From Azonexus sp. (GTDB lineage Bacteria; Pseudomonadota; Gammaproteobacteria; Burkholderiales; Rhodocyclaceae), in assembly GCA_041909105.1 (NCBI GenBank), contig JAYREE010000005.1, positions 17,885-81,884 on the forward strand: a stretch of DNA of 64,000 nucleotides, written 5' to 3'. Shown here in pieces: positions 1 through 64,000 of the stretch. The notes under the pieces are model-generated. The model worked only from the letters and a program-made list of their open reading frames with translations. It searched no databases and was not told the origin of the DNA. The position numbers and the translations under genes were made by a program. The stretch's first letter is position 1. Each line of letters starts with the position of its first letter.

Positions 1-1003
1 GCACCGCCTTGGCATGGCCGCCGACATAGGCCACGAAGGCCACCACCATGATCAACGGCCCCGGTGTCGTTTCGCCCAAAGCCAAGCCATCGATCATCTG
101 CCCCGCCGTCAGCCAGCCGAAATGCTCGACCGCTGCCTGATAAACATAGGGCAGCACGGCGTAGGCGCCACCAAAGGTTAACAGGGCGGCCTTGGTGAAG
201 AACCAACCCATCTGTGTCAGCGTATGCTGCCAACCCAAAGCCGCTGCAAGCACCCCCATGGTAAGTAGCCACAAGCCGATCCCGATGGCCGCGATGCGTA
301 TCAGCCTTTGCCACGAAAAAAAGGTGTGCGCCAAGCGTGGCGTATCGTCACCGATGATGGCCAGTAGAGCGATCGCCTCCTGCTGCTTCGCTGGGGCGTG
401 CGCAGCGCCCCGGAAAATCGAAGGTCGCCGACGCCCAACGACAAAACCAAGCAATGCCGCAACGCCAATGACCAGAGGAAATGGACAAGCAAGCCAGGCG
501 ATACCGACAAAGGCGGCCAGCGCAATACCCCACAAAACAGGATGACGCAAAACCCGCCGACCGAGACGCCAGGCGGCAAGGCAAACAATAGCCGCTACGG
601 CCGGCTTGATGCCGGCAAAGATCGCCCCGACGGCGGGCAAATGTCCATACGCGACGTAGCCCCAGGACAGCACGACCAAAATGAACAGCGAGGGCAACAC
701 GAACAGCCCGCCAGCCAATATCCCGCCCCAGGTGCGGTGCATCAGCCAGCCCAGATAGGTGGCCAGTTGCTGCGCTTCCGGCCCCGGCAGCAGCATGCAG
801 TAATTCAAGGCATGCAGGAAACGCCGCTCGGAAATCCAGCGCCGCTTGTCGACCAGTTCATGATGCATCAAGGCGATCTGCCCGGCCGGCCCACCGAAGC
901 TGATGAAGCCGAGTTTCAACCAGAAACGCAGCGCCTCGCCAAAGGGGATTGCCGGCACCTCCGTCGGTACCGCGACATTTTCATTCGGATCGTTAGCGGA
1001 CAT
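1..1003 (-). CDS. chrA: Chromate efflux transporter ChrA; partial, C-terminus runs off the window start
   Basis: Manual translation of the minus strand from ATG at 1003 gives MSANDPNE...FWLKLGFISFGGPAGQIALMH...LNYCMLLPGPEAQQLA and, near position 1-110, QMIDGLALGETTPGPLIMVVAF (CHR family motifs). Absent from the ORF track because there is no stop in the window. Confidence 0.92.
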   Translation of the reverse strand, partial: MSANDPNENVAVPTEVPAIPFGEALRFWLKLGFISFGGPAGQIALMHHELVDKRRWISERRFLHALNYCMLLPGPEAQQLATYLGWLMHRTWGGILAGGLFVLPSLFILVVLSWGYVAYGHLPAVGAIFAGIKPAVAAIVCLAAWRLGRRVLRHPVLWGIALAAFVGIAWLACPFPLVIGVAALLGFVVGRRRPSIFRGAAHAPAKQQEAIALLAIIGDDTPRLAHTFFSWQRLIRIAAIGIGLWLLTMGVLAAALGWQHTLTQMGWFFTKAALLTFGGAYAVLPYVYQAAVEHFGWLTAGQMIDGLALGETTPGPLIMVVAFVAYVGGHAKAV

Positions 1004-1101
1004 AACTTGCTGGCTGGCGAAAACGACCTTCAGCTTACCGCATGATCCGGGACAGCACTGTCACGGCGCGGTAATATCCCGGCTTGAAGACTGGAGTAGC
1101 C

Positions 1102-1224
1102 ATGAACCAAGGCTGGATCATTTTCGGGTTATGCGTCCTGACGCTGATTGGCGCCACCCTCCCCCTACTGCACGAGCGCAGGTCCGCCAAGAAACCCGCC
1201 AAGCGAGACAAAGACAATGAGTAA
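1102..1224 (+). CDS. Putative 40-aa small membrane protein (MNQGWIIFGLCVLTLIGATLPLLHERRSAKKPAKRDKDNE)
   Basis: GGAG 6 nt before the ATG; one hydrophobic stretch followed by a basic tail; its end overlaps the slyX start. Below the ORF-track cutoff. Confidence 0.6.
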   Translation: MNQGWIIFGLCVLTLIGATLPLLHERRSAKKPAKRDKDNE

Positions 1225-1426
1225 CACCGAGGCCCGGCTGACCGACCTGGAGGTCAAACTCAGCTTTACCGAAGACCTGGTCGACGACCTAAACCGTACG
1301 ATCTTCCGGCAACAGCAGCAGATCGACCTGCTGATCAACGAAATTCGTTCGCTACGCGACCAACTGACCAATATGCAACCCGAGGAACGGCGTAGCCTGC
1401 GCGACGAAATTCCGCCTCATTACTGA
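1217..1426 (+). CDS. slyX: SlyX family protein
   Basis: MSNTEARLTDLEVKLSFTEDLVDDLN...QQQQID...EIPPHY; the C-terminal PPHY and 69-aa length are typical of SlyX. Confidence 0.92.
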   Translation: MSNTEARLTDLEVKLSFTEDLVDDLNRTIFRQQQQIDLLINEIRSLRDQLTNMQPEERRSLRDEIPPHY

Positions 1427-1427
1427 A

Positions 1428-2411
1428 ATGCAGCCGATCCCTGTCACCATTCTTTACCACGCCGACTGTCTGGATGGATTCGGCGCCGCCTACGCCGCCT
1501 GGTGCCGCTATGGCGATTCGGCCACCTACCGCGCCATGCATCACGGCGAAGCCTGGGATATGGAAGAGATCGCCGAGCACGAGGTGTTCGTGCTCGACTT
1601 TTCCTTCCCGCTCGAACAATTGCGCAATATGGCCCGCCTGGCCCGTGCCGTCACCCAGATCGACCATCACGCCTCGGCCATGCGACCCTGGGCCGAACAG
1701 CTCAGCGATGACGGACACGGGCGCAAGCAATTTGCCGATCCGTTGCTCCCGTTACGCGTCGTGTTCGATCTCAGCAAGTCAGGCGCCCGCCTGGCTTGGG
1801 AGTTCTTTCATCCGGAACAAGAGACGCCTTTGCCCCTGCTGCATATCGAAGATCAGGATTTGTGGCGTTTCGCCCTGCCCGACACCCGCGCCTTCTGCCG
1901 CTCGCTGCGCATGGAGGCCTTTGATTTCGCCGGCTGGCAGAATCTTGTCAGCGCCATGCCGAACCGCGAAGCGCCGCGTTATCGTGAATTCATCGCCGTC
2001 GGGCTCGGTGTCGAACGCTTTTTCCAACGCGAGGTAGCGCGCCTGGCCGACGGCAACCTCAGCATGCCGGCCACTCTGCGCGGCGAACCGGTCGACGCAC
2101 TGCAGGCCGTGCGCCATGGCCAGTCCACAGTGAACGACGGCGACGCCTGCTGGCTGGCCGTTTCCGGTCTGGCGATCAACGCCAGCGTGCTGTTCGCCTC
2201 CGAACTCGGCAATGTACTCGCCGAACGTAGTGGCAGCTTCGGACTGATCTGGCAATTCTCCGCCAACGGCGAAATCAAGGCCTCGCTGCGAGCCAAGGGC
2301 AAGGTTGATGTCGCCGCCATCGCCGCCCGTTATGGTGGCGGCGGCCATCCCAATGCTGCCGGTTTCCGCCTGCCGGCCAAACGCTTTTTCAGCGAGATAC
2401 TCGGGCAGTAG
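1428..2411 (+). CDS. DHH/DHHA1 family phosphoesterase (nanoRNase/oligoribonuclease-like)
   Basis: Motifs YHADCLDG, VLDFSF, IDHH, EDQDLW and C-terminal GGGGHPNAAGF. Confidence 0.85.
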   Translation: MQPIPVTILYHADCLDGFGAAYAAWCRYGDSATYRAMHHGEAWDMEEIAEHEVFVLDFSFPLEQLRNMARLARAVTQIDHHASAMRPWAEQLSDDGHGRKQFADPLLPLRVVFDLSKSGARLAWEFFHPEQETPLPLLHIEDQDLWRFALPDTRAFCRSLRMEAFDFAGWQNLVSAMPNREAPRYREFIAVGLGVERFFQREVARLADGNLSMPATLRGEPVDALQAVRHGQSTVNDGDACWLAVSGLAINASVLFASELGNVLAERSGSFGLIWQFSANGEIKASLRAKGKVDVAAIAARYGGGGHPNAAGFRLPAKRFFSEILGQ

Positions 2412-2424
2412 GCGGCCAGCGGCG

Positions 2425-3351
2425 TCAGGTCAGCACGTAATCGCGTGCGACCGGCGCATCACCCAGCGCTTCCATTCCGGCCAGTTCGCAGATCGCACAT
2501 TCAATGGTGTGGCACATGGCATCAAGCGCCAGATCGTTGGCCTCGATGCCGAACGGCTCTTCCAGTTCCTCGCCGACCATTTCCAGCGCCAGGAAAGTGT
2601 AGGCGACAAAAGTGGCAATCAATGGTGTCAACCAACCCAGCGTTGTGGCCAAGCCCACCGGCAAGAGCAAGCAGTAGATCATCGTAGTGCGGTTCATCAG
2701 CACCCGATAGGTATAGGGAATCGGCGTACCGGCGATGCGCTCGCAGGCGCCGGCGGCTTCACCGAGTTGTTCCACGCTGCGATCCATCGCCAGCCATTCC
2801 ATTTCGCCAATCTGGCCACTACGTCGCAATTCGGCCAGGCGACGCGACAGCGCCTGCAGGATGATTTGCTCCGGAAAACTTTTACCGACGAGTGCTCCGA
2901 GCGTCTCGGAATTTAGCCTTTTGGCCATGTCCACCGCAGCATCGGTCTTGCGCAGGCGATGCTTGAGCGCATAGACGAAGGCCGCCACATCGCGCACCGT
3001 CAATTGCCGAATTTCCCGCGCCTCCCCGTTCGGCAACAGGCTGACCATCTTTTGCACCAACGCCCGCCCGGCAATCAGCAGCAAACCCCATTGCTTGCGC
3101 GCCTCCCAGAACCGGTCGTAGCTGACCGAATTACGAAAGCCAAGAAAGATGGCGAGGGCGATGCCCATCAAGGTAAACGGTGGAATACTCAGGGCCGACC
3201 CGGCATGCTGGCTCATCCACCAATCGCGGCACAGCACGCTGAGCACCGAGACCACGAGGATCAGGACGAGACGCCCGACAATCCGCGGCAACACCGATCC
3301 GCGCCAGACGAAGAGCAATCGGAACCAGTGGTGATTCGGGCGGACGATCAT
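2425..3351 (-). CDS. Bestrophin family ion channel (YneE-like)
   Basis: Start trimmed to MIVRP; motifs LAIFLGFRNSVSYDRFWEARKQWG, CERIAGTPIPY, ELEEPFG...NDL. Confidence 0.92.
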   Translation of the reverse strand: MIVRPNHHWFRLLFVWRGSVLPRIVGRLVLILVVSVLSVLCRDWWMSQHAGSALSIPPFTLMGIALAIFLGFRNSVSYDRFWEARKQWGLLLIAGRALVQKMVSLLPNGEAREIRQLTVRDVAAFVYALKHRLRKTDAAVDMAKRLNSETLGALVGKSFPEQIILQALSRRLAELRRSGQIGEMEWLAMDRSVEQLGEAAGACERIAGTPIPYTYRVLMNRTTMIYCLLLPVGLATTLGWLTPLIATFVAYTFLALEMVGEELEEPFGIEANDLALDAMCHTIECAICELAGMEALGDAPVARDYVLT

Positions 3352-3430
3352 GGCGGCAAAAACTCGCGAAAAAGAAAAAGCCGTGCGTCCTCGGTTTCCC
3401 TCGGTCGAACGGCCGTCTCGTATTATATTT

Positions 3431-3515
3431 TGGTGCCCAGGAAGGGACTCGAACCCCCACACCTTTCGGCGCCAGAACCTAAATCTGGTGCGTCTACCAA
3501 TTTCGCCACCTGGGC
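3431..3515 (-). tRNA. tRNA-Leu (anticodon TAG)
   Basis: Reverse complement GCCCAGGTGGCGAAATTGGTAGACGC-ACCAGA-TTTAGGT-TCTGG...GGTTCGAGTCCCTTCCTGGGCACCA; 85 nt with long variable arm and encoded CCA. Confidence 0.97.
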
Positions 3516-3569
3516 AGGCGGGCCGCATTCTACCACTAACTTCGCTTCGCCCCCTATACTTGCGGCCCC

Positions 3570-4379
3570 ATGCCTGTCGATCACTACGAAAACTTCCCCG
3601 TCGCCTCCTTCCTCGTGCCGGCCAAACTGCGCCGGCCGATCGAGGCGATCTATCGCTTTGCCCGCAGCGCCGACGACATTGCCGACGAAGGCGATGCCAC
3701 AGCGGACGAACGCCTGGCCGGCCTGGCCGCCTATCAGGCTGAACTCGACCGCATCGAACGGGGCGAAACGCCGCAAACTCGGCTGTTTATCGAACTCGCC
3801 GAAGTCATCCACGCCCACGCCCTGCCGATTCAACTCTTCCGCGACCTGCTCGATGCCTTCGCGCAGGACGTGGTCAAGAAGCGCTACGCCGACTATCCGG
3901 AGCTGCTCGATTACTGCCGCCGCTCGGCCAACCCGGTTGGCCGGCTGGTGCTGCATCTGTTCGGACGAACCGAGCCCGAGCATCTGGAACAATCCGACTG
4001 CATCTGCACGGCGCTGCAACTGATCAACTTCTGGCAGGACGTCGCTATCGACTGGCAGAAGGATCGCGTTTACATCCCGCAGACCGATTTCCCGCATTTC
4101 AAGGTAACGGAAGCCGACATCGCCGCCAACCGCTGGTCGGCCAACTGGGCGGCGCTGATGGATTTCGAGATTGACCGCGCTTTCGCCCTGATGCGCCGCG
4201 GCGCGCCGCTCGTCCATGCTCTGCCCGGCCGCCTCGGCTGGGAGATCCGCCTGACCGTGCAAGGCGGCCTGCGCATCCTCGAACGCATCCGCCAGGTGCG
4301 CGGCGACGTTTTCGCCCGCCGCCCGAAACTCGGCGCACGCGACTGGCTGTTGCTCGCCGCCCGCTCCTTTAGAATGTAG
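3570..4379 (+). CDS. hpnC: Squalene synthase HpnC
   Basis: HYENFPVAS, YRFARSADDIADEG, DYCRRSANPVGRLVL, LQLINFWQDV; first gene of the hpnCDE triplet. Confidence 0.93.
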   Translation: MPVDHYENFPVASFLVPAKLRRPIEAIYRFARSADDIADEGDATADERLAGLAAYQAELDRIERGETPQTRLFIELAEVIHAHALPIQLFRDLLDAFAQDVVKKRYADYPELLDYCRRSANPVGRLVLHLFGRTEPEHLEQSDCICTALQLINFWQDVAIDWQKDRVYIPQTDFPHFKVTEADIAANRWSANWAALMDFEIDRAFALMRRGAPLVHALPGRLGWEIRLTVQGGLRILERIRQVRGDVFARRPKLGARDWLLLAARSFRM

Positions 4380-4382
4380 GCC

Positions 4383-5216
4383 ATGAATCCCGATCAATAC
4401 TGCCAGGAAAAGTGCGCCGCCAGCGGCTCCTCCTTCTATTACAGCTTCCTCTTCCTGCCGCCCGAGCGCCGGCGCGCCATCATGGCGCTTTACGCCTTTT
4501 GCCGCGAAGTCGATGACGTGGTGGACGAATGCAACGACCCGGCCATTGCCTCGACCAAGCTGGTCTGGTGGCGCCAGGAGGTCGAGCGCGTCGCCGAAGG
4601 CCAGCCGCAGCATCCGGTCGGACTGGCGCTGAAAGGCATCGCCCCGAGCATCAACCTGCCGAAAGAGCAGCTGCTGGAAATCATCGACGGCATGGAGATG
4701 GATTTGCTCCAGTCGCGTTATCTCGACTTCAAGGGCCTGTCGCTCTACTGCTACCGCGTCGCCAGCGTCGTCGGCCTGCTCGCCGCCGAAATCTTCGGCT
4801 ACCAGGATCGGCAGACGCAAAAATACGCCCACGACCTGGGCATGGCCTTCCAGCTCACCAACATCATCCGCGATATCGGCGAAGACGCGCGGCGCGGCCG
4901 CATCTACATCCCGATGGATGAACTCAAGCAGTTCAACGTACCGGCCGCCGACATCCTCAACGCCAAGTATTCGGACAACTTCACGGCGCTGATGCAGTTC
5001 CAGTACGAGCGCGCCGAGCGCTACTACGACCAGGCGCTGGCCCAGTTGCCCAAGATCGATCGCAAGAGCCAGCGCCCCGGCCTGATCATGGCGGCCATCT
5101 ACCGCACCCTGCTCGACGAAATTCGCCGCGAGAATTTCCAGGTGCTGCATCAGCGTATCTCGCTGCCGCCGACGCGCAAGCTGTGGCTAGCGGCGAAGAC
5201 CTGGATCAAGGGTTAA
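4383..5216 (+). CDS. hpnD: Presqualene diphosphate synthase HpnD
   Basis: SGSSFYYSF, YAFCREVDDVVD, YCYRVASVVG, LTNIIRDIGEDARRGRIY. Confidence 0.93.
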   Translation: MNPDQYCQEKCAASGSSFYYSFLFLPPERRRAIMALYAFCREVDDVVDECNDPAIASTKLVWWRQEVERVAEGQPQHPVGLALKGIAPSINLPKEQLLEIIDGMEMDLLQSRYLDFKGLSLYCYRVASVVGLLAAEIFGYQDRQTQKYAHDLGMAFQLTNIIRDIGEDARRGRIYIPMDELKQFNVPAADILNAKYSDNFTALMQFQYERAERYYDQALAQLPKIDRKSQRPGLIMAAIYRTLLDEIRRENFQVLHQRISLPPTRKLWLAAKTWIKG

Positions 5217-5220
5217 ACCC

Positions 5221-6489
5221 ATGCGCGTGGCCGTCATCGGCGGCGGCTGGGCGGGCATTGCCGCTGCCGTCGAACTGACCGCCAGCGGCGCTCACGTCAC
5301 CCTGATCGAAGCCGGCCGCGTTCTCGGCGGTCGGGCGCGCTCGGTCAATATCGACGGCCGCACACTGGATAACGGCCAGCACATCCTGCTCGGCGCTTAT
5401 CGCGACACACTGGCGTTGATGCGCCGGGTTGGCGCCGACCCCGACGCCTTGTTCGAGCGCCAACCCTTGCAGGTGCTCGACAACACGGGTTTTCGCCTTG
5501 CCTTGCCCAAGCTGCCCGCGCCGCTCAACGTCGCCTGGGGTTTATTGACCGCTGCTGCGGTGCACTGGCCGGAAAAGGCAAAAACCGCGTGGTGGATGCA
5601 GCAGGTGAAATGGCAGAAATTTCAACTAGCGAAAGACTGCACGGTCGCCGAATGGCTGGATCGCGCTGGACAGACTGGCCAACTTCGCCGCCACCTGTGG
5701 GAACCGCTCTGCCTCGCCGCCCTGAACACCCCGGCCGAACGCGCCTCGGCGCAAATTTTCGCCAACGTGCTGCGCGACAGCCTGGGCAGCCCGCTCCGCG
5801 AAGATACCGACCTGCTGCTACCACGCGAGCCCCTCGGCCAGTTGCTGCCGGAGCCGGCCGCTGCCTGGCTGACGGCCAATGGAGCCGACCTCCGCTACGG
5901 CCAGCGGGTGCGTAGCATCGCGCCCGATGAGGGACTAATCGCCATCGATGGCGAAGGCTTCGACGCCGCCATCCTTGCCGTCGCCCCACACCATCTCGCC
6001 ACCCTGTGGCCGGAAGCTCCCGTGCCCGATGCCTACGAGCCGATTGCCACGGTGTACCTGCAATTTTCGCCAAAAACCAAGCTGCCTTTCCCGCTCTATA
6101 ACCTGCTCGGCGGCATCGGCCAATGGGTGGTCGATCGCGGCGATGGTCTGCTCGCCTGCGTGCTGAGCGGGCATGGCGACTGGGAAGCGCTCGGCGATGA
6201 AGCGCTGGCTGTGGCACTCAACGACGAACTGCGCACCGCCGGTCTGGTCGATAGTCGAAGCGATTGGCACAAAGTCATCCGCGAAAAACGCGCCACCTTC
6301 ACCTGCCGCCCCAATCTCCCGCGCGCCGCCAGCCGCACCGCTCACCCTCGCCTCTATTTAGCAGGCGACCACACTTGGGCCGATTACCCGGCAACCCTGG
6401 AGGGTGCGGTGCGTAGCGGATTACGTGCAGCACGAAAGGTCTTGCAGGAGGATGCCCAGTCATGCCAAAACCGGAAATCAGCATCCTAA
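5221..6489 (+). CDS. hpnE: Hydroxysqualene dehydroxylase HpnE (FAD-dependent)
   Basis: GGGWAGIAAA FAD motif, GGRARS, DNGQHILLGAY, LAGDHT...YPATLEGAVRSG; follows hpnCD. Confidence 0.92.
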   Translation: MRVAVIGGGWAGIAAAVELTASGAHVTLIEAGRVLGGRARSVNIDGRTLDNGQHILLGAYRDTLALMRRVGADPDALFERQPLQVLDNTGFRLALPKLPAPLNVAWGLLTAAAVHWPEKAKTAWWMQQVKWQKFQLAKDCTVAEWLDRAGQTGQLRRHLWEPLCLAALNTPAERASAQIFANVLRDSLGSPLREDTDLLLPREPLGQLLPEPAAAWLTANGADLRYGQRVRSIAPDEGLIAIDGEGFDAAILAVAPHHLATLWPEAPVPDAYEPIATVYLQFSPKTKLPFPLYNLLGGIGQWVVDRGDGLLACVLSGHGDWEALGDEALAVALNDELRTAGLVDSRSDWHKVIREKRATFTCRPNLPRAASRTAHPRLYLAGDHTWADYPATLEGAVRSGLRAARKVLQEDAQSCQNRKSAS

Positions 6490-7019
6490 CCCTGCGTCCG
6501 CATTCCATCTGGAACGACTGGAACTTCAACTTGCTTGATCAAGAGGGAAGAATCGTCGGAGGCATCGACATTCCAACGTGGGCACAGGCAAAAAATGCTC
6601 GACTACGTTGGCAGCATCCGGAAGATGCCATTGCTGCAGAACTGAATATTGGCAGTCAAACCAGTCGTATCCGATTCGAATACCTCAGTCGAGGCTGGAC
6701 AAATAACATCCGTTGGACGCTGGAATCCAATGACGGAGACGTTCTAGCTAGCCTGGATCAGCTTCGGCCTGAAACGAAACGGGGAGGTACGCCCCGTTTC
6801 CTGCTCACAAAGCCATTCCCAGCCGAGTTATTGGCGATCAGTGGGCTTTGGGGAAATATCCGAATGGACCTGAAAATCGCCGGTGGCAGCGAGATGCTCT
6901 GTGTATCCACCCCCAAGCGCTTTAGTATTCGCCGCGAATTGAGGGTCGAGAACGACGCGCTAGCCCCGGCTATTCAAGCCTTCATCGGTTTCATTGCTCT
7001 GACCTACTATTGCAGTTAG
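6462..7019 (+). CDS. Hypothetical protein, 185 aa
   Basis: Open ORF filling the gap between hpnE and the convergent PaiB gene; less GC-biased codon use than neighbours; no recognised motif. Confidence 0.6.
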   Translation: MPKPEISILTLRPHSIWNDWNFNLLDQEGRIVGGIDIPTWAQAKNARLRWQHPEDAIAAELNIGSQTSRIRFEYLSRGWTNNIRWTLESNDGDVLASLDQLRPETKRGGTPRFLLTKPFPAELLAISGLWGNIRMDLKIAGGSEMLCVSTPKRFSIRRELRVENDALAPAIQAFIGFIALTYYCS

Positions 7020-7124
7020 TCGTCCAAACGCCATAACGCTGCGTCAAAAACTCGACCGCCGAGCGGCTAAATGCTCAATGCCGCGGTGCACAAGCGGTTT
7101 ACGCCAAAAACCAAAGTGGAAACG

Positions 7125-7781
7125 TCACTCCCGGTTTTCAGACTCCCGTAAACGCTGCACCACAATCTCGCCCATCGCTGGCTGCGCATGCGGGTCGGCC
7201 GGATCGGTCAGCCCGGCGATCACGCCTAGGCGATCTGGCAGCGCACGGTTCTGGCTCATCTTCCACTTCCCGTCGATCTGGCTGATGACGATCTCCAGCC
7301 CGACAATGGCCTTCATCTGGCTGGCGATGAATTCCTCCGGCGCTTCACCCAGCGCCCACGGCTGTACCCGCTTTCCTTCATGCCCGGCGGTCAGGGCATC
7401 GAGTTGAGCGCGTAGCCACTCGGCATCGTCATGCACCATCACCCGGCCACGCACCTGCACCGTGGCGTAATTCCAGGTCGGCACGGCGCGATGCGTCTCG
7501 GCCTTGCTCGGGTACCAGCCCGGCGTCACATAGCCCTGCTCGCCCTGAAACACCACCAGGCAATCGCCGCCGCCAATGAACTCCTGCCAGTGCGGATTGG
7601 CTCGCGCCAGGTGGGCACGCAGGATGCCGGACTCGCCTGCGCCGGCATCGAGCAAGAAAGGGACGGGCGACGCCAACAATCCGGAGGAACCACTGGAAAT
7701 GAGTAGTCCCAAGGGGTGTTGGCGGATCAGGTCATGCATCCGCCCCAGGTCGGGGTCGCGAAAACTGGCTGGGTTGTACAT
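7125..7781 (-). CDS. FMN-binding negative transcriptional regulator (PaiB family)
   Basis: MYNPASF, HLARANPHW, YVTPGWY...VPTWNYATV, GKWKMSQNR. Confidence 0.9.
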   Translation of the reverse strand: MYNPASFRDPDLGRMHDLIRQHPLGLLISSGSSGLLASPVPFLLDAGAGESGILRAHLARANPHWQEFIGGGDCLVVFQGEQGYVTPGWYPSKAETHRAVPTWNYATVQVRGRVMVHDDAEWLRAQLDALTAGHEGKRVQPWALGEAPEEFIASQMKAIVGLEIVISQIDGKWKMSQNRALPDRLGVIAGLTDPADPHAQPAMGEIVVQRLRESENRE

Positions 7782-7804
7782 ATCAGTCTGTCGCTTTCAA
7801 AAAG

Positions 7805-8479
7805 TCAGGCGACCAGCCGCCCGGACTGGATGCGCAGCACGCGCCCGCAGCGGGCGGCGATGGCTTCATCGTGCGTGACCAGTACCAGTGTCGTGCCTTG
7901 CACGGCATTCAGCTCGAACATCATGTCGATGATCTGCCGGCCGGTCGCTGCATCAAGGTTGCCGGTCGGTTCATCGGCCAGCACCAGCGCCGGATTCGGT
8001 GCAAAAGCGCGAGCCAGGGCGACACGCTGTTGTTCCCCGCCCGAAAGATGCTTGGGGTAGTGCTTCAGGCGATGGCCGAGACCGACGCGCTCCAGCCAGC
8101 CGCGGGCGATTTCGCCGGCACCGCGATTACCGGCCAGTTCCAGCGGCAGCATGACGTTTTCCAGAGCATTGAGCGAGGGCAGCAACTGGAAGGATTGAAA
8201 GACAAAACCGAGCAGGCGGCCACGCTGGCGGGCCCGTTCATCCTCGTCGAGCGCGGCGAGCGATACCCCGTCGAGCCGCACCTCGCCAACGCTCGGTTCG
8301 TCCAGTCCGGCGAGCAGGCCGAGCAGGGTCGATTTGCCGGAACCCGAGGCGCCGACAATGGCGACCGTTTCGCCCGGCATGACCGCGAAGGAAATATCCT
8401 GCAAAATCGTCAGCGACTCGCCGCCGTTATCGACGGTCTTGCCCAATCCCGACACGTCCACCACCGGTTTTTCCGCCAT
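7805..8479 (-). CDS. ABC transporter ATP-binding protein (YbbA/LolD-like)
   Basis: Walker A GASGSGKST, LSGGEQQRVALARA, LADEPTGNLD; start at MAEKP, divergent from tesA. Confidence 0.92.
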   Translation of the reverse strand: MAEKPVVDVSGLGKTVDNGGESLTILQDISFAVMPGETVAIVGASGSGKSTLLGLLAGLDEPSVGEVRLDGVSLAALDEDERARQRGRLLGFVFQSFQLLPSLNALENVMLPLELAGNRGAGEIARGWLERVGLGHRLKHYPKHLSGGEQQRVALARAFAPNPALVLADEPTGNLDAATGRQIIDMMFELNAVQGTTLVLVTHDEAIAARCGRVLRIQSGRLVA

Positions 8480-9092
8480 GCGCTCCGCTCTCTCCACCTG
8501 CCTGTTGTTCGTTACCCTGCTGTTCTCTGCGCCCTTCGCCCACGCAGGCAAGACCATCGTCGTCATGGGCGACTCGCTTTCCGCCGGCTACGGCATCCGC
8601 CCGGAACAGGCCTGGCCAGCGCTGCTCGGGCAACGGCTGGCGGAAAAACGTTTCGATTATAGCGTCGCCAACCTTTCCATCTCCGGTGAAACGACCGCCG
8701 GTGGGCGTTCCCGCCTCGGCCCGGCGCTCAAGGAGCAGCACCCGGCCCTCGTCGTCATCGCACTGGGCGCCAACGATGGCCTGCGCGGCCTGCCGCTCGC
8801 CCAGATGCGCGACAACCTGCTGGCCATGATCGATGCCAGCCAGTCGGCCAAAGCCCGCGTATTGCTGATCGGCATGCGCCTGCCACCCAATTACGGGCCT
8901 TACGCCGAAGACTTCCGCAGCGTGTTTGCCGAATTAGCAAAGCAGAAGAAAATCACCCTGCTCCCCTTCCTGCTCGAACCGGTCGCCCTGCAGCCGAGGC
9001 TGTTCCAGGCCGACAACCTGCACCCAGTGGCCGAGGCCCAGCCCCTGGTGCTCGATCATGTCTGGGCGGCGCTGGCACCGCTGCTAAAATAG
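8478..9092 (+). CDS. tesA: Arylesterase / acyl-CoA thioesterase I (SGNH/GDSL hydrolase) with signal peptide
   Basis: GDSLSAGYG, ISGETTAGG, LGANDGLRG, DNLHP; start trimmed to MRSALS. Confidence 0.9.
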   Translation: MRSALSTCLLFVTLLFSAPFAHAGKTIVVMGDSLSAGYGIRPEQAWPALLGQRLAEKRFDYSVANLSISGETTAGGRSRLGPALKEQHPALVVIALGANDGLRGLPLAQMRDNLLAMIDASQSAKARVLLIGMRLPPNYGPYAEDFRSVFAELAKQKKITLLPFLLEPVALQPRLFQADNLHPVAEAQPLVLDHVWAALAPLLK

Positions 9093-9096
9093 CGGG

Positions 9097-10158
9097 ATGA
9101 AGCATAACCGCCCCACCGTGGCCGATCTGGCGGCCTACGACGAGATCATCGACGTCCGCTCCCCGGCTGAATTCGCCGACGACCACATCCCCGGCGCCAT
9201 CAATTGCCCGGTGCTCGACGATGCTCAGCGTGCCGAGGTCGGCACCATCTACAAGCAGGTATCGCCGTTCGAGGCCAAAAAGATTGGTGCCGCCCTGGTC
9301 TCCGAAAACATTGCCCGCCACCTGAAAGAACGCTTTCTCGATCGCCCTAAGCATTGGAATCCGCTGATCTACTGTTGGCGCGGCGGCGACCGCAGCGGAT
9401 CGATGACCACGATTTTTCGTGCCATTGGCTGGCCGGCCGGACAACTCGATGGCGGCTACAAGGCATATCGCCGGCATGTGATCGAACAGTTGGAAGCTCT
9501 GCCCGGCCAATTCAGTTTCCGCGTGATCTGCGGCCCCACCGGCAGCGCCAAGACCTGTATTCTGCAAGCGCTGGACCGCCTGGGCGAACAAGTGCTCGAT
9601 CTGGAAACCCTGGCTTGCCACAAGGGTTCGGTACTCGGCATTTTGCCCAACCAGCCGCAACCCACCCAGAAAACCTTCGAAACCCTGCTCTGGCAGGCCT
9701 TGAGCAAATTCGACCCGGAGCGCCCGATCTACGTCGAAGCGGAAAGCCGCAAGATCGGCCGCATGCACGTACCGGAAGCATTGATCGAACGTATTCGCAA
9801 TGGCGAATGTCTGCAGATCGACGCCACGATCGAAGCGCGGGTCGACTTCCTGCTCGACGACTACGCCTACTTTTTTAACCTGCCCGACCTACTGATCACG
9901 CAACTGGGACACCTGCGCACCCTGCTCAGTCACGAAACCCTGTTGCGTTGGCAAAACCTCGTGCACCAAGCGGAATGGCCGACCTTGGTACGTGAACTCC
10001 TGGAACAGCACTACGATCCACTCTACCGCCGTTCGCAGAACAGCCATTTCACGGGGTTACGGCAACCGCTGGTTTTTACCCCCAACAGCCTGTGCACCGC
10101 AGCGATCGACGAAGTGGCCCAACAGATCGTTCACTCGCGTACCGCGCATATCGCTTGA
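9097..10158 (+). CDS. mnmH: tRNA 2-selenouridine(34) synthase
   Basis: Rhodanese N-terminus DVRSPAEF...HIPGAIN, YCWRGGDRS, GGYKAYR, P-loop GPTGSAKT, DLETLACHKGS, VEAESRKIG. Confidence 0.93.
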   Translation: MKHNRPTVADLAAYDEIIDVRSPAEFADDHIPGAINCPVLDDAQRAEVGTIYKQVSPFEAKKIGAALVSENIARHLKERFLDRPKHWNPLIYCWRGGDRSGSMTTIFRAIGWPAGQLDGGYKAYRRHVIEQLEALPGQFSFRVICGPTGSAKTCILQALDRLGEQVLDLETLACHKGSVLGILPNQPQPTQKTFETLLWQALSKFDPERPIYVEAESRKIGRMHVPEALIERIRNGECLQIDATIEARVDFLLDDYAYFFNLPDLLITQLGHLRTLLSHETLLRWQNLVHQAEWPTLVRELLEQHYDPLYRRSQNSHFTGLRQPLVFTPNSLCTAAIDEVAQQIVHSRTAHIA

Positions 10159-10655
10159 CGCATGGCCGGTTTGGGTTCGGCCACATAGCCCTCGACGAAG
10201 GCCAGTTGGCGCAGCCCGGCCAGCGCAATGACCGCTCTGAGCTCGCCCGGTCGCAGCAGAAAATCGGGCCGCGACGGCTTGCCGTAGGTCTCATTACCGA
10301 GCATGAAGGTTTCGTAGATCAACACGCCGCCAAGTGCCAGCAAGTCCAGCAACTCGGGCAGTCGGGGCCGCCATAAATAGTTGGTAACCACGATACCGTC
10401 AAACTGGCGGCCGGCCAAAGGCCAGCCCCCCTCCTCCTCCAGTTCCAGCCTTTCCGTAGCGATACCCGGCACCCCGTGCATGGAGGCCAAGGCTTCGCCA
10501 TCCCGGTCCACCGCCGTGACCCGATACCCCTGACCGGCCAGCCAGCGGGCATGACGCCCCTGACCGCAGGCGAGATCAAGAACACGGCCGCCCGCTTTCA
10601 GCTTGGCGGCGTGTGCCGTCACCCACGGCGAAGGCGGTATCATCGTAGGATTCAT
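10131..10655 (-). CDS. Class I SAM-dependent methyltransferase (TehB-like)
   Basis: VLDLACGQGRHA SAM motif, VVTNYLWRP, GGVLIYETF, FLLRPGEL; start codon uncertain (10673, 10655 or 10643). Confidence 0.85.
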   Translation of the reverse strand: MNPTMIPPSPWVTAHAAKLKAGGRVLDLACGQGRHARWLAGQGYRVTAVDRDGEALASMHGVPGIATERLELEEEGGWPLAGRQFDGIVVTNYLWRPRLPELLDLLALGGVLIYETFMLGNETYGKPSRPDFLLRPGELRAVIALAGLRQLAFVEGYVAEPKPAMRQAICAVRE

Positions 10656-10671
10656 TTCAGGGGAGAGCGAC

Positions 10672-11079
10672 ATGTCGAGCAAGGTCATCGTGGCGGAAAA
10701 CGGACAAGGAAGATACCAGCAGCAGGTCATTGCCGGCCAGCACCAATTGATTGCCGACGAGCCGGCCAGCATGGGCGGTGCCGATGCCGGGCCGGCGCCT
10801 TTCGATTTCATCATGAGCGGCCTGGGTGCCTGCACCTCGATGACCTTGCGCATGTACGCCGAGCGCAAGGGCCTGCCGCTGGTCAAAGTCACCGTCGAAT
10901 TGGCGCATGACAAGGTGGAGATCGATGGCGTGCAACGTGACCGCATCTGCCGCAACATCACACTGGAAGGCGACCTGAGCGCTGAGCAACGCCAACGCCT
11001 GCTCGAAATCGCCAATAAATGCCCGGTGCATCGCGCCCTGGCGCAATCCATCCTGCTCGACTGTACATTGACCGGATAA
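10672..11079 (+). CDS. OsmC/YhfA family protein
   Basis: ADEP...GG.D.GPAPFD, LGACTSMTLRMYA, IANKCPVHRAL (two conserved Cys). Confidence 0.9.
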   Translation: MSSKVIVAENGQGRYQQQVIAGQHQLIADEPASMGGADAGPAPFDFIMSGLGACTSMTLRMYAERKGLPLVKVTVELAHDKVEIDGVQRDRICRNITLEGDLSAEQRQRLLEIANKCPVHRALAQSILLDCTLTG

Positions 11080-11167
11080 GCAATAACCCTTTTCCATCAA
11101 TGGCATTGACCATGGCTTTGTGGGAAAATGTGCGACTGCACAATAACAGCCTGTAAAGGGGCAAATC

Positions 11168-13876
11168 ATGCTGGAGCAGCACTATCTAACCGCGCTCTTC
11201 GAACCGAAATCGGTAGCCGTCATCGGTGCGTCAGATCGTGAAAATTCAGTCGGCAACATCATCTTCAAGAACATTCTCAGTTCGGGCTACAAGGGTCGCC
11301 TCTACGCGATCAACCCGAAGCACGAGACGATCCTCGGCCAGCAGGCCTACAAGTCGATCGAGGAAATCGGCGCCCGCGTCGAACTGGCGGTCATTGCCAC
11401 CCGCCCGCAGACCGTGCCCCACATCATCGAACAATGCGGCCGTAGCGGCGTGCGCAACGTCATCGTCATCAGCTCCGGCTTCTCCGAATCCGGCCATGTC
11501 GGCGCCGCCATCGAGCGCAAGATGCTCGAAATCGCCCGCTCCTACAACGTCCGCATCCTCGGCCCGAACTGCCTCGGCATCATTCGTCCCGACTCCGGCC
11601 TCAACGCCACTTTCGCCAAGGTCAACGCGGCACCGGGCAATCTGGCGCTGGTTTCGCAATCCGGCGCCATGTGCTCCGCGGTGCTCGACTGGGCCAAGGC
11701 CAACCAGGTCGGTTTCTCATCCGTCATTTCCATCGGCACCACGGCTGACGTCGATTTCGGCGAAATTCTCGACTACCTGATCTACGACAGCCGCACCCAC
11801 TACATCCTGATGTATGTGGAAGGCATCCGTAACGCCCGTCGCTTCATGAGCGCCCTGCGTTCGGCCGCCCGCATCAAGCCGATCATCCTGCTCAAGGCCG
11901 GTCGCCACGAGGCCGGCGCCGCCGCCACCGCCATGCACTCGGGCATGGCCGCCGTCTCCGATACCGTTTTCGATGCCGCCATCCGCCGTGCCGGCGTGGT
12001 TCGCGTGCAGAACGTCGGCCAGCTTTTCTACGCCGCCAAGGCGCTCGCTTCGAAGTTCCGGCCGCTCGGCAACCGCCTGGCCATTATCACCAATGGCGGC
12101 GGTCCCGGCGCCATGGCCGCCGACCGGGCGGGCGACATGGGGATTCCGCTGGCCGAACTCAGCAACGAAACGATGGCCGCCCTGAACAAGGTGCTGCCGC
12201 CGACCTGGTCGCACAGCAACCCAATCGACATCATGGGCGATGCGACACCGGAACGTTACCGCGAAGCCATTCTGGCCGTCACTCAGGATCCGAACGTCGA
12301 CAGCACGCTGGTCATGCTGTCGCCGCAAGCGATGACCGATCCGCTGGCCGTTGCCCAGGCGATTGTCGAAATTTCGGACAAACTGAATCGCTCCATCATC
12401 TGCTGCTGGATGGGTGAGGACCAAGTGCGTCCTGGCCGCAAGCTGCTCGAGGAAAACGGCATCCCGGCCTTCCGCATGCCGGAAACCGCCATAGAGCTGT
12501 TCCACCATATATCCAAGTACTACCGCAATCAGAAGCTGCTGCTGCAAACGCCGGAGCCCACCCGCCAGCACGACCGCCCGGAGACCGAAGGCGCCAAGAT
12601 GCTGATCGAGGCCCTGCTCGCCGAACGGCGCAAGGTGCTGTCGGAAATGGAATCGAAAGCCATCCTGCGCGCCTTCCGCGTGCCGGTGGCGCAGACCATG
12701 GTTGCCCGCACGGCAACCGAAGCCTTGCTACTGGCCGAGCAGATCGGCTTTCCGATCGCCATGAAGGTCGATTCGCCCGATTTGCCGCACAAATCCGATG
12801 TCGGCGGCGTCCGTCTGAACATCGTGAATGCGCCGGCCGTGCGCAACGCCTACCACGACATCATTGACACGGTGCAGAAGCGTCGCCCCGATGCCAAGAT
12901 CAATGGTGTTTCGATCGAGCCCTTCCTGTCCCGACCGAACGGTCGCGAACTGATGATCGGCGTCTTCCGCGATCCGATCTTCGGCCCGGTTATCACCTTC
13001 GGCGCCGGCGGTTTCGACGTCGAGATTTTCAGCGACCGCTCGGTTGCCCTGCCCCCCCTCAATCGCTTCCTGGCCAAGGATCTGATCGAGTCTACCCGAG
13101 CATCGAAGATTCTCGACCAATTCCACAACATGCCGCCAGTCGACCGTGAAGCTCTCAAGGAGGTCCTGCTCTGCATCTCGGAAATGGTCTGCGAGTTGCC
13201 ATGGATTCAGGAACTGGATCTCAACCCGCTGATCGTCGACGAAAACGGAGCCATCGCCGCCGATGCCCGGATTGTCATTGACCACGCGACCAGCGCCTCC
13301 GGTGATCGCTACGCTCACATGTCCATCTATCCTTATCCGGTCCATCTGGTCCAGGAATGGCAGATGAACGACGGCAAGGTCGTCACCATCCGCCCGATCC
13401 GGCCGGAAGACGCGGACATGGAACAGGAATTCGTCAAGAACATGTCGGACGAATCGCGCTACTACCGCTTCATGGACACCCTGCGCGAACTGACCCAGAC
13501 CATGCTAGTCCGCTTCACGCAGATCGATTACGACCGCGAAATGGCGTTAGTGGCAACCATCGCAGATGAAAGTGCAGGCGCAGAGGAAGGCAAAGACCTG
13601 CAGATCGGCGTAGCCCGTTACGTGGTCAACCCGGATGGCGAATCGGTCGAATTTGCTCTAGCGGTCGGCGATGATTGGCAAAAGTGTGGCGTCGGCCGCA
13701 AGCTGATGGCCGCCCTGATCGAATGCGCACGTATGAAAGGGTACCGCGCCGTCGTCGGCGATGTCCTGTCGACCAACTCCAAGATGTTCCGCCTGATGAC
13801 CAGCCTGGGCTTCACCATTCACCCGCACCCGGAAGACACTGCGGTCAAACGCGTGGTCAAACCGCTGACGGGCTGA
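11168..13876 (+). CDS. pat: Bifunctional acetate-CoA-ligase-like / GNAT protein lysine acetyltransferase (Pat/YfiQ type)
   Basis: CoA-binding N-terminus (PKSVAVIGAS, GPNCLG, SQSGA), ATP-grasp region (KSDVGGV, ELDLNPL) and C-terminal GNAT (IRPIRPED, RYYRF, WQKCGVGRKLM). Confidence 0.9.
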   Translation: MLEQHYLTALFEPKSVAVIGASDRENSVGNIIFKNILSSGYKGRLYAINPKHETILGQQAYKSIEEIGARVELAVIATRPQTVPHIIEQCGRSGVRNVIVISSGFSESGHVGAAIERKMLEIARSYNVRILGPNCLGIIRPDSGLNATFAKVNAAPGNLALVSQSGAMCSAVLDWAKANQVGFSSVISIGTTADVDFGEILDYLIYDSRTHYILMYVEGIRNARRFMSALRSAARIKPIILLKAGRHEAGAAATAMHSGMAAVSDTVFDAAIRRAGVVRVQNVGQLFYAAKALASKFRPLGNRLAIITNGGGPGAMAADRAGDMGIPLAELSNETMAALNKVLPPTWSHSNPIDIMGDATPERYREAILAVTQDPNVDSTLVMLSPQAMTDPLAVAQAIVEISDKLNRSIICCWMGEDQVRPGRKLLEENGIPAFRMPETAIELFHHISKYYRNQKLLLQTPEPTRQHDRPETEGAKMLIEALLAERRKVLSEMESKAILRAFRVPVAQTMVARTATEALLLAEQIGFPIAMKVDSPDLPHKSDVGGVRLNIVNAPAVRNAYHDIIDTVQKRRPDAKINGVSIEPFLSRPNGRELMIGVFRDPIFGPVITFGAGGFDVEIFSDRSVALPPLNRFLAKDLIESTRASKILDQFHNMPPVDREALKEVLLCISEMVCELPWIQELDLNPLIVDENGAIAADARIVIDHATSASGDRYAHMSIYPYPVHLVQEWQMNDGKVVTIRPIRPEDADMEQEFVKNMSDESRYYRFMDTLRELTQTMLVRFTQIDYDREMALVATIADESAGAEEGKDLQIGVARYVVNPDGESVEFALAVGDDWQKCGVGRKLMAALIECARMKGYRAVVGDVLSTNSKMFRLMTSLGFTIHPHPEDTAVKRVVKPLTG

Positions 13877-13942
13877 TGGTCGCCAGCGCCTCAATGATGG
13901 AGAGCCGATCGCAAGGTCGGCTCTTTTCTTTTACGGACAACA

Positions 13943-13969
13943 AAAAAGCCGGTCGATGACCGGCTTTTT
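13943..13969. terminator. Bidirectional intrinsic terminator
   Basis: AAAAAGCCGGTC-gat-GACCGGCTTTTT between convergent genes. Confidence 0.85.
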
Positions 13970-13988
13970 CCTGACAGCAAATTCTAGT

Positions 13989-14198
13989 TTATTCGCCGTA
14001 GAAATTAACGTCGTATGGGTACGGCTTTTGGGCAACCTTGGACTCGGCGTTACGTGCGGTCGTGTCGACCTCCTGCTTCTTGTCCCACCACAGGGCGCGG
14101 CCGGCCTTCTGGTCGGCAACCCACTCTGGGTTCTTTTCCAGTTGTTCGTTGATCCACTTCGTATGATCGGACACGTAGCTGCTATCGACGACACCCAT
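13989..14198 (-). CDS. DUF3460 family protein
   Basis: 69 aa; YVSDHTKWI...LWWDK...QKPYPY. Confidence 0.8.
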   Translation of the reverse strand: MGVVDSSYVSDHTKWINEQLEKNPEWVADQKAGRALWWDKKQEVDTTARNAESKVAQKPYPYDVNFYGE

Positions 14199-14247
14199 TT
14201 TGCGACTTTCCTCTGGCAGATTTGATTAACCGCGCGATTCTAGCATG

Positions 14248-14481
14248 TCAGTGGAAGGCGATGGGGTGACAGACGCCACGACAGTACTCGTCCAGAAAGG
14301 CATCGACATGCTCGACATCCCTGGACACAGCCGGAATCTGCTCCATCGAACGACGGAAGTGCCAGGCCATTGCACCATCAAGATAGACACTACTACAGGC
14401 CGTCTTGTCGAAAAGCTCAAACCCTTGTTGCGAGGGATAGGAGAGGACGCAGAATTGCTCACTGCTATAGATGACGTCCAT
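14248..14481 (-). CDS. DUF3567 / BTH_I0359 family protein
   Basis: MDVIYSSEQF...GFELFDK...YLDGAMAWHF...VDAFLDEY. Confidence 0.8.
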   Translation of the reverse strand: MDVIYSSEQFCVLSYPSQQGFELFDKTACSSVYLDGAMAWHFRRSMEQIPAVSRDVEHVDAFLDEYCRGVCHPIAFH

Positions 14482-14558
14482 CGCAACCCCCTGCTCGGGC
14501 ACTTGGTAATTCGGTTAACGTCACTTTCCGCCAGGACTGTAGGAAAAGGATCGTAGTG

Positions 14559-14618
14559 TTGAAAAAGATCAGCTGGCCACGAACAGCAACGAAATGCACC
14601 TTCTTTGATTACGATCAG
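14559..14618. promoter_or_regulatory. Two FNR/Dnr-like boxes
   Basis: TTGAA-aaag-ATCAG (14559-14572, 8/10) and TTGAT-tacg-ATCAG (14605-14618, 9/10) against TTGAT-N4-ATCAA, upstream of the cytochrome c/OTR cluster. Confidence 0.6.
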
Positions 14619-14749
14619 TAAAAGATTGAGCACATTGAAATATCAGCAGCGTATGATTTATTGCAACGTCGTGCTGAATCGCTTCGACACTGCATATCCC
14701 GAAGACGTACGCACGTCGAAAAATAAAAATGTCTTATACGGAGTCTGTG

Positions 14750-15142
14750 ATGAAAATGCATACGTTCGCATCAGCCGCACTAGCGGCTTCCCTCACCTTG
14801 CTCAGTGCAACAGCAAGCGCCTACGATGCCGACTGGAAGCGCGGTCGTGTCTATTACCGAAGCGTTTGTACGGCTTGCCACGCTGCACAGGCCGGAGGCT
14901 CGATTGCCCCCAGCACAATGACCAAGGCTGAATGGGCTACTTACCTGAAAGCAGACAAGCATGCCAAAGGCAAGGATTCCATGAAGCAATACGTCAGCAA
15001 GAGTTACCGGGCCAGTATCAAGGCACAAAACAAGGCGGCTGAGAAATTCGCCGATGTTCCGGACGATGAACTACTGGAAGACATCCGGGCCTTTGTCGCC
15101 AAGGGCGCCAAAGATGGCGACTCGCCGGCCAGCTGCAGTTGA
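14750..15142 (+). CDS. Periplasmic monoheme c-type cytochrome
   Basis: Signal peptide ending ASA-YD; a single CTACH; C-terminus GDSPASCS. Confidence 0.85.
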   Translation: MKMHTFASAALAASLTLLSATASAYDADWKRGRVYYRSVCTACHAAQAGGSIAPSTMTKAEWATYLKADKHAKGKDSMKQYVSKSYRASIKAQNKAAEKFADVPDDELLEDIRAFVAKGAKDGDSPASCS

Positions 15143-15209
15143 GACTCCGGCTTGCCCTGAACGTTATTCCAGTTTAATTCGACGCTGATTCAGAACTCGG
15201 GAGTTCATC

Positions 15210-16352
15210 ATGAAATCCGCACGCTTTTTCGCGGCCGCGAGCTTGTTGGCCGTCCTCATTGTTGCCCCCTTGAGCAATTACTCTCTCGCCTTGGCCGCCG
15301 ATGCCGAAATCGTTCAAGCCAAGGAAGGCTGGTATGGCAAACGCGTCGATGATGCCTTCGTCGCCCGCTACGCCATCCTGCCAAAACCCGAGGGGGTACA
15401 GATCATCGATTCACGGCCAGCAAGCCGTAAATTTGACCCCGGCCATATCCCAACGGCCATCAACATCCCGGACAGTCAATTTGACAAGTTCGCCGACCAG
15501 TTGCCGCAGGACAAGAGCACGCTGCTCATCTTCTATTGCGAAGGCTACGAGTGCATGCTCAGCCATAACTCCGCCTTCAAGGCAGAGAAGCTCGGTTATA
15601 CCAATATCAATGTGTATGCCGAAGGCTATCCTGACTGGATCAAGAAGGGTCATATGGCTGCGGTGAGCGTTCCTTTCATCAAGAAACTACTGGATGAAAA
15701 ATCCCCGATGACATTGATCGACTCGCGCCCCAAGGAGCGCAAGTATGACAAGGGTCATATTCCTGGAGCCGTCAGCTTGCCCGACACGCAATTTGACAAG
15801 CTGGCAGCCGAACGCCTCCCGGCAGACAAGAACTCTGCACTTTATTTCTACTGCGAGGGGCTGACTTGCAAGCTGAGTACCGATTCAGCCGAGAAGGCCA
15901 TCAAATTGGGCTACACCAATGTCAAGGTCGTTCCGGAAGGCTACCCGCTGTGGGCCAAGCTTTATGGCCCCGGGCCAACAGGCGAAAATGCGGCATCGGC
16001 CACGCCGGCAATCCAGCAGGGCAAGGAAACCGGCACCATCACCGTCGCCTCCTTCGAGAAGATATTCAAGGAAACCCCGGAAAGCATTCACGTCATCGAT
16101 GTACGCGAGCCGCAGGAGTTTGCCGGCGGAGCTTTCAAGGGAGCGCGCAATATTCCGATCAACACCCTGGAAAAGCGCATCGATGAACTGCCGACCGACA
16201 AACCGATCGTCTTCGTCTGCGGCGCCGGCGGGCGCAGCGGTGAAGCTGTCGACATGGTCAAGCTCTACAAGCCTGCGCTCAAGACCTACTTCATGGATGC
16301 TGACATCAAATGGTCGAAGGATGGCAGCTATACCATCGTCGAGAAGAAGTAA
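15210..16352 (+). CDS. Exported triple-rhodanese-domain sulfurtransferase
   Basis: Signal peptide; repeats IIDSRP..GHIPTA..FYCEGYEC, LIDSRP..GHIPGA..FYCEGLTC and VIDVRE..GAFKGA..FVCGAGGRS. Confidence 0.88.
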   Translation: MKSARFFAAASLLAVLIVAPLSNYSLALAADAEIVQAKEGWYGKRVDDAFVARYAILPKPEGVQIIDSRPASRKFDPGHIPTAINIPDSQFDKFADQLPQDKSTLLIFYCEGYECMLSHNSAFKAEKLGYTNINVYAEGYPDWIKKGHMAAVSVPFIKKLLDEKSPMTLIDSRPKERKYDKGHIPGAVSLPDTQFDKLAAERLPADKNSALYFYCEGLTCKLSTDSAEKAIKLGYTNVKVVPEGYPLWAKLYGPGPTGENAASATPAIQQGKETGTITVASFEKIFKETPESIHVIDVREPQEFAGGAFKGARNIPINTLEKRIDELPTDKPIVFVCGAGGRSGEAVDMVKLYKPALKTYFMDADIKWSKDGSYTIVEKK

Positions 16353-16364
16353 GCGGGGAACAAC

Positions 16365-17957
16365 ATGTTGAAAATCCATTTCCTCGCCACTCTGGCTGCC
16401 CTCGCCTTGGCCTTGCCGGGAATCGCCGCCGAAGGCAAGCCCGTCAAGATGAACAGCACGGCTGATCACACCAAGTTCAAGGAACTGCAGGGCACCTTTG
16501 CCTCCGGCCCCGAAGTCACCAAAGCCTGCCTGACCTGCCACACCGAGGCCGCGGGCCAGGTACATCGAACCAAGCACTGGACTTGGGAGTTCCTGAATCC
16601 GGCCAACCAGCAGCGCCTTGGCAAGAAAAACGTCATCAACAACTTCTGCATCTCGATACCGTCGAACTATGCTTTCTGTACCAGTTGTCACGTAGGATAT
16701 GGCTGGAAAGATGCAAATTTCGACTTCAGCGCCGAAGAGAATGTCGACTGCCTGGCCTGCCATGACACCACCGGCAGTTATAAGAAGCTGCCCGGCCTTG
16801 CCGGCCATCCCCCGGTCAAGGACACCGAAGTACCTCCTGGATCTGGCAAGATCGTCAAGGGGATCGACCTGACCAAGGTTGCTCAGAAGGTGGGCAAGAC
16901 CAGTCGCGACACCTGCGGCAGTTGCCACTTCTTCGGCGGCGGCGGTGATGGCGTCAAGCATGGAGACATGGACTCCTCGCTAGCCGCCCCCGACAGGGAA
17001 CTCGACGTGCATATGGATGCGACTGGCCTTGATTTCACTTGCGGCACCTGCCACAAGACATCGAGCCACGATGTTCCTGGAAGCCGCTACACCCCGGTTG
17101 CCGTAGACCGTGACGGAGCACACATGCGTGGCAAGGAAGACAAATCGAGTCCTGTCACCTGCCAGAGTTGCCATGGCCAGTCACCGCACAAGGGGCGTGG
17201 CCTGCCTGCCAAGCTCAACGATCATACTGACAAGGTCGCCTGCCAGACCTGCCATATCCCGGCAATTGCCCGTGGCGGCGTAGCTACGAAAATGAACTGG
17301 GACTGGTCAACTGCCGGCAAGCTATCGCCTGAAGGAAAGCCAATCCTGAAGAAAGATGAAAAAGGGCGGATCATCTACGACTCCAAGAAAGGCGATTTCA
17401 CTCTTGGTGAAAACGTCGTTCCGGAATATGCCTGGTTCAACGGTGAGGTCACCTACACCTTGCTGAACGACAAGATCGAAAATACCGAAAGCATCACCAA
17501 GATCAATGCTCTTGGCGGAAGCCCAAGCGACGGTCGCTCGATGATATGGCCCCTGAAAGTCTTCCGAGGTACACAACCCTATGATGCGGAACACCGCACA
17601 CTGGTGACACCGCACACCGCGGGCAACGACGACACCGCCTATTGGAAGAATTTCGGCTGGGAAAAGGCGATCGAATCGGGAATGAAGGTCTCGGGAGCCC
17701 CATTCTCCGGCAAGGTGGGATTCATCAAGACCGAGATGTCATGGCCAATTACGCACATGGTCGCCCCCAAGGAAAAGGCTCTTGGCTGCAACGAATGTCA
17801 CGCCAAGGGGGGGCGCCTGGAAAAGGTCGCCGGCATCTACATCCCTGGTCGCGATGGCCATCCTCTGGTTAACACCTTGGGCTGGTTGGCCGCTGGTGGA
17901 CTCCTGTGTGGCGTTTCGCTGCATGGTCTGATCCGCTTCCTGCGTCGCAAGCAATGA
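16365..17957 (+). CDS. otr: Octaheme c-type cytochrome, tetrathionate reductase (OTR) family, with C-terminal membrane anchor
   Basis: Eight CxxCH motifs (CLTCH, CTSCH, CLACH, CGSCH, CGTCH, CQSCH, CQTCH, CNECH); GPEVTKAC, HWTWE, GKKNVINNFC, ITHMVAPKEKAL; signal peptide and C-terminal TM helix. Confidence 0.92.
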   Translation: MLKIHFLATLAALALALPGIAAEGKPVKMNSTADHTKFKELQGTFASGPEVTKACLTCHTEAAGQVHRTKHWTWEFLNPANQQRLGKKNVINNFCISIPSNYAFCTSCHVGYGWKDANFDFSAEENVDCLACHDTTGSYKKLPGLAGHPPVKDTEVPPGSGKIVKGIDLTKVAQKVGKTSRDTCGSCHFFGGGGDGVKHGDMDSSLAAPDRELDVHMDATGLDFTCGTCHKTSSHDVPGSRYTPVAVDRDGAHMRGKEDKSSPVTCQSCHGQSPHKGRGLPAKLNDHTDKVACQTCHIPAIARGGVATKMNWDWSTAGKLSPEGKPILKKDEKGRIIYDSKKGDFTLGENVVPEYAWFNGEVTYTLLNDKIENTESITKINALGGSPSDGRSMIWPLKVFRGTQPYDAEHRTLVTPHTAGNDDTAYWKNFGWEKAIESGMKVSGAPFSGKVGFIKTEMSWPITHMVAPKEKALGCNECHAKGGRLEKVAGIYIPGRDGHPLVNTLGWLAAGGLLCGVSLHGLIRFLRRKQ

Positions 17958-17969
17958 ATGGTGGTCATC

Positions 17970-18584
17970 ATGGAACGAATCTACATTTTCACGCGATTTG
18001 AACGTTTCTGGCACTGGACGCAGGCGCTGCTCATTATCGGCATGCTGTTCACGGGCTTTGAAATCCATGGCAGCTTCTATGCGCTCGGCTTCAAGACGGC
18101 ACATCAGGTGCATACCGTTGCAGCATGGGCACTGATCACCCTGTGGGTATTCGCCATCTTCTGGCATTTCACGACAGGCGAATGGCGACAATACATTCCG
18201 ACGATGCAGGGAGTTGACAAGATCATCCGGCACTACGCCTGGGGAATCTTCAAGGGAGAACCACATCCCTTCAAGGTGACCCGTGCGCACAAGCACAACC
18301 CGATGCAAGCTCAGGCCTATCTGGGCGTCAAGGTACTGATTAATCCCCTGATCTGGATCTCCGGGCTGGCCTACCTCTTCTACAACGAACTGGCCGCCTC
18401 GGGATATCCCATTGAGCTAGGTACTATCGCACTTGCACACACAGTCGGAGCATTTCTGATGCTGGCTTTTCTCATCGTTCACGTTTATCTGATCACCACG
18501 GGCCATACGCTGACTGCACATCTGAAAGCAATGATCACCGGTTGGGACGAAGTGGAGAACGCGAGCGAAAAATCCTGCAACTGA
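17970..18584 (+). CDS. Cytochrome b/b6 domain membrane subunit (PhsC/HyaC-like quinol-interacting partner)
   Basis: FERFWHWTQA, TGFEIHG, HQVHT, WHFTTGEWRQY, KHNPMQ, LAHTVGAF, VHVYL; alternative start at 17958. Confidence 0.9.
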   Translation: MERIYIFTRFERFWHWTQALLIIGMLFTGFEIHGSFYALGFKTAHQVHTVAAWALITLWVFAIFWHFTTGEWRQYIPTMQGVDKIIRHYAWGIFKGEPHPFKVTRAHKHNPMQAQAYLGVKVLINPLIWISGLAYLFYNELAASGYPIELGTIALAHTVGAFLMLAFLIVHVYLITTGHTLTAHLKAMITGWDEVENASEKSCN

Positions 18585-18596
18585 TGTCGCAATAGC

Positions 18597-18622
18597 ACCG
18601 GGTGCCCGAGAGCACCCGGTTT
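18597..18622 (+). terminator. Hairpin, possible weak terminator or mRNA-processing stem, between cytochrome b and rquA
   Basis: ACCGGGTGC-ccgaga-GCACCCGGT followed by only TT. Confidence 0.4.
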
Positions 18623-18646
18623 CACAACTGCCAATCCGCCTTAGCC

Positions 18647-19393
18647 ATGAAAAACAACAACGACGGCATCGCCGTAGCATTGCCCCATCCCCCACAGAAC
18701 CCCCACCCCCAGACTGATATCCCCGATTACCTGCAACGCGTTTACTGGTGGGCTTATCTGCACCCGAAGGCCGTTCACCTGTTCGAACGCGAATGGCTGG
18801 TCAATCTGATCCTGTGGGGTAATTTCGCCCGCCTGCGCGATGCCGCTCTGGACGAGTTGGGTCAGAAGATCGAAAACAACGTGCTACAAATCGCCTGTGT
18901 CTACGGCGACTTCACCCAGCGCATCGTCAGCCGCCTGTCTGGCGAGGGCTCACTCGAAGTCGTCGATGTTGCCCCGATACAGTTGGACAATCTGCGACGG
19001 AAACTTCCCTCGCACCCGGCAGTCCGTCTGCGTCTTCAAGATGCGAGTGCATTACATTATCCGGACGGGCACTTCGATGCGACCCTGCTCTTCTTCCTTC
19101 TCCATGAACAGCCGGAAGCCATACGGCGAGCTACGCTGGCCGAAGCAATACGTGTCACCCAGCCAGGCGGAAAAATAGTCATCGTCGACTATCACCGCCC
19201 GTCGCGCCTACATCCGTTGCATTTCCCGATGCAGATTGTGCTCCGCACACTCGAGCCATTCGCCATGGATCTCTGGCTCCATGACATTGTCGACTATTTA
19301 CCTGCCACTTCGGCACAAGACCTTGTTATCGAGAAGCAGTGCTACTTTGGCGACCTCTACCAGAAACTTGTAATTCGTCGCCGAAGGGGTTGA
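18647..19393 (+). CDS. rquA: Rhodoquinone biosynthesis protein RquA (methyltransferase fold)
   Basis: IPDYLQRVYWWAYLHP...FEREWLVNLILWGN, VLQIACVYGD, DVAPIQL, FFLLHEQP, VDYHRP, GDLYQK; signature N-terminus of RquA. Confidence 0.9.
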   Translation: MKNNNDGIAVALPHPPQNPHPQTDIPDYLQRVYWWAYLHPKAVHLFEREWLVNLILWGNFARLRDAALDELGQKIENNVLQIACVYGDFTQRIVSRLSGEGSLEVVDVAPIQLDNLRRKLPSHPAVRLRLQDASALHYPDGHFDATLLFFLLHEQPEAIRRATLAEAIRVTQPGGKIVIVDYHRPSRLHPLHFPMQIVLRTLEPFAMDLWLHDIVDYLPATSAQDLVIEKQCYFGDLYQKLVIRRRRG

Positions 19394-19468
19394 AGGAGCA
19401 GACTCCGACTAGCGCCCACGAGTAGCTTGGCGTTATTCTGTTGCGCAAACTACCTCAGGAGAGACAAA

Positions 19469-20599
19469 GTGCCGGCGCTACTGCCCCATCCCGATCCCGA
19501 TGGACTGCTCGAATACTCGGTGGTCTATACCGACCGCGCGCTGAATCATATGTCACAGCGCTTCCAAGGCGTCATGAAGGACATTTCCCGCCTGTTGAAG
19601 AAGGTCTATAACGCCAAGGCAGCGGTCGTCGTGCCGGGCAGCGGCACCTTCGGAATGGAGGCCGTGGCCCGCCAGTTCGCTACCGACCAGAAAGTACTGG
19701 TCATCCGCAACGGCTGGTTCAGCTTCCGCTGGACGCAGATTTTCGAGATGGGGCGCATTCCCGCCGAAAGCATCGTGCTCAAGGCTCGCCAGACCGGGAG
19801 CGGCGCCCAGGCACCGTTCGCTCCCTGCCCGATCGACGAGGTCGTCGCCACGATCCGTACGCAAAAACCGGCCGTGGTCTTCGCACCGCACGTCGAAACG
19901 GCATCCGGCATGATCCTGCCCGACAGCTACATCCAGACCGTCGGCGCGGCCGTGCGCGAAGTGGGCGGGCTGTTCGTGCTTGACTGCGTAGCGTCCGGCA
20001 CCGTGTGGGTCGACATGCAGCAGAACGACGTCGATGTGCTGATCAGCGCCCCGCAAAAGGGCTGGAGCGCCTCACCGTGCTGCGCCCTGATCGGCCTGGG
20101 CGAACGCGCCCTCGCCCGCATCGAGCAAACCACCAGCACCAGCTTTGCTTGCGATCTGAAGAAATGGCTGCAGATCATGCTGGCCTTCGAGAATGGTGGC
20201 CATGCCTACCATGCCACCATGCCGACTGATGCGCTAACCAGCATGCGCGACGTGATGCTGGAAACCGAAGCCTACGGCTTCGCCAAGGTGTGCGAGGAAC
20301 AGCAGGAGCTTGGCCGGCGCGTGCGCGAACTGCTCGAATCGCGCGGTTTCCCAAGCGTCGCGGCCGAGGGTTTCAAGGCCCCCGGTGTCGTCGTCAGCTA
20401 CACCACCGATCCCGATATCCAGTCCGGCAAGAAATTCATCGCCGCCGGCCTGCAAACGGCGGCCGGCGTTCCCCTCCAATGCGACGAAGGCCCGGATTTC
20501 CGGACCTTCCGCATCGGTCTGTTTGGCCTGGAAAAACTGCACAACCCGGAGCGCACCGTGGCCAATCTGGCCAAGGGGCTCGACTCAGTGCTCGCCTGA
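19469..20599 (+). CDS. Class V PLP aminotransferase (alanine/serine-glyoxylate aminotransferase family)
   Basis: GTG start after AGGAGA; EYSVVYTDRALNHMS, PGSGTFGMEAVARQF, HVETASG, LDCVASG, SAPQKGWS (PLP lysine). Confidence 0.88.
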   Translation: MPALLPHPDPDGLLEYSVVYTDRALNHMSQRFQGVMKDISRLLKKVYNAKAAVVVPGSGTFGMEAVARQFATDQKVLVIRNGWFSFRWTQIFEMGRIPAESIVLKARQTGSGAQAPFAPCPIDEVVATIRTQKPAVVFAPHVETASGMILPDSYIQTVGAAVREVGGLFVLDCVASGTVWVDMQQNDVDVLISAPQKGWSASPCCALIGLGERALARIEQTTSTSFACDLKKWLQIMLAFENGGHAYHATMPTDALTSMRDVMLETEAYGFAKVCEEQQELGRRVRELLESRGFPSVAAEGFKAPGVVVSYTTDPDIQSGKKFIAAGLQTAAGVPLQCDEGPDFRTFRIGLFGLEKLHNPERTVANLAKGLDSVLA

Positions 20600-21379
20600 G
20601 TACTTTTTCTCGCCCGCCGGTACCGGGAAGGGCAACCAGTTCTCGGGCGGCGGCAACGGGCAGGTGGCGAAAGGCGTAAAGGCGCAAGGCGGGTTGTAGG
20701 CGCGATTGAAGTCGAGCACGATCTGCCCGCTTTCTGCTGGCAGCGCCTTCAGAAAACGACCGGCGCCGTAGCTTTCCCTGCCGCTCGTGCGGTCGCGGAA
20801 GACGAAAAAGATCTCTTTGTCGCTTTCCGACATCGGCAACAGTTCGACGTTTTGCCCAGCCACGTTGAAGACAGCCTTGTGCTTCACTTCGACCGCTTTC
20901 AATTCGCCAGTTACATTGGGCACCTCCATCGACAACGGCGGCGAGAGTTCTTGCCATTGTGCCTCGCAGATCCAGGCCGCATCCTCGGGGAAATAGTCGA
21001 GTCCGGCAAAATGCTGCTGGCTGGCCCAGTCCAGATCGCGAACCCGCGCTGCCAACCGCCCTTCGCGCTCGACGATGAAAAATGCCAGTTTTTCGATGTG
21101 CACCGCAGTAGGCTGCCCCGCATGATCGGTTTCGAGTTCACGCTCCGATTCTCCGGTCGCCTGCCAGAAAACACGCGAGCCATCGACCCGCAACACTCCC
21201 ACTTGCTCAGACCAGGATGGCAGACGCACGGCACATTCCTCTGCACTGCCTACGGAGTTGAGGCCTGCCTCCAACCAGAACAATCCGATCAGACCGAGCC
21301 AACTTTCCGGGGCTGAGAGTTCAGCAATACGGCCCGCTTGCCAATCGGCGAGTGAGAGAAAATTATTCGCTTGCTTCAT
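20585..21379 (-). CDS. DUF1684 domain-containing protein
   Basis: FRDRTSGRESYGAGRFL, LDFNRAYNPPCAFTPFATCPLPPPEN. Confidence 0.9.
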   Translation of the reverse strand: MKQANNFLSLADWQAGRIAELSAPESWLGLIGLFWLEAGLNSVGSAEECAVRLPSWSEQVGVLRVDGSRVFWQATGESERELETDHAGQPTAVHIEKLAFFIVEREGRLAARVRDLDWASQQHFAGLDYFPEDAAWICEAQWQELSPPLSMEVPNVTGELKAVEVKHKAVFNVAGQNVELLPMSESDKEIFFVFRDRTSGRESYGAGRFLKALPAESGQIVLDFNRAYNPPCAFTPFATCPLPPPENWLPFPVPAGEKKYSGEH

Positions 21380-21459
21380 GGTCAGCCCCAGATAAAATTA
21401 GCAAAATAGATATAAATTTCGATATTAGTTGACACACCAGATTCACAAGGACACCCAAG

Positions 21460-21759
21460 ATGAAAAAGTTACTGCTTGCCTCCCTGCTCGCCTCGGCCTC
21501 GATACTTTCCTCGGCCGCGGACATCAACGTCAACCTTGGCTCGGTGCGCATCGATGCCCCGGGTGTGTCGGTCACTTTCGGCAGCCGCGATAGCCGCGGC
21601 TATTACTGGGACGGTTACGAATACCGCGACCCGGATTACTGGCGTCGCCATGAGGGTCCGCGTGGCGAACGATACTACACCGGGCGCGGTGACCGTGGCG
21701 TTCCGCATCAGGATGGCGGCCATTGTCCGCCGGGACAGGCCAAGAAAGGCCGTTGCTGA
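21460..21759 (+). CDS. DUF2502 (YpeC-like) small exported protein
   Basis: Signal peptide; GSRDSRGYYWDG; C-terminal HCPPGQAKKGRC. Confidence 0.75.
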   Translation: MKKLLLASLLASASILSSAADINVNLGSVRIDAPGVSVTFGSRDSRGYYWDGYEYRDPDYWRRHEGPRGERYYTGRGDRGVPHQDGGHCPPGQAKKGRC

Positions 21760-21771
21760 ACTTCATAAAAC

Positions 21772-21806
21772 AAAAAGGGGCGGTGTTCGGCACACCGCCC
21801 CTTTTT
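21772..21806. terminator. Bidirectional intrinsic terminator
   Basis: AAAAAGGGGCGGTGT-tcggc-ACACCGCCCCTTTTT between convergent DUF2502 gene and clpB. Confidence 0.9.
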
Positions 21807-21822
21807 CATTCCGGCTGGCCGA

Positions 21823-24405
21823 TCAAGCCTTGTTGAAGCGGATGATGCCGTTTTCGCAGCTCACCTTGATCGTATCCTTAGCAGCAAACTTGCCTTCGAG
21901 GATTGCACGAGCCAGCGGATTCTCGATCTGCTGCTGGATCGCCCGCTTGAGCGGACGCGCACCGAACAACGGGTCGAAACCGGCCTTGGCCAGTTCGGCA
22001 AGGGCACTGTCATCGACTTCGATGGCCATTTCCAGTTGCGCCAGGCGTTTCTCCAGATAACCGAGCTGGATTCGCGCGATACCTGCGATGTTCTTTTCAT
22101 CCAGACTGTGGAAGACCACCACTTCGTCGATACGGTTGATGAACTCGGGGCGGAAATAGGTTTTGACTTCCGCCATCACCGCCATCTTCACCATACCGTA
22201 GTCGTCGCCCTGCATCTGCTGGATCATCTGGCTGCCCAGGTTCGAAGTCATGACGATCACCGTATTCTTGAAATCGACAGTGCGCCCCTGACCATCAGTC
22301 ATTCGACCATCGTCGAGCACCTGTAGCAACACGTTGAAGACATCGGGGTGCGCCTTCTCGACTTCGTCGAGCAGGATCACGCTGTACGGCTTGCGACGCA
22401 CGGCCTCGGTCAGGTAGCCGCCCTCTTCGTAGCCGACATATCCCGGCGGCGCGCCGATCAGGCGGGCAACCGAATGCTTTTCCATGAATTCGCTCATGTC
22501 GATGCGAATCAGGTGTTCCTCTGAGTCGAACATGAACTCGGCCAGCGCCTTGCACAGTTCGGTCTTGCCGACGCCGGTCGGGCCAAGGAAAAGGAAGGAG
22601 CCATACGGCCGGTTCGGATCGGCCAACCCAGCCCGCGAGCGGCGGATGGCATCCGCTACCAGACGCACGGCTTCATCCTGCCCAACGACGCGCTGGTGCA
22701 GCTTTTCTTCCATCTTCAACAGCTTGTCGCGCTCACCCTGCATCATCTTGCTGACCGGAATGCCCGTGGCGCGTGACACCACCTCGGCGATTTCCTCGGC
22801 ACCAACCTGCGTGCGCAACAGCTTGTTCTTTTGCTGACCGCCGTCGCCGGCAGCTTCCGCAGATTTCAACTGGGCTTCAAGTTGCGGCAGCTTGCCGTAT
22901 TGCAGCTCGGCCACTTTCTCCAGCTTGCCTTCACGCTGCAGCTTGGCGATATCGGCCTTCAGGTGGTCGATCTCTTCCTTGATCTGCGCAGAGCCCAGTA
23001 CGGCCGATTTCTCCGCCTTCCAGATTTCTTCCAGATCGGAATATTCCTTGGTCAGGCGTGCGATTTCGTCCTCTATCAGGCCGAGACGCTTCTGCGAAGC
23101 CTCGTCCTTTTCCTTCTTCACTGCTTCACGCTCGATCTTGAGCTGGATGATGCGGCGGTCGAGCTTGTCCATCGATTCCGGCTTGGAGTCGATCTCCATC
23201 TTGATGCGCGCGGCGGCTTCGTCGATCAAATCGATGGCCTTGTCCGGCAGGAAGCGGTCGGTGATGTAGCGGTGCGACAGCTCGGCGGCCGCCACGATGG
23301 CCGGGTCGGTGATGTCGACGCCGTGGTGCAGTTCGTACTTCTCCTGCAAACCCCGCAGGATGGCGATGGTCGATTCGACGCTCGGCTCATCGACCAGCAC
23401 TTTCTGGAAGCGGCGCTCCAGCGCGGCATCCTTCTCGATGTACTTGCGGTATTCGTCGAGCGTAGTGGCGCCGATGCAGTGCAACTCGCCGCGCGCCAGG
23501 GCGGGCTTCAGCATGTTGCCGGCGTCGATGGCGCCTTCGGCCTTGCCGGCGCCGACCATGGTATGGATTTCGTCGATGAACAGGATGATGCGACCTTCAT
23601 CCTGCGCCACTTCCTTCAACACGGCCTTCAGACGCTCTTCGAACTCGCCGCGGTACTTGGCCCCGGCTAGCAGGCCCGCCATATCGAGCACCAGCACCTT
23701 CTTACCCTTCAGGGTTTCCGGCACTTCGTCATTGACGATGCGCTGGGCCAAGCCTTCAACGATGGCCGTCTTGCCGACACCCGGTTCGCCGATCAGCACC
23801 GGGTTGTTCTTGGTGCGACGTTGCAGAATCTGGATGGCACGGCGGATTTCGTCGTCACGACCGATCACCGGGTCGAGCTTGCCTTGAGCAGCACGTTCGG
23901 TCAGATCGATGCAGTATTTTTTCAGCGATTCGCGCTGCCCTTCGGCTTCCTGACTGTCGACGCCCTGCCCGCCGCGCACGGCCATGATGGCCGCCTCGAT
24001 GGACTTGCGGGAGAAGCCATGCTGCTTGGCGATGCGCCCGGTTTCATTCTTGTCGTCACACAGTGCGAGCAGGAACATCTCGCTGGCGATGAACTGGTCA
24101 CCGCGCTTTTGCGCTTCCTTATCGGTCAGGTTCAGCAGGTTCCCCAGATCACGACCAACCGAAACGTCGCCGCCGTGACCTTCGACCTTGGGCAAACGGG
24201 TCAGCGCCTGTTCCAGGTCGCGCTTCAGCCCCGGCACATTGACACCGGCACGGGAGAGCAGCGAGGTCGTGCCGCCGTCGTCCTGGTTGAGCAGCGCCAG
24301 CAACAGGTGCTGCGGCTCGATGAATTGTTGGTCGTTACCCAACGCCAGACTTTGCGCATCGGCTAAAGCTTGCTGGAATTTGGTCGTGAATTTGTCCAGA
24401 CGCAT
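21823..24405 (-). CDS. clpB: ATP-dependent chaperone ClpB
   Basis: [30 protein letters not shown], long coiled-coil M domain, [17 protein letters not shown]; 860 aa. Confidence 0.98.
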
Positions 24406-24441
24406 GGAAGTCCTCCAGGGACGATATTTCAGATGATTCGG

Positions 24442-24469
24442 AGATGGGGATGTTCAAAACAATTTCAAG
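24442..24469 (-). promoter_or_regulatory. Sigma-32 (RpoH) promoter of clpB
   Basis: Minus strand CTTGAA-N14-CCCCATCT, 36 nt upstream of the clpB ATG; matches the RpoH consensus. Confidence 0.88.
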
Positions 24470-24585
24470 TTATCTCGCGCAAATGACAGAGAGGGCCAAC
24501 AGATCCGTTGGTTTTGTCAGAGATTGGGCTAAAATATAAAATTAGTGAAACATTAAGAAACACAACAGGAATCAAGGAGACAGCC

Positions 24586-26220
24586 ATGTCCGCAGGGGGA
24601 ATGAGCCTACGTAGCAAGTTGATGACCATGTCGGTGGCAACGGTACTCGCGCTGACGGTATTGTTCATCGTACTTCTGATCAACAGCAAGGCTCAGATGC
24701 TGGGCGACCGGCAGGACAAAGTCCGTAATCTGGTCGAAGTTGCCCATGCGACCGTCGCCCATTACGAGGCTGAGGCGCGTAGTGGCAAGCTATCGCTTGA
24801 AGATGCACAGAAGGCTGCGATGAACGCCGTCAAGGCCATGCGCTACGAGAAAGTCGAATACTTCTGGATTAACGACCTCAACGACCTGATGGTGATGCAT
24901 CCGATCAAGCCGGAGCTCGACGGCAAGAAGCTTGATCAGTTGAAGGACAAAACGGGCAAATACTTGTTTGTTGAATTCAACAAGGTCGTCAAGTCCCAAG
25001 GGGCGGGCTTCGTCGATTATCTGTGGCCGAAGCCCGGCGCTGAAGAAGGTGTACCGAAAGTCTCTTACGTCAAGGGATTTGAGCCCTGGGGTTGGGTGAT
25101 CGGCTCGGGTATCTATATCGACGACGTCGATGCCAAATTCCGTCAAGACGCCATCAAGCTGCTGATCTGGGGTATCGGCATCGGCGGTTTTGTCATCGTC
25201 TCGCTCCTTGTTCTGTCACGCAACATCATCAAGACCCTGGGCGGTGATCCGGCGGTCGCTTCCGCCATCACCAAGCGCATCGCATCCGGCGACTTGGCAA
25301 CGCCGGTCGCATGCGATGCCGGCGATCGCGACAGCCTGCTCGCCAACATCGCCGGCATGCAGGACAACCTGCGAAACACCATCGGAACGATCGTGCGCAA
25401 CGCCGAACAGGTTTCCAGCGCTGCCGACCAGCTGCTGCATGCTTCGGAGGAAGTTGCCGAACGTGCCAAGCTACAGAGCGATGCCGCATCGTCGATGGCG
25501 GCCTCGGTCGAGGAAATGGCGGTCAGCATCGATCAGGTACGCGACAACGCCCGTGAGGCCAACGAAATCTCCGAAGAGGCCGGCAACATTTCCTCTGAAG
25601 GCGCCAATGTCATCTATAGCGCGGCCAACGAAATGCAGAAAATTTCCGAGGCGGTCCAATCCTCATCACAGATCGTGGAGGATCTCGGCCGCCAGTCGGA
25701 CCAGATAACCTCGATCGTCAATACCATCAAGGAAATCGCCGACCAGACCAACCTGCTCGCGTTGAACGCAGCCATTGAGGCGGCGCGTGCCGGCGAACAG
25801 GGGCGTGGTTTTGCCGTCGTTGCCGATGAAGTACGCAAGCTGGCCGAAAGGACCAGTTCATCTACGACCGAAATCACCGAAATGGTTTCCAAAATACAGA
25901 ATGGTACGCGCAGCGCAGTATCCAGTATGCAGACCGGAGTCGCACAAGTCAGTAACGGTGTCGAGCTCGCCAACCAGGCCGGCCAGTCGATTAACCGCAT
26001 CCGCGAAGGAGCCGAACGCGTGACCGAAGTGGTCAACGGCATTTCCGATTCGATTCACGAGCAAAGTACCGCCAGCAACGAAATCGCCCGCCGCCTGGAA
26101 AGCATCGCCCAGATGTCGGAAGAAAGTGCGCTTGCCGTCCGCCATACGGCCGATGCGGCGCGCCAACTGCACACGCTATCCGCGTCGCTGCATCAAGCTG
26201 TCGGCAACTTCCGCATCTAA
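24586..26220 (+). CDS. Methyl-accepting chemotaxis protein with single Cache sensor
   Basis: TM-Cache ([38 protein letters not shown])-TM-HAMP-MA domain ([35 protein letters not shown]). Confidence 0.95.
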
Positions 26221-26237
26221 GAAAGGCTATCGCCCTG

Positions 26238-26262
26238 ACGGACCGCTCACGCGGTCCGTTTT
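26238..26262 (+). terminator. Intrinsic terminator after the MCP gene
   Basis: ACGGACCGC-tcac-GCGGTCCGT followed by TTT. Confidence 0.65.
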
Positions 26263-26373
26263 ACATAGAGCCCGGCACATCTTGCGCAGGCGCGAAAAGC
26301 GCTTAGCCATTCCAAACTGAAACGGCGACTTTTTGCTTATTCGCTCAGTGCACCGCAGCAGTCGAATTCTTGA

Positions 26374-26823
26374 CTATTTCCAGCGCGCTGCCGCACTGTC
26401 GTCGGTCTCGCGCGCATCGACCCAGCGTCCGCCGTCTGCAGTCGCCTCTTTTTTCCAGAACGGCGCCAGGGTCTTCAAATAGTCCATGATGAACTCACAG
26501 GCCGCGAAGGATTCGCCGCGGTGCGCACTGGTCACCGCGACCAGCACGATCTGGTCGCAGGGTTTGAGCGGCCCGACACGGTGGATGACCAAGGCATCGT
26601 AAATATCCCAGCGCTGCTTGGCTTCAGCGACGATGGCCTCGAGCGACTTCTCGGTCATCCCCGGATAGTGTTCCAGGGTCATACCGGAAACGCTGGCACC
26701 ATCATTGATATCACGTACTAGCCCGAGAAAGCTGGCCAGCGCGCCAATACGGGCATCGCCGGCACGCAGCGCCATCAATTCGGCACCGACATCGAAATCC
26801 GCCTCCTGGACGCGCACCGTCAT
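26374..26823 (-). CDS. moaE: Molybdopterin synthase catalytic subunit MoaE
   Basis: VQEADFD, GALASFLGLVR, LEHYPGM, HRVG, SAHR, MDYLKTLAPFWKKE. Confidence 0.95.
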   Translation of the reverse strand: MTVRVQEADFDVGAELMALRAGDARIGALASFLGLVRDINDGASVSGMTLEHYPGMTEKSLEAIVAEAKQRWDIYDALVIHRVGPLKPCDQIVLVAVTSAHRGESFAACEFIMDYLKTLAPFWKKEATADGGRWVDARETDDSAAARWK

Positions 26824-26836
26824 CTTCAGCTCTCCG

Positions 26837-28423
<1,587 letters not shown>

Positions 28424-28658
28424 GGCAAATGACTAAGGGAGAAAACGGGACATTATACCTTCGCCGGCCGGGCTATCTCCCGACGAAAAACGGCAAGAGG
28501 CTCTTTGCAACATGGCACAGACCGCTCCTGCGGTGCACAACACAAAATGGCAAAAAACAATATCGCACGCACACAGCACTTCCCCGCTAATATGAGAAAA
28601 TCAACAATGAAAAACTCAAACACTGGCTCACCAACATGGCGATAAGTCCCCGACCGAC

Positions 28659-30437
28659 ATGAACAGGGATCGACCGGATCACCGCGCTTCGCGCCTCTGC
28701 TTCTCACTGCTCTTCTGCTTATGGGCAGTGGTGCTGAGCGTGTTCGAGACACATGCCGGTGAAGGCACGTCGCTGACGGAACTACCCACTGGCCCGCTCG
28801 GGAAGCACTTGCAGGTCTTGATTGAAAACGGGCCCGTCATGACCGTCGACGACGCCTACGCCCAACTCCGGGCGGGCCAATTTATGGCCATCGACACCGA
28901 TGTGCCGAAATTTGGCATTGGCGCGCCACCGGTATGGCTACACCTGCCCATACGCAATAACACGGACACCCCCATCAGCCGACAGTTGGTGATCGGCATC
29001 TCCTGGCTCGACAACGTTGATGCCTACCTCTTGCGCGAAGGCGAGGTGCAGATACATCGCGCCGCCGGCGACAGCGCCGCTTCACTGATCCATCCCCGCC
29101 CTGGCCTGGGTTTCGTTCTGGAGATCAGTATCCCTCCCGGCGACAGCGATCTTTTTCTGCGCGTCGCCACGCCGGACCCGATGCTCATTCCGGTCCGCCT
29201 GCTCGACGAACGGCAAACCAACGCTTTTCAGGTACGCCTTGGCTACGCCTATGGCAGCCTGTACGGGCTACTGCTCGCCTTGATCCTCTACAACTTCCTG
29301 CTTGCCGCGGGTCTGCGCGAAAGCAGTCCACTCGACTATTCCCTGTATCTCGGGGCATTTGCCCTGACCCATTTTGCCTATACGGGACATGGCTACACTT
29401 GGTTGTGGCCGGACTCACCCAACCTCCAACGTTACGTCATCCCATTCCTGATGGTGGCCTTTTCCTGCCTCGGACTACGTTTCGCCAAAGGTTTCCTGGC
29501 CCTGCGACAGCATGCACCGCGGACTTATCTCATCAGCAACGTTTTCAGCGGGATCGGCCTGCTTGGTCTGCCCCTGAGCATCGTTTTACTCCCACAAAAA
29601 CATACCTTACTGTTCGCGTTTGTCTTTGTTCTGCTCTTCTCGGTCATGATGGTCTGGCTTGGGGCTGCGGCGGTGATCCGCGGGCAGGTGGCCGGACGCT
29701 ACTTCCTGGCCGCTGCGCTCGCAGCGATGGCGGGAGCCGCCTGTACCGCACTGACGGTCTGGGTAGGCATTCCCTACCACCCGCTCACTTTCCATGCGGC
29801 GGCAATTGGCATGGCCATCGAAGGAATATTGCTGGCACTGGCGCTGGCCTACCGCATGCGCGAATACCAGCATGCCAGGCAAAAAGCCGAGGTCTTGGCC
29901 CGTACCGATCCGCTGACCCAACTCCTCAACCGACGTGCGCTACTCGAATTGGCCGAACCGCTTTGGCATGGCTGCGAACGCAAGCAGCGACCCTTCAGCG
30001 TCATGATGATCGACATCGATCATTTCAAGAAAATCAACGACGCACATGGACACGAAGCGGGCGACCGGGTGCTCAAGGCCATCGCCAAGTGCATCGCACA
30101 AGCGTGTCGCGCCAGTGACCTCGCGGCCCGCTGGGGAGGAGAAGAGTTTCTCTTGATCCTGCCGGAAACCAGCCTGCAGCAGGCAGGCAATCTCGCCGAG
30201 CGACTACGGCAGCAGATCCTCGCACTGCGCTGCCACGCCGACGGCGAAAGCATCCCATTGAGTGCCAGCATTGGCGTTGCTCAAAGGGCCGACCACGAAA
30301 ACCTTGAGCAATTGATCCGCCAAGCCGACTGGTGGCTCTACGAAGCGAAACAGACAGGGCGAAACCGTGTTGGCGGGATTTCCGAGGAACTGCTCGCCGG
30401 GCTAGCCACGCCCGGCAACGTCGATTCCGCGGGGTAA
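28659..30437 (+). CDS. 7TM-DISM sensor diguanylate cyclase
   Basis: 7TMR-DISMED2-like periplasmic part (PPVWLHL, WLDNVD), multiple TM helices, DPLTQLLNRR, DIDHFKKIND..GH..GD, intact RWGGEEF. Confidence 0.92.
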   Translation: MNRDRPDHRASRLCFSLLFCLWAVVLSVFETHAGEGTSLTELPTGPLGKHLQVLIENGPVMTVDDAYAQLRAGQFMAIDTDVPKFGIGAPPVWLHLPIRNNTDTPISRQLVIGISWLDNVDAYLLREGEVQIHRAAGDSAASLIHPRPGLGFVLEISIPPGDSDLFLRVATPDPMLIPVRLLDERQTNAFQVRLGYAYGSLYGLLLALILYNFLLAAGLRESSPLDYSLYLGAFALTHFAYTGHGYTWLWPDSPNLQRYVIPFLMVAFSCLGLRFAKGFLALRQHAPRTYLISNVFSGIGLLGLPLSIVLLPQKHTLLFAFVFVLLFSVMMVWLGAAAVIRGQVAGRYFLAAALAAMAGAACTALTVWVGIPYHPLTFHAAAIGMAIEGILLALALAYRMREYQHARQKAEVLARTDPLTQLLNRRALLELAEPLWHGCERKQRPFSVMMIDIDHFKKINDAHGHEAGDRVLKAIAKCIAQACRASDLAARWGGEEFLLILPETSLQQAGNLAERLRQQILALRCHADGESIPLSASIGVAQRADHENLEQLIRQADWWLYEAKQTGRNRVGGISEELLAGLATPGNVDSAG

Positions 30438-31154
30438 TGCCGCCCGATACAGGATCCAGCTGGCGTAGGCCAGCCATGGCAGTGTCCACAGCAACAGGGG
30501 TAGGAACAGGATGCTGCCAATAACGAGTACGGCAAGCAGCACGGCCCAAACCAGCAGCACCGCAAAATTACCCAAGACGATTCGTACGCTCAGCACCACC
30601 GCCTCGACCAGATTGGCCCGCTGCTCACACAGCAAGGGAACCGAGAAAGCCGACACGGCGAACAGCATTAACGCAACCACAGCGCCCGATATCGATGACC
30701 AAATCACGAAGCGGACTATGTTTTCGTTGGGGGAAAGCCAATGGACCAACCAAACTGGCGCATCCCCCAGCATATAGGCATAAAGAATTGCCGCATCGGT
30801 GAGGAAAATCATGAACAACAGGGCACAAACCAGCGCCAGCACCCAAATCGCCTGATTAGCCTCAGCGAAACCGATCCGCACATCTTGCGTCAGCGGACGC
30901 CTTCCCGCCTCGAACGCCCGCGCAATGCCAAAATAGCCCGCCATGATCGCTGGCCCAAGCAGCATGAAGGCCCCGGCTGCGCTGATGACAAAAGGGGTCC
31001 AGCCGCGGACCAGCAAACTACCGATGATCAATGCCCCACCAAGCACAAAAACCGCGGTATAGGCATAGCCAACGTTACCGGTTTGCCGGGCAATATTGCG
31101 GCCCTCGGCCAAAGCAGCGAATAGCTTATTAAACGTCAGCGAGTTGACCTGCAT
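30402..31154 (-). CDS. DUF2189 integral membrane protein
   Basis: GAFMLLGPAIMAGYFGIAR, FAVSAFSVPLL, SVRIV..N, PWLAYASWILYR; start trimmed to MQVNS. Confidence 0.8.
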   Translation of the reverse strand: MQVNSLTFNKLFAALAEGRNIARQTGNVGYAYTAVFVLGGALIIGSLLVRGWTPFVISAAGAFMLLGPAIMAGYFGIARAFEAGRRPLTQDVRIGFAEANQAIWVLALVCALLFMIFLTDAAILYAYMLGDAPVWLVHWLSPNENIVRFVIWSSISGAVVALMLFAVSAFSVPLLCEQRANLVEAVVLSVRIVLGNFAVLLVWAVLLAVLVIGSILFLPLLLWTLPWLAYASWILYRAALPRGIDVAGRG

Positions 31155-31231
31155 TGCATTGCCGGAAGAATGGGATGAGGCGCACGGGAAATCGACAGTT
31201 CGGAGCCTAATCACCGATCATCGAAATGACA

Positions 31232-31245
31232 CTAATGCAGATCAA
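31232..31245. promoter_or_regulatory. Possible FNR-like box upstream of the DUF2189 gene
   Basis: Minus strand TTGAT-ctgc-ATTAG; one perfect half-site, 8/10 overall. Confidence 0.3.
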
Positions 31246-31348
31246 AAATGCCATTGAGATGTGCGAACACTGATTGTGACAGATCATCCCACCTGCCTAA
31301 GCGTATGTAATCTCCACCGTATCCGGACGATCCGGCGTCGCTGGCCCC

Positions 31349-31379
31349 AAAAAAAAGGAAGACACGGAGGTCTTCCTTT
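31349..31379 (-). terminator. Intrinsic terminator of the roadblock/GTPase operon
   Basis: Minus strand AAAGGAAGAC-ctccgt-GTCTTCCTTT, continuing as a run of 8 T. Confidence 0.85.
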
Positions 31380-31455
31380 GTTTCATCGGCGAGGCGAACA
31401 ATACCCACCTGACTCCGAGTGTCGTTTCGAGCCCCCAGAGTCCGGCAATGAGCGC

Positions 31456-31815
31456 TTAGAAACTCAGTTCCTTGTCGACATCCTGGGTCTTGCGGCGGGC
31501 CATCGCCAGATTGGAGCGCGACTTATCCAACACGAGATAAATGAACACACCTTCCTTACGCGAAGAAGGACGAATGACATGATATTGCTTGCCCAAGGTG
31601 ATCAGAATGTCTTCAATCACGTCGTTCAGCCCCAATGCACGCATCGTCTTCTGTTTGGCTCGAATCACTTCGGTGTTCCCAGCCGCTGCAACCTCGAGAT
31701 CGACACCCGATCCTGCACTACCCAGCATCATGCCGCTGGTCGAGTCGACAATTGCAGCGCACATGGCGCCATCGAGTGTCAGAAGTTCATCCAGAGTTTG
31801 GTTAATGGTAGCCAT
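31456..31815 (-). CDS. Roadblock/LC7-like protein (119 aa)
   Basis: LDGAMCAAIVDSTSGMMLG, EVAAAGNTEVIRAK, IEDILITLGKQYHVIRP, NLAMAR. Confidence 0.82.
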   Translation of the reverse strand: MATINQTLDELLTLDGAMCAAIVDSTSGMMLGSAGSGVDLEVAAAGNTEVIRAKQKTMRALGLNDVIEDILITLGKQYHVIRPSSRKEGVFIYLVLDKSRSNLAMARRKTQDVDKELSF

Positions 31816-31854
31816 CGTGTACTCCTAAATTAATTGAATGAAAAAACTGCCCAA

Positions 31855-32220
31855 TTAAAGGCTGTCCACCACGGCGGACAGATCCGAAACTTGCTTCTGC
31901 CAAGCGGCCCAATCGACGGGTACCTTATCCATGGTGATCCCGACCATGATCATTCCTTTGCCGCAGGGCAGCATGGTGATTCGCCCATGGGCATGCACCA
32001 TTAAGGCCACGGAAAGCGGCCCCAATATTGAAAAATGACGATTCAGGCGATCGCTCAAGCGCCAGTAATCGCTGGCGGCTTCGGCATATTGGGCAATTTC
32101 GCGTATTTCTCCGGCGCCATGCCAAACCATCCCGGCCTCGATTTCCACCAGAGCACAACCGGCCATCCCGGGCATCACAGCCAGGTTGTCGATCATTTGC
32201 CGCAGTCGTTCTGCTTTCAT
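31855..32220 (-). CDS. Divergent roadblock-like protein (121 aa)
   Basis: MPGMAGCALVEIEAGMVW pattern parallels the roadblock N-terminus; start overlaps the upstream stop. Confidence 0.65.
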   Translation of the reverse strand: MKAERLRQMIDNLAVMPGMAGCALVEIEAGMVWHGAGEIREIAQYAEAASDYWRLSDRLNRHFSILGPLSVALMVHAHGRITMLPCGKGMIMVGITMDKVPVDWAAWQKQVSDLSAVVDSL

Positions 32221-32612
32221 CCGCTCACCAATATCCGCCCCAATTGGGCTGCCCGGTAATTCACTTGCGCGAGAACGGCGGCCCGATCGGCGATGACCGT
32301 CACCAGCAAGGGGCGACTCTCGTAATTCACCGATTGAAATACCGCGAACCCATCCCTGGATTGCACCATCATTCCTTCGGTCGCCCCGAGTTCAGCCTCC
32401 TGGCACACCACCTCGCCAATCGCAACGATCGAACTGGTCATCGCTGCAATCCGCTTGGCATCCGCGTTTCCCGAAACCACCGAGACCAGATCGAACCCAT
32501 CGATCGAGGCGACGACAACCCCCTTCACCCCCTGCAGTTCACGCATCAACGCTTCTGCTTCTTGGCGAACCTGAAGCTGCAAACCTATTGGCAATTCAAC
32601 GTACGAGCTCAT
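32217..32612 (-). CDS. Roadblock/LC7 (MglB-like) protein (131 aa)
   Basis: GVKGVVVASIDGFDL, RIAAMTSSIVAIGE, ELG...MVQSRDG, AVLAQV. Confidence 0.88.
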   Translation of the reverse strand: MSSYVELPIGLQLQVRQEAEALMRELQGVKGVVVASIDGFDLVSVVSGNADAKRIAAMTSSIVAIGEVVCQEAELGATEGMMVQSRDGFAVFQSVNYESRPLLVTVIADRAAVLAQVNYRAAQLGRILVSG

Positions 32613-33151
32613 TCCAGAACATCCATCCGATTGATTTCCATTTGCGCCAGCAGGATGTCGAGCAGCAACGCCACATCTTCACGTTTGCGGACATCGACAT
32701 CGATCACCGGAAAGGCATAACCACGCCCACACAAGAAATCGATGTATTCGTCGAGCGACGGCTTGGTATGGGTTTCGAGACGCCCCACCCCCACAGCAAA
32801 AGGCACGCTGTCGAGGTACGGCGAAAACCCATCCAAATAGGTCACCAGGTCGGCCATCGGATCGGGGCGCGTGTTATCGATCAGAACGATCACCCCCAGG
32901 GCATTGTTGGCCAAAATCTTCCAGAGAAAATCGAATCGCTGCTGCCCGGGGGTACCGAACAGACGAATACGATCCCCGTTATCCAGCGTCATCATCCCAA
33001 AATCCAGGCCGACCGTTGTTTTCGCCTTGCTGTGCTCGCTGTCGGTATTGTCCACATCGGTGACCACCGGCGGAGTTTCGCTGATGCAACCGATCGCGGT
33101 GGTCTTGCCCGCCCCCATGGGCCCGGTAAACAAAACTTTGTATTCGTTCAT
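32609..33151 (-). CDS. Small Ras-superfamily GTPase (MglA/CvnD-like ATP/GTP-binding protein)
   Basis: MNEYKVLFTGPMGAGKTT (G1), KTTVGLDFG (switch I), LFGTPGQQRFDFLW (G3). Confidence 0.9.
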   Translation of the reverse strand: MNEYKVLFTGPMGAGKTTAIGCISETPPVVTDVDNTDSEHSKAKTTVGLDFGMMTLDNGDRIRLFGTPGQQRFDFLWKILANNALGVIVLIDNTRPDPMADLVTYLDGFSPYLDSVPFAVGVGRLETHTKPSLDEYIDFLCGRGYAFPVIDVDVRKREDVALLLDILLAQMEINRMDVLE

Positions 33152-33155
33152 ATTT

Positions 33156-33827
33156 TTACAGGCCCAGCTTTCGCCGAAAACGGGCAAAAAAACCATCCGA
33201 CAAGGGCATGGCCGCTCCCCCCCCAACATTGGCCTTCACAACCGGTGCATTTGCTGACACCGGAATGTTTTGAATCAAGCCGACACTGCGTAACGCTTCG
33301 ATGAATGATTCGCACTGTCCGACAGGCCAAGACGAAATTTTGCTCATCTCGGTAATCGACAATGCGCGCTTCATCAGCATCGTCGCCAGCCGGATACGTC
33401 CCGGATCCTTATGTAACAGTAAGGCTGGTGGCCAACGCACGAGTTTCATCCTGATAATGGCTTTCTCCGGTACGGGCGAAATGCTTGCATTGATCGAAGG
33501 CCGCATGGCGTCATCACCAACCCTCGCTGCGAACTTCAAGAGCCAGGATTCCAAATGGTCGGAACGTAAAGGACGAGTCAATGAGTTTTCGTCCAAGCCC
33601 TGATCACCGCGCTCCAACACACGCAGAACCACGGTCGTTGGACGGCAAAGCCCCGCGGGCATAGCAGAGGCAAGCTGCTCACTCAGAACGACATCGACAG
33701 GCCCCGTTTCCGAAATTTCCCAAGGAAAGTCCGGGCGTGTGGAAAACAACCGGAAAAAAGCCTTGACCAGTGCCACTTCATTGGCCGGCATCTGGTAAAA
33801 ACCAAATCGCAATTTCGCCACCATCAC
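33156..33827 (-). CDS. Hypothetical protein: degenerate receiver-like N-terminus, winged-helix-like C-terminus, amphipathic tail
   Basis: VDVVL...LTRPLR (receiver-like without a clear acidic pocket); KLVRWP...RLATML...ITEMSKIS...CESFIEALRSVG; ends GFFARFRRKLGL. First gene of the operon. Confidence 0.7.
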   Translation of the reverse strand: MMVAKLRFGFYQMPANEVALVKAFFRLFSTRPDFPWEISETGPVDVVLSEQLASAMPAGLCRPTTVVLRVLERGDQGLDENSLTRPLRSDHLESWLLKFAARVGDDAMRPSINASISPVPEKAIIRMKLVRWPPALLLHKDPGRIRLATMLMKRALSITEMSKISSWPVGQCESFIEALRSVGLIQNIPVSANAPVVKANVGGGAAMPLSDGFFARFRRKLGL

Positions 33828-34366
33828 TCTGCCAACACCGTTTCTGCGAGCCCTTAAAAAAGGTCGGGCAATGCGCGAATCAAGGCACTGCAGAAAAAAC
33901 AGTCCGATTCGAGAACGCCAGATTTATAAAATCAGGGCAAATTATAATAATCAAACCCAGCAAAAACACACCAAATTTACCATATTTACAAACCAAATAC
34001 ATTAATCAACAAATCGTCATGCTGTGCGAACGGAATCAGTTCTACTGATAGTGGAAAGTCTAGTTTTAAAATCGTCCAACAGGCTGATTCAAATAACTTT
34101 ATTTGAACAACAAGCAATCACTTTCTCATTGTTTTACCAACCACCACCCGAGCTAGGCGCCTCTAAATATTACACAAACACAAAATATATTTGTTGATTT
34201 TGCAACTTAAGCAAGGTGGTTAGCATGAGCGGCGCCAAGCAAGTAGATCATTCGGGGCAGGCTCCCCCGTAGCGCAGCAGGCGCCCTGCATCAGACGCAG
34301 CGAATTTCCGGCGTACAAACCACCCACCAAACAAGGCGTCGGCTCTCAGAAAAAGCAAGATCATGC

Positions 34367-34390
34367 AAAAAAGGGCTGCATTACAGCCCT
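34367..34390 (-). terminator. Intrinsic terminator after the mutarotase gene
   Basis: Minus strand AGGGCTG-taatg-CAGCCCT followed by TTTTT. Confidence 0.75.
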
Positions 34391-34404
34391 CGAGAATATT
34401 CAGC

Positions 34405-35253
34405 TCAGACTGCTACCAGCGTCTGCCGACCGTACCACTCGTCGCCCGGCTCGACGGTCACTGCTTCTGTAGCCACGGCCGCTTCGACACAAAGCATGTG
34501 GCGCCAACCATCCGCCGGCATGTCGGGTAGTGCCGCGCATTGCTCGACCCATGGATTCCACACGACAACATCCGGGAACCCCTGACTCTGGATACCCAGA
34601 CTCAGATTGCCGGCCTGCAGCAGTTGCGGGCGGCCAACATCGCGGTAGATGCGATCAACTTCCTGCTCGACACCCAGGTGAGTACCGGTTTCGCGCACGA
34701 CCTGTCGGCCCTTCGCCACATCGCAATAGTTGTAGCCGTAAAGCCCTTCCAGCGCGACGTCCTCAACCTGGATGGTACGCAAGTAGGTATGCAGGGCACC
34801 GGTGAAGTCGAACTCGGACTCGCCTGTATTGGCCACGCACAGTTCGAGGTCGATGCGATCGGCTTCGATCATCAGGGTCAGTTCGACGCGGAAAGGGTGC
34901 GGCCATACTTGGCGCGTGACCTGGTCGTCCGTCACCTCCATCGTTACCAACGCATAGTCGTCACCGCTGCGCTGCGCCGCCACCTCCCAACGCCGGGTAC
35001 GCAGGAAGCCATGGCGCGGCAGACTACCCTGCTCGGCGAATTGCGGGAAACAGACGGGAACACCGCCGCGGATCGGCTTGCTGCCATCGAACACGGCCTT
35101 CTCGGAGAGGAAAAGGCGTTCGCGGCCATCCGGCGTCACCCAGGACAGCACCTGCCCGCCGAGGCGGCTGATGACGGCCGAAGAGCCTTTCGGGCCGTGC
35201 AGGCGCAAGGCTTCGGTGCCGTGGAAATCGATGGTTTCAATGTAAGGTTTCAT
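34405..35253 (-). CDS. D-hexose-6-phosphate mutarotase (aldose 1-epimerase family, YeaD-like)
   Basis: GGQVLSW, PIRGGVPVCFPQF, HGFLR, FTGALHTY, EVDRIY, VVVWNPW, MLCVEAA. Confidence 0.93.
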   Translation of the reverse strand: MKPYIETIDFHGTEALRLHGPKGSSAVISRLGGQVLSWVTPDGRERLFLSEKAVFDGSKPIRGGVPVCFPQFAEQGSLPRHGFLRTRRWEVAAQRSGDDYALVTMEVTDDQVTRQVWPHPFRVELTLMIEADRIDLELCVANTGESEFDFTGALHTYLRTIQVEDVALEGLYGYNYCDVAKGRQVVRETGTHLGVEQEVDRIYRDVGRPQLLQAGNLSLGIQSQGFPDVVVWNPWVEQCAALPDMPADGWRHMLCVEAAVATEAVTVEPGDEWYGRQTLVAV

Positions 35254-35578
35254 GAGCTTTCGGAATGACGTAAAGATTGGGCCGGACATGCAGCAGCTCG
35301 ACCTCGTGGCCAAGCAGGCTGACGCTGCCGCTGCGCCGGTTGTCGCCGGTATCGCTGTACTCGAAGGCGAAGACGCGGCGCAGGACAAGACGCCCGTCTT
35401 CATCGCGCGCAAACGCCGTCGAACGACCGGCCACGGTTTCATCAAGGAATTGCAAGCCTTCCTGGGCACAAGCGGCGCGCGCCGCCTCGATACCGATTTC
35501 CCGTGCTTTCAGGCCATCCAGCCAGAACCATGCAAGGCCGCCGAGAATGAGAAGGAAGAGCAATTCGAGCAGATCCAT
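35237..35578 (-). CDS. DUF3301 domain-containing protein
   Basis: N-terminal TM, KAREIG..AC...LQFLDETV, RRVFAFEYSDTGDNRRSG. Confidence 0.85.
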   Translation of the reverse strand: MDLLELLFLLILGGLAWFWLDGLKAREIGIEAARAACAQEGLQFLDETVAGRSTAFARDEDGRLVLRRVFAFEYSDTGDNRRSGSVSLLGHEVELLHVRPNLYVIPKAHETLH

Positions 35579-35670
35579 CGGCCGAGTATACGAAAAAGCG
35601 GCAATAAGTCACAGAAAATGACGTCAACATGAGAGATAATCCGACTGCGCGCCAAATACCCGTTTGACAT

Positions 35671-37197
35671 ATGAACTCTCCACTGCAACTGTTCCGCGAC
35701 CTGCTCCCCTTCTCCAACGGCCATACCGAAGACAAGGCCGCAGCCAACGTACACAGCCTGCTCGAATCGACCGCTGGCCTCCCCCCGCAGGAAGTCGTCG
35801 TCCGCCTGACCAGCGGGGTTCTGCCGGCTGCCGCAGGGCAGAGCAACCTGCACATGCGCTTCAAGCTGCTGGAAGATATCCGCCATGTCGCGGAATCGAC
35901 GCTACCAGCATTGGAGGCATATGTCTCGCAAGCGGTACTCCCTTTACCGCTGGCCGCCACAACATCCGCCCTGCATGCCGACAACCTGATCAAGGGCATG
36001 GCCCATGCCTATGCCAACCTCGCCCGCAACATCGCCAAGCATCAGCAGCACCAAGGCTTAAGCCACCTTTTCCATCGTGCGATCCAACGCGCCTTGGCTC
36101 TCGTCGCCCGGCGCCAGCGCCTGGCCTATCGCGCCTATGCGATGCCCTCGGCGACCTCGTGGCAGATGCTGCACGACCTCTACCGCATGGGCTGCGACCC
36201 GCTCACCATGCCACTAAACGGTGAGACCGCACCGATCGAACATGAGTACCTCGAGGCCTTGCTCTTCGCCTACATCGAACCCAACAAACTGCATCGCAGC
36301 GAACTGGACGAACTACTCTTCTCTACCCGCCAACTTGCCGCCTACGCGGTGATCTCCGAAGTCACGCCGGACACCCTGAATATCCGCCAGAGCGAGAGCT
36401 GCTTCCTGGTTCGTCCGGACGAAGGCTCGCCCGGCAGCCCCCTGAGCCGCATCGCGCCAGGCAGTTCGATCTTCGGCTGCCTGATCGTCGATTGCACGCA
36501 GGTTCTGGCAGCGCTGGATCGCAACATTTCGCGCGTACCTGGCAAGAGTATTGAGCCCGACCTGCGCGTTTCGCCTGCCATCCTGCAGGCCTTGCGCACG
36601 GCAATTGGCGGCAAGGGCTCGCGTCGCTTCAGCCGGACGAAGTTCCGTCCCCGCGGCGACGTCGTCGGCGGACTGGCCCAGGTCGTCGCCTTCCTCGACG
36701 GCCATGCCTTCTCGCGCCGCTCGCTCGACGCTTTCGGGCGCCAGGATGCACGCGATTTCGCTGCCAGCGAATGGGCCATGATCGACGAAAGCCCAGACGG
36801 TTTCCGCCTGCGCTTCATCAAGGGCGAAAAGTGGCAGATCGGCGTCGGCGACGTGGTTGCCCTGCAACCGCGCGAATCGAGCAAGGTGCACGTCTGCCTG
36901 GTGCGTCGCGTCACATCCACCAACAATCGTCTCGAACTCGGCCTGCAACTGATGTCGCCACAGGTCAGCATCGCCGAACTCGCCATCGACAACACCGCCG
37001 GGCCGCGCGTAATCTTCATGCACAGCCTGCCGGCCTACGGCCGCTATCCTGGCCTGATCGTGCCGCCCGGCGTGGTCAGCAGCGGCAACTCGGTGACGCT
37101 GCGTTTGCCAGGACGTAGCGTGGCGCATCGCATCGGGAAATGCATGGAAGCCAACGACGGGCTAGAATTCTATGCCCTCGAACCGTCGCCTCTCTGA
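35671..37197 (+). CDS. Hypothetical 508-aa protein with C-terminal PilZ-like motifs
   Basis: Helical N-terminal region; RRFSR (RxxxR) followed later by DESPDG (DxSxxG) and a beta-rich C-terminus. Confidence 0.65.
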   Translation: MNSPLQLFRDLLPFSNGHTEDKAAANVHSLLESTAGLPPQEVVVRLTSGVLPAAAGQSNLHMRFKLLEDIRHVAESTLPALEAYVSQAVLPLPLAATTSALHADNLIKGMAHAYANLARNIAKHQQHQGLSHLFHRAIQRALALVARRQRLAYRAYAMPSATSWQMLHDLYRMGCDPLTMPLNGETAPIEHEYLEALLFAYIEPNKLHRSELDELLFSTRQLAAYAVISEVTPDTLNIRQSESCFLVRPDEGSPGSPLSRIAPGSSIFGCLIVDCTQVLAALDRNISRVPGKSIEPDLRVSPAILQALRTAIGGKGSRRFSRTKFRPRGDVVGGLAQVVAFLDGHAFSRRSLDAFGRQDARDFAASEWAMIDESPDGFRLRFIKGEKWQIGVGDVVALQPRESSKVHVCLVRRVTSTNNRLELGLQLMSPQVSIAELAIDNTAGPRVIFMHSLPAYGRYPGLIVPPGVVSSGNSVTLRLPGRSVAHRIGKCMEANDGLEFYALEPSPL

Positions 37198-37205
37198 TTT
37201 CCCTA

Positions 37206-38051
37206 ATGCTCAGCTACCGCCATGCCTATCACGCCGGCAACCACGCCGACGTGCTGAAACATCTCATCCTGATCCAGATCGGACTGTACCTGGCTGAAAA
37301 GCCGGCCCCTTTCTGGATCGTCGACACCCATGCCGGCGCCGGGCGCTACGCGCTGGAATCGGAGCATGCCAAGAAACTCGGCGAATACATCGACGGGATC
37401 GGCCGCCTGTGGAACGAACCGAATCTGCCCACTGCTGCGGTGGACTACGTCGAAACGGTAAAAATGCTCAACCCGGACGGCAAGCTGCGCCACTACCCCG
37501 GCTCGCCCTGGATTGCCCGCCAGCTGCTGCGCGATACCGACCGCCTGCGTCTTTTCGAGATGCACAGCACCGACAGCAAGCTGTTGATCGAATGCTTCAA
37601 GGGCGCCGGTCGTCAGGTCGGCATTACAGTCGGCGACGGTTTCACCGGCCTCAAGGCCCTGCTGCCGCCCCCGCCCCGGCGTGGCCTGGTGCTGATTGAC
37701 CCTTCGTACGAAACCAAGGCGGACTACGGCGCAGTGGTCAAAGGCTTGCAGGAGGCGCTCAAGCGCTTCGCGACGGGCACCTATGCCCTGTGGTACCCGA
37801 TGCTGGCCAAGCTCGAATCACACCAGTTGCCGGACCGCCTGAAGAGCCTGGGCGCCAAGGACTGGCTGCACGCGACGCTGGAAGTCAAAGCGCCGGCCAA
37901 GGACGGCTTCGGCATGCACGGCAGCGGCATGTTCATCATCAACCCACCGTGGACGCTGGAAAAGACGCTGCACGAAACCCTGCCCAAGCTGACCGAACTC
38001 CTCGCCCAGGGGCCGGGCGCGAAATACACGATCGAGAGCCAGTCAGCCTAA
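37206..38051 (+). CDS. rlmJ: 23S rRNA (adenine(2030)-N6)-methyltransferase RlmJ
   Basis: MLSYRHAYHAGNHADVLKH, DTHAGAGRY, YPGSP, LIDPSYE, WYP, GSGMFIINPPW. Confidence 0.96.
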   Translation: MLSYRHAYHAGNHADVLKHLILIQIGLYLAEKPAPFWIVDTHAGAGRYALESEHAKKLGEYIDGIGRLWNEPNLPTAAVDYVETVKMLNPDGKLRHYPGSPWIARQLLRDTDRLRLFEMHSTDSKLLIECFKGAGRQVGITVGDGFTGLKALLPPPPRRGLVLIDPSYETKADYGAVVKGLQEALKRFATGTYALWYPMLAKLESHQLPDRLKSLGAKDWLHATLEVKAPAKDGFGMHGSGMFIINPPWTLEKTLHETLPKLTELLAQGPGAKYTIESQSA

Positions 38052-38399
38052 GTCGGTGTATTTCGCTCGCGAGCCGTAGGCTTTGTCGACCGGGTATTTC
38101 TCGTTGTTCTTGACCAGCTTGGCCCAGGCCGCCTGCGGCAGATCGATCCCTGCCTTGTCGGCCACCAGTAGCAGGAGCAACAGAATATCGGCGCATTCGT
38201 CGCGCAACTCTTCGGCGGCTTTCGCATCGGCCGACAGCGCATCGATCTCGGCGTCGGTTTTCCACTGCGTCAGCTCCAGCAGCTCTGCCGCTTCGAGATT
38301 GAGCGACACGATCAGGTTGCGCAGCGAGTGAAATTGGCTCCAGGCGCGGGCATCGCGAAAGGCGCACACTTCGGCGGTCAAGGCTTCGAATTCGCCCAT
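38043..38399 (-). CDS. MazG-like nucleotide pyrophosphohydrolase (dCTPase-like)
   Basis: FRDARAWSQFH..RNL..EAAELLELTQW, EECAD-like ELRDECADI, KNNEKYP. Confidence 0.9.
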   Translation of the reverse strand: MGEFEALTAEVCAFRDARAWSQFHSLRNLIVSLNLEAAELLELTQWKTDAEIDALSADAKAAEELRDECADILLLLLLVADKAGIDLPQAAWAKLVKNNEKYPVDKAYGSRAKYTDLG

Positions 38400-38483
38400 G
38401 GTGAATTGGCATCAGGAAAAATCGCGATGATGCCACACACGCTGGGCGGCTAGAATCACTACTCCTGATCTGACGGCACGCCC

Positions 38484-39725
38484 ATGAACGCACGCTCGCT
38501 CAACACTCGTATCCTGATCGGCTGCCTGCTTGGCATCGCCGGTGGTTGGTGGCTCACCGGCCAAACGGCCACGCCGCTGGGGCAAAACACACTGTACGGG
38601 GCCAAGCTGCTGGGCAATCTCTTTCTCGATCTGCTACGCATGGTGCTCGTGCCATTGGTGTTCGCCTCCATCGTTACCGGCGTCGCCAACCTGCGGGCGC
38701 ATCAGCGGATGCATCGCGTCTGGGTAACGACACTGCTCTTCTTCTTCGCCACCATGGGCATCGCCATCGTCATCGGCTTTGGCGCGGCCCATTTGTTCCG
38801 GCCGGGCGAAGGGCTCCGCCTGGAGATGTTCGCCGAGGCGACGGCCAACTATCAGGCCCGACAAATGCCGCTGCCCGACTACATCGCGCAATTCCTGCGC
38901 GGGCTCTTCCAAAACCCGTTCAAGGCCCTCGCCCAAGGGGAGCTCCTGGCTATTGTGATGATCGCGCTATTTCTTGGCATCGCCCTAGTCGTCGGTGGCG
39001 AACGCTACAAGAACATTCGCACGCTGATTGAGGAACTGCAGGAAATCTGCCTGAGAATTGTCGGCTGGATCATGCACCTCGCCCCGTTCGGTCTCGCCGC
39101 CCTGCTGCTGCAACTGATCGCCATGCAGGAAGTGCGTCTGCTTGGCAGCCTAGGCCATTTCATCGCCATCGTCACCGGCACCACGCTCTTTCACGGCATC
39201 GTTGTCCTGCCAGGCATCCTGTGGCTGCTCGCCGGCGTTTCGCCCAGACGCTTCTTCAAAGGCGCCCGCGAGGCCTTGCTCACAGCCTTCGTCACCAGCT
39301 CGAGTGCTGCCACGTTGCCGGTTACGCTACGCTGCACCGAGCAACATCTGCATGTGAAGAAGGAGATCGCCAGCTTCGTTGTACCTCTGGGGGCAACGGT
39401 CAACATGGACGGTACGGCACTTTACGAAGCAGCCGCTGCACTCTTCGTGGCACGCCTGGCCGGCATCGAACTCGATCTCGCCAGCCAGATGGTGATTTTC
39501 TTCGTCGCCATGCTGGGCGCGATCGGCGCCCCGGGCATTCCCAGCGTCGGCATGCTGAGCATGGTGCTGGTACTCGAATCGGTCGGCCTGCCCACCGCCG
39601 CCATCGCCCTCCTGCTGCCCATCGACCGTCTGCTCGACACCACGCGCACGATGGTCAATGTCGAAGGCGACATGGTTGGTAGCCTGATCGTGCAAAAGTA
39701 CGCCAACCCAGAAGCCAAGCTGTAA
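38484..39725 (+). CDS. Dicarboxylate/amino acid:cation symporter (DAACS family)
   Basis: FLDLLRMVLVPLVF, AFVTSSSAATLPVT, PLGATVNMDGTALY, DRLLDTTRTMVNVEGD. Confidence 0.94.
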   Translation: MNARSLNTRILIGCLLGIAGGWWLTGQTATPLGQNTLYGAKLLGNLFLDLLRMVLVPLVFASIVTGVANLRAHQRMHRVWVTTLLFFFATMGIAIVIGFGAAHLFRPGEGLRLEMFAEATANYQARQMPLPDYIAQFLRGLFQNPFKALAQGELLAIVMIALFLGIALVVGGERYKNIRTLIEELQEICLRIVGWIMHLAPFGLAALLLQLIAMQEVRLLGSLGHFIAIVTGTTLFHGIVVLPGILWLLAGVSPRRFFKGAREALLTAFVTSSSAATLPVTLRCTEQHLHVKKEIASFVVPLGATVNMDGTALYEAAAALFVARLAGIELDLASQMVIFFVAMLGAIGAPGIPSVGMLSMVLVLESVGLPTAAIALLLPIDRLLDTTRTMVNVEGDMVGSLIVQKYANPEAKL

Positions 39726-39744
39726 CCAATCCGGCCGAACCTGC

Positions 39745-40179
39745 TTACCTGTCCGGCACCTCGATGCCGTGCTGACGTAGCCAGGTCTTGTCCAGTTCCC
39801 AGCGCACTTCGGCGATCCCCGGCTGCGCCAGGACGATATGCCGCGCCTCGTCCTGCACCTGGCCGAGCAGATGTTCGATGGCGATAAATTCCGGATTGTT
39901 CGCATCCTTCACGTTGATGTTCGGGTACAGCGCGCCGAGCATGCGAAAGGCCGGCACCTCGAAATTGCGCGGCGTGGACATCACGGCCGTCTTGCCTTCG
40001 ACCCGCAACACTTCAAACTGATAGGGATAATCCCGCAGCTTCGGGCTGCCTTCTTTGGCGATGATGGCATTCAACTCGCGCGAGCGCGCATCCGGACGGC
40101 GCATGGCCCAATCAAGCGCCACCAGCAGCGCCAACACGATGAGCACCCATTGCCACGATTTGATTCGACGCAGTTTCAT
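39745..40179 (-). CDS. Hypothetical membrane-anchored protein (144 aa)
   Basis: Basic N-terminus plus TM helix; YPYQFEVL, MSTPR, PGIAEVRWELD; no catalytic motif recognised. Confidence 0.7.
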   Translation of the reverse strand: MKLRRIKSWQWVLIVLALLVALDWAMRRPDARSRELNAIIAKEGSPKLRDYPYQFEVLRVEGKTAVMSTPRNFEVPAFRMLGALYPNINVKDANNPEFIAIEHLLGQVQDEARHIVLAQPGIAEVRWELDKTWLRQHGIEVPDR

Positions 40180-40306
40180 GCAACACACTTTCCTAGCGAC
40201 CTGTTTGCCCCGCTCTGCTACCCGGCCAGCCGCAAGACTATCACCGCTATCACTGCTGCGGTGCACATGCCAAAATAGGCAAAAACCAAAATCACAAGGA
40301 AAATCC

Positions 40307-40828
40307 ATGCCTCTCTTCAAACTCGGTGACAAAACGCCACAAGTTGGCGACAACGCCTGGATCGCCCCCAACGCTACCGTGATCGGCGACGTCCGCCTGG
40401 GCAAGAACAGCTCGATCTGGTGGAACGCCACCTTGCGTGGCGACAACGACCCGATCCACATCGGCGATAACACCAACATTCAGGATGGGTCGGTACTGCA
40501 CACCGACGAAGGCGTACCCATGCACATCGGCAAGGACGTCACCGTCGGCCATCTCGTCATGCTGCACGGCTGTACCGTCGGCGACGGCAGCCTGATCGGC
40601 ATCGGCTCGGTCATCCTCAACCGCGCCGTCATCGGCAAGGGCTGTATCGTCGGGGCCAACACGTTGATCCCGGAGGGCAAGGTCTTTCCCGACAAGGTGC
40701 TGATCGTCGGCTCGCCGGGCAAGGTAGTGCGCGAACTTTCCGACGAGGATGTCGCCAAGCTGAAGAAATCCGCCGAGCACTATGTCGACAACGCAACGCG
40801 CTACCGCAACACGCTGCAAGAACTGTAA
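40307..40828 (+). CDS. Gamma carbonic anhydrase family protein (YrdA-like)
   Basis: Hexapeptide repeats; LRGDND, NIQDGSVLH, TVGHLVMLHGC. Confidence 0.93.
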   Translation: MPLFKLGDKTPQVGDNAWIAPNATVIGDVRLGKNSSIWWNATLRGDNDPIHIGDNTNIQDGSVLHTDEGVPMHIGKDVTVGHLVMLHGCTVGDGSLIGIGSVILNRAVIGKGCIVGANTLIPEGKVFPDKVLIVGSPGKVVRELSDEDVAKLKKSAEHYVDNATRYRNTLQEL

Positions 40829-40832
40829 ACGC

Positions 40833-40855
40833 AAAAGCGGGGCCGCAGCCCCGCT
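40833..40855 (-). terminator. Terminator between the convergent gamma-CA and fliW genes
   Basis: AGCGGGGC-cgca-GCCCCGCT with a 4-T tail on the minus strand. Confidence 0.65.
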
Positions 40856-40876
40856 CGGTGATTCTCGACCATCCGG

Positions 40877-41320
40877 TCAAATTTCGCTGGCCAGATTGGA
40901 CAGCGTAATGTTGGAACGCAGGCTTTCCATGACCTTCTGCAAGCCAACACGCGCCTTGGTATTGATCACCAGCGGCGCGCGCAAGCTCGGCGCGATGCTG
41001 GTATTGCTACCTTCTTCCTTGCGGAAGATAAGTTGCATCACCGCGACATCCTCCGGCGCCGGCTGGCCAAGAAGCTCACTCTCGGCATCGGTCAGCGCCA
41101 ATTCGTAATTGAAACCCAGCGTCGTCGGATCGACGATCTGGAAGGCCAGCATCGGATCGTCCAACGACTGCAGGGTAAAGCTCACGGGCGTGTCGCCAGC
41201 CGCTTCATGAACCAGCGTATAGCGGACGTTCCGCTCGAAACCGACCAAGCCCTTGGGGAAGTTGATGATCTTTTCCGCGCTGACTTCAATCTTGCCGAAC
41301 AGATAGGTGTCGAACTGCAT
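40877..41320 (-). CDS. fliW: Flagellar assembly factor FliW (CsrA antagonist)
   Basis: [42 protein letters not shown]...GLQ. Confidence 0.88.
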
Positions 41321-41432
41321 GCATCCCTCCTCTTGCCTCGTATAAGTTAGCTTGCCATCCTACCCGGCGGCGGTTGTAATTTCCAGCCGGATTGCGCATA
41401 GTGCACGCCCTTTTTAGTCGTCCGTCGTACCC

Positions 41433-43748
41433 ATGCTTGCTCCGATCGAACACCGCATCGCCGTCGAACTCAACGTTCGCCCTGCTCAGGTTATCGCTGC
41501 CATTACCCTGCTTGACGAAGGCGCCACCGTGCCCTTCATCGCCCGTTACCGCAAGGAAGTCACCGGCGGCCTGGACGACACGCAGTTGCGCACGCTGGAA
41601 GAGCGCTTGGGCTATCTGCGGGAACTGGAAGATCGTCGCTCCGCCATCCTCGCCAGCATCGACGAACAGGGCAAGCTAACGCCGGAACTGAGAGCCGAAA
41701 TCGAGGATGCCGACACCAAGCAGCGTCTTGAAGATCTCTACCTCCCCTACAAGCAGAAGCGCCGCACCAAGGCACAGATCGCCCGCGAAGCCGGCATCGA
41801 GCCGCTGGCGCTGGCCTTGCTCGATAACCCCGAACTGACACCGGACGAAGAAGCCGAGAAATTCCTCAACGCCGAGGCCGGTTTCGCCGACAGCAAGGCC
41901 GTACTCGACGGTGCGCGCCAGATCCTGATGGAAAAGTTTGCCGAAGATGCCGACCTGCTGCGCAGCCTGCGCGAATATCTGAACGAGCATGGACAAGTCC
42001 GCTCGCAGGTGGTCGAAGGCAAGGAAACCGAAGGCGCCAAGTTCCGCGACTGGTTCGACTTCGCCGAAGCCATCGCCGACATGCCGTCGCACCGGGCGCT
42101 GGCGCTCTTGCGCGGCCGCAACGAGGGTGTGCTGTCGGTGACGCTGATGCTCGACTCCGAACTCGACGAAGAAAACCTCAAGCCCGGCCCCAATCCCTGC
42201 GAAATGCGCATCGCCAACAAGTTTGGTATCAAAGCCCAGGGCCGCCCGGCCGATAAATGGCTGCAGGACACGGTACGCTGGACCTGGAAGGTCAAGGTCT
42301 ACACCCACCTCGAACTGGAACTCATGAACGAGCTGCGCGAGCGCGCCGAGGAAGAAGCCATCCGCGTTTTCGGCCGCAATCTGAAAGATCTGCTGCTCGC
42401 CGCGCCGGCCGGCCAGCACGTCACCATGGGCATCGACCCGGGCATCCGCACTGGCTGCAAGATCGCCGTCGTCGACGCTACCGGCAAACTACTCGCCACT
42501 GAGACCATCTACCCGCACGAGCCGCGCTGCGACTGGGCCGGCTCCATCCACAGCATCGCCCGCCTAGCCAGCCAGCATGGCGTCTCGCTGGTTGCCATCG
42601 GCAACGGCACGGCCAGCCGCGAAACCGACAAGCTGGTACAGGATGTGATGAAAAAATATCCGGAAGCCCACCTGCAGAAGATCGTGGTGTCCGAAGCCGG
42701 CGCTTCGGTCTATTCCGCTTCCGAACTCGCCGCCAAGGAATTCCCGGAACTCGACGTCTCGCTGCGCGGTGCGGTCTCTATCGCCCGCCGCCTGCAAGAC
42801 CCGCTGGCCGAGTTGGTCAAGATCGAGCCGAAATCGATCGGCGTCGGCCAGTACCAGCACGACGTGTCGCAGACCAAACTGGCCCGCTCACTGGACGCCG
42901 TGGTCGAAGACTGCGTTAACGCCGTCGGCGTCGATGTGAATACCGCCTCGGTTCCGCTGCTCACCCGCATCTCCGGGCTCAACGCCGGGTTGGCTGCCAA
43001 TATCGTCAATTACCGCGATGCCAACGGTGCCTTCCGGACGCGCGACGACCTCAGGAAAGTGCCACGTCTCGGCGACAAGACCTTCGAACAGGCCGCCGGT
43101 TTCCTGCGGGTGCCAAACGGCGACAACCCGCTCGATGCCTCCTCGGTGCACCCGGAAGCCTACCCGGTGGTCGAGAAGATCATTGTCGACCTGAAGAAGC
43201 CGATTAAGGAAATCATGGGCGACGGGCGCACGCTCAAGGCGGTCAATGCCAGCAAATACACCGATGAACGCTTCGGCCTGCCGACCGTACAGGACATTCT
43301 GAAGGAACTGGAAAAACCCGGCCGTGATCCGCGCCCCGAGTTCAAGACAGCCACCTTTGCCGACGGGGTCACCGAGGTAAAAGACCTGCAAGCGGGGATG
43401 ATCCTCGAAGGCGTCGTCACCAACGTGGCTGCTTTTGGCGCCTTCGTCGACATCGGCGTCCATCAGGACGGTCTGGTGCACGTTTCCGCCCTCTCCAACA
43501 CCTTCGTCAAGGACCCGCATGACGTGGTCAAGGCGGGGCAGGTGGTTAAGGTCAAGGTGCTGGAAGTCGATCTGCCGCGCCAACGCATCTCGCTTACCAT
43601 GCGCATGGGCGACGAACCGGGCAAGGGGCGTAGCCATGAGGCCAGCCAGCAACGTGGAGCACCACTCTCTCGCCAACAAGCCCGCCACAACGGACCCGCT
43701 CCAGCCAACAATGCAATGGCTGCCGCCTTTGCCAAACTGAGGAAATAG
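41433..43748 (+). CDS. tex: Tex family RNA-binding transcriptional accessory protein
   Basis: [58 protein letters not shown]-terminal S1 domain. Confidence 0.96.
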
Positions 43749-43910
43749 CGGTATCTAAATCAGAAAATCATTATTGGCGTATTTACCAATATTTGTTTAT
43801 GTATTTGTTAAATTATCTTGCAGCCTCCTGTACATTAGGAGAAAATCAACAAATAACAAAAAAATAGAAATACATCAATCTAAGAGACTCCCAGGCTACA
43901 GGGATTTGAT

Positions 43911-44117
43911 ATGCGACGATTGCCTTGGCTAACAACACTATTTGCTGCCCCACTCCGGGCTGCTGATACGCTGGGAGCATTGAACCTGGAAAATCTGGGC
44001 AACAACGAAATCACATCGGTTCCGAGAAAACGCCAAAGCCTGAACGACGTTCCCGCTGCAGCATTTGTCATTGCCCCCCCTCGCAACCTGTTAAAACACG
44101 CCCATCGTTCTTTGTAG
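43911..44117 (+). pseudogene. Truncated N-terminal stub of a TonB-dependent receptor
   Basis: Signal-like start, then LNLENLGNNEITSVPRKRQSLNDVPAAAFVI, matching the 'LSLEdLmnieVTSvSK..q.l.daPAAvfVI' plug N-terminus; stops after 68 aa, 25 nt before yfiR. Confidence 0.7.
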
Positions 44118-44142
44118 CGGCACGCTGGAAATATTGATTGCC

Positions 44143-44678
44143 ATGCGCATTTGCCTTTTCAAACGACTGCTCTATTGCTTGATAGCGTTCTGTTTCGCGC
44201 TATCTGGCAGCCTGTCGTATGGAGAAGTGGCCTCCGAGGGGCAACTTAAGGCAGCCTACCTGATCAACTTCCTCAAATACATCGAGTGGCCTGGCACAAA
44301 ATCCACCGTCACCATCTGCCTGTTCGGTCGCGACAGTATCGGACCCTATTTGGCACCTTATGAAGGGCGCAGCATCGCGGGTAAGGAACTACGTTTCCGA
44401 CGCGTGAGCAGCCCCGATCAACTCAGCGACTGCCAGGAACTTTTCATTCCGGATACCGAAGAATCCCGCTTTTCGGCCATCCTCCGTTGGACCGACAGGC
44501 AACCCATTCTGACGATCAGCGACAACGAGTTTTTTGCCCGTGACGGCGGTGGCATTTCTCTGATCAGGCAGGAAGGCCGCCTGCAGTTTGACATCAATAC
44601 CGATTCTATCGGCCGGGCCGGCCTCAAGCCGTCATCGCAAATGATGCGGCTTGCCCGCCAGGTGATAGGGAGCTCACG

Positions 44679-44682
<4 letters not shown>
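44143..44682 (+). CDS. YfiR/HmsC family (DUF4154) periplasmic protein
   Basis: Signal peptide; [36 protein letters not shown]...[20 protein letters not shown]. Confidence 0.9.
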
Positions 44683-47390
<2,708 letters not shown>

Positions 47391-47406
47391 GGCGGAGGAG
47401 ATAACG

Positions 47407-49551
47407 ATGGAAGATCTCGCCACCGTATTGGTAGTTGATGACGAACCGGTAATGCGTACGATTACCCAATCGATCCTGCAGCAAAACGGTTTTGAGGTTA
47501 TTACCGCCGACTCGGCAGAAGCAGCATTTCAGTTGATCGATGAAGGACTATTCCCGGATATCGTGCTGCTCGATGTCCTGATGCCCGGTCTCAACGGTTT
47601 CCAGACCTGCTACCGGCTACGTCAGCAGCAACGTTTCGAACACCTGCCCATCATCATGCTGACCGCACTGGACGACCAAGCGTCGATTGACGAGGCTTAT
47701 CGTAGCGGTGCCACCGACTTCATCACCAAGCCACTGAATATCCCGCTGCTGCCTCACCGCATCCGGTATCTACTGCGCTCGGCAAACGCCTTCAAAGAGG
47801 TTTTCGCCAGCCGGATGACGCTGCTAAACACCCAGCATATCGCTCATCTTGGAAACTGGACGATGGACCCGGAGGGCAACATCGTCACCGCCTCGGCGCA
47901 GTATCTCGACATCATCGGAGAAAACTCCTCCCCCATCCCCGCGCCTCGCCTGCTATTCCGCGTCCATCGTGAAGATCGCGAACTGCTTATCCAGCATCGC
48001 CGCCTACTTCAGGAGGGACAACCCTATCGCCTCGACTATCGCCTGCGCAATCTAACCGACCCGAATACTTGGCACCACGTCCATGAACGCGGTTTCCCGA
48101 ATATCGACCGGGATGGCCGCTATCAGGGTGCGACCGGCTTCACTCAGGACATCACCGAACGAGCCCAGCAGGAAGAGAGAATCCGTGATCTCGCTTGGCA
48201 TGATCGAGTCACCGGGTTGAACAACCGTGGCCGCTTGAGCGAACTAATCGAACGTGAAATCGTCTCTGGCCGCCAGCAGATTTCTCTAGCCGTTCTCTAC
48301 GTCCATATCGCAAGCCTGCGTGAAATCTCGACAGTATTCGGCCAAGAGGTTGCCGATAGTGCCATCCGCGTCCTCTCAGAGCGACTCAAGGAACTACTGC
48401 ACACGCCTGAAAAAATGTGCAACTGTTTCGACAAGGCATGCTTCCTTGCCGCAAAACTGGGGCGTTACGACGAGCACGCTTTCGCCTTGGCAGTGACAGG
48501 CGTAACAAGTGAAGAGCCAATACGCTGCTTTGCCAACACCATCCTGAAGCACTTGTCCGAACCGATGATTCTGCAAGGTCAGGAAACGGTGTTCAAAGTA
48601 TTCCTCGGTATAGCGCTCTATCCGCAAGATGCCCCCGATACCCCTGAGTTGATACGGCGCGCCATGCTGTGTGCAATGCATGCAGCTGCTGGCGATGGCA
48701 GTGACCCCATCAGCTTCTTCGACCCCGAACATGATCGTGAAGCTGCCGAGCGCGTCGCACTAGAGCGCGGCTTGCGCATCGCTCTCGACCAAAGCAGCCA
48801 GCTTGTTCCCTATTTCCAGCCCAAGGTTTGCGCTCACACTGGACAGATTGTGGGAGCCGAGGTGCTGCTGCGTTGGCTGCATCCAGAGCGGGGCATGATC
48901 TCCCCGGCCAAATTTATTCCGATCGCCGAGCAAAGCGGCCTGATCCATCCAATCAGCGAATGGTTGGTTGCCCGTATCTGTGAAACCATTGCCGACTGGC
49001 TAGCGTGGAAACAAGAAATCGGCATGATCAGCATCAATCTTTCTGCGGCAAGCTTTTATCAGCGTACATTGATCCAGTTCATCGACGAGGTGCTTCAAAG
49101 GACTGGTATCCCCGGGAAACAATTGGTCATCGAACTGACCGAGGGAGTACTGTTGCAAAACTCCGACACAGCCAGCCATGTGATCAATGCGTTACGTGAG
49201 CGAGGCATTCGAATTTCGCTGGATGATTTCGGTACCGGCTTTTCCTCGCTCGGCTACCTTAACCGTTTCAACATTGACGAAATCAAGATCGATCGTTCCT
49301 TCGTCATTGACATCGAACGCGACTCTCGCGAACTCGCCTTGGTTCAGGGTATCATCACGCTAGGTCATGCCTTGGGTTTGAAGGTCGTTGCCGAAGGTGT
49401 CGAAACTGCTCGCCAAGCGCAACTGCTACGCGAAATGGGATGCGACATCTTTCAGGGATTCCTTTTCGCAAAGCCCATGCCAGGTGACGAATTCATCCGC
49501 CTTCCGGCTCAGTTATCAGTACCCTCTGAACATCCTGAAAAATTTTCGTAG
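47407..49551 (+). CDS. REC-PAS-degenerate GGDEF-EAL protein (probable c-di-GMP phosphodiesterase)
   Basis: VVDDE...LLDVLMPG...TKP; HDRVTGLNNR; GGDEF replaced by RYDEHAF; EVLLRW, INLSA, ELTE, DDFGTGFSSL, KIDRSF, AEGVE, QGFLF. Confidence 0.92.
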   Translation: MEDLATVLVVDDEPVMRTITQSILQQNGFEVITADSAEAAFQLIDEGLFPDIVLLDVLMPGLNGFQTCYRLRQQQRFEHLPIIMLTALDDQASIDEAYRSGATDFITKPLNIPLLPHRIRYLLRSANAFKEVFASRMTLLNTQHIAHLGNWTMDPEGNIVTASAQYLDIIGENSSPIPAPRLLFRVHREDRELLIQHRRLLQEGQPYRLDYRLRNLTDPNTWHHVHERGFPNIDRDGRYQGATGFTQDITERAQQEERIRDLAWHDRVTGLNNRGRLSELIEREIVSGRQQISLAVLYVHIASLREISTVFGQEVADSAIRVLSERLKELLHTPEKMCNCFDKACFLAAKLGRYDEHAFALAVTGVTSEEPIRCFANTILKHLSEPMILQGQETVFKVFLGIALYPQDAPDTPELIRRAMLCAMHAAAGDGSDPISFFDPEHDREAAERVALERGLRIALDQSSQLVPYFQPKVCAHTGQIVGAEVLLRWLHPERGMISPAKFIPIAEQSGLIHPISEWLVARICETIADWLAWKQEIGMISINLSAASFYQRTLIQFIDEVLQRTGIPGKQLVIELTEGVLLQNSDTASHVINALRERGIRISLDDFGTGFSSLGYLNRFNIDEIKIDRSFVIDIERDSRELALVQGIITLGHALGLKVVAEGVETARQAQLLREMGCDIFQGFLFAKPMPGDEFIRLPAQLSVPSEHPEKFS

Positions 49552-49555
49552 ACTG

Positions 49556-51577
49556 ATGCGCCTTAGATGGAATATCCACCGCTTCGTGTTTGCGACAATG
49601 CTCGCAGCCAGCGGCATATCAAACGCCAACTTTGATGCCATCGACATCCCACTGGAAGACCTCTCGAAGGTAACCATCATTTCAGCGCCAAAATTTGCTG
49701 AGAATTCCGATCAAATTCCTTCATTAGTTTCAGTACTGACGGCCAGCGACATTCGCCTTTTCGGCTAGCGGACACTGAGCGAAGCGCTGCGCTCCCTACA
49801 GGGCTTCAACGTTACCGACGATCACACCTATGCTTACGCCAGTGTGCGTGGCATCTCGCCAGCAGGCGACTACCGGGCTCGCATGCAGGTTCTCATCGAC
49901 GGCATTGCAGTTAACGAAAACATCTACGGTAGCGCCCCCATGGGCAGTGAATTTCCGGTCGACCTGGGCCTCGTCGAGCGCATCGAAGTCATCCGTGGCC
50001 CCAGCGCCTCGGTCTATGGCAGCGATTCGATGTTCGGCGTGATCAACGTCGTCACCCGCAGCGGACAAAGCGTGAGCGGAGGAGAAGCAGGCCTGAGCGT
50101 CGGCAGCGACCGCAACTTCCGTTTACGTACCAGCCTTGGCGGAAACATCGGCGGTAGCGACTTGTTGGTTTCATTTTCCGGCTATGACTCAAGCGGCCGT
50201 GGCCTGGTATTCAATGACACCAATGCCTCCGGCGAAGCACAACGACTGCATGCCATCGGTGAAGAGCAAGGCGGGCAACTCTTTGTGCGCGCCCGCGGCT
50301 CCGATTGGCGAGTCACCCTGATCCACAGCCAGCGTGACCGCACGGTGCCGACCGCGAGTTTTAGCACCATCGCCGATGACAAAGGGCACGTCGAATCCGA
50401 CCGCTATTCATTGCTCGACCTTGGCAAGGATTGGCGGATCAATGCCAAAAACACTTTGCAGCAACGGCTATACGCTAGCGAATACGGTTACGATGGGAAA
50501 TTTCCCTATGATTATTCCGACAGCGGTGGCCCTAGCCGCCTATTCAACGTCGACAAGGCGCGCGGTAACGCTTGGGGACTGGAAAATCGCCTGATCAACA
50601 CCGCCTTGGACAAACAACGGTGGACCATCGGTCTTGAGTATCGAGCCAACACCCGCCAAGACCAACTAAACTACGACCGCGGCGTGGGTTGTTACGATAG
50701 CTCTGCGGGAACCTCAAGCGGCAGTCCCTGCCTTGATGACCGGCGTAACAATCACATTTTCACCCTATACGCTCAGGATGAAATTCAGGTCGGTGAGGCA
50801 AATACCCTGATCGTGGGAGCCCGGCATGACCGCGTCAGTGACAGCGGGAATTTCTGGAGTCCACGCCTGGGCTTGATCCATGATGCCGGTGCTCTGGGTT
50901 TGTTCAAACTGCTCTACGGTACGGCTTTCCGCACCCCCTCGCCCTACGAACGTGCCTACATCACGCCATCCTATAGCTACGGCGACCCCGGCATTGGCCC
51001 GGAACGGCTGAAATCCCTCGAACTAACTTGGGAAAAACGTTTCTCCAACCTCGCCAAAATCAGTGCAACCGCCTACTCGATGCGCATAGATGGCCTGGTC
51101 ACCGTAAACCCCGACACCGGTATCGTTGCCAACGAAACCCCGGTTCGCGCCAATGGCCTTGAACTCGGCTATGAACAACGCTGGACGAACGGCGTCCAGC
51201 TACGCGGCAGTGTGTCGACGCAATACGCCGCAAGTGACGCCGGCCGCCTAGATAACTCGCCGCGCCACATGGCCAAGCTCAACGTTGGCTTGCCGACTGG
51301 AATCGCCGGGTTGATGGCCGGCCTTGAAAGCCAATGGATAGGCGAACGTCTGGCTAACTACGGTAGTGAAAAGGTCAGCCCATACCTTTTGACCAATCTG
51401 AATTTCTCCTATGCCCCGCTTGGCAGCAATTGGGAGACAGGCTTGGGAATCTACAACCTGTTCGATCGGCGCTACACAGATCCTGTCTCACCGGACGAAC
51501 CCACTACCGGTATTACCCGTTGGTCGATGCCGCAACTGGGACGCAGCATTCAGCTGCGGACTCTAATTCGTTTTTGA
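49556..51577 (+). pseudogene. TonB-dependent receptor interrupted by an in-frame TAG at 49766-49768
   Basis: Track ORFs 49388..49768 and 49844..51577 share one frame. Joined: MRLRW...PLEDL...DIRLFG*RTLSEALRSL...RMQVLIDG...VERIEVIRGPSASVYG...C-terminal F. The stop sits where Trp (TGG) is expected. Confidence 0.88.
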
Positions 51578-51604
51578 TTGAAACATTCGTAATCGCCCCG
51601 CAAC

Positions 51605-51640
51605 AACAAAAAGGCCTCGGAAAACCGAGGCCTTTTTGTT
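51605..51640. terminator. Bidirectional intrinsic terminator
   Basis: AACAAAAAGGCCTCGG-aaaa-CCGAGGCCTTTTTGTT, a perfect 16-bp stem. Confidence 0.9.
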
Positions 51641-51644
51641 TTCT

Positions 51645-51665
51645 ATCCTGGTGGAAATGGGGGGA
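51645..51665 (-). repeat. Degenerate direct repeat of the tRNA-Ser 3' end (att-like)
   Basis: ATCCTGGTGGAAATGGGGGGA (51645-51665) vs ATCCTGGCGGAGAGGGGGGGA (52506-52526), 18/21 identical, same orientation. Confidence 0.55.
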
Positions 51666-51867
51666 CACTCCGCTAACGACACAAAAACCTACTGATTTCC
51701 TCCTTGGCGAAATAATTCCGACACTCTTGGAGTTTTGTCCAGACATTGAGAGTAAGAGGTGAAGCCTCTGGATCATCCTTTACACGGACGTCGGATGATC
51801 AGTTTTATAGATAGTCGTCAGCTTAGCGCTCCCTCCCAAATGAAAAAAATGACTATCAAGTCTTGAC

Positions 51868-52117
51868 TTATTCACACTTGTTACAGATTGACACATGCGT
51901 GAGGCGAGCTAGATTTCGCCACTTGACAAATCCTCAAAATCGCCTGGAAACCGCACAAAATCAGGGCTATACGGGTGTGCCTTTTATTACAGCACCGTAA
52001 TAGAAACCCATGCGGGACGCAGGTTTAACACATATTTACAGGACTAACTCACAGCGTTATCCACAGGTTTTGTGGACAACTCAAAAAGTCCTTTAGGACT
52101 CATGTGTTTATGTATAA
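51868..52117. promoter_or_regulatory. Cluster of DnaA-box-like 9-mers in an AT-rich spacer
   Basis: TTATTCACA (51868), TTATCCACA (52057), inverted TGTGGACAA (52071) and a 1-mismatch TATGTATAA (52109) against TTWTNCACA. Confidence 0.5.
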
Positions 52118-52452
52118 GAGTTCAGCAATAGCTAAAGCAATTTGCTGTTAGCCATTGATCAAATCCTCCACCCTAAGAACATCCAGTGACAAGGGAGAAG
52201 GATTACGCCGCTCAACTACGCCTTCCTAAAAGCTTTCAGAAATGCTTTCGGATGCTTATGGAAGCGAATATGACCTCCGGCATTTAAACGGCGACGAGAC
52301 TCAGTAAACGGCGGGAGGATAGCCCCCGTGATGTCACTAGAGCCAATCCTCATGATCAAACTATGCAATATCAATAGACCATATGTTCGTCATCGGGAAT
52401 AAGACATACTTTCTTGGAAGAAAACATAGCCGCCTGGATGTGGTAAATGCAA

Positions 52453-52500
52453 AAAGCCCGACTTCTTTAACCTGTTGATTAGATAAAGAAATCGGGCCTT
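52453..52500 (-). terminator. Hairpin immediately downstream of tRNA-Ser (terminator and/or att-arm structure)
   Basis: AAAGCCCGACTTCTTTA / TAAAGAAATCGGGCCTT, 15/17 inverted repeat; 5-T tail on the minus strand; AACCTGTTGATT spans the stem-loop junction. Confidence 0.65.
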
Positions 52501-52509
52501 GCTGAATCC

Positions 52510-52600
52510 TGGCGGAGAGGGGGGGATTCGAACCCCCGATAGGCTATTAACCTATACACGCTTTCCAGGCGTGCGACTTAAACCACTCATCCACCTCTCC
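52510..52600 (-). tRNA. tRNA-Ser (anticodon GGA)
   Basis: Reverse complement GGAGAGGTGGATGAGTGGTTTAAGTCGCACGC-CTGGAAA-GCGTG...GGTTCGAATCCCCCCCTCTCCGCCA; 91 nt, long variable arm. Confidence 0.97.
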
Positions 52601-52635
52601 GGGAGCCGCGCATTATAGCAGGCTTGTGCCCCGAG

Positions 52636-52902
52636 TCAAACGAATCTTCGTAGAAAAGCGAGCGAAAGCCACAGCATGAGCAGAATGCCGAAGGTCAGGC
52701 CATTGATAAATCCTTGGCTGCACCCCTTGGGCAGGATTCTGGTGACTAGCCTAATCGGGCCGGCTGTAAGCAACTTGAACAAACGATAGATGGGATTGGT
52801 CTCACGCCCACTGCCGGCCAACACGAACAGGATGCCTTGACCGATCAGGCATAAACCGAGCATCTCGATTACCGCGCGTAAAGCGCTGAGCAGGAAAGCC
52901 AT
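52636..52902 (-). CDS. Small hypothetical membrane protein (88 aa)
   Basis: Two hydrophobic segments around GRETNPIYRLF; last gene of the symporter operon. Confidence 0.65.
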   Translation of the reverse strand: MAFLLSALRAVIEMLGLCLIGQGILFVLAGSGRETNPIYRLFKLLTAGPIRLVTRILPKGCSQGFINGLTFGILLMLWLSLAFLRRFV

Positions 52903-52911
52903 CCCTTTGGG

Positions 52912-53160
52912 CTACTCGTCGTCAATGCCGAATTCGGCATCCAGTTTTTTCATCCGCCGGTTGTAGTACCAGATGATCAACAGGTAGATGACAAGAACGC
53001 CCTGTGCCGCCATGTAGAAGCCAAGAGGAAAACCAACGAAGATGTACTCGTTCAGTTCGCGGGCAAACCAATTTACCCCGAAGGTAACCAGCAACCAGAA
53101 GGCCAGCAGGCCGACGGTCAGGCGCCGGGTATGCCGCCAGTAGTTGTCAGGGCGTGCCAT
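52912..53160 (-). CDS. DUF4212 small membrane subunit associated with sodium:solute symporters
   Basis: YWRHTRRL, WFLVTFG, GFPLGFYMAAQG, YNRRMKKLDAEFG. Confidence 0.9.
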   Translation of the reverse strand: MARPDNYWRHTRRLTVGLLAFWLLVTFGVNWFARELNEYIFVGFPLGFYMAAQGVLVIYLLIIWYYNRRMKKLDAEFGIDDE

Positions 53161-55192
53161 GATCGCTCTCCTCGCGCTGACGCACAATATTAAGAAATTG
53201 CGCGGCTTGTGGCTCCGGTTTGGTCAGCAGGCTGACCACGACGATGGTGACGAAACCGGCCACCACCCCGAACACCCCGGCTGCCGTTGATTGGACATGG
53301 AACCAGGGCTCCATGTGCAGGCCACTGACACCGAGCCAGGGAATACTGTCGAACTCGACCCGCAGGAGGTAATACAAGGTGGTCAACAGACCGACCAGCA
53401 TGCCGGCCAATGCGCCGCTGCGTGTCGCCCGTTCCCAGAATATGCCAAGCACCAACGCCGGAAAAAATGCAGAACCAGCGATCGAAAAAGCCCAAGCCAC
53501 CATCGACAGAATGGTTCCCGGTTTTTGTGCGGCGACCGTCGCCGCCATGATGGCGACGACCAACAGCATAGACTTCGAAATGACAAGTCGGAACTGTGTT
53601 GAAGCTTCCGGCCGAAAGATGCGGTAATAAACGTCATGCGACAGCGCGCTGGTGATGGTCAGCAATAAGCCATCGGCGGTCGACAAGGCCGCCGCCAAAC
53701 CGCCAGCTGCAACCAACCCCGAAACCACGTAGGGCATGCCGGCGATTTCCGGCGTCGCCAGCACGATCACGTCAGGATTGAGAGATAGTTCAGCTAATTG
53801 CAGAATACCGTCGGCGTTGATGTCCTCGATACTGACTAGCCCGACCTTAGCCCAGGCCGCTACCCAGCCCGGTAATTTAGCAATCGGGATTTCAGCCAAG
53901 TGAGAAAGAACCTCGAACTTGGCGAATACGGCATAGGCCGGTGCCGTGATGTAGAGAAGCAAAATAAACAACAACGACCAGAATACAGACTCGCGCGCTT
54001 CGCGCACCGTCGGCGTCGTGTAGTAACGAATCAATACATGCGGCAATGCGGCGGTTCCAATGGTCAGGCAGAATACCAGTGCCAGGAAATTGATACGCTG
54101 CACCGATTCCGCCTGACTATCTTCACCGGGGAAGGCATCGGCATGGTGGATCGGCTCTCGGCTGCGCTCGACGGCAGCGAACATCGCCGACTCCCATCGC
54201 GCCTTAGCCTGCTCTGGGTCGTGTGGTAACTCGCGGCGCTGCCGCTCCAAAGCGACAATATCGCGCATCTGCGCATCACCAGCCTTCAGTTGATTGATCT
54301 GGGTCTCCAGATGCTCGCGCTCATGCGTCAACGACTGTGGCAACTGCATGATTTTCTGCGCGTACTGGTTGGCCCGCTCGGTATACAACTGCCTCACATC
54401 GATTTCTGCGCGATTGTTGAATACCCGGTTTTCAAGGGCCGTCACTTGCTGCAGGACGTCACCATAAACGAGTTGCGGCACCGGGTTACCGGTGACGTTA
54501 TAAGACAGAATGGCAACGGGTGTAATGTAGGCGACAATCAAAATCAGATACTGTGCAACCTGCGTCCAGGTCACCGCCCGCATACCGCCGAGGAATGAGC
54601 AGACGAGGATTCCTGCCAGACCGACAAACACACCGATTTCGAACTGCAGACTAACGAAGCGGCTAGTAATGACACCGACGCCATATATCTGTGCCACAAC
54701 GTAGACGAAGGAAGCCAGGATGGCCGCTCCGACCGCAACGATGCGGATCGGCGTACCTCCGTAGCGAGCACCGAGAAAATCAGGAATGGTGTATTGGCCA
54801 AACCGTCTCAGATACGGGGCTAGAAGCAAGGCTACCAACACAAAACCGCCGGTCCAGCCGATCACATAGGCAAGCCCCTGAAAACCCGAGAGGTACAAGG
54901 TTCCCGCCAGCCCCATGAACGAGGCGGCACTCATCCAATCGGCACCGGTCGCCATGCCGTTGAAGAAGGCCGGTACGCGCCGCCCGGCGACGTAATATTC
55001 CGACACGTCGGAAGTTCGACTGACGATGCCGATCACTGCATACATCGAAATGGTGAAAAACAGGAAAGCATAGCCAATCCAGCGCGGCGGCATGCCGTGT
55101 TTTTCTAGGATGGCCAAGCTGGCGATGAACAGGAAGAAACAACCCGTGTAATACAGGTAGTAGCGTTGCAGCCTGGTCAAGCGCTGAAGCAT
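53147..55192 (-). CDS. Sodium:solute symporter, ActP-like (VC_2705 subfamily; probable acetate/monocarboxylate permease)
   Basis: YYVAGRRVPAFFNGMATGADWMSAASF, GWTGG, LRRFGQYTIPDF, GGMRAVTWTQVAQY, GTAALPH..RYYT, AALSTADGLLL. Confidence 0.92.
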   Translation of the reverse strand: MLQRLTRLQRYYLYYTGCFFLFIASLAILEKHGMPPRWIGYAFLFFTISMYAVIGIVSRTSDVSEYYVAGRRVPAFFNGMATGADWMSAASFMGLAGTLYLSGFQGLAYVIGWTGGFVLVALLLAPYLRRFGQYTIPDFLGARYGGTPIRIVAVGAAILASFVYVVAQIYGVGVITSRFVSLQFEIGVFVGLAGILVCSFLGGMRAVTWTQVAQYLILIVAYITPVAILSYNVTGNPVPQLVYGDVLQQVTALENRVFNNRAEIDVRQLYTERANQYAQKIMQLPQSLTHEREHLETQINQLKAGDAQMRDIVALERQRRELPHDPEQAKARWESAMFAAVERSREPIHHADAFPGEDSQAESVQRINFLALVFCLTIGTAALPHVLIRYYTTPTVREARESVFWSLLFILLLYITAPAYAVFAKFEVLSHLAEIPIAKLPGWVAAWAKVGLVSIEDINADGILQLAELSLNPDVIVLATPEIAGMPYVVSGLVAAGGLAAALSTADGLLLTITSALSHDVYYRIFRPEASTQFRLVISKSMLLVVAIMAATVAAQKPGTILSMVAWAFSIAGSAFFPALVLGIFWERATRSGALAGMLVGLLTTLYYLLRVEFDSIPWLGVSGLHMEPWFHVQSTAAGVFGVVAGFVTIVVVSLLTKPEPQAAQFLNIVRQREESDHGTP

Positions 55193-55200
55193 GTGGGCGA

Positions 55201-55866
55201 TCAGTGGGTACGACGCAGGAAACGGCTGGCCCGCGACTCTTCGACCAAGCGTTCGGCCGTGTCGATCTGCTTGCTAACCACGCGCACCAATAGCATTTGG
55301 AAAATGCGGGCGAGCAGCAGGTTGTTGTCCATCGCATCGCGCCTGCCCTGCCCGGCATTCAACCCGAACAGTTCAATCCAGTGATCGAGCGGCATCACGG
55401 TATGGCACTTCTCGTCGAACATGGCCGGCAACAGCCAGGCCAGATCGACCCACTGTGCCTCGAACTCAATGCCGAAGCGCTCACGATAAATCTGCTTCAG
55501 ATAGGCGCCGACGTAGGGCACGTGGTAAGTCACCAGGGGCGCCTTGGCGGCGTATTGCAAAAATGCCATCAAACGCCTGTCCACCGCAGCAGCATCTTCT
55601 TCCTTGGCCTCCAAATCGGCGTAAAAGGTATCACCGGGCACGATCATCGAGTGCCGCACGCTGCTCGCCGCCAAGGCCTTCAGCTGGTCACCAGCTCCGC
55701 CCGGCCCGCCGGTGGCGACATCGACCACGACGTAACGCACGTGATAGTGCAAATCGTCGAGCCCAGGCGCGGACACGATCTGCCATTGCTCCAGAGCTTG
55801 CTGCACCTCTTGCGGCAATTCGCTGGCAGCCCCGCCGCCGAACAGGATTTTCTTCAGGTTGAGCAT
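55201..55866 (-). CDS. DEDDh 3'-5' exonuclease-like protein with degenerate active site
   Basis: YVVVDVATGG (DxE to DVA), YHVPYV (cf. HNAxFD), RRDAMDN (cf. RHxALxD); fold context matches the epsilon-like proteins found next to DUF294 genes. Confidence 0.7.
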   Translation of the reverse strand: MLNLKKILFGGGAASELPQEVQQALEQWQIVSAPGLDDLHYHVRYVVVDVATGGPGGAGDQLKALAASSVRHSMIVPGDTFYADLEAKEEDAAAVDRRLMAFLQYAAKAPLVTYHVPYVGAYLKQIYRERFGIEFEAQWVDLAWLLPAMFDEKCHTVMPLDHWIELFGLNAGQGRRDAMDNNLLLARIFQMLLVRVVSKQIDTAERLVEESRASRFLRRTH

Positions 55867-55867
55867 G

Positions 55868-57841
55868 TCAGTTCACCTGATAGTCCAGTTTCAGACGGGT
55901 CTGTATCTTGCGCGCCTGACGGAAAGACTCCTTCAGGATGCGCCGATCGAGTTCGTTGAGCTTATCCGGATCGATCAGGTTGTCGCCCTGGACGCCCGGC
56001 TCGCCCTCCAGGTATTGGTGCTGCAGACGCAGCAGTTGAATGAAATTGAGCGCTTCGAGCACGGCATTGATCTCATCCGCACGGATCGACAAACGCTGCG
56101 ATGCCAGGCGCAGGCGCTGGATCGAGTTGGTGTTGTGCACGCCCGAAGCCAGCGCGTAGATCCGTGCAACATCGACAAAGATGCGCGAACCGTATTTCTT
56201 CAGGTCGATCTTGCCCGGATGATCGGGTTCGAGATCGGTCAGGAAATCGCGAATCTTGCCGAGCGGCGGTTCGACGTCGAGGGCGTTGTGGGCCATGGAT
56301 CGGAGAAAAGCGGGATTTGACGTTGTCAGCTTCAACAAATGGCGACGCATTGATTCCGCTAATTCTGTCTTGCCGTATAGAGGACGAAAATCAAAAAAGA
56401 TGGTTGCATTAAGCAATGCATCAGGCTGTGGCACCCGAACCCAGTTGGCAAAGCGCTCTTTCCATTCGTCGACGGTTAGACACCACTGCGGATTACTCGC
56501 CATGATATTGCCCTTGCACAATGGGAAACCGCAGCGGTCGAGATCACGGTTGGTGTCAAGCGCAAAGGCCAGGAAACGCTGGCGCAACGATTCTTGCGCG
56601 GCCGGATCGGGGCAAGCGAAGACGATGCCGTTATCCTGATCAGTGCTGAAGGTCTGCTCGTCGCGCCCTTCGGAGCCGAACGCCAGCCAGGCCCATTCGA
56701 TGCCGTGGAAATTGTGGTTATCGAGGTTGAGCTGGATAACCCGTCGAGTCAGCGCATCGTTCAAGGCTGAAATGAATTGGGTCAATTGCTCCGCACCAAT
56801 GCCCTGGGCCAGCATGTTGAAAGCCAGTTGGCGCACATCGCCGGCTGCCTGCTGCAGTGCTTCGACATTGGGCGCCCCTTCGATGGATTGGCGAATCTGG
56901 CGCAGGCCGACGCGCTGCAGCGAGAACAGATCGCGCTCGGAAATGACACCTGTCAGCTTGCCTTCGGCATCCGTCACCAAGACATGGCGGATACCGTGCG
57001 TGGCCATGGCCAGCATGGCGTCGTAGGCCGTAGCGTGCTCTTCGAGCATGAAGGGATTGGGCGACATGGCTTGGCTGATCGGCACGTCGTGCGAAAGGTC
57101 GGCGAGCACGACGCGATCGAGCAGGTCGGAACGGGTGAATACGCCGACCGGCTTCCGGTCCTCGCCGGCAATGACCAGCGAGCCGATACCCGCCTTGGAC
57201 ATGGTTTCCAGCGCCGTGCGCAAACGGGTTTCCGGTGCCACGGCAATCGGATTGCGCGCCCCGATGCCGACCAGCGGCGAATTGAGCGTCTGCTGCTCGC
57301 TGGCGCGCTGGGCGAATTGCAGTTGCAACTGGCGGCGCGACTGGTCGAGCAGGCTGGCGATGTACTGGGTGCAGAACAGGTTGAACTCAACGCTCGTCGC
57401 CATCAACTGCATGAAGTCTTCGGCCGGCAGCTGATAGCAGAAAGTGTCTTCGACTGCCGTATAGTCGTTGGTCGACGGGCGCCCTGCCGTCACCGCACCG
57501 ATTGGAAAGGCCTCGCCGGCCCCCAGGCTGAGGATTGAGTATTCGGTGACCGCCACCTCACCGGCTTGGCGCGCCTGCACCTTGCCGGATTCGATCAGGT
57601 AGAAGTAACGCACGTTGCCGGAGTCGGAGCCAACAATCCCGCTGCCCGCCGAATAGAAGGCGATTTGAGCGCGCTCGGCAAAGAATTGCAGCGCCTCCGG
57701 CTTCATCTTGTTGAACGGCGCGTGATTCTTCAGAAAAGCGAGCGTATTGCTGGCCAGGCGACGCAGCCCCTCGGTGCGGAGTGCCAACTCGACTTGCCCG
57801 AGATCGGGGCTTTTTTGTTCTGCTAGCTGCTGCGTACTCAC
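55868..57841 (-). CDS. cNMP-binding / CBS-pair / DUF294 nucleotidyltransferase-like protein
   Basis: cNMP domain (HAPF, GEAFP, AVEDTFCY), two CBS repeats, WLAFGSEGRDEQTFSTDQDNGI, GFPLCKGNIMASNP, FFDFRPLYG, IDLKKYG. Confidence 0.92.
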   Translation of the reverse strand: MSTQQLAEQKSPDLGQVELALRTEGLRRLASNTLAFLKNHAPFNKMKPEALQFFAERAQIAFYSAGSGIVGSDSGNVRYFYLIESGKVQARQAGEVAVTEYSILSLGAGEAFPIGAVTAGRPSTNDYTAVEDTFCYQLPAEDFMQLMATSVEFNLFCTQYIASLLDQSRRQLQLQFAQRASEQQTLNSPLVGIGARNPIAVAPETRLRTALETMSKAGIGSLVIAGEDRKPVGVFTRSDLLDRVVLADLSHDVPISQAMSPNPFMLEEHATAYDAMLAMATHGIRHVLVTDAEGKLTGVISERDLFSLQRVGLRQIRQSIEGAPNVEALQQAAGDVRQLAFNMLAQGIGAEQLTQFISALNDALTRRVIQLNLDNHNFHGIEWAWLAFGSEGRDEQTFSTDQDNGIVFACPDPAAQESLRQRFLAFALDTNRDLDRCGFPLCKGNIMASNPQWCLTVDEWKERFANWVRVPQPDALLNATIFFDFRPLYGKTELAESMRRHLLKLTTSNPAFLRSMAHNALDVEPPLGKIRDFLTDLEPDHPGKIDLKKYGSRIFVDVARIYALASGVHNTNSIQRLRLASQRLSIRADEINAVLEALNFIQLLRLQHQYLEGEPGVQGDNLIDPDKLNELDRRILKESFRQARKIQTRLKLDYQVN

Positions 57842-57912
57842 GACGACCTCTTCTTGATGTTTGAATATTTTAAATCACCGGAAAGCGGCTCCCTGCACTC
57901 TTCCGACCCAAA

Positions 57913-60069
57913 TCAGTATTTCACCCGGGCGAAATAGGTCTTCTCCGAGGCCTCCAGTGCCTGACGCACCGTAACAATACCCTTCGCCTCAAGTATGGGC
58001 ACGAGTTTCAGAAAAACCTCGCCGGTTGCCAAGGCATCTTCCAATGCGTTGTGTCGCGTTTCGATCGTTACCCCCAGACGCTCAAGAATATCGTCCAGCT
58101 TATGTGATTCCTGATTCGGATGGACAACGGCCGACAGTAGCAGCGTATCGAGCACCGGCTGGGTGAAGCGGATGCCGGTCTGCGCTTCCTTCAATTGCAG
58201 GAAGCGCATATCGAACGCCGCGTTGTGGGCGATCAGCACCGTGTCTTCGCAGAAAGCGTGGAAGGCCGGGAGAACGATGCCGATATTCGGCTGGCCACGC
58301 ACCATGTCGTCGGTTATGCCGTGGATCGGGATACCTTCCGGTTTCAACGGCATCTCCGGATCGACCAGCTGGTCGAAGGTTTCGCGGCGAAGTAGACGGT
58401 TGTTGACGATGCGCGCGGCACCGATCTGGATGATTTCATCACCCTTGGATGGCTCCAGTCCGGTCGTTTCGGTATCGAACACGGTGTAGGTCAGATCAGC
58501 CAGCTTGCGGTCGAGGTCGATCGACTGGTCTTCGAACTTGAACAGATCAAAGTCGTAGTATTCCGGACGCCCGGTAACGTGGCGCTCCTCGACCAGCAAC
58601 TCGGCTTCCGGCGTGGCCACGGGCAGCACGAAGCGAAAATAGGCACGATGCACCGCCTTTTCGCGCTGGTACCAGATTTCGCCACCGTGGCGGTCAATCA
58701 CATCGCGCAAGCTGAGCGGCGTCGAATCGCTGCCGATCTGCATCGATTCCATTTCCCAAGTGTAGAAAGTTTCCGACGACATGGCCGGACCGGCCCAGAT
58801 CAGATCAAGATAAGCCAACTTGCCTTGGCTACTCAGGCGGAAGCGCAACTCGCGCGGCTCATAGTGCTCCTGCAATCGGGAAGCGAGGAAAGCCAGGGCA
58901 AAGACCAACGAGAAACTATCGGCCTTGATCCAAAGGTTCTCATCGACTTCCTCTGTCTTCGTCGGCAGTCTCAGGCGCTCGTCGATACGCCGTTGCGCAG
59001 CAACAATGATGTCAATGCCGAGCATGTCATCAAGTGGCCAACGCGTCTTCAGCGAATCTGAGAAGCGGCTCATCGTCTGGTCGATCGCCTGAGTACGCTT
59101 GGCAACCTCGTCGTCGATAATGCGCAGAAAGCGTTCGCGCATTTCGGCTTCCATATCCGGATAGTCGAGTAGGTTACCCACCGCGGCACGGATATTGCCA
59201 ATGGCCGAACGGCTACCCTGGCTCAAGATGTGCAATGCCTGATCGCGTTTTTCTTCTTCCTCGATGCTGCGCGTGATGTTGTCGATGGTCAGCACGTAGC
59301 CGGTCATCGCGCGCTCGTTTCCCTCCCCTGCACTCAGCACGGGGACCATCTGTACGCGCAACAATTGCCCACCGCGCGTTGTCGTCGTAAAGCTGGCATG
59401 TGGCGCTTTGCCAGCGGCAAGACGCAGACGGATAACATCGCACGAATGCTCGACCTGACTCTTCTCCAGGATGGAGAAGATGGAGCGACCGAGACCGATC
59501 AGGGCACCACCGGCGACCGAGGTCGGTCCCTGTGCCAGCGCCTTGAATTGCAAGCGGGCACGATTGTTGTAAAGGAGGATTCGTCCATCGAGATTGCAGA
59601 CGACGACGGCCAGCGCCAACTCGGACATCAGTGCCGCCAGCCGGTTCTTTTCCTCCTCTACCGAGGCATTGGCATTGGCAATCTGCGCTTCCACGTCCTG
59701 CATCAGGGCATCGCGCTGTTCAGCCAAATCGTTCGCAGCCTCAGCCAGTTGGCGTACTTCCGGCGGGCCGTCCGGAGTAACGCGGAAATTACGGTTGGCA
59801 CCGAGCATCAGGCGCAGCGTTTCGCCCATGCGCAACAGGCCTTCGACGTAATTTTTGAATAGCCGGTGCAAAACCAGCACGCCAATGACGAAACCAAAGA
59901 GGGTCATCATCGTACCCACCGGCAGGCGCGACATCAGAAGCTCGGTCAGCAGCTGACGCTCAGCTTCCTTCATATCCATCCAGACGAGCAGCGAAGTCAC
60001 AACAAAGGGCCCGGTCATCAGCAGACCAAGCACAACAATGGCAAGGAAGAAACGATGTTTAGCCTTCAT
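57913..60069 (-). CDS. Membrane-anchored PAS / pseudo-histidine-kinase / DEDDh exonuclease fusion
   Basis: Two TM helices, coiled coil, PAS (VVVCNLDGRILLYN), HisKA-like segment lacking His (SQGSRSAIGNI), intact VFDTETTG, HNAAFD, RHNALEDA. Confidence 0.88.
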   Translation of the reverse strand: MKAKHRFFLAIVVLGLLMTGPFVVTSLLVWMDMKEAERQLLTELLMSRLPVGTMMTLFGFVIGVLVLHRLFKNYVEGLLRMGETLRLMLGANRNFRVTPDGPPEVRQLAEAANDLAEQRDALMQDVEAQIANANASVEEEKNRLAALMSELALAVVVCNLDGRILLYNNRARLQFKALAQGPTSVAGGALIGLGRSIFSILEKSQVEHSCDVIRLRLAAGKAPHASFTTTTRGGQLLRVQMVPVLSAGEGNERAMTGYVLTIDNITRSIEEEEKRDQALHILSQGSRSAIGNIRAAVGNLLDYPDMEAEMRERFLRIIDDEVAKRTQAIDQTMSRFSDSLKTRWPLDDMLGIDIIVAAQRRIDERLRLPTKTEEVDENLWIKADSFSLVFALAFLASRLQEHYEPRELRFRLSSQGKLAYLDLIWAGPAMSSETFYTWEMESMQIGSDSTPLSLRDVIDRHGGEIWYQREKAVHRAYFRFVLPVATPEAELLVEERHVTGRPEYYDFDLFKFEDQSIDLDRKLADLTYTVFDTETTGLEPSKGDEIIQIGAARIVNNRLLRRETFDQLVDPEMPLKPEGIPIHGITDDMVRGQPNIGIVLPAFHAFCEDTVLIAHNAAFDMRFLQLKEAQTGIRFTQPVLDTLLLSAVVHPNQESHKLDDILERLGVTIETRHNALEDALATGEVFLKLVPILEAKGIVTVRQALEASEKTYFARVKY

Positions 60070-60137
60070 GGCTGACTATCCGCGAATATCTGTTTTGATT
60101 TTTGCCCAAAAATGACCGTGCACCGCAGCAGTGGCCC

Positions 60138-60509
60138 TCAGGCCCCTTCCAGCAGGGTCTTCACGTGCGCCACCAGTTCCTTGGTCGCGAATGGCTTGGT
60201 GACATAGGCGTTGGCGCCAATGGCCAGGCCTTTGGCAACCTCGGTATCGCGCCCCTTGGCCGTCAGCATGACGATTTTGAGCTCGGACTTGTCCGGATCG
60301 GCGCGCAGGGCCTCGCACACTTCGAAACCGGATTTCTTCGGCATCATCACGTCGAGCAGCACGAGGTCCGGCGCAAAGCTGGCCACCTTGGCCAAGGCTT
60401 CCTCGCCGTCGCCGGCGACGGCCACCTCGAAGCCCTCCTTGCGCATCAGGAATTCCAGCGAAATGACGATGTTCGGTTCATCGTCGACGATCAGAATCTT
60501 CTTTCCCAT
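60138..60509 (-). CDS. Single-domain response regulator receiver
   Basis: IVDDEPNI, LLDVMMP, MLTAKG, YVTKPF; no output domain. Confidence 0.95.
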   Translation of the reverse strand: MGKKILIVDDEPNIVISLEFLMRKEGFEVAVAGDGEEALAKVASFAPDLVLLDVMMPKKSGFEVCEALRADPDKSELKIVMLTAKGRDTEVAKGLAIGANAYVTKPFATKELVAHVKTLLEGA

Positions 60510-60526
60510 CGTTTGTCTCCCTCTTG

Positions 60527-63238
60527 TTATTCCTCCGACACCGCGAGCGGTATCGTGAAAATGAATGTCGCGCCTGCTCCGGGCTGACTTTCAACCCAGA
60601 GCTTACCACCGAAGTATTCGACAATTTGTCGGCTGATCGGCAAGCCCAGGCCGGTGCCCTGCGGCTTGTCGGTCAGCGTGTTGCCGCCCTGGCGGAACTT
60701 CTCGAAGACGACGGTGCACTCCTCGGCCGTCAGCCCCGGACCATTGTCGGCAACCTCGACCATAATTCCCTTATCATCGGCCGCAACCCTGACTCCGACC
60801 TTACCGCTAGCGGCCGGCACGAATTTCACCGCGTTCGACAGCAGGTTGATGACCACCTGAGTCAGGCGGTCGCGATCCGCCTGCACCGGTGGCAACGGCT
60901 CGGCGATCTGGCAGACGAGTTCGACCGCCTTGTCGCGATATAGCTGGCCAAGCGATTCCGCGGCCTCCAGCACCACCTCGCCGACATCGACCGAAGTCGT
61001 CGTCCACTCGGCCCGCCCCGATTCCAGCTTGGCCAGATCGAGAATCTGGTTGATCAGGCGAGTCAACCGCTCGGTCTCGCCGACGATGATGCCGAGAAAG
61101 CGCGTGCGGTCGGCCAGGTCGATCTTCGGATCGTCATGCAGCATTTCCGAAAAAGCGCGGATCGAAGTCAGCGGCGTACGCAATTCGTGGGTGACGGTCG
61201 AAATGAAATCGTCCTTCATGCGGTCGAGTTCGCGCAGGCGTTCGTTGGCTGCCCGCAACTCGGCTGAAGCTGCTTCAAGCGCCTCCTGCTTGGCCTCCAG
61301 CTCTCGGCTGTAGGCGCGCACCTGCGTCGCCTCATCGAGAATGCCCAGCACCTCGTCCAGCCCAAGCTCCTCCTCCTTGGCCACCGACGCCACCATGATG
61401 CGGGCACTGGCCGAACCGATGGCCGCGGCCAGTTCGCTCTCGGCAAACTGCACGAAAGCGGCGTCGGCCGGCAAGGCCTTCCAGTCCGGCTTGCCGCGCA
61501 GGCGGGCATAAGTCGCCAATTGCTGCTGCGCCCGCCCGACACCGAGAAAACGTTCGAGCAAACCGACCAAGGCTTCAAGCGAAGCACTGCCGCGCCACAG
61601 CCGCGCATTGGTATCGCGCCCGGCATGCCGCCCGACATCGACAAAGCACTCGGCCTGGCTGGCCTCCACCGCATCCGGCACGGTCAGCAGAGAAACGGCG
61701 ACATAGGCACCAAGATTGGCCAGCATGCTCCACCACAGGCAGTGCGTGATCTCGTCGAGCCCGCCCAGGCCGAACAGCGCCTGCGCTTTGAGCCAAGCCA
61801 GCCCGAACAGGCCGTGCACGACGAAATCGTTGCCGATCCAGCCCGACTTGGCGAATGACGGCAGCAGCAAGGTGTACAGCCACACGGCGAAACCGGCCAG
61901 CAAACCGGCGATTGCCCCCTGTTTCGTCCCCTGCTTCCAGTACATGCCGCCGAACATGGCCGGGGCGAACTGGGCCACCGCCGCGAAGGAAATCAGGCCG
62001 ATGCCGACCAGCGCGTAGGCTTCGCCGGCCAGGCGGAAATAAACGTAGCCCAGCAGCAGGATCAAGGCGATGGCCAGGCGCCGGATCAGGAGCAGCAGCT
62101 TCGACAAATCCCGCCGTTTTTCGCCTTGCAGCATTGTCCACCGCAGCAGCACCGGCATGACCAGGTCGTTGCAGACCATGGTCGACAAGGCAATGGTTTC
62201 GACGATGACCATACCGGTCGCCGCCGACAGCCCACCGATGAAAACAAGGAGGGCCAGGCCACTGGCACCGTTGGCCAACGGCAGGGTCAACACGAAGGTA
62301 TCGGGGTTGATCGCGCTGCCGAAATGCATTGCCCCGCCCAGCGCCACCGGCAACACGAAAATATTGATCAACAGCAGGTAGAGCGGGAACAGCCAGACCG
62401 CACGCCGATAGTGCCCTTCGTCGACGTTCTCGACGACGACGACCTGGAACTGCCGGGGCAGGAAAAGAATGGCCAGACCGGAAAGCAGGATCAGGCTGCT
62501 CCAATTACCCGCCCGCGCCGCATCGACCTGGAGCAAACGGGCCAGTTCCGGGCTTTGTGTCGCCTGGGCGAACACATCGCGCAGGCCGCCGTACATGCCG
62601 TAAGCGACGAACAAGCCGACGGCCAGAAAGGCCAGCAGTTTGACGATGGATTCGAAAGCAATAGCCGCCACCATGCCTTCATGGCGCTCGGTCGCATCGA
62701 GGTGCCGCGTCCCGAACAGGATGGTGAACAGCGCCAGCAGGCAGGCAATGAACAGCGTCGAATCCATCCACCATGGCTTGCCCGCCCCGCCCGCCTCGCC
62801 GAGCAAAACATCGACGCTCGCGGCCACCGCCTTCAATTGCAGCGCGATGTAAGGAACGATACCGACCACGGCGATCACCGTCACCAAGCCGGCCAGCAAC
62901 TGGCTCTTGCCGTATCGCGAAGCGATGAAATCGGCTATCGAGGTGACGCGGTAGGCCTTGCTGATGCGGATCATCTTCAGGACCACGCCGGCGCACAGCA
63001 ACATCAGCGTCGGCCCGAGATAAATGGTGAGGAAAGACAGGCCGCCGGAAGTCGCCCGGCCGACGCTGCCGTAGAAGGTCCACGACGTGCAATAGACGGC
63101 CAGCGACAAGGCATAGACGTTGGCCGAAATGATCGAGCGCCCGGCATCGGCACGCGCATCGCCGAAGCGCGCAATGGCAAAGAGCAGCCCGAGGTAGCCC
63201 AAGGCAAGCAAGGCGACGAGCCAAGTCGGGAAACTCAT
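60527..63238 (-). CDS. SLC5 (sodium:solute symporter)-fused sensor histidine kinase, CrbS/MxtR-like, with no C-terminal receiver
   Basis: YALSLAVYCTSWTFYGSVG, SIADFIASRYG, PYIALQLKA, LPRQFQV, ASARIMV (STAC-like region), THELRTPL, NLLSNAVKF, GTGLGL. Confidence 0.93.
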   Translation of the reverse strand: MSFPTWLVALLALGYLGLLFAIARFGDARADAGRSIISANVYALSLAVYCTSWTFYGSVGRATSGGLSFLTIYLGPTLMLLCAGVVLKMIRISKAYRVTSIADFIASRYGKSQLLAGLVTVIAVVGIVPYIALQLKAVAASVDVLLGEAGGAGKPWWMDSTLFIACLLALFTILFGTRHLDATERHEGMVAAIAFESIVKLLAFLAVGLFVAYGMYGGLRDVFAQATQSPELARLLQVDAARAGNWSSLILLSGLAILFLPRQFQVVVVENVDEGHYRRAVWLFPLYLLLINIFVLPVALGGAMHFGSAINPDTFVLTLPLANGASGLALLVFIGGLSAATGMVIVETIALSTMVCNDLVMPVLLRWTMLQGEKRRDLSKLLLLIRRLAIALILLLGYVYFRLAGEAYALVGIGLISFAAVAQFAPAMFGGMYWKQGTKQGAIAGLLAGFAVWLYTLLLPSFAKSGWIGNDFVVHGLFGLAWLKAQALFGLGGLDEITHCLWWSMLANLGAYVAVSLLTVPDAVEASQAECFVDVGRHAGRDTNARLWRGSASLEALVGLLERFLGVGRAQQQLATYARLRGKPDWKALPADAAFVQFAESELAAAIGSASARIMVASVAKEEELGLDEVLGILDEATQVRAYSRELEAKQEALEAASAELRAANERLRELDRMKDDFISTVTHELRTPLTSIRAFSEMLHDDPKIDLADRTRFLGIIVGETERLTRLINQILDLAKLESGRAEWTTTSVDVGEVVLEAAESLGQLYRDKAVELVCQIAEPLPPVQADRDRLTQVVINLLSNAVKFVPAASGKVGVRVAADDKGIMVEVADNGPGLTAEECTVVFEKFRQGGNTLTDKPQGTGLGLPISRQIVEYFGGKLWVESQPGAGATFIFTIPLAVSEE

Positions 63239-63432
63239 GACCTACCCCACCGCTCGGCTACCCAGGCGGCCAAGCCAATCAAACCCGCCCATACGACGAA
63301 GAGATAGAAGATGCTACCCGGAAGCTCCCACAGCCAGCCGACCGACAAGCCAAGCAAGGGAAAGGTCAGCAACAGACCGCCCAATGCAGCGAGCGCCGTC
63401 AGTCGCTGACGCATGCGGATCAGCGCTTTCAT
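63235..63432 (-). CDS. Small two-TM membrane protein coupled to the SLC5 kinase (CrbX-like position)
   Basis: LTFPLL...GSIFYLFVVWAGLIGLAAW; its stop overlaps the kinase start (ATGA). Confidence 0.75.
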   Translation of the reverse strand: MKALIRMRQRLTALAALGGLLLTFPLLGLSVGWLWELPGSIFYLFVVWAGLIGLAAWVAERWGRS

Positions 63433-63539
63433 CGACCGCTCCGGCAAAAAAGAAACGGCCGACACGTTTCCCGTGCCGGCCGTTTGGGCGTGCAGTCATT
63501 TTTTGTTACTGCAACGGTCACCTTCTTGTGGGCGACCAT
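63429..63539 (-). CDS. Putative 36-aa leader/upstream ORF (MVAHKKVTVAVTKNDCTPKRPARETCRPFLFCRSGR)
   Basis: AGGAGG 5 nt before the ATG; TGA overlaps the next ATG (ATGA); runs through a terminator hairpin. Below the track cutoff. Confidence 0.45.
   Translation of the reverse strand: MVAHKKVTVAVTKNDCTPKRPARETCRPFLFCRSGR
63446..63485 (-). terminator. Intrinsic terminator upstream of the crbX/crbS-like genes
   Basis: Minus strand AAACGGCCGGCACG-ggaaa-CGTGTCGGCCGTTT (14 bp with one G-U) followed by CTTTTTT. Confidence 0.85.
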
Positions 63540-63611
63540 GGTCTCCTCCTTGCCCCTTTTGTTCGTGACGGTCATCAAGGCAAGCGTGACAACCGTTCGG
63601 AATTCAAGCTG

Positions 63612-63662
63612 TCGCCCGCTAGCGGGCGATCACCGGGCTTCGTCATCAGACAAAACCCGGTG
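63612..63662. repeat. Tandem hairpins downstream of acs
   Basis: Perfect 18-bp palindrome TCGCCCGCTAGCGGGCGA (63612-63629) plus CACCGGG...CCCGGTG stem (63631-63662). Confidence 0.6.
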
Positions 63663-63670
63663 TAACCACC

Positions 63671-64000
63671 TTAGCCCTTGAGTTGCTCCAGGATCGCCGG
63701 ATTTTCCAGCGTGGAGGTGTCTTGGGTGAGCTCTTCGCCCTTGGCCAGGCCACGCAGCAGACGACGCATGATCTTGCCGGAACGGGTCTTCGGCAGGTTG
63801 TCGCCGAAGCGGATGTCCTTCGGCTTGGCGATCGGGCCGATTTCCTTGCCCACCCAGTCAGCCAGTTCCTTGACCAGCTTCTTGGCAGCTTCCGGATCGG
63901 TCGGACGAGCGCCCTTCAACACGACGAAGGCGACGATGGCTTCACCGGTCAGGTCATCCGGACGGCCGACAACGGCGGCCTCGGCAACCAGCGGGTTGGC
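63671..64000 (-). CDS. acs: Acetyl-CoA synthetase, C-terminal part (continues beyond the window)
   Basis: [57 protein letters not shown]; contains the acetylatable Lys of PKTRSGK. Confidence 0.96.

Follow-up and report, generated by a model that had tools for sequence, protein, structure and literature searches.

An OTR octahaem cytochrome module joined to rquA in Azonexus: two separable units and a possible role in anaerobic sulfur-compound reduction

Rhodoquinone is, to our knowledge, discussed almost solely for fumarate reduction. Pseudomonadota quinones were surveyed in 2024 in a study that describes it as a menaquinone surrogate (-63 mV) that seldom occurs together with menaquinone, records RquA function as demonstrated in 15 other species, and names the genes gained together with low-potential quinones as an open question (PMC11707229).

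Among the closest described systems to the locus reported here is that of the octahaem tetrathionate reductase OTR of Shewanella oneidensis (SO_4144, PDB 1SP3; neighbours SO_4143 and SO_4142). Work on that enzyme treats it as a soluble protein of the periplasm that receives electrons from menaquinol through CymA and STC, and its in vitro substrates include nitrite and hydroxylamine (PMC4484225). SO_4142 is the counterpart of the monohaem cytochrome c encoded at our locus (PMC5789149). Within one table of PMC3424579, otr, SO4143 and SO4142 share a row with fnr, frd, nap and cco genes, and as far as that table goes the row looks like an Fnr/EtrA regulon. The OTR in the window, i.e., the whole 64 kb stretch of Azonexus DNA analysed, belongs to the same family (TIGR04315), with eight CXXCH motifs, equivalents of Lys56 and Cys64, and a monohaem cytochrome c neighbour. 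Unlike the Shewanella protein, it ends in a membrane helix and is invariably encoded beside a dihaem cytochrome b, it is accompanied by a triple rhodanese and (in the Azonexus/Dechloromonas lineage only) by rquA, and its host group is typically without menaquinone.

The position of rquA recalls the frdABCD-rquA clusters of Betaproteobacteria and Gammaproteobacteria (Rhodoferax, Competibacteraceae), in which the genes of an anaerobic membrane reductase that oxidises quinol are likewise followed at once by rquA in the same orientation. Unlike in these clusters, and in the fumarate reduction of Rhodospirillum rubrum, rquA is paired here with a multihaem cytochrome system of the periplasm. That rquA is linked to respiratory genes in general was described by Stairs et al. 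2018 (PMC5953543), whose supplementary file 4 lists, for two Caenispirillum species, rquA adjoining a cytochrome b561 and an OTR-family cytochrome, in the order frd-cytb561-OTR-rquA. The novelty that a preliminary description of this DNA had suggested for rquA at an OTR locus is to be qualified, the adjacency having been tabulated there, albeit without comment.

Two sulfur-reducing systems bear on function. The cytochrome b here is closest to PhsC of Salmonella PhsABC, in which a low-potential quinol drives periplasmic sulfur reduction, and we propose the same logic for this locus, with a haem c protein as the catalytic subunit in place of the molybdoenzyme and its FeS subunit in PhsABC. Wolinella succinogenes has a polysulfide reductase that is likewise quinol-dependent, uses a low-potential quinone and works with Sud, a rhodanese-like sulfur carrier of the periplasm. 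As in that system, a periplasmic rhodanese-type protein is encoded with a putative quinol-dependent sulfur reductase; the two reductases, however, share no sequence relation, and our rhodanese is a three-domain protein with CX4C motifs in two domains. Our main reading, to which we assign a probability of about 0.5, is that two separable units have been joined at the locus, which encodes a quinol:OTR reductase for sulfur compounds, induced under anoxia, and rhodoquinone synthesis expressed along with it.

Gene products and transcription signals

The five genes for cytochrome c, triple rhodanese, OTR, cytochrome b and RquA form a co-oriented string on the + strand (window positions 14750-19393; Table 1). 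The gaps from the cytochrome c gene through to the following aminotransferase gene are 67, 12, 0, 62 and 33 nt. Profile searches bore out each of the five family assignments made in the preliminary description.

Table 1. Coordinates of genes and signals at the locus (positions in the window)
Feature	Position	Strand	Remarks
Weaker FNR-like site, TTGAAAAAGATCAG	14559..14572		8/10
FNR/CRP-family box, TTGATTACGATCAG	14605..14618		9/10 to TTGAT-N4-ATCAA; centre ~139 nt upstream of cytochrome c start
Exported monohaem cytochrome c, 130 aa	14750..15142	+	One CXXCH, signal peptide, PF13442
Exported triple rhodanese	15210..16352	+	PF00581 x3 (E 1e-45), signal peptide
OTR-family octahaem cytochrome c	16365..17957	+	Signal peptide, eight CXXCH, C-terminal membrane helix
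Dihaem cytochrome b, PhsC/FdnI-like	17958..18584	+	PF01292; presumed quinol/quinone site
GC-rich hairpin	18597..18620	+	9 bp stem, 6 nt loop, no U run; in cytb-rquA spacer
rquA, rhodoquinone biosynthesis enzyme, 248 aa	18647..19393	+	NF038261 match
Class V aminotransferase	19427..20599	+	Profile matches; resident flank gene, outside the system
First terminator-like hairpin with T run downstream of string	20583..20604	+	Terminator scan

The cytochrome c gene has a GGAG 8 nt upstream of its start, and C40, C43, H44 and H71 of its product are invariant among 31 homologues. The rhodanese contains three PF00581 domains, each with an invariant cysteine (C110, C215 and C337, in 26 homologues); in domains 1 and 2 an additional invariant cysteine (C115 and C220, respectively) completes a CX4C motif, and domain 3 has the active-site loop CGAGGRS. 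The OTR protein scores 641 bits against TIGR04315 (cut-off 375) and matches the Shewanella structure 1SP3 with an E value of 2.5e-117. All eight of its CXXCH motifs are invariant in 89 homologues, and K87 and C95, conserved in 99-100% of the same 89 sequences, align to Lys56 and Cys64 of 1SP3, the former of which is reportedly a haem ligand in the work of Mowat and co-workers of 2004. The hydrophobic tail at its C-terminus is absent from the 1SP3 chain. Cytochrome b reaches 76 bits against PF01292 (cut-off 30), with H19, H52, H161 and H175 invariant in 76 homologues, and 117 bits against the PhsC model NF011582, below its equivalog cut-off of 204; we therefore rejected PhsC proper and call the protein PhsC-like only.

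RquA matches NF038261 over its full length (model positions 1-218 of 218; 296 bits, cut-off 175) and is 82% identical to RquA of Azonexus sp. IMCC34839. Judged by the database copy P0001 and by the orthologues, translation most likely begins with the ATG at 18647 and not with the GTG at 18602. Neither frd nor ubi genes were found within the 64 kb window. The aminotransferase gene is possibly co-transcribed with the string; in relatives it keeps its place beside DUF1684 irrespective of where rquA or the OTR module is found.

The preliminary description had placed FNR-like boxes upstream of these genes. Across the window two such sites are observed against 1.38 expected, a count not above chance, and the evidence for the predicted FNR box is its conserved position. 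A box is kept upstream of the module in 5/6 orthologous loci; in L001, L006 (weaker, 8/10), L008 and L082 its distance to the cytochrome c gene downstream is ~100-140 nt, and L011 has a poor 7/10 match. The 9/10 box is the one with this conserved position; the second site, not conserved in L001, is likely chance or auxiliary. At the predicted FNR-type promoter no clear -10 element could be assigned.

No terminator-like site was detected on the + strand inside the gene string, from the cytochrome c gene through the aminotransferase end, and the 62 nt spacer between cytochrome b and rquA contains neither a terminator nor a promoter match. The hairpin in this spacer fails the terminator criteria. 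Hairpins of differing sequence occupy the same spacer in L001, L006, L008, L011 and L081, and this conserved element could attenuate read-through into rquA. At L011, wastewater 'RNA' contigs bridge cytochrome b and rquA; they may represent DNA carry-over, because the depth over promoter and intergenic regions equals that over genes. With its tight spacing, lack of an internal terminator-like site and position-conserved predicted box, the string is probably the single anoxia-regulated unit that had been suggested. In this wastewater bacterium, an eight-haem reductase, a putative sulfur-carrier protein and the rhodoquinone-making enzyme would then be encoded in one likely oxygen-regulated string.

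An autonomous module and a separate rquA

Two sets of loci were compared: the 80 closest rquA loci outside this species, and 80 OTR loci, ~64 of them informative, in which rquA was sought nearby. The OTR module is present at 4/80 rquA loci, and rquA at 2/~64 informative OTR loci. At least 31-39 of the 80 rquA loci carry fumarate reductase genes instead, frdABCD being the usual partner. By comparison, nearly all of the 80 OTR loci have cytochrome b immediately 3' of OTR, and in ~30 the pair is accompanied by cytochrome c and triple rhodanese. The four-gene order without rquA is found in Azoarcus sp. Aa7, L163, a Noviherbaspirillum genome and P0131, and in such rquA-less modules the OTR is 74-80% identical. 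The chromosomal site between DUF3460/DUF3567 and the aminotransferase gene is variable: it holds module plus rquA, rquA alone (sister genomes L007, L012, L020 and L023), the module alone (L163), or other insertions. Because the link is rare, because one site occurs in three states, and because the OTR-linked RquAs are not monophyletic, module and rquA are separable units. Cytochrome c, rhodanese, OTR and cytochrome b form a unit that is widespread and stands by itself, to which rquA, a gene apart, has been joined in Azonexus/Dechloromonas relatives. The neighbourhood analysis called for in the preliminary description thus returned a narrow linkage, confined in the sampled loci to Azonexus/Dechloromonas-like relatives and not conserved across lineages.

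This variable site, together with the dominance of frdABCD among rquA partners, invites the reading that accessory anaerobic genes have simply come to lie side by side, with rquA serving a fumarate reductase encoded elsewhere and OTR-cytochrome b using ubiquinol or cytochrome c. A cytochrome c is encoded within the module itself. The substrates that OTR is known to reduce in vitro, tetrathionate, nitrite and hydroxylamine, are of sufficiently high potential for ubiquinol to reduce them, and thermodynamics therefore does not call for rhodoquinone. However, the adjacency of cytochrome b and rquA recurs in eight loci (the window, L001, L006, L008, L011, L081, L082 and L161) behind at least three upstream contexts, namely acs-DUF3460-DUF3567, Wolinella-type frdAB (L008) and other genes (L011), and with another gene order in Alphaproteobacteria. 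In the linked loci rquA is always directly downstream of cytochrome b on the same strand and without the FNR box present when it stands alone, as in L023, where a similar FNR-like box lies upstream. Furthermore, rquA repeatedly adjoins other quinol-linked multihaem modules: a cytochrome with at least four haems is encoded in the flanks of 23/80 rquA loci, MtrB/PioB porins adjoin rquA in 10 loci, and multihaem-cytochrome b fusions are found beside it as well. We consider a lack of functional coupling between the two units unlikely, though it is the best placed of the alternatives. With its recurrence behind frd genes in L008 and in Caenispirillum, and with rquA often beside multihaem or quinol modules, the OTR-rquA link is probably not meaningless.

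The opposite reading, that of the preliminary description, makes rquA integral to a self-contained chain in which OTR obligatorily needs rhodoquinol for periplasmic polythionate or polysulfide chemistry in either direction. It draws on the tight string behind one FNR-like box, on the recurring adjacency, on L008, where the module is placed between frdAB and rquA, and on the PhsC-like cytochrome b, PhsC being part of a menaquinol-dependent low-potential sulfur reductase. The same site with either unit alone, the closely similar modules lacking rquA, the rarity of the link and the scattered phylogeny of the linked RquAs all argue against it, and we regard obligate dependence as improbable.

Electron flow and substrate

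In the preferred reading, a quinol:OTR reductase joined to rhodoquinone synthesis, the dihaem cytochrome b would exchange electrons with the quinone pool and pass them to the octahaem OTR, which its C-terminal helix would keep at the membrane. The lysine-ligated active-site haem may then act on an S-S-bonded inorganic sulfur compound, candidates being tetrathionate, polythionate, polysulfide and persulfide; the periplasmic triple rhodanese would deliver or process this compound, and the monohaem cytochrome c could provide a second electron route. RquA would convert ubiquinone to rhodoquinone. In Azonexus/Dechloromonas relatives its gene is located 60-130 nt behind cytochrome b without a recognisable promoter of its own, and we therefore propose that it is made under the module's FNR-type signal. 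Rhodoquinol would form a low-potential pool open to quinol-dependent enzymes of anaerobic metabolism in general, with OTR-cytochrome b as one likely user, neither sole nor obligate; such use is plausible. The thermodynamic logic set out earlier for a low-potential quinone is sound, rhodoquinone being a menaquinone surrogate at -63 mV (PMC11707229). Most OTR modules have no rquA in the flanks examined, an observation that counts against this reading.

A sulfur substrate, as first suggested, is favoured by the retention of the triple rhodanese with OTR-cytochrome b in many loci and by YeeE/TsuA-type sulfur transporters and additional rhodaneses near the module. The conserved four-gene module with its dedicated rhodanese thus points to a sulfur substrate for the OTR family. 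That the module instead oxidises thiosulfate or sulfane sulfur and donates the electrons to cytochrome c or quinone, or detoxifies nitrite and hydroxylamine in a denitrifier, rquA being incidental, is the least probable reading: the in vitro activities of Shewanella OTR (PMC4484225), a dedicated monohaem cytochrome c suggestive of a high-potential chain and a host lineage of wastewater denitrifiers speak for it, but the rhodanese and transporter neighbours indicate sulfur, a reductive role under anoxia agrees with the FNR-type box and with the linkage to rquA, and rhodoquinone at -63 mV is unable to take electrons from thiosulfate oxidation.

A wider proposal, which we put forward tentatively and hold to be rather doubtful, is that rhodoquinone, beyond serving fumarate reductase, acts as a general menaquinone surrogate in ubiquinone-only Betaproteobacteria, co-acquired or co-located with OTR-cytochrome b, with MtrAB/PioAB-type porin-cytochromes and with multihaem-cytochrome b fusions, and that at this locus it feeds a rhodoquinol:sulfur-compound oxidoreductase of OTR, cytochrome b and triple rhodanese. 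The systems found beside rquA (OTR-cytochrome b, MtrB/PioB porin-cytochromes and the fusions) are testable candidates for further rhodoquinol-dependent respiratory enzymes. Azonexus/Dechloromonas lineages are abundant in wastewater treatment, and the same gene string is present in the cultured Dechloromonas sp. A34 and Azonexus sp. IMCC34839.

The gene string and its conserved residues

As the preliminary description had it, five co-oriented genes occupy positions 14750–19393 of the window, and profile matches bear out both their order and their families (see the table). The first four form the module, in which OTR denotes the octahaem tetrathionate reductase-family cytochrome c and cytb the cytochrome b, whereas the fifth, rquA, is a rhodoquinone biosynthesis gene. 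The intergenic gaps are 67, 12, 0 and 62 nt. The start of rquA is most likely the ATG at 18647 rather than the GTG at 18602, as judged from the 248-residue database copy of the window protein (P0001) and its orthologues. A class V aminotransferase gene follows after 33 nt; it was rejected as a rhodoquinone-synthesis gene, because in relatives it stays with DUF1684 whatever the state of rquA. Neupane et al. in 2022 are said to have traced the RquA amino group to SAM.

Features of the window, with profile matches or remarks
Feature	Position	Strand	Match or remark
Rhodanese/SelU-type protein (tRNA 2-selenouridine synthase-like)	9097–10158		upstream of acs
TehB-like methyltransferase	10131–11051		upstream of acs
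Second FNR-like box	14559–14572		8/10
Putative FNR box TTGATTACGATCAG	14605–14618		9/10 to FNR consensus
Exported monohaem cytochrome c	14750–15142	+	PF13442
Exported protein, three rhodanese domains	15210–16352	+	PF00581, E 1e-45
OTR-family octahaem cytochrome	16365–17957	+	TIGR04315, 641 bits (cut-off 375)
Cytochrome b	17958–18584	+	PF01292; best NCBIfam match PhsC, 117 bits, under cut-off 204
GC hairpin, cytb–rquA spacer	18597–18620		no U run
RquA	18647–19393	+	NF038261, 296 bits (cut-off 175)
Terminator-like hairpin with T run	20583–20604	+	first on this strand downstream of the string
FNR-like site ATGATCAGCATCAA	49024–49037		sole other FNR-like site in the window
Apparent TonB-dependent receptor, first ORF	49388–49768
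Apparent TonB-dependent receptor, second ORF	49844–51577		begins inside plug domain

The window OTR is about 50% identical to the crystallized Shewanella OTR (PDB 1SP3; E 2.5e-117), from which its subfamily differs by a C-terminal hydrophobic helix. All eight CXXCH motifs are invariant among 89 homologues, 99–100% of which also keep K87 and C95, the residues aligned with Lys56 and Cys64 of 1SP3. In the cytochrome b, His19, His52, His161 and His175 are invariant among homologues, as would be expected for two b haems. The triple rhodanese retains, in 26 of 26 homologues, the CX4C pairs C110/C115 and C215/C220, which sit within the active-site loops of domains 1 and 2, as well as C337 in the classical loop of domain 3. 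Among NCBIfam models it best matches the rhodanese portion of the selenoprotein TsoB, and this, together with the CX4C pairs, suggests a redox-active or persulfide-relay role rather than that of a plain sulfurtransferase.

The sample is an activated-sludge metagenome, and the nearest genome is Azonexus sp. IMCC34839. The remaining window is ordinary chromosome (ClpB, RF3, MoaE, a chemoreceptor, Tex and two-component systems), and the 64 kb hold no fumarate reductase genes. The SelU-type and TehB-like genes are kept in relatives and bear no relation to the OTR module.

Linkage between the module and rquA

Gene order across genomes indicates that the locus joins rquA to an autonomous OTR–cytb–rhodanese module, a fusion specific to one lineage. 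Our RquA scan, with one genome per species, found the protein in more than 520 species, of which the 80 closest loci were analysed. Four of these contain the module (L001, L006, L008 and L011, the last from Ca. Dechloromonas phosphorivorans), always directly upstream of rquA. The dominant partner of rquA is co-oriented frdABCD, with FrdA in 31 of the 80 loci; 39 have at least one frd gene. At L007, L012, L020 and L023, rquA stands alone between flanks shared with the window, namely acs, DUF3460 and DUF3567 on one side and the aminotransferase and DUF1684 on the other.

From the OTR side, we analysed the 80 closest metagenomic loci, about 64 of which have enough downstream DNA. The cytochrome b gene directly follows OTR in nearly all 80; the cytochrome c and triple rhodanese are also present in about 30, where the prevailing order is OTR-cytb-cytc-...-rhodanese. 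By comparison, rquA follows cytb in two of the roughly 64 (L081 and L082). The full window arrangement is present in Dechloromonas sp. A34. The window's four-gene order, with OTR 74–80% identical, recurs in Azoarcus sp. Aa7, the looked-up locus L163, a Noviherbaspirillum genome and the context of the database OTR homologue P0131, with no rquA nearby in any of the four; L163 is syntenic with the window on both sides (DUF3460 upstream, aminotransferase downstream).

The same site is thus found with module and rquA, with rquA only and with the module only, which argues for two separable units. The OTR-linked RquAs are scattered in a neighbour-joining tree: those of the window and L001 cluster with Thauera, that of L006 is paired with that of L007, which has no module, and that of L008 with that of L023, both from one genome bin. 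This scatter and the lone module at the L163 site lead us to reject movement of the five genes as one cassette. Nor, with linkage so infrequent from either side, do the data support the proposal that rquA is integral to a self-contained anaerobic chain; the module is autonomous and the link lineage-specific. What stands of that proposal is that the locus is compatible with rhodoquinol use, of which it is no proof, and that the fused module and rquA are probably under one anoxic signal.

The link may nonetheless be meaningful, in view of its varied settings, of a similar adjacency in another class and of the multihaem cytochromes near other rquA genes. Three distinct gene contexts precede the adjoining module and rquA, one of them Wolinella-type frdAB at L008 (NF006383, 1100 bits; NF010071, 412 bits). 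In the genome bin of L008 and L023 there are two rquA copies, each the closest relative of the other, one alone at the acs–DUF3460 site (L023) and one behind frdAB and the OTR module (L008); duplication or strain mixture could account for them.

The preliminary description knew of no report of the link. OTR–rquA adjacency is, in fact, already visible in the supplementary tables of Stairs et al. 2018 (PMC5953543), which list without comment frd-cytochrome b561-OTR-rquA-COQ10-nuo in Caenispirillum bisanense and rquA-OTR-cytochrome b561-frdA in C. salinarum, a different class and different gene orders from the window. Beyond that supplement, we found nothing relevant in the literature on rquA with octahaem cytochromes, or on rhodoquinone with tetrathionate or multihaem cytochromes. 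The locus bears on a question left open in 2024, that of the genes that came with rhodoquinone (PMC11707229).

Regulatory sequences and RNA-labelled data

The genes had been placed downstream of FNR-like boxes. Counterparts of the 9/10 box, similarly spaced, precede the first gene of the module in L001, L006 (a weaker match), L008 and L082, the match at L011 being poor (7/10). The 8/10 box is not conserved. Across the whole window, two FNR-like sites were found against 1.38 expected, no excess over chance. The distant site lies upstream of the apparent TonB-dependent receptor, whose division into two ORFs may reflect a frameshift or sequencing error. In Shewanella, otr, SO4143 and SO4142 (monohaem cytochrome c) share one row of a published table with fnr, frd, nap and cco genes, and that row looks like the Fnr/EtrA regulon (PMC3424579).

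The cytb–rquA spacer contains only the hairpin, which recurs with different sequence in L001, L006, L008, L011 and L081, and which we reject as an intrinsic terminator for want of a U run. The lone rquA of L023 is preceded by its own FNR-like box. This box and the hairpin-only spacers fit expression of rquA by read-through from the module promoter, which the hairpin would perhaps dampen.

The window's own sequence is absent from the RNA runs searched. Wastewater runs labelled RNA contain the Ca. Dechloromonas phosphorivorans locus, with one contig spanning cytb–rquA; coverage is equally low and uniform across the upstream genes and promoter region, and the bridging contig is therefore not evidence of co-transcription. 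An apparent frameshift in the OTR gene of this species (L011:4413) is an assembly error rather than the mark of a pseudogene, since the extra base is missing from independent contigs of two runs.

Substrate, quinones and multihaem neighbours of rquA

Shewanella OTR reduces nitrite and hydroxylamine in vitro (PMC4484225). For the present module we favour an inorganic sulfur compound over these two, in keeping with the sulfur chemistry first proposed: the triple rhodanese is a stable module member, YeeE/TsuA-type transporters (PF04143) and extra rhodaneses adjoin the module in several loci, and the cysteine near the active-site haem of OTR is conserved. Such YeeE/YedE/TsuA-type genes, for the transport of sulfur or thiosulfate, are seen in Magnetospirillum sp. 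UT-4 (L165:8660-9892) and in another betaproteobacterial contig, that of P0131. The potential of ubiquinone is much higher than that of rhodoquinone, and ubiquinol can reduce tetrathionate and nitrite but is not known to reduce polysulfide or thiosulfate; rhodoquinol would thus be most important should the true substrate be of low potential. Rhodoquinone (about −63 mV) and menaquinone, both low-potential, are rarely together in one species (PMC11707229).

Cytochromes of four or more haems lie in the flanks of 23 of the 80 closest rquA loci, which we judge an enrichment, going by general knowledge of genomic cytochrome density. An MtrB/PioB porin, often accompanied by decahaem cytochromes, stands beside rquA in ten (L022, L027, L029, L036, L039, L040, L041, L044, L050 and L055; TIGR03509, 433 bits, e.g. 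L027:3894-6242), and this proximity may point to a connection of rhodoquinone with extracellular electron transfer. The same arrangement is tabulated for Burkholderiales JOSHI_001 and Noviherbaspirillum denitrificans (Stairs et al. 2018, PMC5953543). In addition, a DmsE-like cytochrome and a PF01292 cytochrome b together adjoin rquA in 5/80 loci, as does a fusion of a multihaem cytochrome with a cytochrome b-like membrane domain in 8/80 (L024, L036, L038, L043, L045, L056, L071 and L077; e.g. L038:3952-6009). The fusion protein has about 685 residues and 8–9 CXXCH motifs, and is encoded on the same strand directly upstream of frdABCD-rquA.

Follow-up and report, generated by a model that had tools for sequence, protein, structure and literature searches.

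Regulators of the small Ras-like GTPase type are rare in bacteria, and experimental study has, to our knowledge, been limited to two kinds: MglA in its control of polarity, and the GTPases of the actinobacterial conservons. In Myxococcus xanthus, where a role in polarity is established, MglA is accompanied by the roadblock protein MglB, which is its GAP, by MglC, a roadblock paralogue which is not a GAP, and by RomR-RomX, in which RomR is a receiver scaffold with a low-complexity linker. The conservons, or AGPS (CvnA-D, and Mfp in mycobacteria), begin with the gene for the histidine kinase CvnA, and the published roles of their other components include those of a GAP for the roadblock protein MfpD and of a GEF for the winged-helix protein CvnC/MfpC.

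A further class, Group 3 MglA, has been catalogued in the beta- and gammaproteobacteria, where a DUF protein with a receiver-like N-terminus and a winged-helix (wHTH) C-terminus is found together with MglA and one or two copies of MglB (Wuichet & Søgaard-Andersen 2014, Genome Biol Evol, PMC4316618). The literature ascribes no biochemical function to Group 3 MglA systems, and a search of the literature on the Neisseria loci, and on roadblock proteins and GTPases in the Comamonadaceae or Burkholderiaceae, returned nothing relevant. The sole phenotypic data for the class come from Snodgrassella. In this genus and its relatives each group 3 genome carries three mglB genes, and in Snodgrassella an allele of the third mglB altered both gut colonisation and the edge of colonies in soft agar (Meng et al. 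2024, Microbiome, PMC11112851); in a Tn-seq study cited in the same paper, all three mglB genes scored as beneficial.

Organisation of the locus

The locus analysed in the present work lies in a window of 64,000 nucleotides, which is the whole stretch of Azonexus DNA under study, and consists of five co-oriented genes, g1 to g5, on the minus strand (33824..31456; Table 1). A previous sequence-only reading had described it as a tightly packed, kinase-less operon in a betaproteobacterium, made up of a receiver-like/wHTH protein, a Ras-like GTPase and three roadblock-fold proteins and closed by a terminator, and this description was borne out in each of its parts. The gap between g1 and g2 is 4 nt, the g2/g3 and g3/g4 junctions are ATGA overlaps, a stem of 10 bp followed by eight T residues closes the operon, and the identity of the five products is backed by profiles and structural models. 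The proteins RF3 and Tex encoded in the window cluster at 90% identity or above with those of Dechloromonas and Azonexus, which places the host among the betaproteobacteria. The DNA comes from an uncultured bacterium of Dechloromonas/Azonexus type in activated sludge. There is no kinase gene within the operon; the nearest encodes a hybrid histidine kinase, lying at a distance of 11 kb and showing no shared conservation with the module. The arrangement of the five genes is not due to chance, because the identical order recurs in dozens of genomes.

Table 1. Features of the operon and its flanks, in coordinates of the window
Feature	Position	Strand	Basis or remark
5' intergenic/promoter region of operon	33828..34370	-	AT-rich, about 540 nt
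g1, 222 aa, pseudo-REC + wHTH	33156..33824	-	AF2, Foldseek, family profile
g2, 180 aa, small Ras-superfamily GTPase, putatively of MglA family Group 3 type	32609..33151	-	PF03029, TIGR00231, motifs
g3, 131 aa, canonical CvnB/MglB-type roadblock	32217..32612	-	Robl_LC7, family profile
g4, 121 aa, predicted divergent roadblock	31855..32220	-	profile matches, hhalign to g5
g5, 119 aa, predicted roadblock fold	31456..31815	-	AF2 model + Foldseek, merged g4+g5 profile
Intrinsic terminator at operon end	31354..31379	-	10-bp stem, 6-nt loop, T8 tail
Terminator of upstream aldose-epimerase gene	34391..34371		bounds 5' region upstream

The remaining junction, between g4 and g5, is a gap of 39 nt that carries its own AGGAG ribosome-binding site; no terminator separates the two genes in the window, and the hairpin that can be drawn between them is no better than those of shuffled sequences (z -0.94). 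At the other end of the operon, the ATG at 33824 agrees better with the N-termini of homologues of g1 than does the GTG at 33827. The long 5' region contains no convincing small open reading frame and only weak repeats, and neither it nor the spaces between the genes match any Rfam family, so that no riboswitch or small RNA is indicated there. The upstream regions of homologous loci are likewise shifted towards AT (55% as against 63.5% GC).

Components of the module and their relation to described systems

The GTPase g2 matches PF03029 (2.8e-10) and TIGR00231 (3e-6) and has more than 2,500 relatives, in the Comamonadaceae, the Oxalobacteraceae and the Xanthomonadales. Its best PDB matches by sequence are Rab/Sec4 structures, at about 1e-6, and no MglA structure appears among the 60 of 91 such matches that were listed; on these top matches, a direct sequence link to the solved MglA structures was rejected. 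The P-loop (G1, GxMGAGKTT), switch I (TT) and switch II (GTPGQ) are intact, and the base-recognition motifs (GVGR / DVR) are non-canonical. In G2, T45-T46 is invariant in 20 diverse homologues (KxxTTVGLD) and there is no intrinsic arginine finger, and in G3 the residues G66 T67 P68 G69 Q70 (GTPGQ, without Asp) are invariant in the alignment. The positions of G4 and G5, which are assigned by sequence order rather than by structure, are occupied by the invariant residues G121 V122 G123 R124 (GVGR, with no NKxD) and D153 V154 R155 respectively. The Group 3 G4 lacks the residues that usually confer guanine specificity, so that the nucleotide preference of g2 is only putative.

By the motif definitions of the MglA groups given in PMC4316618, the motifs that define groups 2-5 and those that define group 3 are all invariant in the g2 family: TT in G2, GTPGQ in G3, a G4 without Lys and D-x-R in G5. 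The architecture is also that of Group 3, with an upstream protein made up of a receiver-like domain, a variable linker and a wHTH and with adjacent MglB-type roadblocks, as is the host range: Variovorax, Polaromonas and Comamonas hold close homologues, and in Variovorax and Polaromonas, which are listed as Group 3 in Table S2 of that study, the GTPases are 60-70% identical and the gene order is alike. In motifs, architecture and host range alike, the operon corresponds to a Group 3 MglA-type small-GTPase module. With respect to the catalogue, g3 and g4 correspond to the one or two adjacent MglB genes per locus, whereas the third roadblock gene, g5, is unlisted, because Pfam does not recognise its product. 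The sequence-only reading had presented the operon as an uncharacterised proteobacterial GTPase module, and this holds as far as function is concerned but not for the type itself, which is not new, having been catalogued in 2014 (PMC4316618); what is new is g5, which is missing from the catalogue and is the most conserved component. The Snodgrassella mgl genes (PMC11112851) provide a close parallel by description, in that a group 3 mglA is accompanied by three mglB genes, the third of which has the second, not the first, as its nearer relative, in the way that g5 has g4, but that third mglB is an "orphan" situated about 1 Mb from the operon, whereas g5 is the last gene of the operon.

The protein g3 is the most readily recognised of the roadblocks (Pfam Robl_LC7, 1.2e-7), and its family profile matches 7f8m at 8e-12, CvnB5 (3leq) at 5.7e-11 and Rv3364c (9hef), which the MfpD paper identifies as the MfpD open reading frame, at 8e-7. 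The Asp-Gly pair that has been described in MglB proteins coupled to groups 2-5 (PMC4316618) is invariant in the g3 family as D38-G39, and the gene is translationally coupled to that of the GTPase through the ATGA overlap. By analogy with MfpD, g3 is a candidate GAP for g2.

The roadblock status of g4 and g5 is a prediction based on PDB profile matches and on a model of g5. The match of g4 to Pfam Robl_LC7 has an E-value of only 0.023, its profile reaches 7f8m at 0.018 and LAMTOR2 at 0.03, and g5 has no Pfam match. The two proteins are nevertheless paralogues according to hhalign (93.8% probability, E 1.7e-7), and the profile obtained by merging them matches 7f8m at 7e-6 and LAMTOR2 at 1e-3; a direct profile link of either one to g3 is not significant. 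The AF2 model of g5 is of moderate confidence (pLDDT 69), and its top Foldseek matches are MglC (7ct3, probability 0.99), MglB, Gtr/Ego and LC7. Given the paralogy of g4 and g5, the roadblock hetero-oligomers that the sequence-only reading had put forward remain plausible.

From its N-terminus onwards, g1 consists of a degenerate receiver-like domain, a variable linker, the invariant motif RWPP, a wHTH, a tail that varies and, at the C-terminus, the conserved peptide [IL]R[RK][RK]LG[LI]. There is no match to Pfam or NCBIfam, and the relatives of the protein number 467 representatives. In the AF2 model (pLDDT 86.7) the N-terminal domain resembles CheY and the C-terminal domain is a winged helix; Foldseek returns the receiver domains of PmrA and CheY at probabilities of 0.98-0.99, together with a winged helix. 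The canonical response-regulator residues are lacking: the acidic pair after beta1 and the acidic Mg pocket are absent, the beta4 position is variable, the acceptor position is occupied by Asp in 49 of 74 relatives but by Glu in the g1 of the window, and the Lys-Pro of receivers is replaced by Arg-Pro (R84 in 64 of the 74, P85 in all 74). The family profile matches SmtB at 1.3e-4, and there are many weak matches to wHTH families (TrmB, IclR, ArsR, MarR and DUF742). Any link of the g1 wHTH to CvnC/DUF742 in particular is weak and lacks specificity: DUF742 is matched weakly by 4 of the 74 members of the family, the best at 0.022, alongside numerous other wHTH families, and the g1 of the window does not match it.

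The comparisons that had been drawn in advance with MglA/MglB/MglC/RomR and with the conservons are apt. The Group 2 GTPases of the conservons share GTPGQ, the Lys-less G4 and the D-x-R of G5 with g2, the protein closest to g3 is CvnB5 or MfpD, and a winged helix is present in the partner protein as in CvnC/DUF742. It is likely, by analogy, that in both cases a roadblock GAP and a wHTH GEF control the GTPase. The operon differs from a conservon in that CvnA is absent, in that the wHTH protein has an N-terminal pseudo-receiver, in the presence of two extra divergent roadblocks, in the sequence of G4 (GVGR in g2, NxFD in Group 2) and in its proteobacterial host. The module can be viewed as a relative of the actinobacterial conservon that has no kinase. 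The Myxococcus system likewise includes a GTPase, a roadblock GAP (for which g3 is the candidate here), a non-GAP roadblock paralogue (MglC, matched by the g5 model) and a receiver scaffold with a low-complexity linker. Its genes are dispersed, however, the receiver of RomR is bona fide, there is no wHTH, and MglA belongs to Group 1, with an intrinsic Arg finger, TVPGQ and NKxD in place of the TT, GTPGQ and GVGR of g2. Ragulator/EGO-Rag of eukaryotes also arranges several roadblock-fold subunits around small GTPases, a similarity at the level of the fold only; the Rag GTPases have a C-terminal roadblock domain and act as heterodimers, while g2 is a single G domain of 180 aa.

Distribution and conservation

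The five-gene order was found again in about half of 80 related genomes. The gene g4 is present in about half of the related loci and absent from the versions in Massilia, Variovorax and the Xanthomonadales. The module also occurs on plasmids, on megaplasmids and in tandem copies, and there are no conserved neighbours across the 80 loci, where only lineage-specific synteny (for example with dnaE and LysR genes) was observed; because its neighbours are not conserved, the module is a self-contained unit. It is not an anti-phage defence system of a recognised kind, a candidate role that was rejected when none of the five proteins gave a PADLOC match at E-values up to 0.1. The operon of the window was found in DNA metagenome runs only, and expression is shown through a Competibacter relative: in four metatranscriptome runs, its five genes lie together on single contigs.

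With a mean pairwise identity of 82%, g5 is the most conserved component, far ahead of the GTPase (67%) and of g1 (33%), and the within-group identity of g5 is 82% where g4 is present versus 63% where it is not. There are 7,517 relatives of g5, mostly at 85-92% identity. More distant relatives, at 40-57% identity, come from Streptomyces, Deinococcus and Hymenobacter, and a GTPase is absent within 6 kb of them; in Streptomyces the g5-like and roadblock genes are accompanied by PATAN+HTH proteins. In the gammaproteobacterial variant of Agarilytica, a BLUF photoreceptor protein occupies the position of g1, and g5 lies upstream of the BLUF gene.

A proposed mechanism and its alternatives

The reading preferred here, to which a probability of about 0.5 is assigned, is that of a Group 3 switch in which g3 would be the GAP, g1 the input, g4 and g5 the adaptor and g5 the hub; the GAP, GEF and adaptor roles are modelled on Group 1 and Group 2 systems, which are distant in sequence. 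The GTPase g2 would cycle between its GTP and GDP states, and a dimer of g3 would be its GAP, in the manner of MglB with MglA and of MfpD with MfpB. The g1 protein would be both an input and a regulatory partner: its N-terminal domain may sense a signal without classical phosphotransfer, its C-terminal half (RWPP, winged helix and RRLGL peptide) may contact the GTPase or the roadblocks, and its effect may be to stimulate nucleotide exchange, the activity reported for CvnC/MfpC, rather than mainly to bind DNA. An MglC-like adaptor pair would be formed by g4 and g5, with g5 acting alone or with g3 where g4 is missing, and g5 would be the conserved hub that ties a fast-evolving switch to a conserved cellular partner.

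A sensor domain joined to a wHTH is also the classic layout of a one-component transcription factor, so that g1 could instead be a DNA-binding output whose activity or oligomeric state is set by the GTPase and the roadblocks, with the module controlling a regulon. This is a doubtful reading, although it is consistent with the SmtB match, the weak TrmB, IclR, ArsR and MarR matches and the AF2 model, with the exchange of N-termini (pseudo-REC, BLUF, PATAN) ahead of an HTH, which is a one-component hallmark, with the retention of the HTH protein and the roadblocks in the GTPase-less versions of Streptomyces, and with the control of gene expression that the literature attributes to conservons in Streptomyces; a transcriptional output was also proposed by Wuichet & Søgaard-Andersen 2014 (PMC4316618). 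Across the loci, however, the region upstream of g1 yielded no conserved operator-like motif, but only AT-richness and k-mers common to close relatives, and the repeats in the promoter region of the window are weak. The conserved residues of the winged helix lie mostly in the hydrophobic core and in the Arg-rich first helix, not in the recognition helix, and the related winged-helix proteins CvnC/MfpC are reported as GEFs, not as DNA binders. In most loci, moreover, g1 is tightly coupled to g2, and its translational coupling to the GTPase suggests a stoichiometric complex. A switch for polarity and type IV pili (T4P) of the Myxococcus type, in which the GTP-bound GTPase would mark a pole and stimulate T4P, with g3 as the lagging-pole GAP, g4/g5 in the place of MglC and g1 in that of RomR as a polar landmark, is unlikely. 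The part-for-part analogy described above favours it, as do the colony-edge, colonisation and Tn-seq results from Snodgrassella (PMC11112851) and the binding of PATAN, which stands beside g5-like genes in Streptomyces, to the T4P motor of cyanobacteria reported in the literature. It is weakened by the motifs of g2, with no intrinsic Arg finger, GTPGQ rather than TVPGQ and no NKxD at G4, by the lack of conserved pil, frz or motility genes beside the operon in 80 loci, and by the plasmid, megaplasmid and tandem copies, which would be unusual for a core polarity system; the link to T4P in Snodgrassella is itself an inference in PMC11112851 and not a demonstration.

Two further alternatives concern g5. 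It could be functionally separate, merely adjoining a switch that consists of g1-g4 only, which would fit with its being always preceded by a gap of 35-213 nt and its own ribosome-binding site (at some loci with a hairpin and a T-run), with its being missing from 7-8 otherwise complete loci and standing alone in Streptomyces, Tsukamurella, Deinococcus and Methylomagnum, and with a degree of conservation out of line with that of the four other genes. That separation is nevertheless improbable, given that g5 follows roadblock genes in 68 of 80 loci from several families, stays with the module even where the order has changed, as in Agarilytica, is a paralogue of g4, shares RNA contigs with g1-g4 in the Competibacter relative and has, in the window, neither a terminator nor a significant hairpin in front of it. 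Relatives of g5 exist without any GTPase within 6 kb, so that its role may lie outside GTPase regulation altogether. In a last reading the true core would be g5 itself, as a phylum-spanning roadblock family with three near-invariant motifs (AAAGNTEVVRAK, IEDILITLGxQYHxIRP and LFLYLVLDKxxSNLAMAR) that docks onto a conserved partner and works with sensor-wHTH proteins (pseudo-REC, BLUF, PATAN) and a second roadblock, with the GTPase an accessory recruited only in the beta- and gammaproteobacteria and with g3, g4 and g5 forming a Ragulator-like hetero-oligomeric platform; this, too, has little likelihood.

Group 3 is widespread in environmental and host-associated beta- and gammaproteobacteria (Neisseria, Ralstonia solanacearum, Variovorax, Comamonas and the Xanthomonadales), tractable hosts among them, and its parts list is now complete, including a conserved fifth component which is absent from the published catalogue. 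Should g5 prove to link the switch to a conserved target, as the Group 3 switch reading proposes, this would explain the hundreds of "orphan" roadblock genes that are found without a cognate GTPase. The g1 protein is a candidate input whose sensor domains are naturally swapped. A homology of the C-terminus of the Agarilytica BLUF protein to g1 was rejected, the HMM match being not significant and only the WP and terminal LG motifs being alike, and this variant is a positional and motif-level lead; a blue-light sensor at that position would make the switch experimentally triggerable.

Structure and class of the operon

The sequence-only reading had described a tightly packed five-gene small-GTPase operon closed by a terminator, and this operon is real and lies at the same coordinates, on the minus strand. 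Five ORFs in one orientation lie between 33827 and 31354 of the window; g1 (pseudo-receiver/wHTH protein) and g2 (GTPase) are separated, as had been claimed, by a gap of 4 nt, ATGA overlaps join g2 to g3 (CvnB/MglB-type roadblock) and g3 to g4, and the terminator consists of a 10-bp stem and a T8 tail. The ATG at 33824 agrees better with the N-termini of g1 homologues than does the GTG at 33827. The divergent roadblock genes g4 and g5 are separated by a 39-nt spacer with AGGAG ahead of g5, in which no significant structure was found. The aldose-epimerase gene upstream has its own terminator, so that the operon has an AT-rich leader of ~540 nt; no Rfam family was found in this leader or in the rest of the region.

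The neighbours of the operon are those of an ordinary chromosome (ClpB, MCP, prfC, 7TMR-DISM diguanylate cyclase, DUF2189, aldose epimerase, DUF3301, Tex, hybrid kinase), and the whole stretch is present in one activated-sludge metagenome run. The RF3 and Tex proteins of the window share 90%-identity clusters with proteins of Dechloromonas and Azonexus, which makes the host a betaproteobacterium of Rhodocyclales type. Genes of c-di-GMP and two-component signalling are dense around the operon: the diguanylate cyclase is encoded 1 kb downstream of g5, and at a distance of 11 kb there is a gene for a CHASE8 hybrid histidine kinase with that of a REC-GGDEF-EAL protein after it; none of these neighbours is syntenic with the module (g1-g5, or shorter versions of it) elsewhere. 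An ORF without a Pfam match, 1.8 kb upstream of the operon and divergent from the DUF3301 gene, does not accompany the module in other genomes.

Coordinates of the features discussed, with mean pairwise protein identity over 36 clean five-gene loci
Feature	Source	Coordinates	Strand	Length	Mean identity
g1	window	33824..33156	minus	222 aa	33%
g2	window	33151..32609	minus	180 aa	67%
g3	window	32612..32217	minus	131 aa	48%
g4	window	32220..31855	minus	121 aa	41%
g5	window	31815..31456	minus	119 aa	82%
Operon terminator	window	31379..31354
Aldose-epimerase terminator	window	34391..34371
DUF3301 gene	window	35578..35237
ORF without Pfam match	window	35671-37197	plus	508 aa
c-di-GMP/two-component genes	window	28659-30437	plus
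c-di-GMP/two-component genes	window	44679-49551	plus
Second Group 3-like set	Candidatus Competibacter denitrificans, L012	2774-5020
IS-/transposase-like ORF	L026	7436-8520
Hairpin between g3 and g5	Variovorax, L033 and L044	~6936-6991
g1-g2-g3-g5	Ralstonia solanacearum megaplasmid, L081	3258-5360
BLUF module	Agarilytica rhodophyticola plasmid pSU2, L087	6001-8072		242 aa (BLUF protein)
PATAN cluster	Streptomyces plasmid, L091	4233-6375
PATAN cluster	Streptomyces plasmid, L089	4031-6363

The 2014 survey by Wuichet & Søgaard-Andersen (PMC4316618) sorts prokaryotic MglA-family GTPases into five groups. Groups 2-5 carry TT in G2 and GTPGQ in G3; the G4 lysine is missing from groups 2 and 3, whose G5 is 'DAR'; and an Asp-Gly pair is kept in the coupled MglB proteins. 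The hosts of Group 3 are there described as 'almost exclusively' beta/gamma-proteobacterial, and for its unknown protein Phyre2 predicted an N-terminus resembling a receiver and a C-terminal wHTH. Among the Table S2 entries for Variovorax, Polaromonas, Comamonas, Delftia, Collimonas, Leptothrix, Neisseria and Acidithiobacillus, the Group 3 orders are DUF>MglA>MglB> or DUF>MglA>MglB>MglB>, and none of the entries examined has three MglB genes. N. meningitidis and N. lactamica retain DUF>MglA>MglB>MglB in that table, whereas the entries for Neisseria gonorrhoeae strains lack MglA and show a pair of neighbouring orphan MglB genes, a contrast which suggests that the GTPase has been lost in the gonococcus.

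Every defining feature of Group 3 that was tested was found in the window operon, and we put the probability that it belongs to this class at about 0.9. The earlier dissection of the operon into its parts was correct; what it had presented as an uncharacterised module is a real case of a published class, uncharacterised in function, and the literature searched contained no biochemical or structural studies of Group 3. The value of the operon lies in a completed parts list, in the exceptional conservation of g5 and its occurrence beyond the module, and in a lead on sensor swapping at the g1 position.

The GTPase, its g1 partner and the roadblock proteins

The GTPase matches PF03029 (2.8e-10) and TIGR00231 and, among structures, Rab/Sec4 at ~1e-6. 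Its G1 motif GAGKTT, G2 (T45-T46), G3 (G66-T-P-G-Q70), G4 position (G121-V-G-R124) and G5 (D153-V-R155) are all invariant across 20 diverse homologues. Searches of Pfam and NCBIfam with g1, which has 467 representative relatives, matched nothing. In its confident model (pLDDT 86.7) the N-terminal beta-alpha domain resembles the receiver domains of PmrA, CheY and ComE (probability 0.95-0.99), and the C-terminal part is a winged helix (family profile against SmtB, 1.3e-4; weak TrmB/IclR/ArsR matches). Judged by its residues, the receiver domain is degenerate: the acidic pair after beta1 is absent, the acceptor position holds Asp in 49 of 74 relatives and Glu in the window protein, and the near-invariant R84 (64/74) and invariant P85 (74/74) replace the receiver Lys-Pro. 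The other hallmarks of g1 are an invariant W35, W131-P132 of an 'RWPP' motif (73/74 and 74/74), and a conserved C-terminal peptide, [IL]R[RK][RK]LG[LI].

A canonical roadblock is encoded by g3 (Robl_LC7, 1.2e-7), whose family profile matches 7f8m (8e-12), CvnB5 (6e-11) and Rv3364c (8e-7), the ORF named MfpD in the MfpD paper, and whose D38-G39 pair is invariant. By itself g4 is a borderline roadblock (Robl_LC7 0.023; LAMTOR2 0.03), and g5 matched nothing in Pfam. The g4 and g5 families align with each other as profiles (probability 93.8%, E 1.7e-7) and neither aligns significantly with the g3 profile, so that the operon holds one canonical roadblock and two paralogous divergent ones. Roadblock structures are significant matches of the merged g4+g5 profile (7f8m 7e-6, 7yh1 1.5e-4, CvnB5 1e-3, LAMTOR2 1.2e-3), and the top Foldseek matches of the g5 model (pLDDT 69) are all roadblock-fold proteins (MglC, MglB, Gtr1/2, EGO, dynein LC7).

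Distribution of the module and of the g5 family

The scan of species-representative genomes yielded 80 loci, from Comamonadaceae, Oxalobacteraceae, Rhodocyclaceae, Competibacter and Xanthomonadales. All five genes occur in ~40 loci from several families, g4 is absent from ~27 (Massilia, Variovorax, Xanthomonadales), and g5 from 7-8; at one locus (L026) an IS-/transposase-like ORF occupies the place where g5 normally follows g4. A g1 C-terminal HMM detects g1-like genes upstream of the GTPase where tblastn missed them, and no flanking gene family is kept across loci beyond lineage-specific synteny. A spacer of 35-213 nt and a separate RBS precede g5 in every case. In Variovorax the g3/g5 spacer contains a GC-rich hairpin with a T-run after it (GCGGCAAGGCCGC-ATTTTTTT), and Tahibacter loci have similar hairpins; these may tune how strongly g5 is expressed compared with the rest of the module.

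Four wastewater metatranscriptomes contain single RNA-derived contigs that cover the Competibacter denitrificans locus from g1 to g5, one contig stopping ~90 nt past g5; the contigs, which carry no strand information and possibly include DNA, are consistent with co-expression. Directly upstream of this operon lies a second Group 3-like set with fewer genes, which encodes a g1-like protein of 339 aa with RIRSRLGI at its C-terminus, a GTPase that shares 50% identity with g2, and one roadblock; the RNA contigs span both of these tandem paralogous systems. Two paralogous copies per genome are also represented by L026 and L036, by L011 and L049 (Ottowia thiooxydans), and by L068 and L075 (Dokdonella).

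The best conserved member of the module, g5, is also an overlooked one: it is missing from the 2014 catalogue (PMC4316618) because Pfam does not see it, and the Variovorax loci given there as DUF>MglA>MglB> are g1-g2-g3-g5 by gene-by-gene comparison. Its family reaches far past the GTPase operon. Relatives found by tblastn among plasmid records are 66% identical to g5 in the four-gene module of Ralstonia solanacearum megaplasmids, 62% in Acinetobacter, 58% in Agarilytica, 50-57% in Streptomyces, Nocardia and Tsukamurella, 52-55% in Deinococcus and 40-44% in Hymenobacter, and three near-invariant motifs are common to these phyla. HMM scans found no GTPase within 6 kb on either side of the homologues in Streptomyces (three loci), Tsukamurella, Deinococcus, Hymenobacter and Methylomagnum.

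On two Streptomyces plasmids a g5-like gene stands beside genes for a canonical roadblock and a PATAN (DUF4388) protein, in GTPase-less clusters that also encode a second g5-like protein; the PATAN protein matches HTH_20 as well in L091, not in L089. These clusters may correspond to the actinobacterial MglB clade termed 'exclusively orphan' in the 2014 paper (PMC4316618). The R. solanacearum module adjoins modA, and its versions in phylotype II (Po82, MolK2, CFBP2957 and others) are 97-100% DNA-identical among themselves; no GMI1000 record was among the plasmid-search matches. The species, a plant pathogen, lends itself to genetic work.

Possible mechanism and the g1 position

In the mechanism that we propose, to which as a whole we give roughly even odds, g2 would be a GTP/GDP switch (catalytic Gln; intrinsic Arg finger absent), and a g3 dimer would be its GAP, as suggested by the analogous MglB and MfpD, by the DG pair and by the translational coupling. 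An MglC-like adaptor pair would be formed by g4 and g5, and g1 would supply the input and regulate the switch: through its conserved C-terminal half it would contact the GTPase or the roadblocks, perhaps promoting nucleotide exchange, a role reported for CvnC/MfpC; in Group 2 systems the roadblock MfpD acts as a GAP, and MfpC (CvnC) is probably a GEF (MfpD/MfpC literature). The winged helix in that half of g1 also bears on the alternative proposed in 2014, that g1 is a DNA-binding output.

The module could alternatively be a Myxococcus-style switch of polarity and type IV pili. Three mglB genes are reported in Snodgrassella and 'almost all' group 3 genomes, the third in Snodgrassella being an orphan ~1 Mb away and closer to mglB-2; an allele of it gave better colonisation of a non-native bee host and changed soft-agar colony edges, and the link to type IV pili is an inference by the authors (Meng et al. 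2024, PMC11112851). As to g5, its most likely contact is a conserved cellular component, because it is far more conserved than its operon partners and occurs without them; the alternative is that it is functionally independent of g1-g4.

The role of g1 as input is touched by the Agarilytica module, which has the order g5-like gene, BLUF-domain protein, GTPase and roadblock, so placing a blue-light sensor (BLUF) at the g1 position. The g1 C-terminal HMM gave no significant match to this protein. Within its last 150 residues it has 'SWPDF', and its C-terminus reads 'FLRLG', resembling 'RWPP' and 'RRLGL' in g1, and position and motif together provide a lead that it may be the g1 counterpart. Overall, the gene in this place seems to have a sensory N-terminal domain that can be exchanged.

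Follow-up and report, generated by a model that had tools for sequence, protein, structure and literature searches.

Gene content of an acs-linked signalling locus

We analysed a 64-kb window of an Azonexus/Dechloromonas genome, in which a cluster of co-oriented, tightly packed genes occupies 52.6–64.0 kb on the minus strand. All nine genes named in a preliminary description of this DNA were found there, together with two parts beyond that list, a conserved 88-amino-acid membrane ORF and a leader upstream ORF (uORF). The cluster opens with the 3′ end of acs (acetyl-CoA synthetase; 63671..64000, minus strand, as are all features below), recognized by C-terminal Acs motifs read directly and closed by a TAA stop codon at 63673..63671. 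The window edge at 64000 cuts this gene; relatives carry a full-length acs of 652–657 amino acids at the same position.

At the other end of the cluster lie genes for a transporter. A VC_2705-family sodium/solute symporter large subunit of 681 amino acids (53147..55192) was assigned by TIGR03648 (8.5e-230; 764 bits, the cut-off being 321) and Pfam SSF. A charged insert of about 110 amino acids, on the cytoplasmic side, splits its tblastn match in distant loci. The DUF4212/TIGR03647 small subunit (52912..53187; Pfam 1.6e-28, TIGR03647 4.7e-27) is present as previously described, but it lies downstream of the symporter gene and not upstream, and the interval 52636..52902 taken for it is a separate gene, the last of the operon. 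This hydrophobic 88-amino-acid ORF is conserved and syntenic in Azonexaceae, with a dN/dS of 0.06–0.24 in eight of nine pairs (the ninth is too little diverged to inform); Pfam and NCBIfam gave no family for it.

A structured leader precedes the sensor genes

Between acs and the sensor genes, RNAalifold analysis of 57 distinct sequences defined a leader hairpin, P1 (63568..63596), with an invariant CUUGCC loop and a stem in which eight pairs covary (GC/AU/UA/CG). The loop is complementary to GGCAAG (63554..63549), which abuts the Shine–Dalgarno sequence; comparison of P1 with Rfam gave no family. The uORF that follows (36 codons; 63429..63539) has a strong Shine–Dalgarno sequence (GGAGGAG) and a TGA that shares nucleotides with the ATG of the gene after it. 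Despite frame-shifting indels, a uORF of 33–37 codons with a closing [A/G]TGA overlapping the start of the small transmembrane gene is kept in 50 of the 57 loci. A terminator scan placed an intrinsic-terminator-like hairpin (14-bp stem and T tract; 63443..63485) inside the uORF, about 10 nt ahead of where the sensor operon's first gene starts, and its stem is conserved with compensatory changes.

That first gene encodes a CbrX-like two-helix membrane protein of 65 amino acids (63235..63432), which most likely starts at the ATG at 63432 and the stop codon of which overlaps the kinase start codon (ATGA). ORFs of 63–66 amino acids stand at the same place in the related loci L161, L162, L164, L167 and L168. 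The translational coupling of CbrX–CbrA in Pseudomonas putida is analogous: there too, a small two-helix membrane ORF overlaps the beginning of an SLC5 kinase gene (PMC6591292). In the locus described here, a 36-codon uORF coupled to the small ORF lies further upstream and runs across a terminator, and a covarying hairpin stands before that uORF. Expression of the sensor genes appears to be gated after acs; the terminator-spanning uORF of the leader is translationally coupled first to the CbrX-like gene and next to the kinase.

A complete sensor kinase and a receiver without an output domain

The SLC5-domain sensor histidine kinase (903 amino acids; 60527..63238; Pfam HisKA 3e-19, HATPase_c 3.8e-29) has an intact H684, N-box, G1 and G2, and its SLC5 domain (residues 1–464) matches PDB 10ed_A, a 'histidine kinase', at E=1.6e-78. 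Because HisKA and HATPase_c run to residue 899 of 903, the kinase has no receiver domain of its own. A single-domain response regulator of 123 amino acids is encoded next to it (60138..60509; Pfam Response_reg 1.4e-30); its best matches are OmpR/PhoB-like, and its phospho-acceptor pocket, read directly, is complete (D9, D10, D53, T83 and K105). The preliminary description held that this cognate receiver has no output domain and that no DNA-binding regulator is encoded between 52.6 and 64 kb, and both statements stand. Across the whole window, other receiver domains occur only in a hybrid kinase and in a REC-PAS-GGDEF-EAL protein.

A pseudokinase fused to an intact exonuclease domain

The neighbouring gene encodes a 718-amino-acid membrane sensor/pseudo-histidine-kinase/DEDDh exonuclease fusion (57913..60069), laid out as two transmembrane segments and HAMP (1–130), PAS (~140–268), degenerate DHp and CA domains (270–488) and DEDDh (526–700). 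The PAS, HAMP and HisKA calls were taken from family members (PAS in 42 of 67, HAMP in 7, HisKA in 5), and the full-length AF2 model had a pLDDT of 40. The N-terminal 520 amino acids retrieved 1460 cluster representatives at 50% identity, and 99 of the 150 listed are 690–780 amino acids long. In the kinase core, Q284 stands where the His would be, and the N, G1 and G2 boxes have gone. The core aligns with that of the neighbouring kinase (hhalign probability 97.2%, E 3.5e-11), and a phmmer search with the kinase DHp found the DHp-like region in more than 30 fusion family members directly. The RNase_T/DEDDh domain (residues 530–686), by contrast, retains all five catalytic residues (D532, E534, D620, H673 and D678), which are nearly invariant across the family. 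Its closest match is the PolC exonuclease domain 2p1j (1e-31).

A kinase-like domain that has neither the His nor an ATP site and is kept beside a receiver is most simply read as a receiver-binding module. DivL (PMC5361649) and DivK of Caulobacter offer a parallel, in which a DHp/CA core that lacks the phospho-acceptor His pairs with a single-domain receiver. There the pseudokinase acts on a second kinase, CckA, whereas the pseudokinase here is covalently fused to an exonuclease, and it is from adjacency and homology that we infer docking of the receiver on it.

The receiver and the fusion are inherited together

A unit of small ORF, SLC5 kinase, receiver and pseudokinase/exonuclease fusion, with or without DUF294, recurs in synteny in about 60 Azonexaceae genomes, and the same unit is found in Zoogloea, Azoarcus, Competibacteraceae and Burkholderiales. 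Synteny in the ~60 Azonexaceae loci and recurrence of the core in distant lineages establish that the gene arrangement is not due to chance. In metagenome loci at 28–70% identity, the receiver gene lies directly upstream of the fusion in most of those with upstream sequence, and most have the SLC5 kinase and DUF294 genes next to it, with order and strand differing between loci. The receiver is a single domain beside the fusion in about 30 loci; in L162, L164 and L168 the two share a 4-nt gene overlap, and the Burkholderiales operon L164 has two such pairs. By gene overlap and duplication, this pair is the tightest unit of the module. The unit as a whole is usually flanked by acs, by symporter genes or by pyruvate genes; a DNA-binding response regulator is hardly ever its neighbour. 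The preliminary description had argued for an enzymatic output; the receiver without an output domain and the co-inheritance of the parts across distant lineages support that idea, whereas the nucleotidylation that it invoked is hypothetical.

An output through transcription has a precedent: in Vibrio and Pseudomonas, CrbS/MxtR acts via CrbR/ErdR, and the direct targets include a DUF294/exonuclease operon (PMC5715377, PMC9927547). The earlier guess that parts of the cluster are widespread and already studied is borne out by this pair, a known CrbR/ErdR target in Pseudomonas. By analogy, the main partner of the SLC5 kinase might be a DNA-binding regulator of the CrbR/ErdR kind, encoded at another place in the genome; the receiver, a detached counterpart of the CrbS C-terminal receiver, would then be a phosphate sink or modulator, and the nucleotidyltransferase and exonuclease would be accessory regulon members with a separate job. 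The two systems share an SLC5-domain sensor kinase tied to acs and actP-type symporter genes, and a DUF294 nucleotidyltransferase and DEDDh exonuclease pair in the functional neighbourhood or regulon (PMC5715377, PMC9927547). At one related locus, L087, kinase and receiver form a single fused protein, as they do in CrbS, and a receiver with an output domain lies near two of the ~30 loci with a detected receiver ORF (L097 and L117). The acs promoter in relatives contains a conserved palindrome and 11-bp-spaced direct repeats, which imply a DNA-binding regulator, one not encoded in the cluster. The two systems differ in that the kinase here lacks the C-terminal receiver of CrbS, the receiver being a separate protein, and in the added membrane pseudokinase–exonuclease fusion. 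We regard a mainly transcriptional output as rather doubtful: no LuxR-type CrbR is nearby, a regulator of this kind is absent both from the whole window and from ~28 of 30 related loci, and no ACTU motif (GAC-N4-GTC) was seen upstream of acs. The tightness of the receiver–fusion pair and the probable receiver-binding role of the pseudokinase also speak against it. Transcriptional and enzymatic outputs are compatible and not mutually exclusive.

The modelled DUF294 fold matches protein AMPylators

The second candidate enzyme is a 657-amino-acid protein with a cNMP-binding domain, a CBS pair, DUF294 and DUF294_C (55868..57841; Pfam). The nucleotidyltransferase motif noted previously (G389-S390...D401-x-D403) is present and, with D484, makes up the catalytic residues; these columns are invariant in 17 sequences at 25–61% identity. 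The protein had no PDB match at the sequence level; the AF2 model of the catalytic region (pLDDT 91.5) matched GlnE (3k7d, 2e-7; 1v4a, 1.6e-6) and Legionella DrrA/SidM (6yx5, 6e-7, TM 0.68) in Foldseek. GlnE, through both of its domains, and DrrA were the only significant PDB matches. They share with DUF294 the fold of nucleotidyltransferase plus helical substrate-binding domain (TM 0.62–0.69, Foldseek probability 1.00) and the G-S...D-x-D...D signature, but are 11–16% identical in sequence and differ in sensor domains, which here are cNMP and CBS. RNA nucleotidyltransferases (CutA and similar) were non-significant in the same search, as was kanamycin nucleotidyltransferase at 0.08.

These matches bear on whether the module might use a nucleotide messenger, with DUF294 making a small linear or cyclic (oligo)nucleotide that the DEDDh domain degrades, as Orn does pGpG. 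The presence of a cNMP-binding domain and a CBS nucleotide sensor, the logic of pairing synthesis with degradation, and a DEDDh superfamily that includes dinucleotidases (the fusion domain matches 9qrf, 'ancestor of diDNase', weakly) would all suit such a messenger. It is nevertheless very improbable: the Foldseek listing contained no cGAS/CD-NTase, OAS or mCpol entry, DUF294_C is a GlnE/GlnD-type substrate-binding domain (Pfam), and the module conserves no effector with a messenger-binding domain.

One nucleotide past the end of the DUF294 gene begins a gene for a catalytically dead DEDDh-fold protein of 221 amino acids (55201..55866), related to the DEDDh domain of the fusion (BLASTP E 3e-4) and to NCBIfam PRK07740 (1e-9). 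Its pattern D-A-V-R-N, against D-E-D-H-D, keeps one of five catalytic residues. The loss is shared: in 79 sequences (the window and 78 loci, four of them non-Azonexaceae), these columns hold D in 73, V/A in 66, V in 71, R in 75 and N in 75, and a dN/dS of 0.03–0.12 indicates strong purifying selection. The same gene order is seen in PP_0354/PP_0353 (Pflu5625, PA3233/PA3232), where a cNMP-CBS-DUF294 protein is directly followed by a DEDDh-fold protein, the operon adjoins or is co-regulated with actP, and nucleotidylation has been proposed. Elsewhere, the short exonucleases adjoining DUF294 are intact, whereas here the short partner is dead and the live domain sits on the sensor fusion. Two DUF294 paralogues stand in tandem in many relatives, and the module's own short paralogue was lost in this lineage. 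With the short exonuclease dead and the short DUF294 paralogue lost, one live nucleotidyltransferase and one live exonuclease are predicted to remain.

A candidate writer and eraser

We tentatively propose, as a possible reading, that the locus encodes an uncharacterised signalling module with an enzymatic rather than a DNA-binding output, in which DUF294 is the writer and the DEDDh fusion the eraser. The SLC5 domain would sense acetate, another monocarboxylate or the flux thereof, and the kinase would phosphorylate the stand-alone receiver. Once phosphorylated, the receiver may bind the pseudokinase at its DHp-like helices, much as DivK~P binds DivL, and switch the exonuclease domain on or off. 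DUF294 would monitor energy charge with its CBS pair and a cyclic nucleotide with its cNMP domain, and would attach an NMP to a protein that takes up or activates acetate/pyruvate; the DEDDh domain would hydrolyse the protein-O-P-nucleoside phosphodiester and release 5′-NMP, a bond with chemically the same geometry as in 3′-terminal nucleotide removal. The dead paralogue could be a non-catalytic binder or scaffold. The preliminary description had cast DUF294 as writer and DEDDh as eraser. The AMPylator fold supports the first assignment; the 221-amino-acid protein is ruled out as eraser by its lost catalytic residues, which leaves the fusion as the active exonuclease. The choice of Acs or the permease as target was a guess from adjacency, and self-contained five-gene units also adjoin ppsA or 2-oxoacid dehydrogenase genes, without acs or symporter.

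Nucleotidylation by DUF294 has been proposed before (PMC5715377; bioRxiv 10.64898/2026.09.07.749794), and DUF294 proteins and their partner exonucleases have no known biochemical activity. In P. putida, growth on pyruvate is slowed by mutation of the exonuclease (PP_0353) or of actP-I and is normal in the nucleotidyltransferase mutant (PP_0354) (PMC9927547). That the exonuclease mutant phenocopies the actP mutant fits an inhibitory writer and a relieving eraser; on propionate both exonuclease and nucleotidyltransferase mutants grow worse, which simple antagonism does not predict. An exonuclease eraser is also not required, because GlnE de-AMPylates with a second nucleotidyltransferase-fold domain and tandem DUF294 paralogues are common in relatives. 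For DrrA/SidM, the eraser counterpart SidD is a PP2C-like enzyme. The characterised DEDDh enzymes known to us all have nucleic acids or short oligonucleotides as substrates, and none is known to remove a nucleotide from protein.

This enzymology leads to a further alternative, that the fusion is a signal-regulated 3′–5′ exo(ribo)nuclease trimming or degrading specific RNAs (transport/TCA mRNAs, an sRNA or tRNA 3′ ends) or DNA, with DUF294 tailing such 3′ ends, the analogy being the CCA-adding enzyme and RNase T. The DEDDh domain is nearest to the PolC, epsilon and DinG DNA exonucleases, its five catalytic residues hardly vary within the family, and mRNA degradation was the P. putida authors' own proposal for PP_0353 (PMC9927547). 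The kinase–receiver–fusion–symporter operon of Azoarcus sp. KH32C has no adjacent DUF294, which implies that the nuclease can stand alone. Both this operon and the domain's DNA-exonuclease affinity count against a writer/eraser pair. Still, control of nucleic acids seems unlikely to us: the DUF294 fold and C-terminal domain match protein AMPylators and not RNA-tailing enzymes, no component has an RNA-binding domain (S1, KH or HRDC), and a membrane anchor and receiver-docking module would be unusual for an RNase.

The writer/eraser model is plausible and better supported than before. The module is widespread, conserved and previously unstudied, a member of an uncharacterised type of signalling module, and its predicted enzymes suggest that carbon uptake may be controlled by protein modification.

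Gene content and conservation of the cluster

Every gene that the preliminary description had placed in the acs-linked cluster was found on the minus strand, the genes being separated by hardly any intergenic sequence. The genes follow one another as the 3′ end of acs (truncated by the window edge), a 65-aa two-helix membrane ORF (63235..63432), a 903-aa SLC5 histidine kinase (60527..63238), a 123-aa single-domain receiver (REC; 60138..60509), a 718-aa fusion of membrane sensor, pseudokinase and DEDDh exonuclease (57913..60069), a 657-aa cNMP-CBS-DUF294-DUF294_C protein (55868..57841), a 221-aa degenerate DEDDh protein (55201..55866), a symporter and a DUF4212 protein. Two points are corrected here: the DUF4212 gene lies at 52912..53187, downstream of the symporter gene, and 52636..52902 is a separate 88-aa membrane ORF (orf88).

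The window DUF294 protein shares 96–97% identity with its counterparts in Azonexus sp. IMCC34839 and an Azonexus MAG, and 75–86% with those in Dechloromonas, Ferribacterium and other Azonexus genomes, which places the window in an Azonexus-like member of the Azonexaceae (Rhodocyclales). About 60 Azonexaceae loci keep the order acs, small ORF, kinase, REC, fusion, (short DUF294), cNMP-DUF294, dead DEDDh, symporter, DUF4212 and orf88. The short, nucleotidyltransferase (NTase)-only DUF294 paralogue is absent from the window and from loci L001, L002, L045 and L047 and is present in most relatives; together, the tandem paralogues of most Azonexaceae recall the two NTase domains of GlnE. The short protein has ~340 aa with intact catalytic residues and is encoded between the fusion and cNMP-DUF294 genes (L003..L080; for example, L011 8961-9971).

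In metagenome loci with a fusion of 28–70% identity, a single-domain REC gene stands directly upstream of the fusion in most of those with upstream sequence, and most also have genes for an SLC5 kinase and a DUF294 protein as neighbours, which may lie on either side and on either strand. Among loci with called genes, the five-gene unit lies beside ppsA and its regulator (L161) and after 2-oxoacid dehydrogenase genes in a Competibacteraceae MAG (L162). A Burkholderiales operon (L164) comprises acs, the unit, two DUF294 genes, DUF485-SSF and a second REC-fusion pair, and a Zoogloea locus (L168) comprises acs, small ORF, kinase, REC, fusion, CBS-DUF294, DUF4212 and SSF. In Azoarcus sp. KH32C (L167; AP012304.1 1917178-1939358), acs, small ORF, kinase, REC, fusion and SSF occur without a neighbouring DUF294 gene; this cultured strain would be a good natural case for asking whether the exonuclease depends on the NTase. 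Several of the loci with called genes show a 4-nt overlap between the REC and fusion genes, and one locus (L087) encodes receiver and kinase as a single fused protein. Where a source of the module is named, it mostly belongs to the Rhodocyclales (Azonexus, Dechloromonas, Zoogloea and Accumulibacter) or to the Competibacteraceae. Because synteny extends over distant lineages, chance co-location of the cluster genes was ruled out.

The products of the adjacent symporter and DUF4212 genes scored 764 bits against TIGR03648 (cut-off 321) and 94 bits against TIGR03647 (cut-off 26), respectively, and are predicted from these profiles to form a VC_2705-family Na+/solute symporter with its small subunit. 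The two genes (52912..55192, minus strand) overlap, with DUF4212 downstream of the symporter gene; the opposite order, with DUF4212 upstream, is found in Zoogloea (L168) and most metagenome loci. Residues ~250–367 of the symporter (window ~54090..54445) form a charged, helix-rich cytoplasmic insert of ~110 aa that the TIGR03648 model lacks. In distant relatives, the match is confined to the two flanks of this insert, which is a possible regulatory or modification site.

The hydrophobic orf88 (minus strand) is syntenic in Azonexaceae, with dN/dS of 0.06–0.24 in eight of nine pairs; neither orf88 nor the small transmembrane ORF had a Pfam match at E ≤ 10. Directly after the operon, the stretch 52510..52639 (minus strand) comprises tRNA-Ser(GGA) and, at 52639..52612, a near-consensus sigma-70 promoter (11/12 with a TG extension). 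An Rfam tmRNA match below threshold at 52510..52600 was rejected, as ARAGORN calls a plain tRNA-Ser(GGA). Elsewhere in the window, a separate pair on the plus strand (44679..49551) encodes a CHASE8-HAMP hybrid kinase with REC and Hpt followed by a REC-PAS-GGDEF-EAL protein; these ORFs overlap as listed (47227 versus 47390).

A conserved leader precedes the sensor genes

A conserved leader (63429..63596, minus strand) that matched no Rfam family separates acs from the sensor operon. It contains a hairpin with a covarying stem and an invariant CUUGCC loop, complementary to GGCAAG beside a strong Shine–Dalgarno sequence, and a uORF of 36 codons that encloses a strong terminator hairpin (14 bp, 63485..63453). 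Although indels shift the reading frame, 50 of 57 loci keep an overlap between the uORF stop codon and the start codon of the small membrane gene. This CbrX-like gene in turn overlaps the kinase start, as cbrX does with cbrA (PMC6591292). Since the space after the terminator is too short for a promoter, the sensor operon is probably read through from upstream, with uORF translation probably opposing termination. The leader looks like a translation-coupled attenuator. The one RNA-seq run found for it contained 5% of the words and was left aside.

An SLC5 sensor kinase with a separate receiver

Residues 1–464 of the kinase match a solved SLC5-type 'histidine kinase' (PDB 10ed_A, E 1.6e-78), and Pfam SSF matches weakly (E 0.13) over its whole model. 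No STAC linker was found by Pfam or PDB sequence search in residues 480–665. The catalytic core matches HisKA (3e-19) and HATPase_c (3.8e-29) and carries H684, an N-box at 799, DNGPG at 831 and GTGLGL at 861, the full motif set expected of a functional DHp/CA core and one that fits the SLC5/STAC sensor kinases CbrA, CrbS and RpuS. Whereas CrbS is a hybrid kinase with a C-terminal receiver, the window kinase ends four residues past HATPase_c and its receiver is encoded by a separate gene. This receiver (Pfam 1.4e-30) has a complete phospho-acceptor pocket (D9, D10, D53, T83 and K105).

The observation that the cluster lacks a DNA-binding regulator held up: a LuxR-type CrbR is absent from the window and from most related loci, and a receiver-plus-output regulator is nearby in only 2 of ~30 loci with a detected receiver ORF. 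We found no ACTU-like motif (GAC-N4-GTC) upstream of acs in relatives. That the pathway ends in transcription, as in the CrbS/CrbR circuit, strikes us as somewhat unlikely, and such an output would be compatible with the enzymatic mechanism proposed below. Outside the window, the acs promoter (L001/L002 ~1930-2000, and relatives) has a conserved palindrome, TGCTGCGCCGCAGCG, followed by 11-bp-spaced direct repeats, TCGTAAG/TTGTAAG; these elements are candidate operators for some DNA-binding regulator.

A pseudokinase fused to an intact exonuclease domain

Pfam detected only RNase_T (1.7e-35) in the window fusion, and its N-terminal 526 aa had no Pfam match even at E ≤ 10. This N-terminal part nevertheless matches 1,460 representatives of 50%-identity clusters. 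As 99 of the 150 matches listed are 690–780 aa long, the whole fusion architecture constitutes a widespread family. Across 67 diverse members, Pfam identified PAS in 42, HAMP in 7, HisKA in 5 and HATPase_c in 1. When the family profile was aligned with the neighbouring kinase using hhalign, residues 270–488 matched its DHp and CA domains (probability 97.2%, E 3.5e-11). In the fusion, the phospho-acceptor histidine is replaced by Q284 (family consensus Glu), the N-box Asn by Ser and DxGxG by WAGPA, and the G2 glycines are gone. The alignment therefore bears out the pseudo-kinase assignment: homology to the kinase core is retained and the His and the N, G1 and G2 boxes are lost.

By contrast with this dead core, D532, E534, D620, H673 and D678 are each at least 90% conserved in 67 representatives, and the exonuclease domain is predicted to be of the DEDDh type (Exo I D-x-E, Exo II D, Exo III H-x4-D). 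Its nearest solved relatives are the exonuclease domains of PolC, DinG and epsilon, and in public annotation the fusion goes no further than 'exonuclease domain-containing protein' or 'DNA polymerase III subunit epsilon'. Among the best 150 of the 1,460 family representatives, none is a REC-exonuclease or DUF294-exonuclease fusion. An AF2 model of the full 718 aa reached a pLDDT of 40 from a shallow alignment (13 sequences, 83–94% identity) and was left out of the fold search; domain calls come from hhalign and Pfam matches of family members.

DUF294 resembles protein nucleotidyltransferases

Residues G389-S390, D401-x-D403, D484 and K548 are invariant in 17 DUF294 homologues (25–61% identity, NTase-only paralogues included), and the protein carries the Pol-beta NTase signature, G[GS]-x9-13-D-x-[DE] with a third carboxylate. 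PDB sequence searches, with a single sequence or a 17-sequence profile, matched only the CBS and cNMP domains and left the NTase region unmatched. We modelled residues 315–657 with AF2 from a diverse alignment built by profile search (pLDDT 91.5). Foldseek against the PDB returned four significant matches (E 2e-7 to 2e-6, probability 1.00, TM 0.62–0.69): two chains of the E. coli GlnE adenylylation domain (3k7d), the GlnE N-terminal domain (1v4a) and Legionella DrrA with Rab8a (6yx5). The modelled NTase and helical substrate-binding fold, together with the invariant catalytic signature, upholds the likeness to GlnE-type enzymes noted earlier. Since only GlnE and DrrA were significant, transfer or removal of NMP on a protein is the best-supported putative chemistry.

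Kanamycin NTase was marginal in the same search (E 0.08) and RNA-tailing enzymes were non-significant. An RNA- or DNA-directed role, which the nearest solved relatives of the fused exonuclease bring to mind, is unlikely, and one in making or degrading a nucleotide messenger is very improbable. In the literature we found neither an assay of NMP transfer to a protein side chain by DUF294 nor a functional study of DUF294.

The short DEDDh protein is a conserved pseudo-enzyme

The 221-aa protein aligns to the DEDDh domain of the fusion (E 3e-4) and matches NCBIfam exonuclease models, with no Pfam match at E ≤ 10. At the five catalytic positions it has D-A-V-R-N, and in an alignment of 79 sequences (the window and 78 loci, four of them from outside the Azonexaceae) these columns hold D in 73, V/A in 66, V in 71, R in 75 and N in 75. 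The protein is thus degenerate, as first described, with the fold homology kept and the DEDDh signature lost. Its dN/dS of 0.03–0.12 is no worse than that of neighbouring genes, which argues for a conserved pseudo-enzyme rather than a decaying gene. Short exonucleases beside DUF294 in other lineages retain D-E-D-H-D; the Azonexaceae copy is thus a derived, inactivated form of the canonical partner, to which PP_0353 of P. putida corresponds. In L070–L074 (Zoogloeaceae/Rhodocyclaceae MAGs), the partner exonuclease encoded after DUF294 reads N-E-N-H-D, a second and distinct departure from DEDDh with two Asp-to-Asn changes.

A proposed enzymatic output

The SLC5-kinase acetate circuit and the DUF294/exonuclease accessory pair are already known. 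CrbS/CrbR controls the P. fluorescens DUF294 gene pflu5625, which has an ACTU operator; deletion of this gene had no phenotype, and nucleotidylation was suggested (PMC5715377). In P. putida, PP_0354/PP_0353 form an operon bound by ErdR; both genes are dispensable on acetate, and growth on pyruvate is slower in PP_0353 (exonuclease) and actP-I deletions but not in the PP_0354 (NTase) deletion (PMC9927547). A 2026 preprint ranks the pair with the genes that depend most on MxtR/ErdR, the acetate/short-chain-fatty-acid regulator of Pseudomonas under which it is also among the most strongly induced; both mutants are impaired on propionate, and protein modification was again proposed (bioRxiv 10.64898/2026.09.07.749794). 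P. aeruginosa PA3232-PA3235 is propionate-induced (PMC9765439). We found nothing on the kinase-REC-pseudokinase/exonuclease unit, and the output branch of bare receiver and pseudokinase-exonuclease is, as far as we found, undescribed.

The upstream signal path likely runs from the SLC5 kinase through the bare receiver to the pseudokinase. The kinase would phosphorylate the adjacent receiver, which would then bind to the DHp-like helices of the pseudokinase, in the manner of DivK~P on DivL (PMC5361649), and so switch the exonuclease domain. DUF294, under CBS and cNMP control, would nucleotidylate a protein of monocarboxylate uptake or activation, and the DEDDh domain would hydrolyse the protein-O-P-5′-nucleoside bond to a hydroxyl and 5′-NMP, as in removal of a 3′-nucleotide. 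We put forward this full scheme, with DUF294 as writer and DEDDh as eraser, tentatively. The preliminary description had likewise favoured an enzymatic output, and this stands in part: the component parts, active-site states, NTase fold and co-inheritance support it. The P. putida pyruvate phenotypes fit an inhibitory mark taken off by the exonuclease; the phenotypes on propionate are less easily reconciled with one. In this lineage the short exonuclease is dead and the short NTase is lost, complementary changes that agree with both exonuclease types and both NTase types acting on the same kind of substrate. The one pointer to Acs or the symporter as the target is adjacency, and the module also occurs without acs or a symporter.

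It is also conceivable, though improbable, that the pseudokinase is a substrate-docking module, with REC, or the SLC5 kinase or symporter contacted by REC in the membrane, nucleotidylated by DUF294 and de-nucleotidylated by the fused DEDDh domain. If so, a DEDDh 'exonuclease' would for the first time serve as a protein de-AMPylase/de-UMPylase, and a two-component pathway would for the first time be gated by its receiver being reversibly nucleotidylated; energy charge (CBS), cyclic nucleotide and acetate flux would be integrated without a transcription factor.

The analysis places the DUF294/exonuclease pair in a larger, widely conserved module (1,460 50%-identity clusters for the sensor-exonuclease fusion alone), and the structural model narrows the NTase to the GlnE/DrrA protein-AMPylator fold. 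Several source genera of the module store acetate in phosphorus-removal plants, a setting in which control of acetate uptake is central. Should the eraser idea prove right, protein de-nucleotidylation would gain a new enzyme class, and two-component systems a new kind of output that does not act through transcription.
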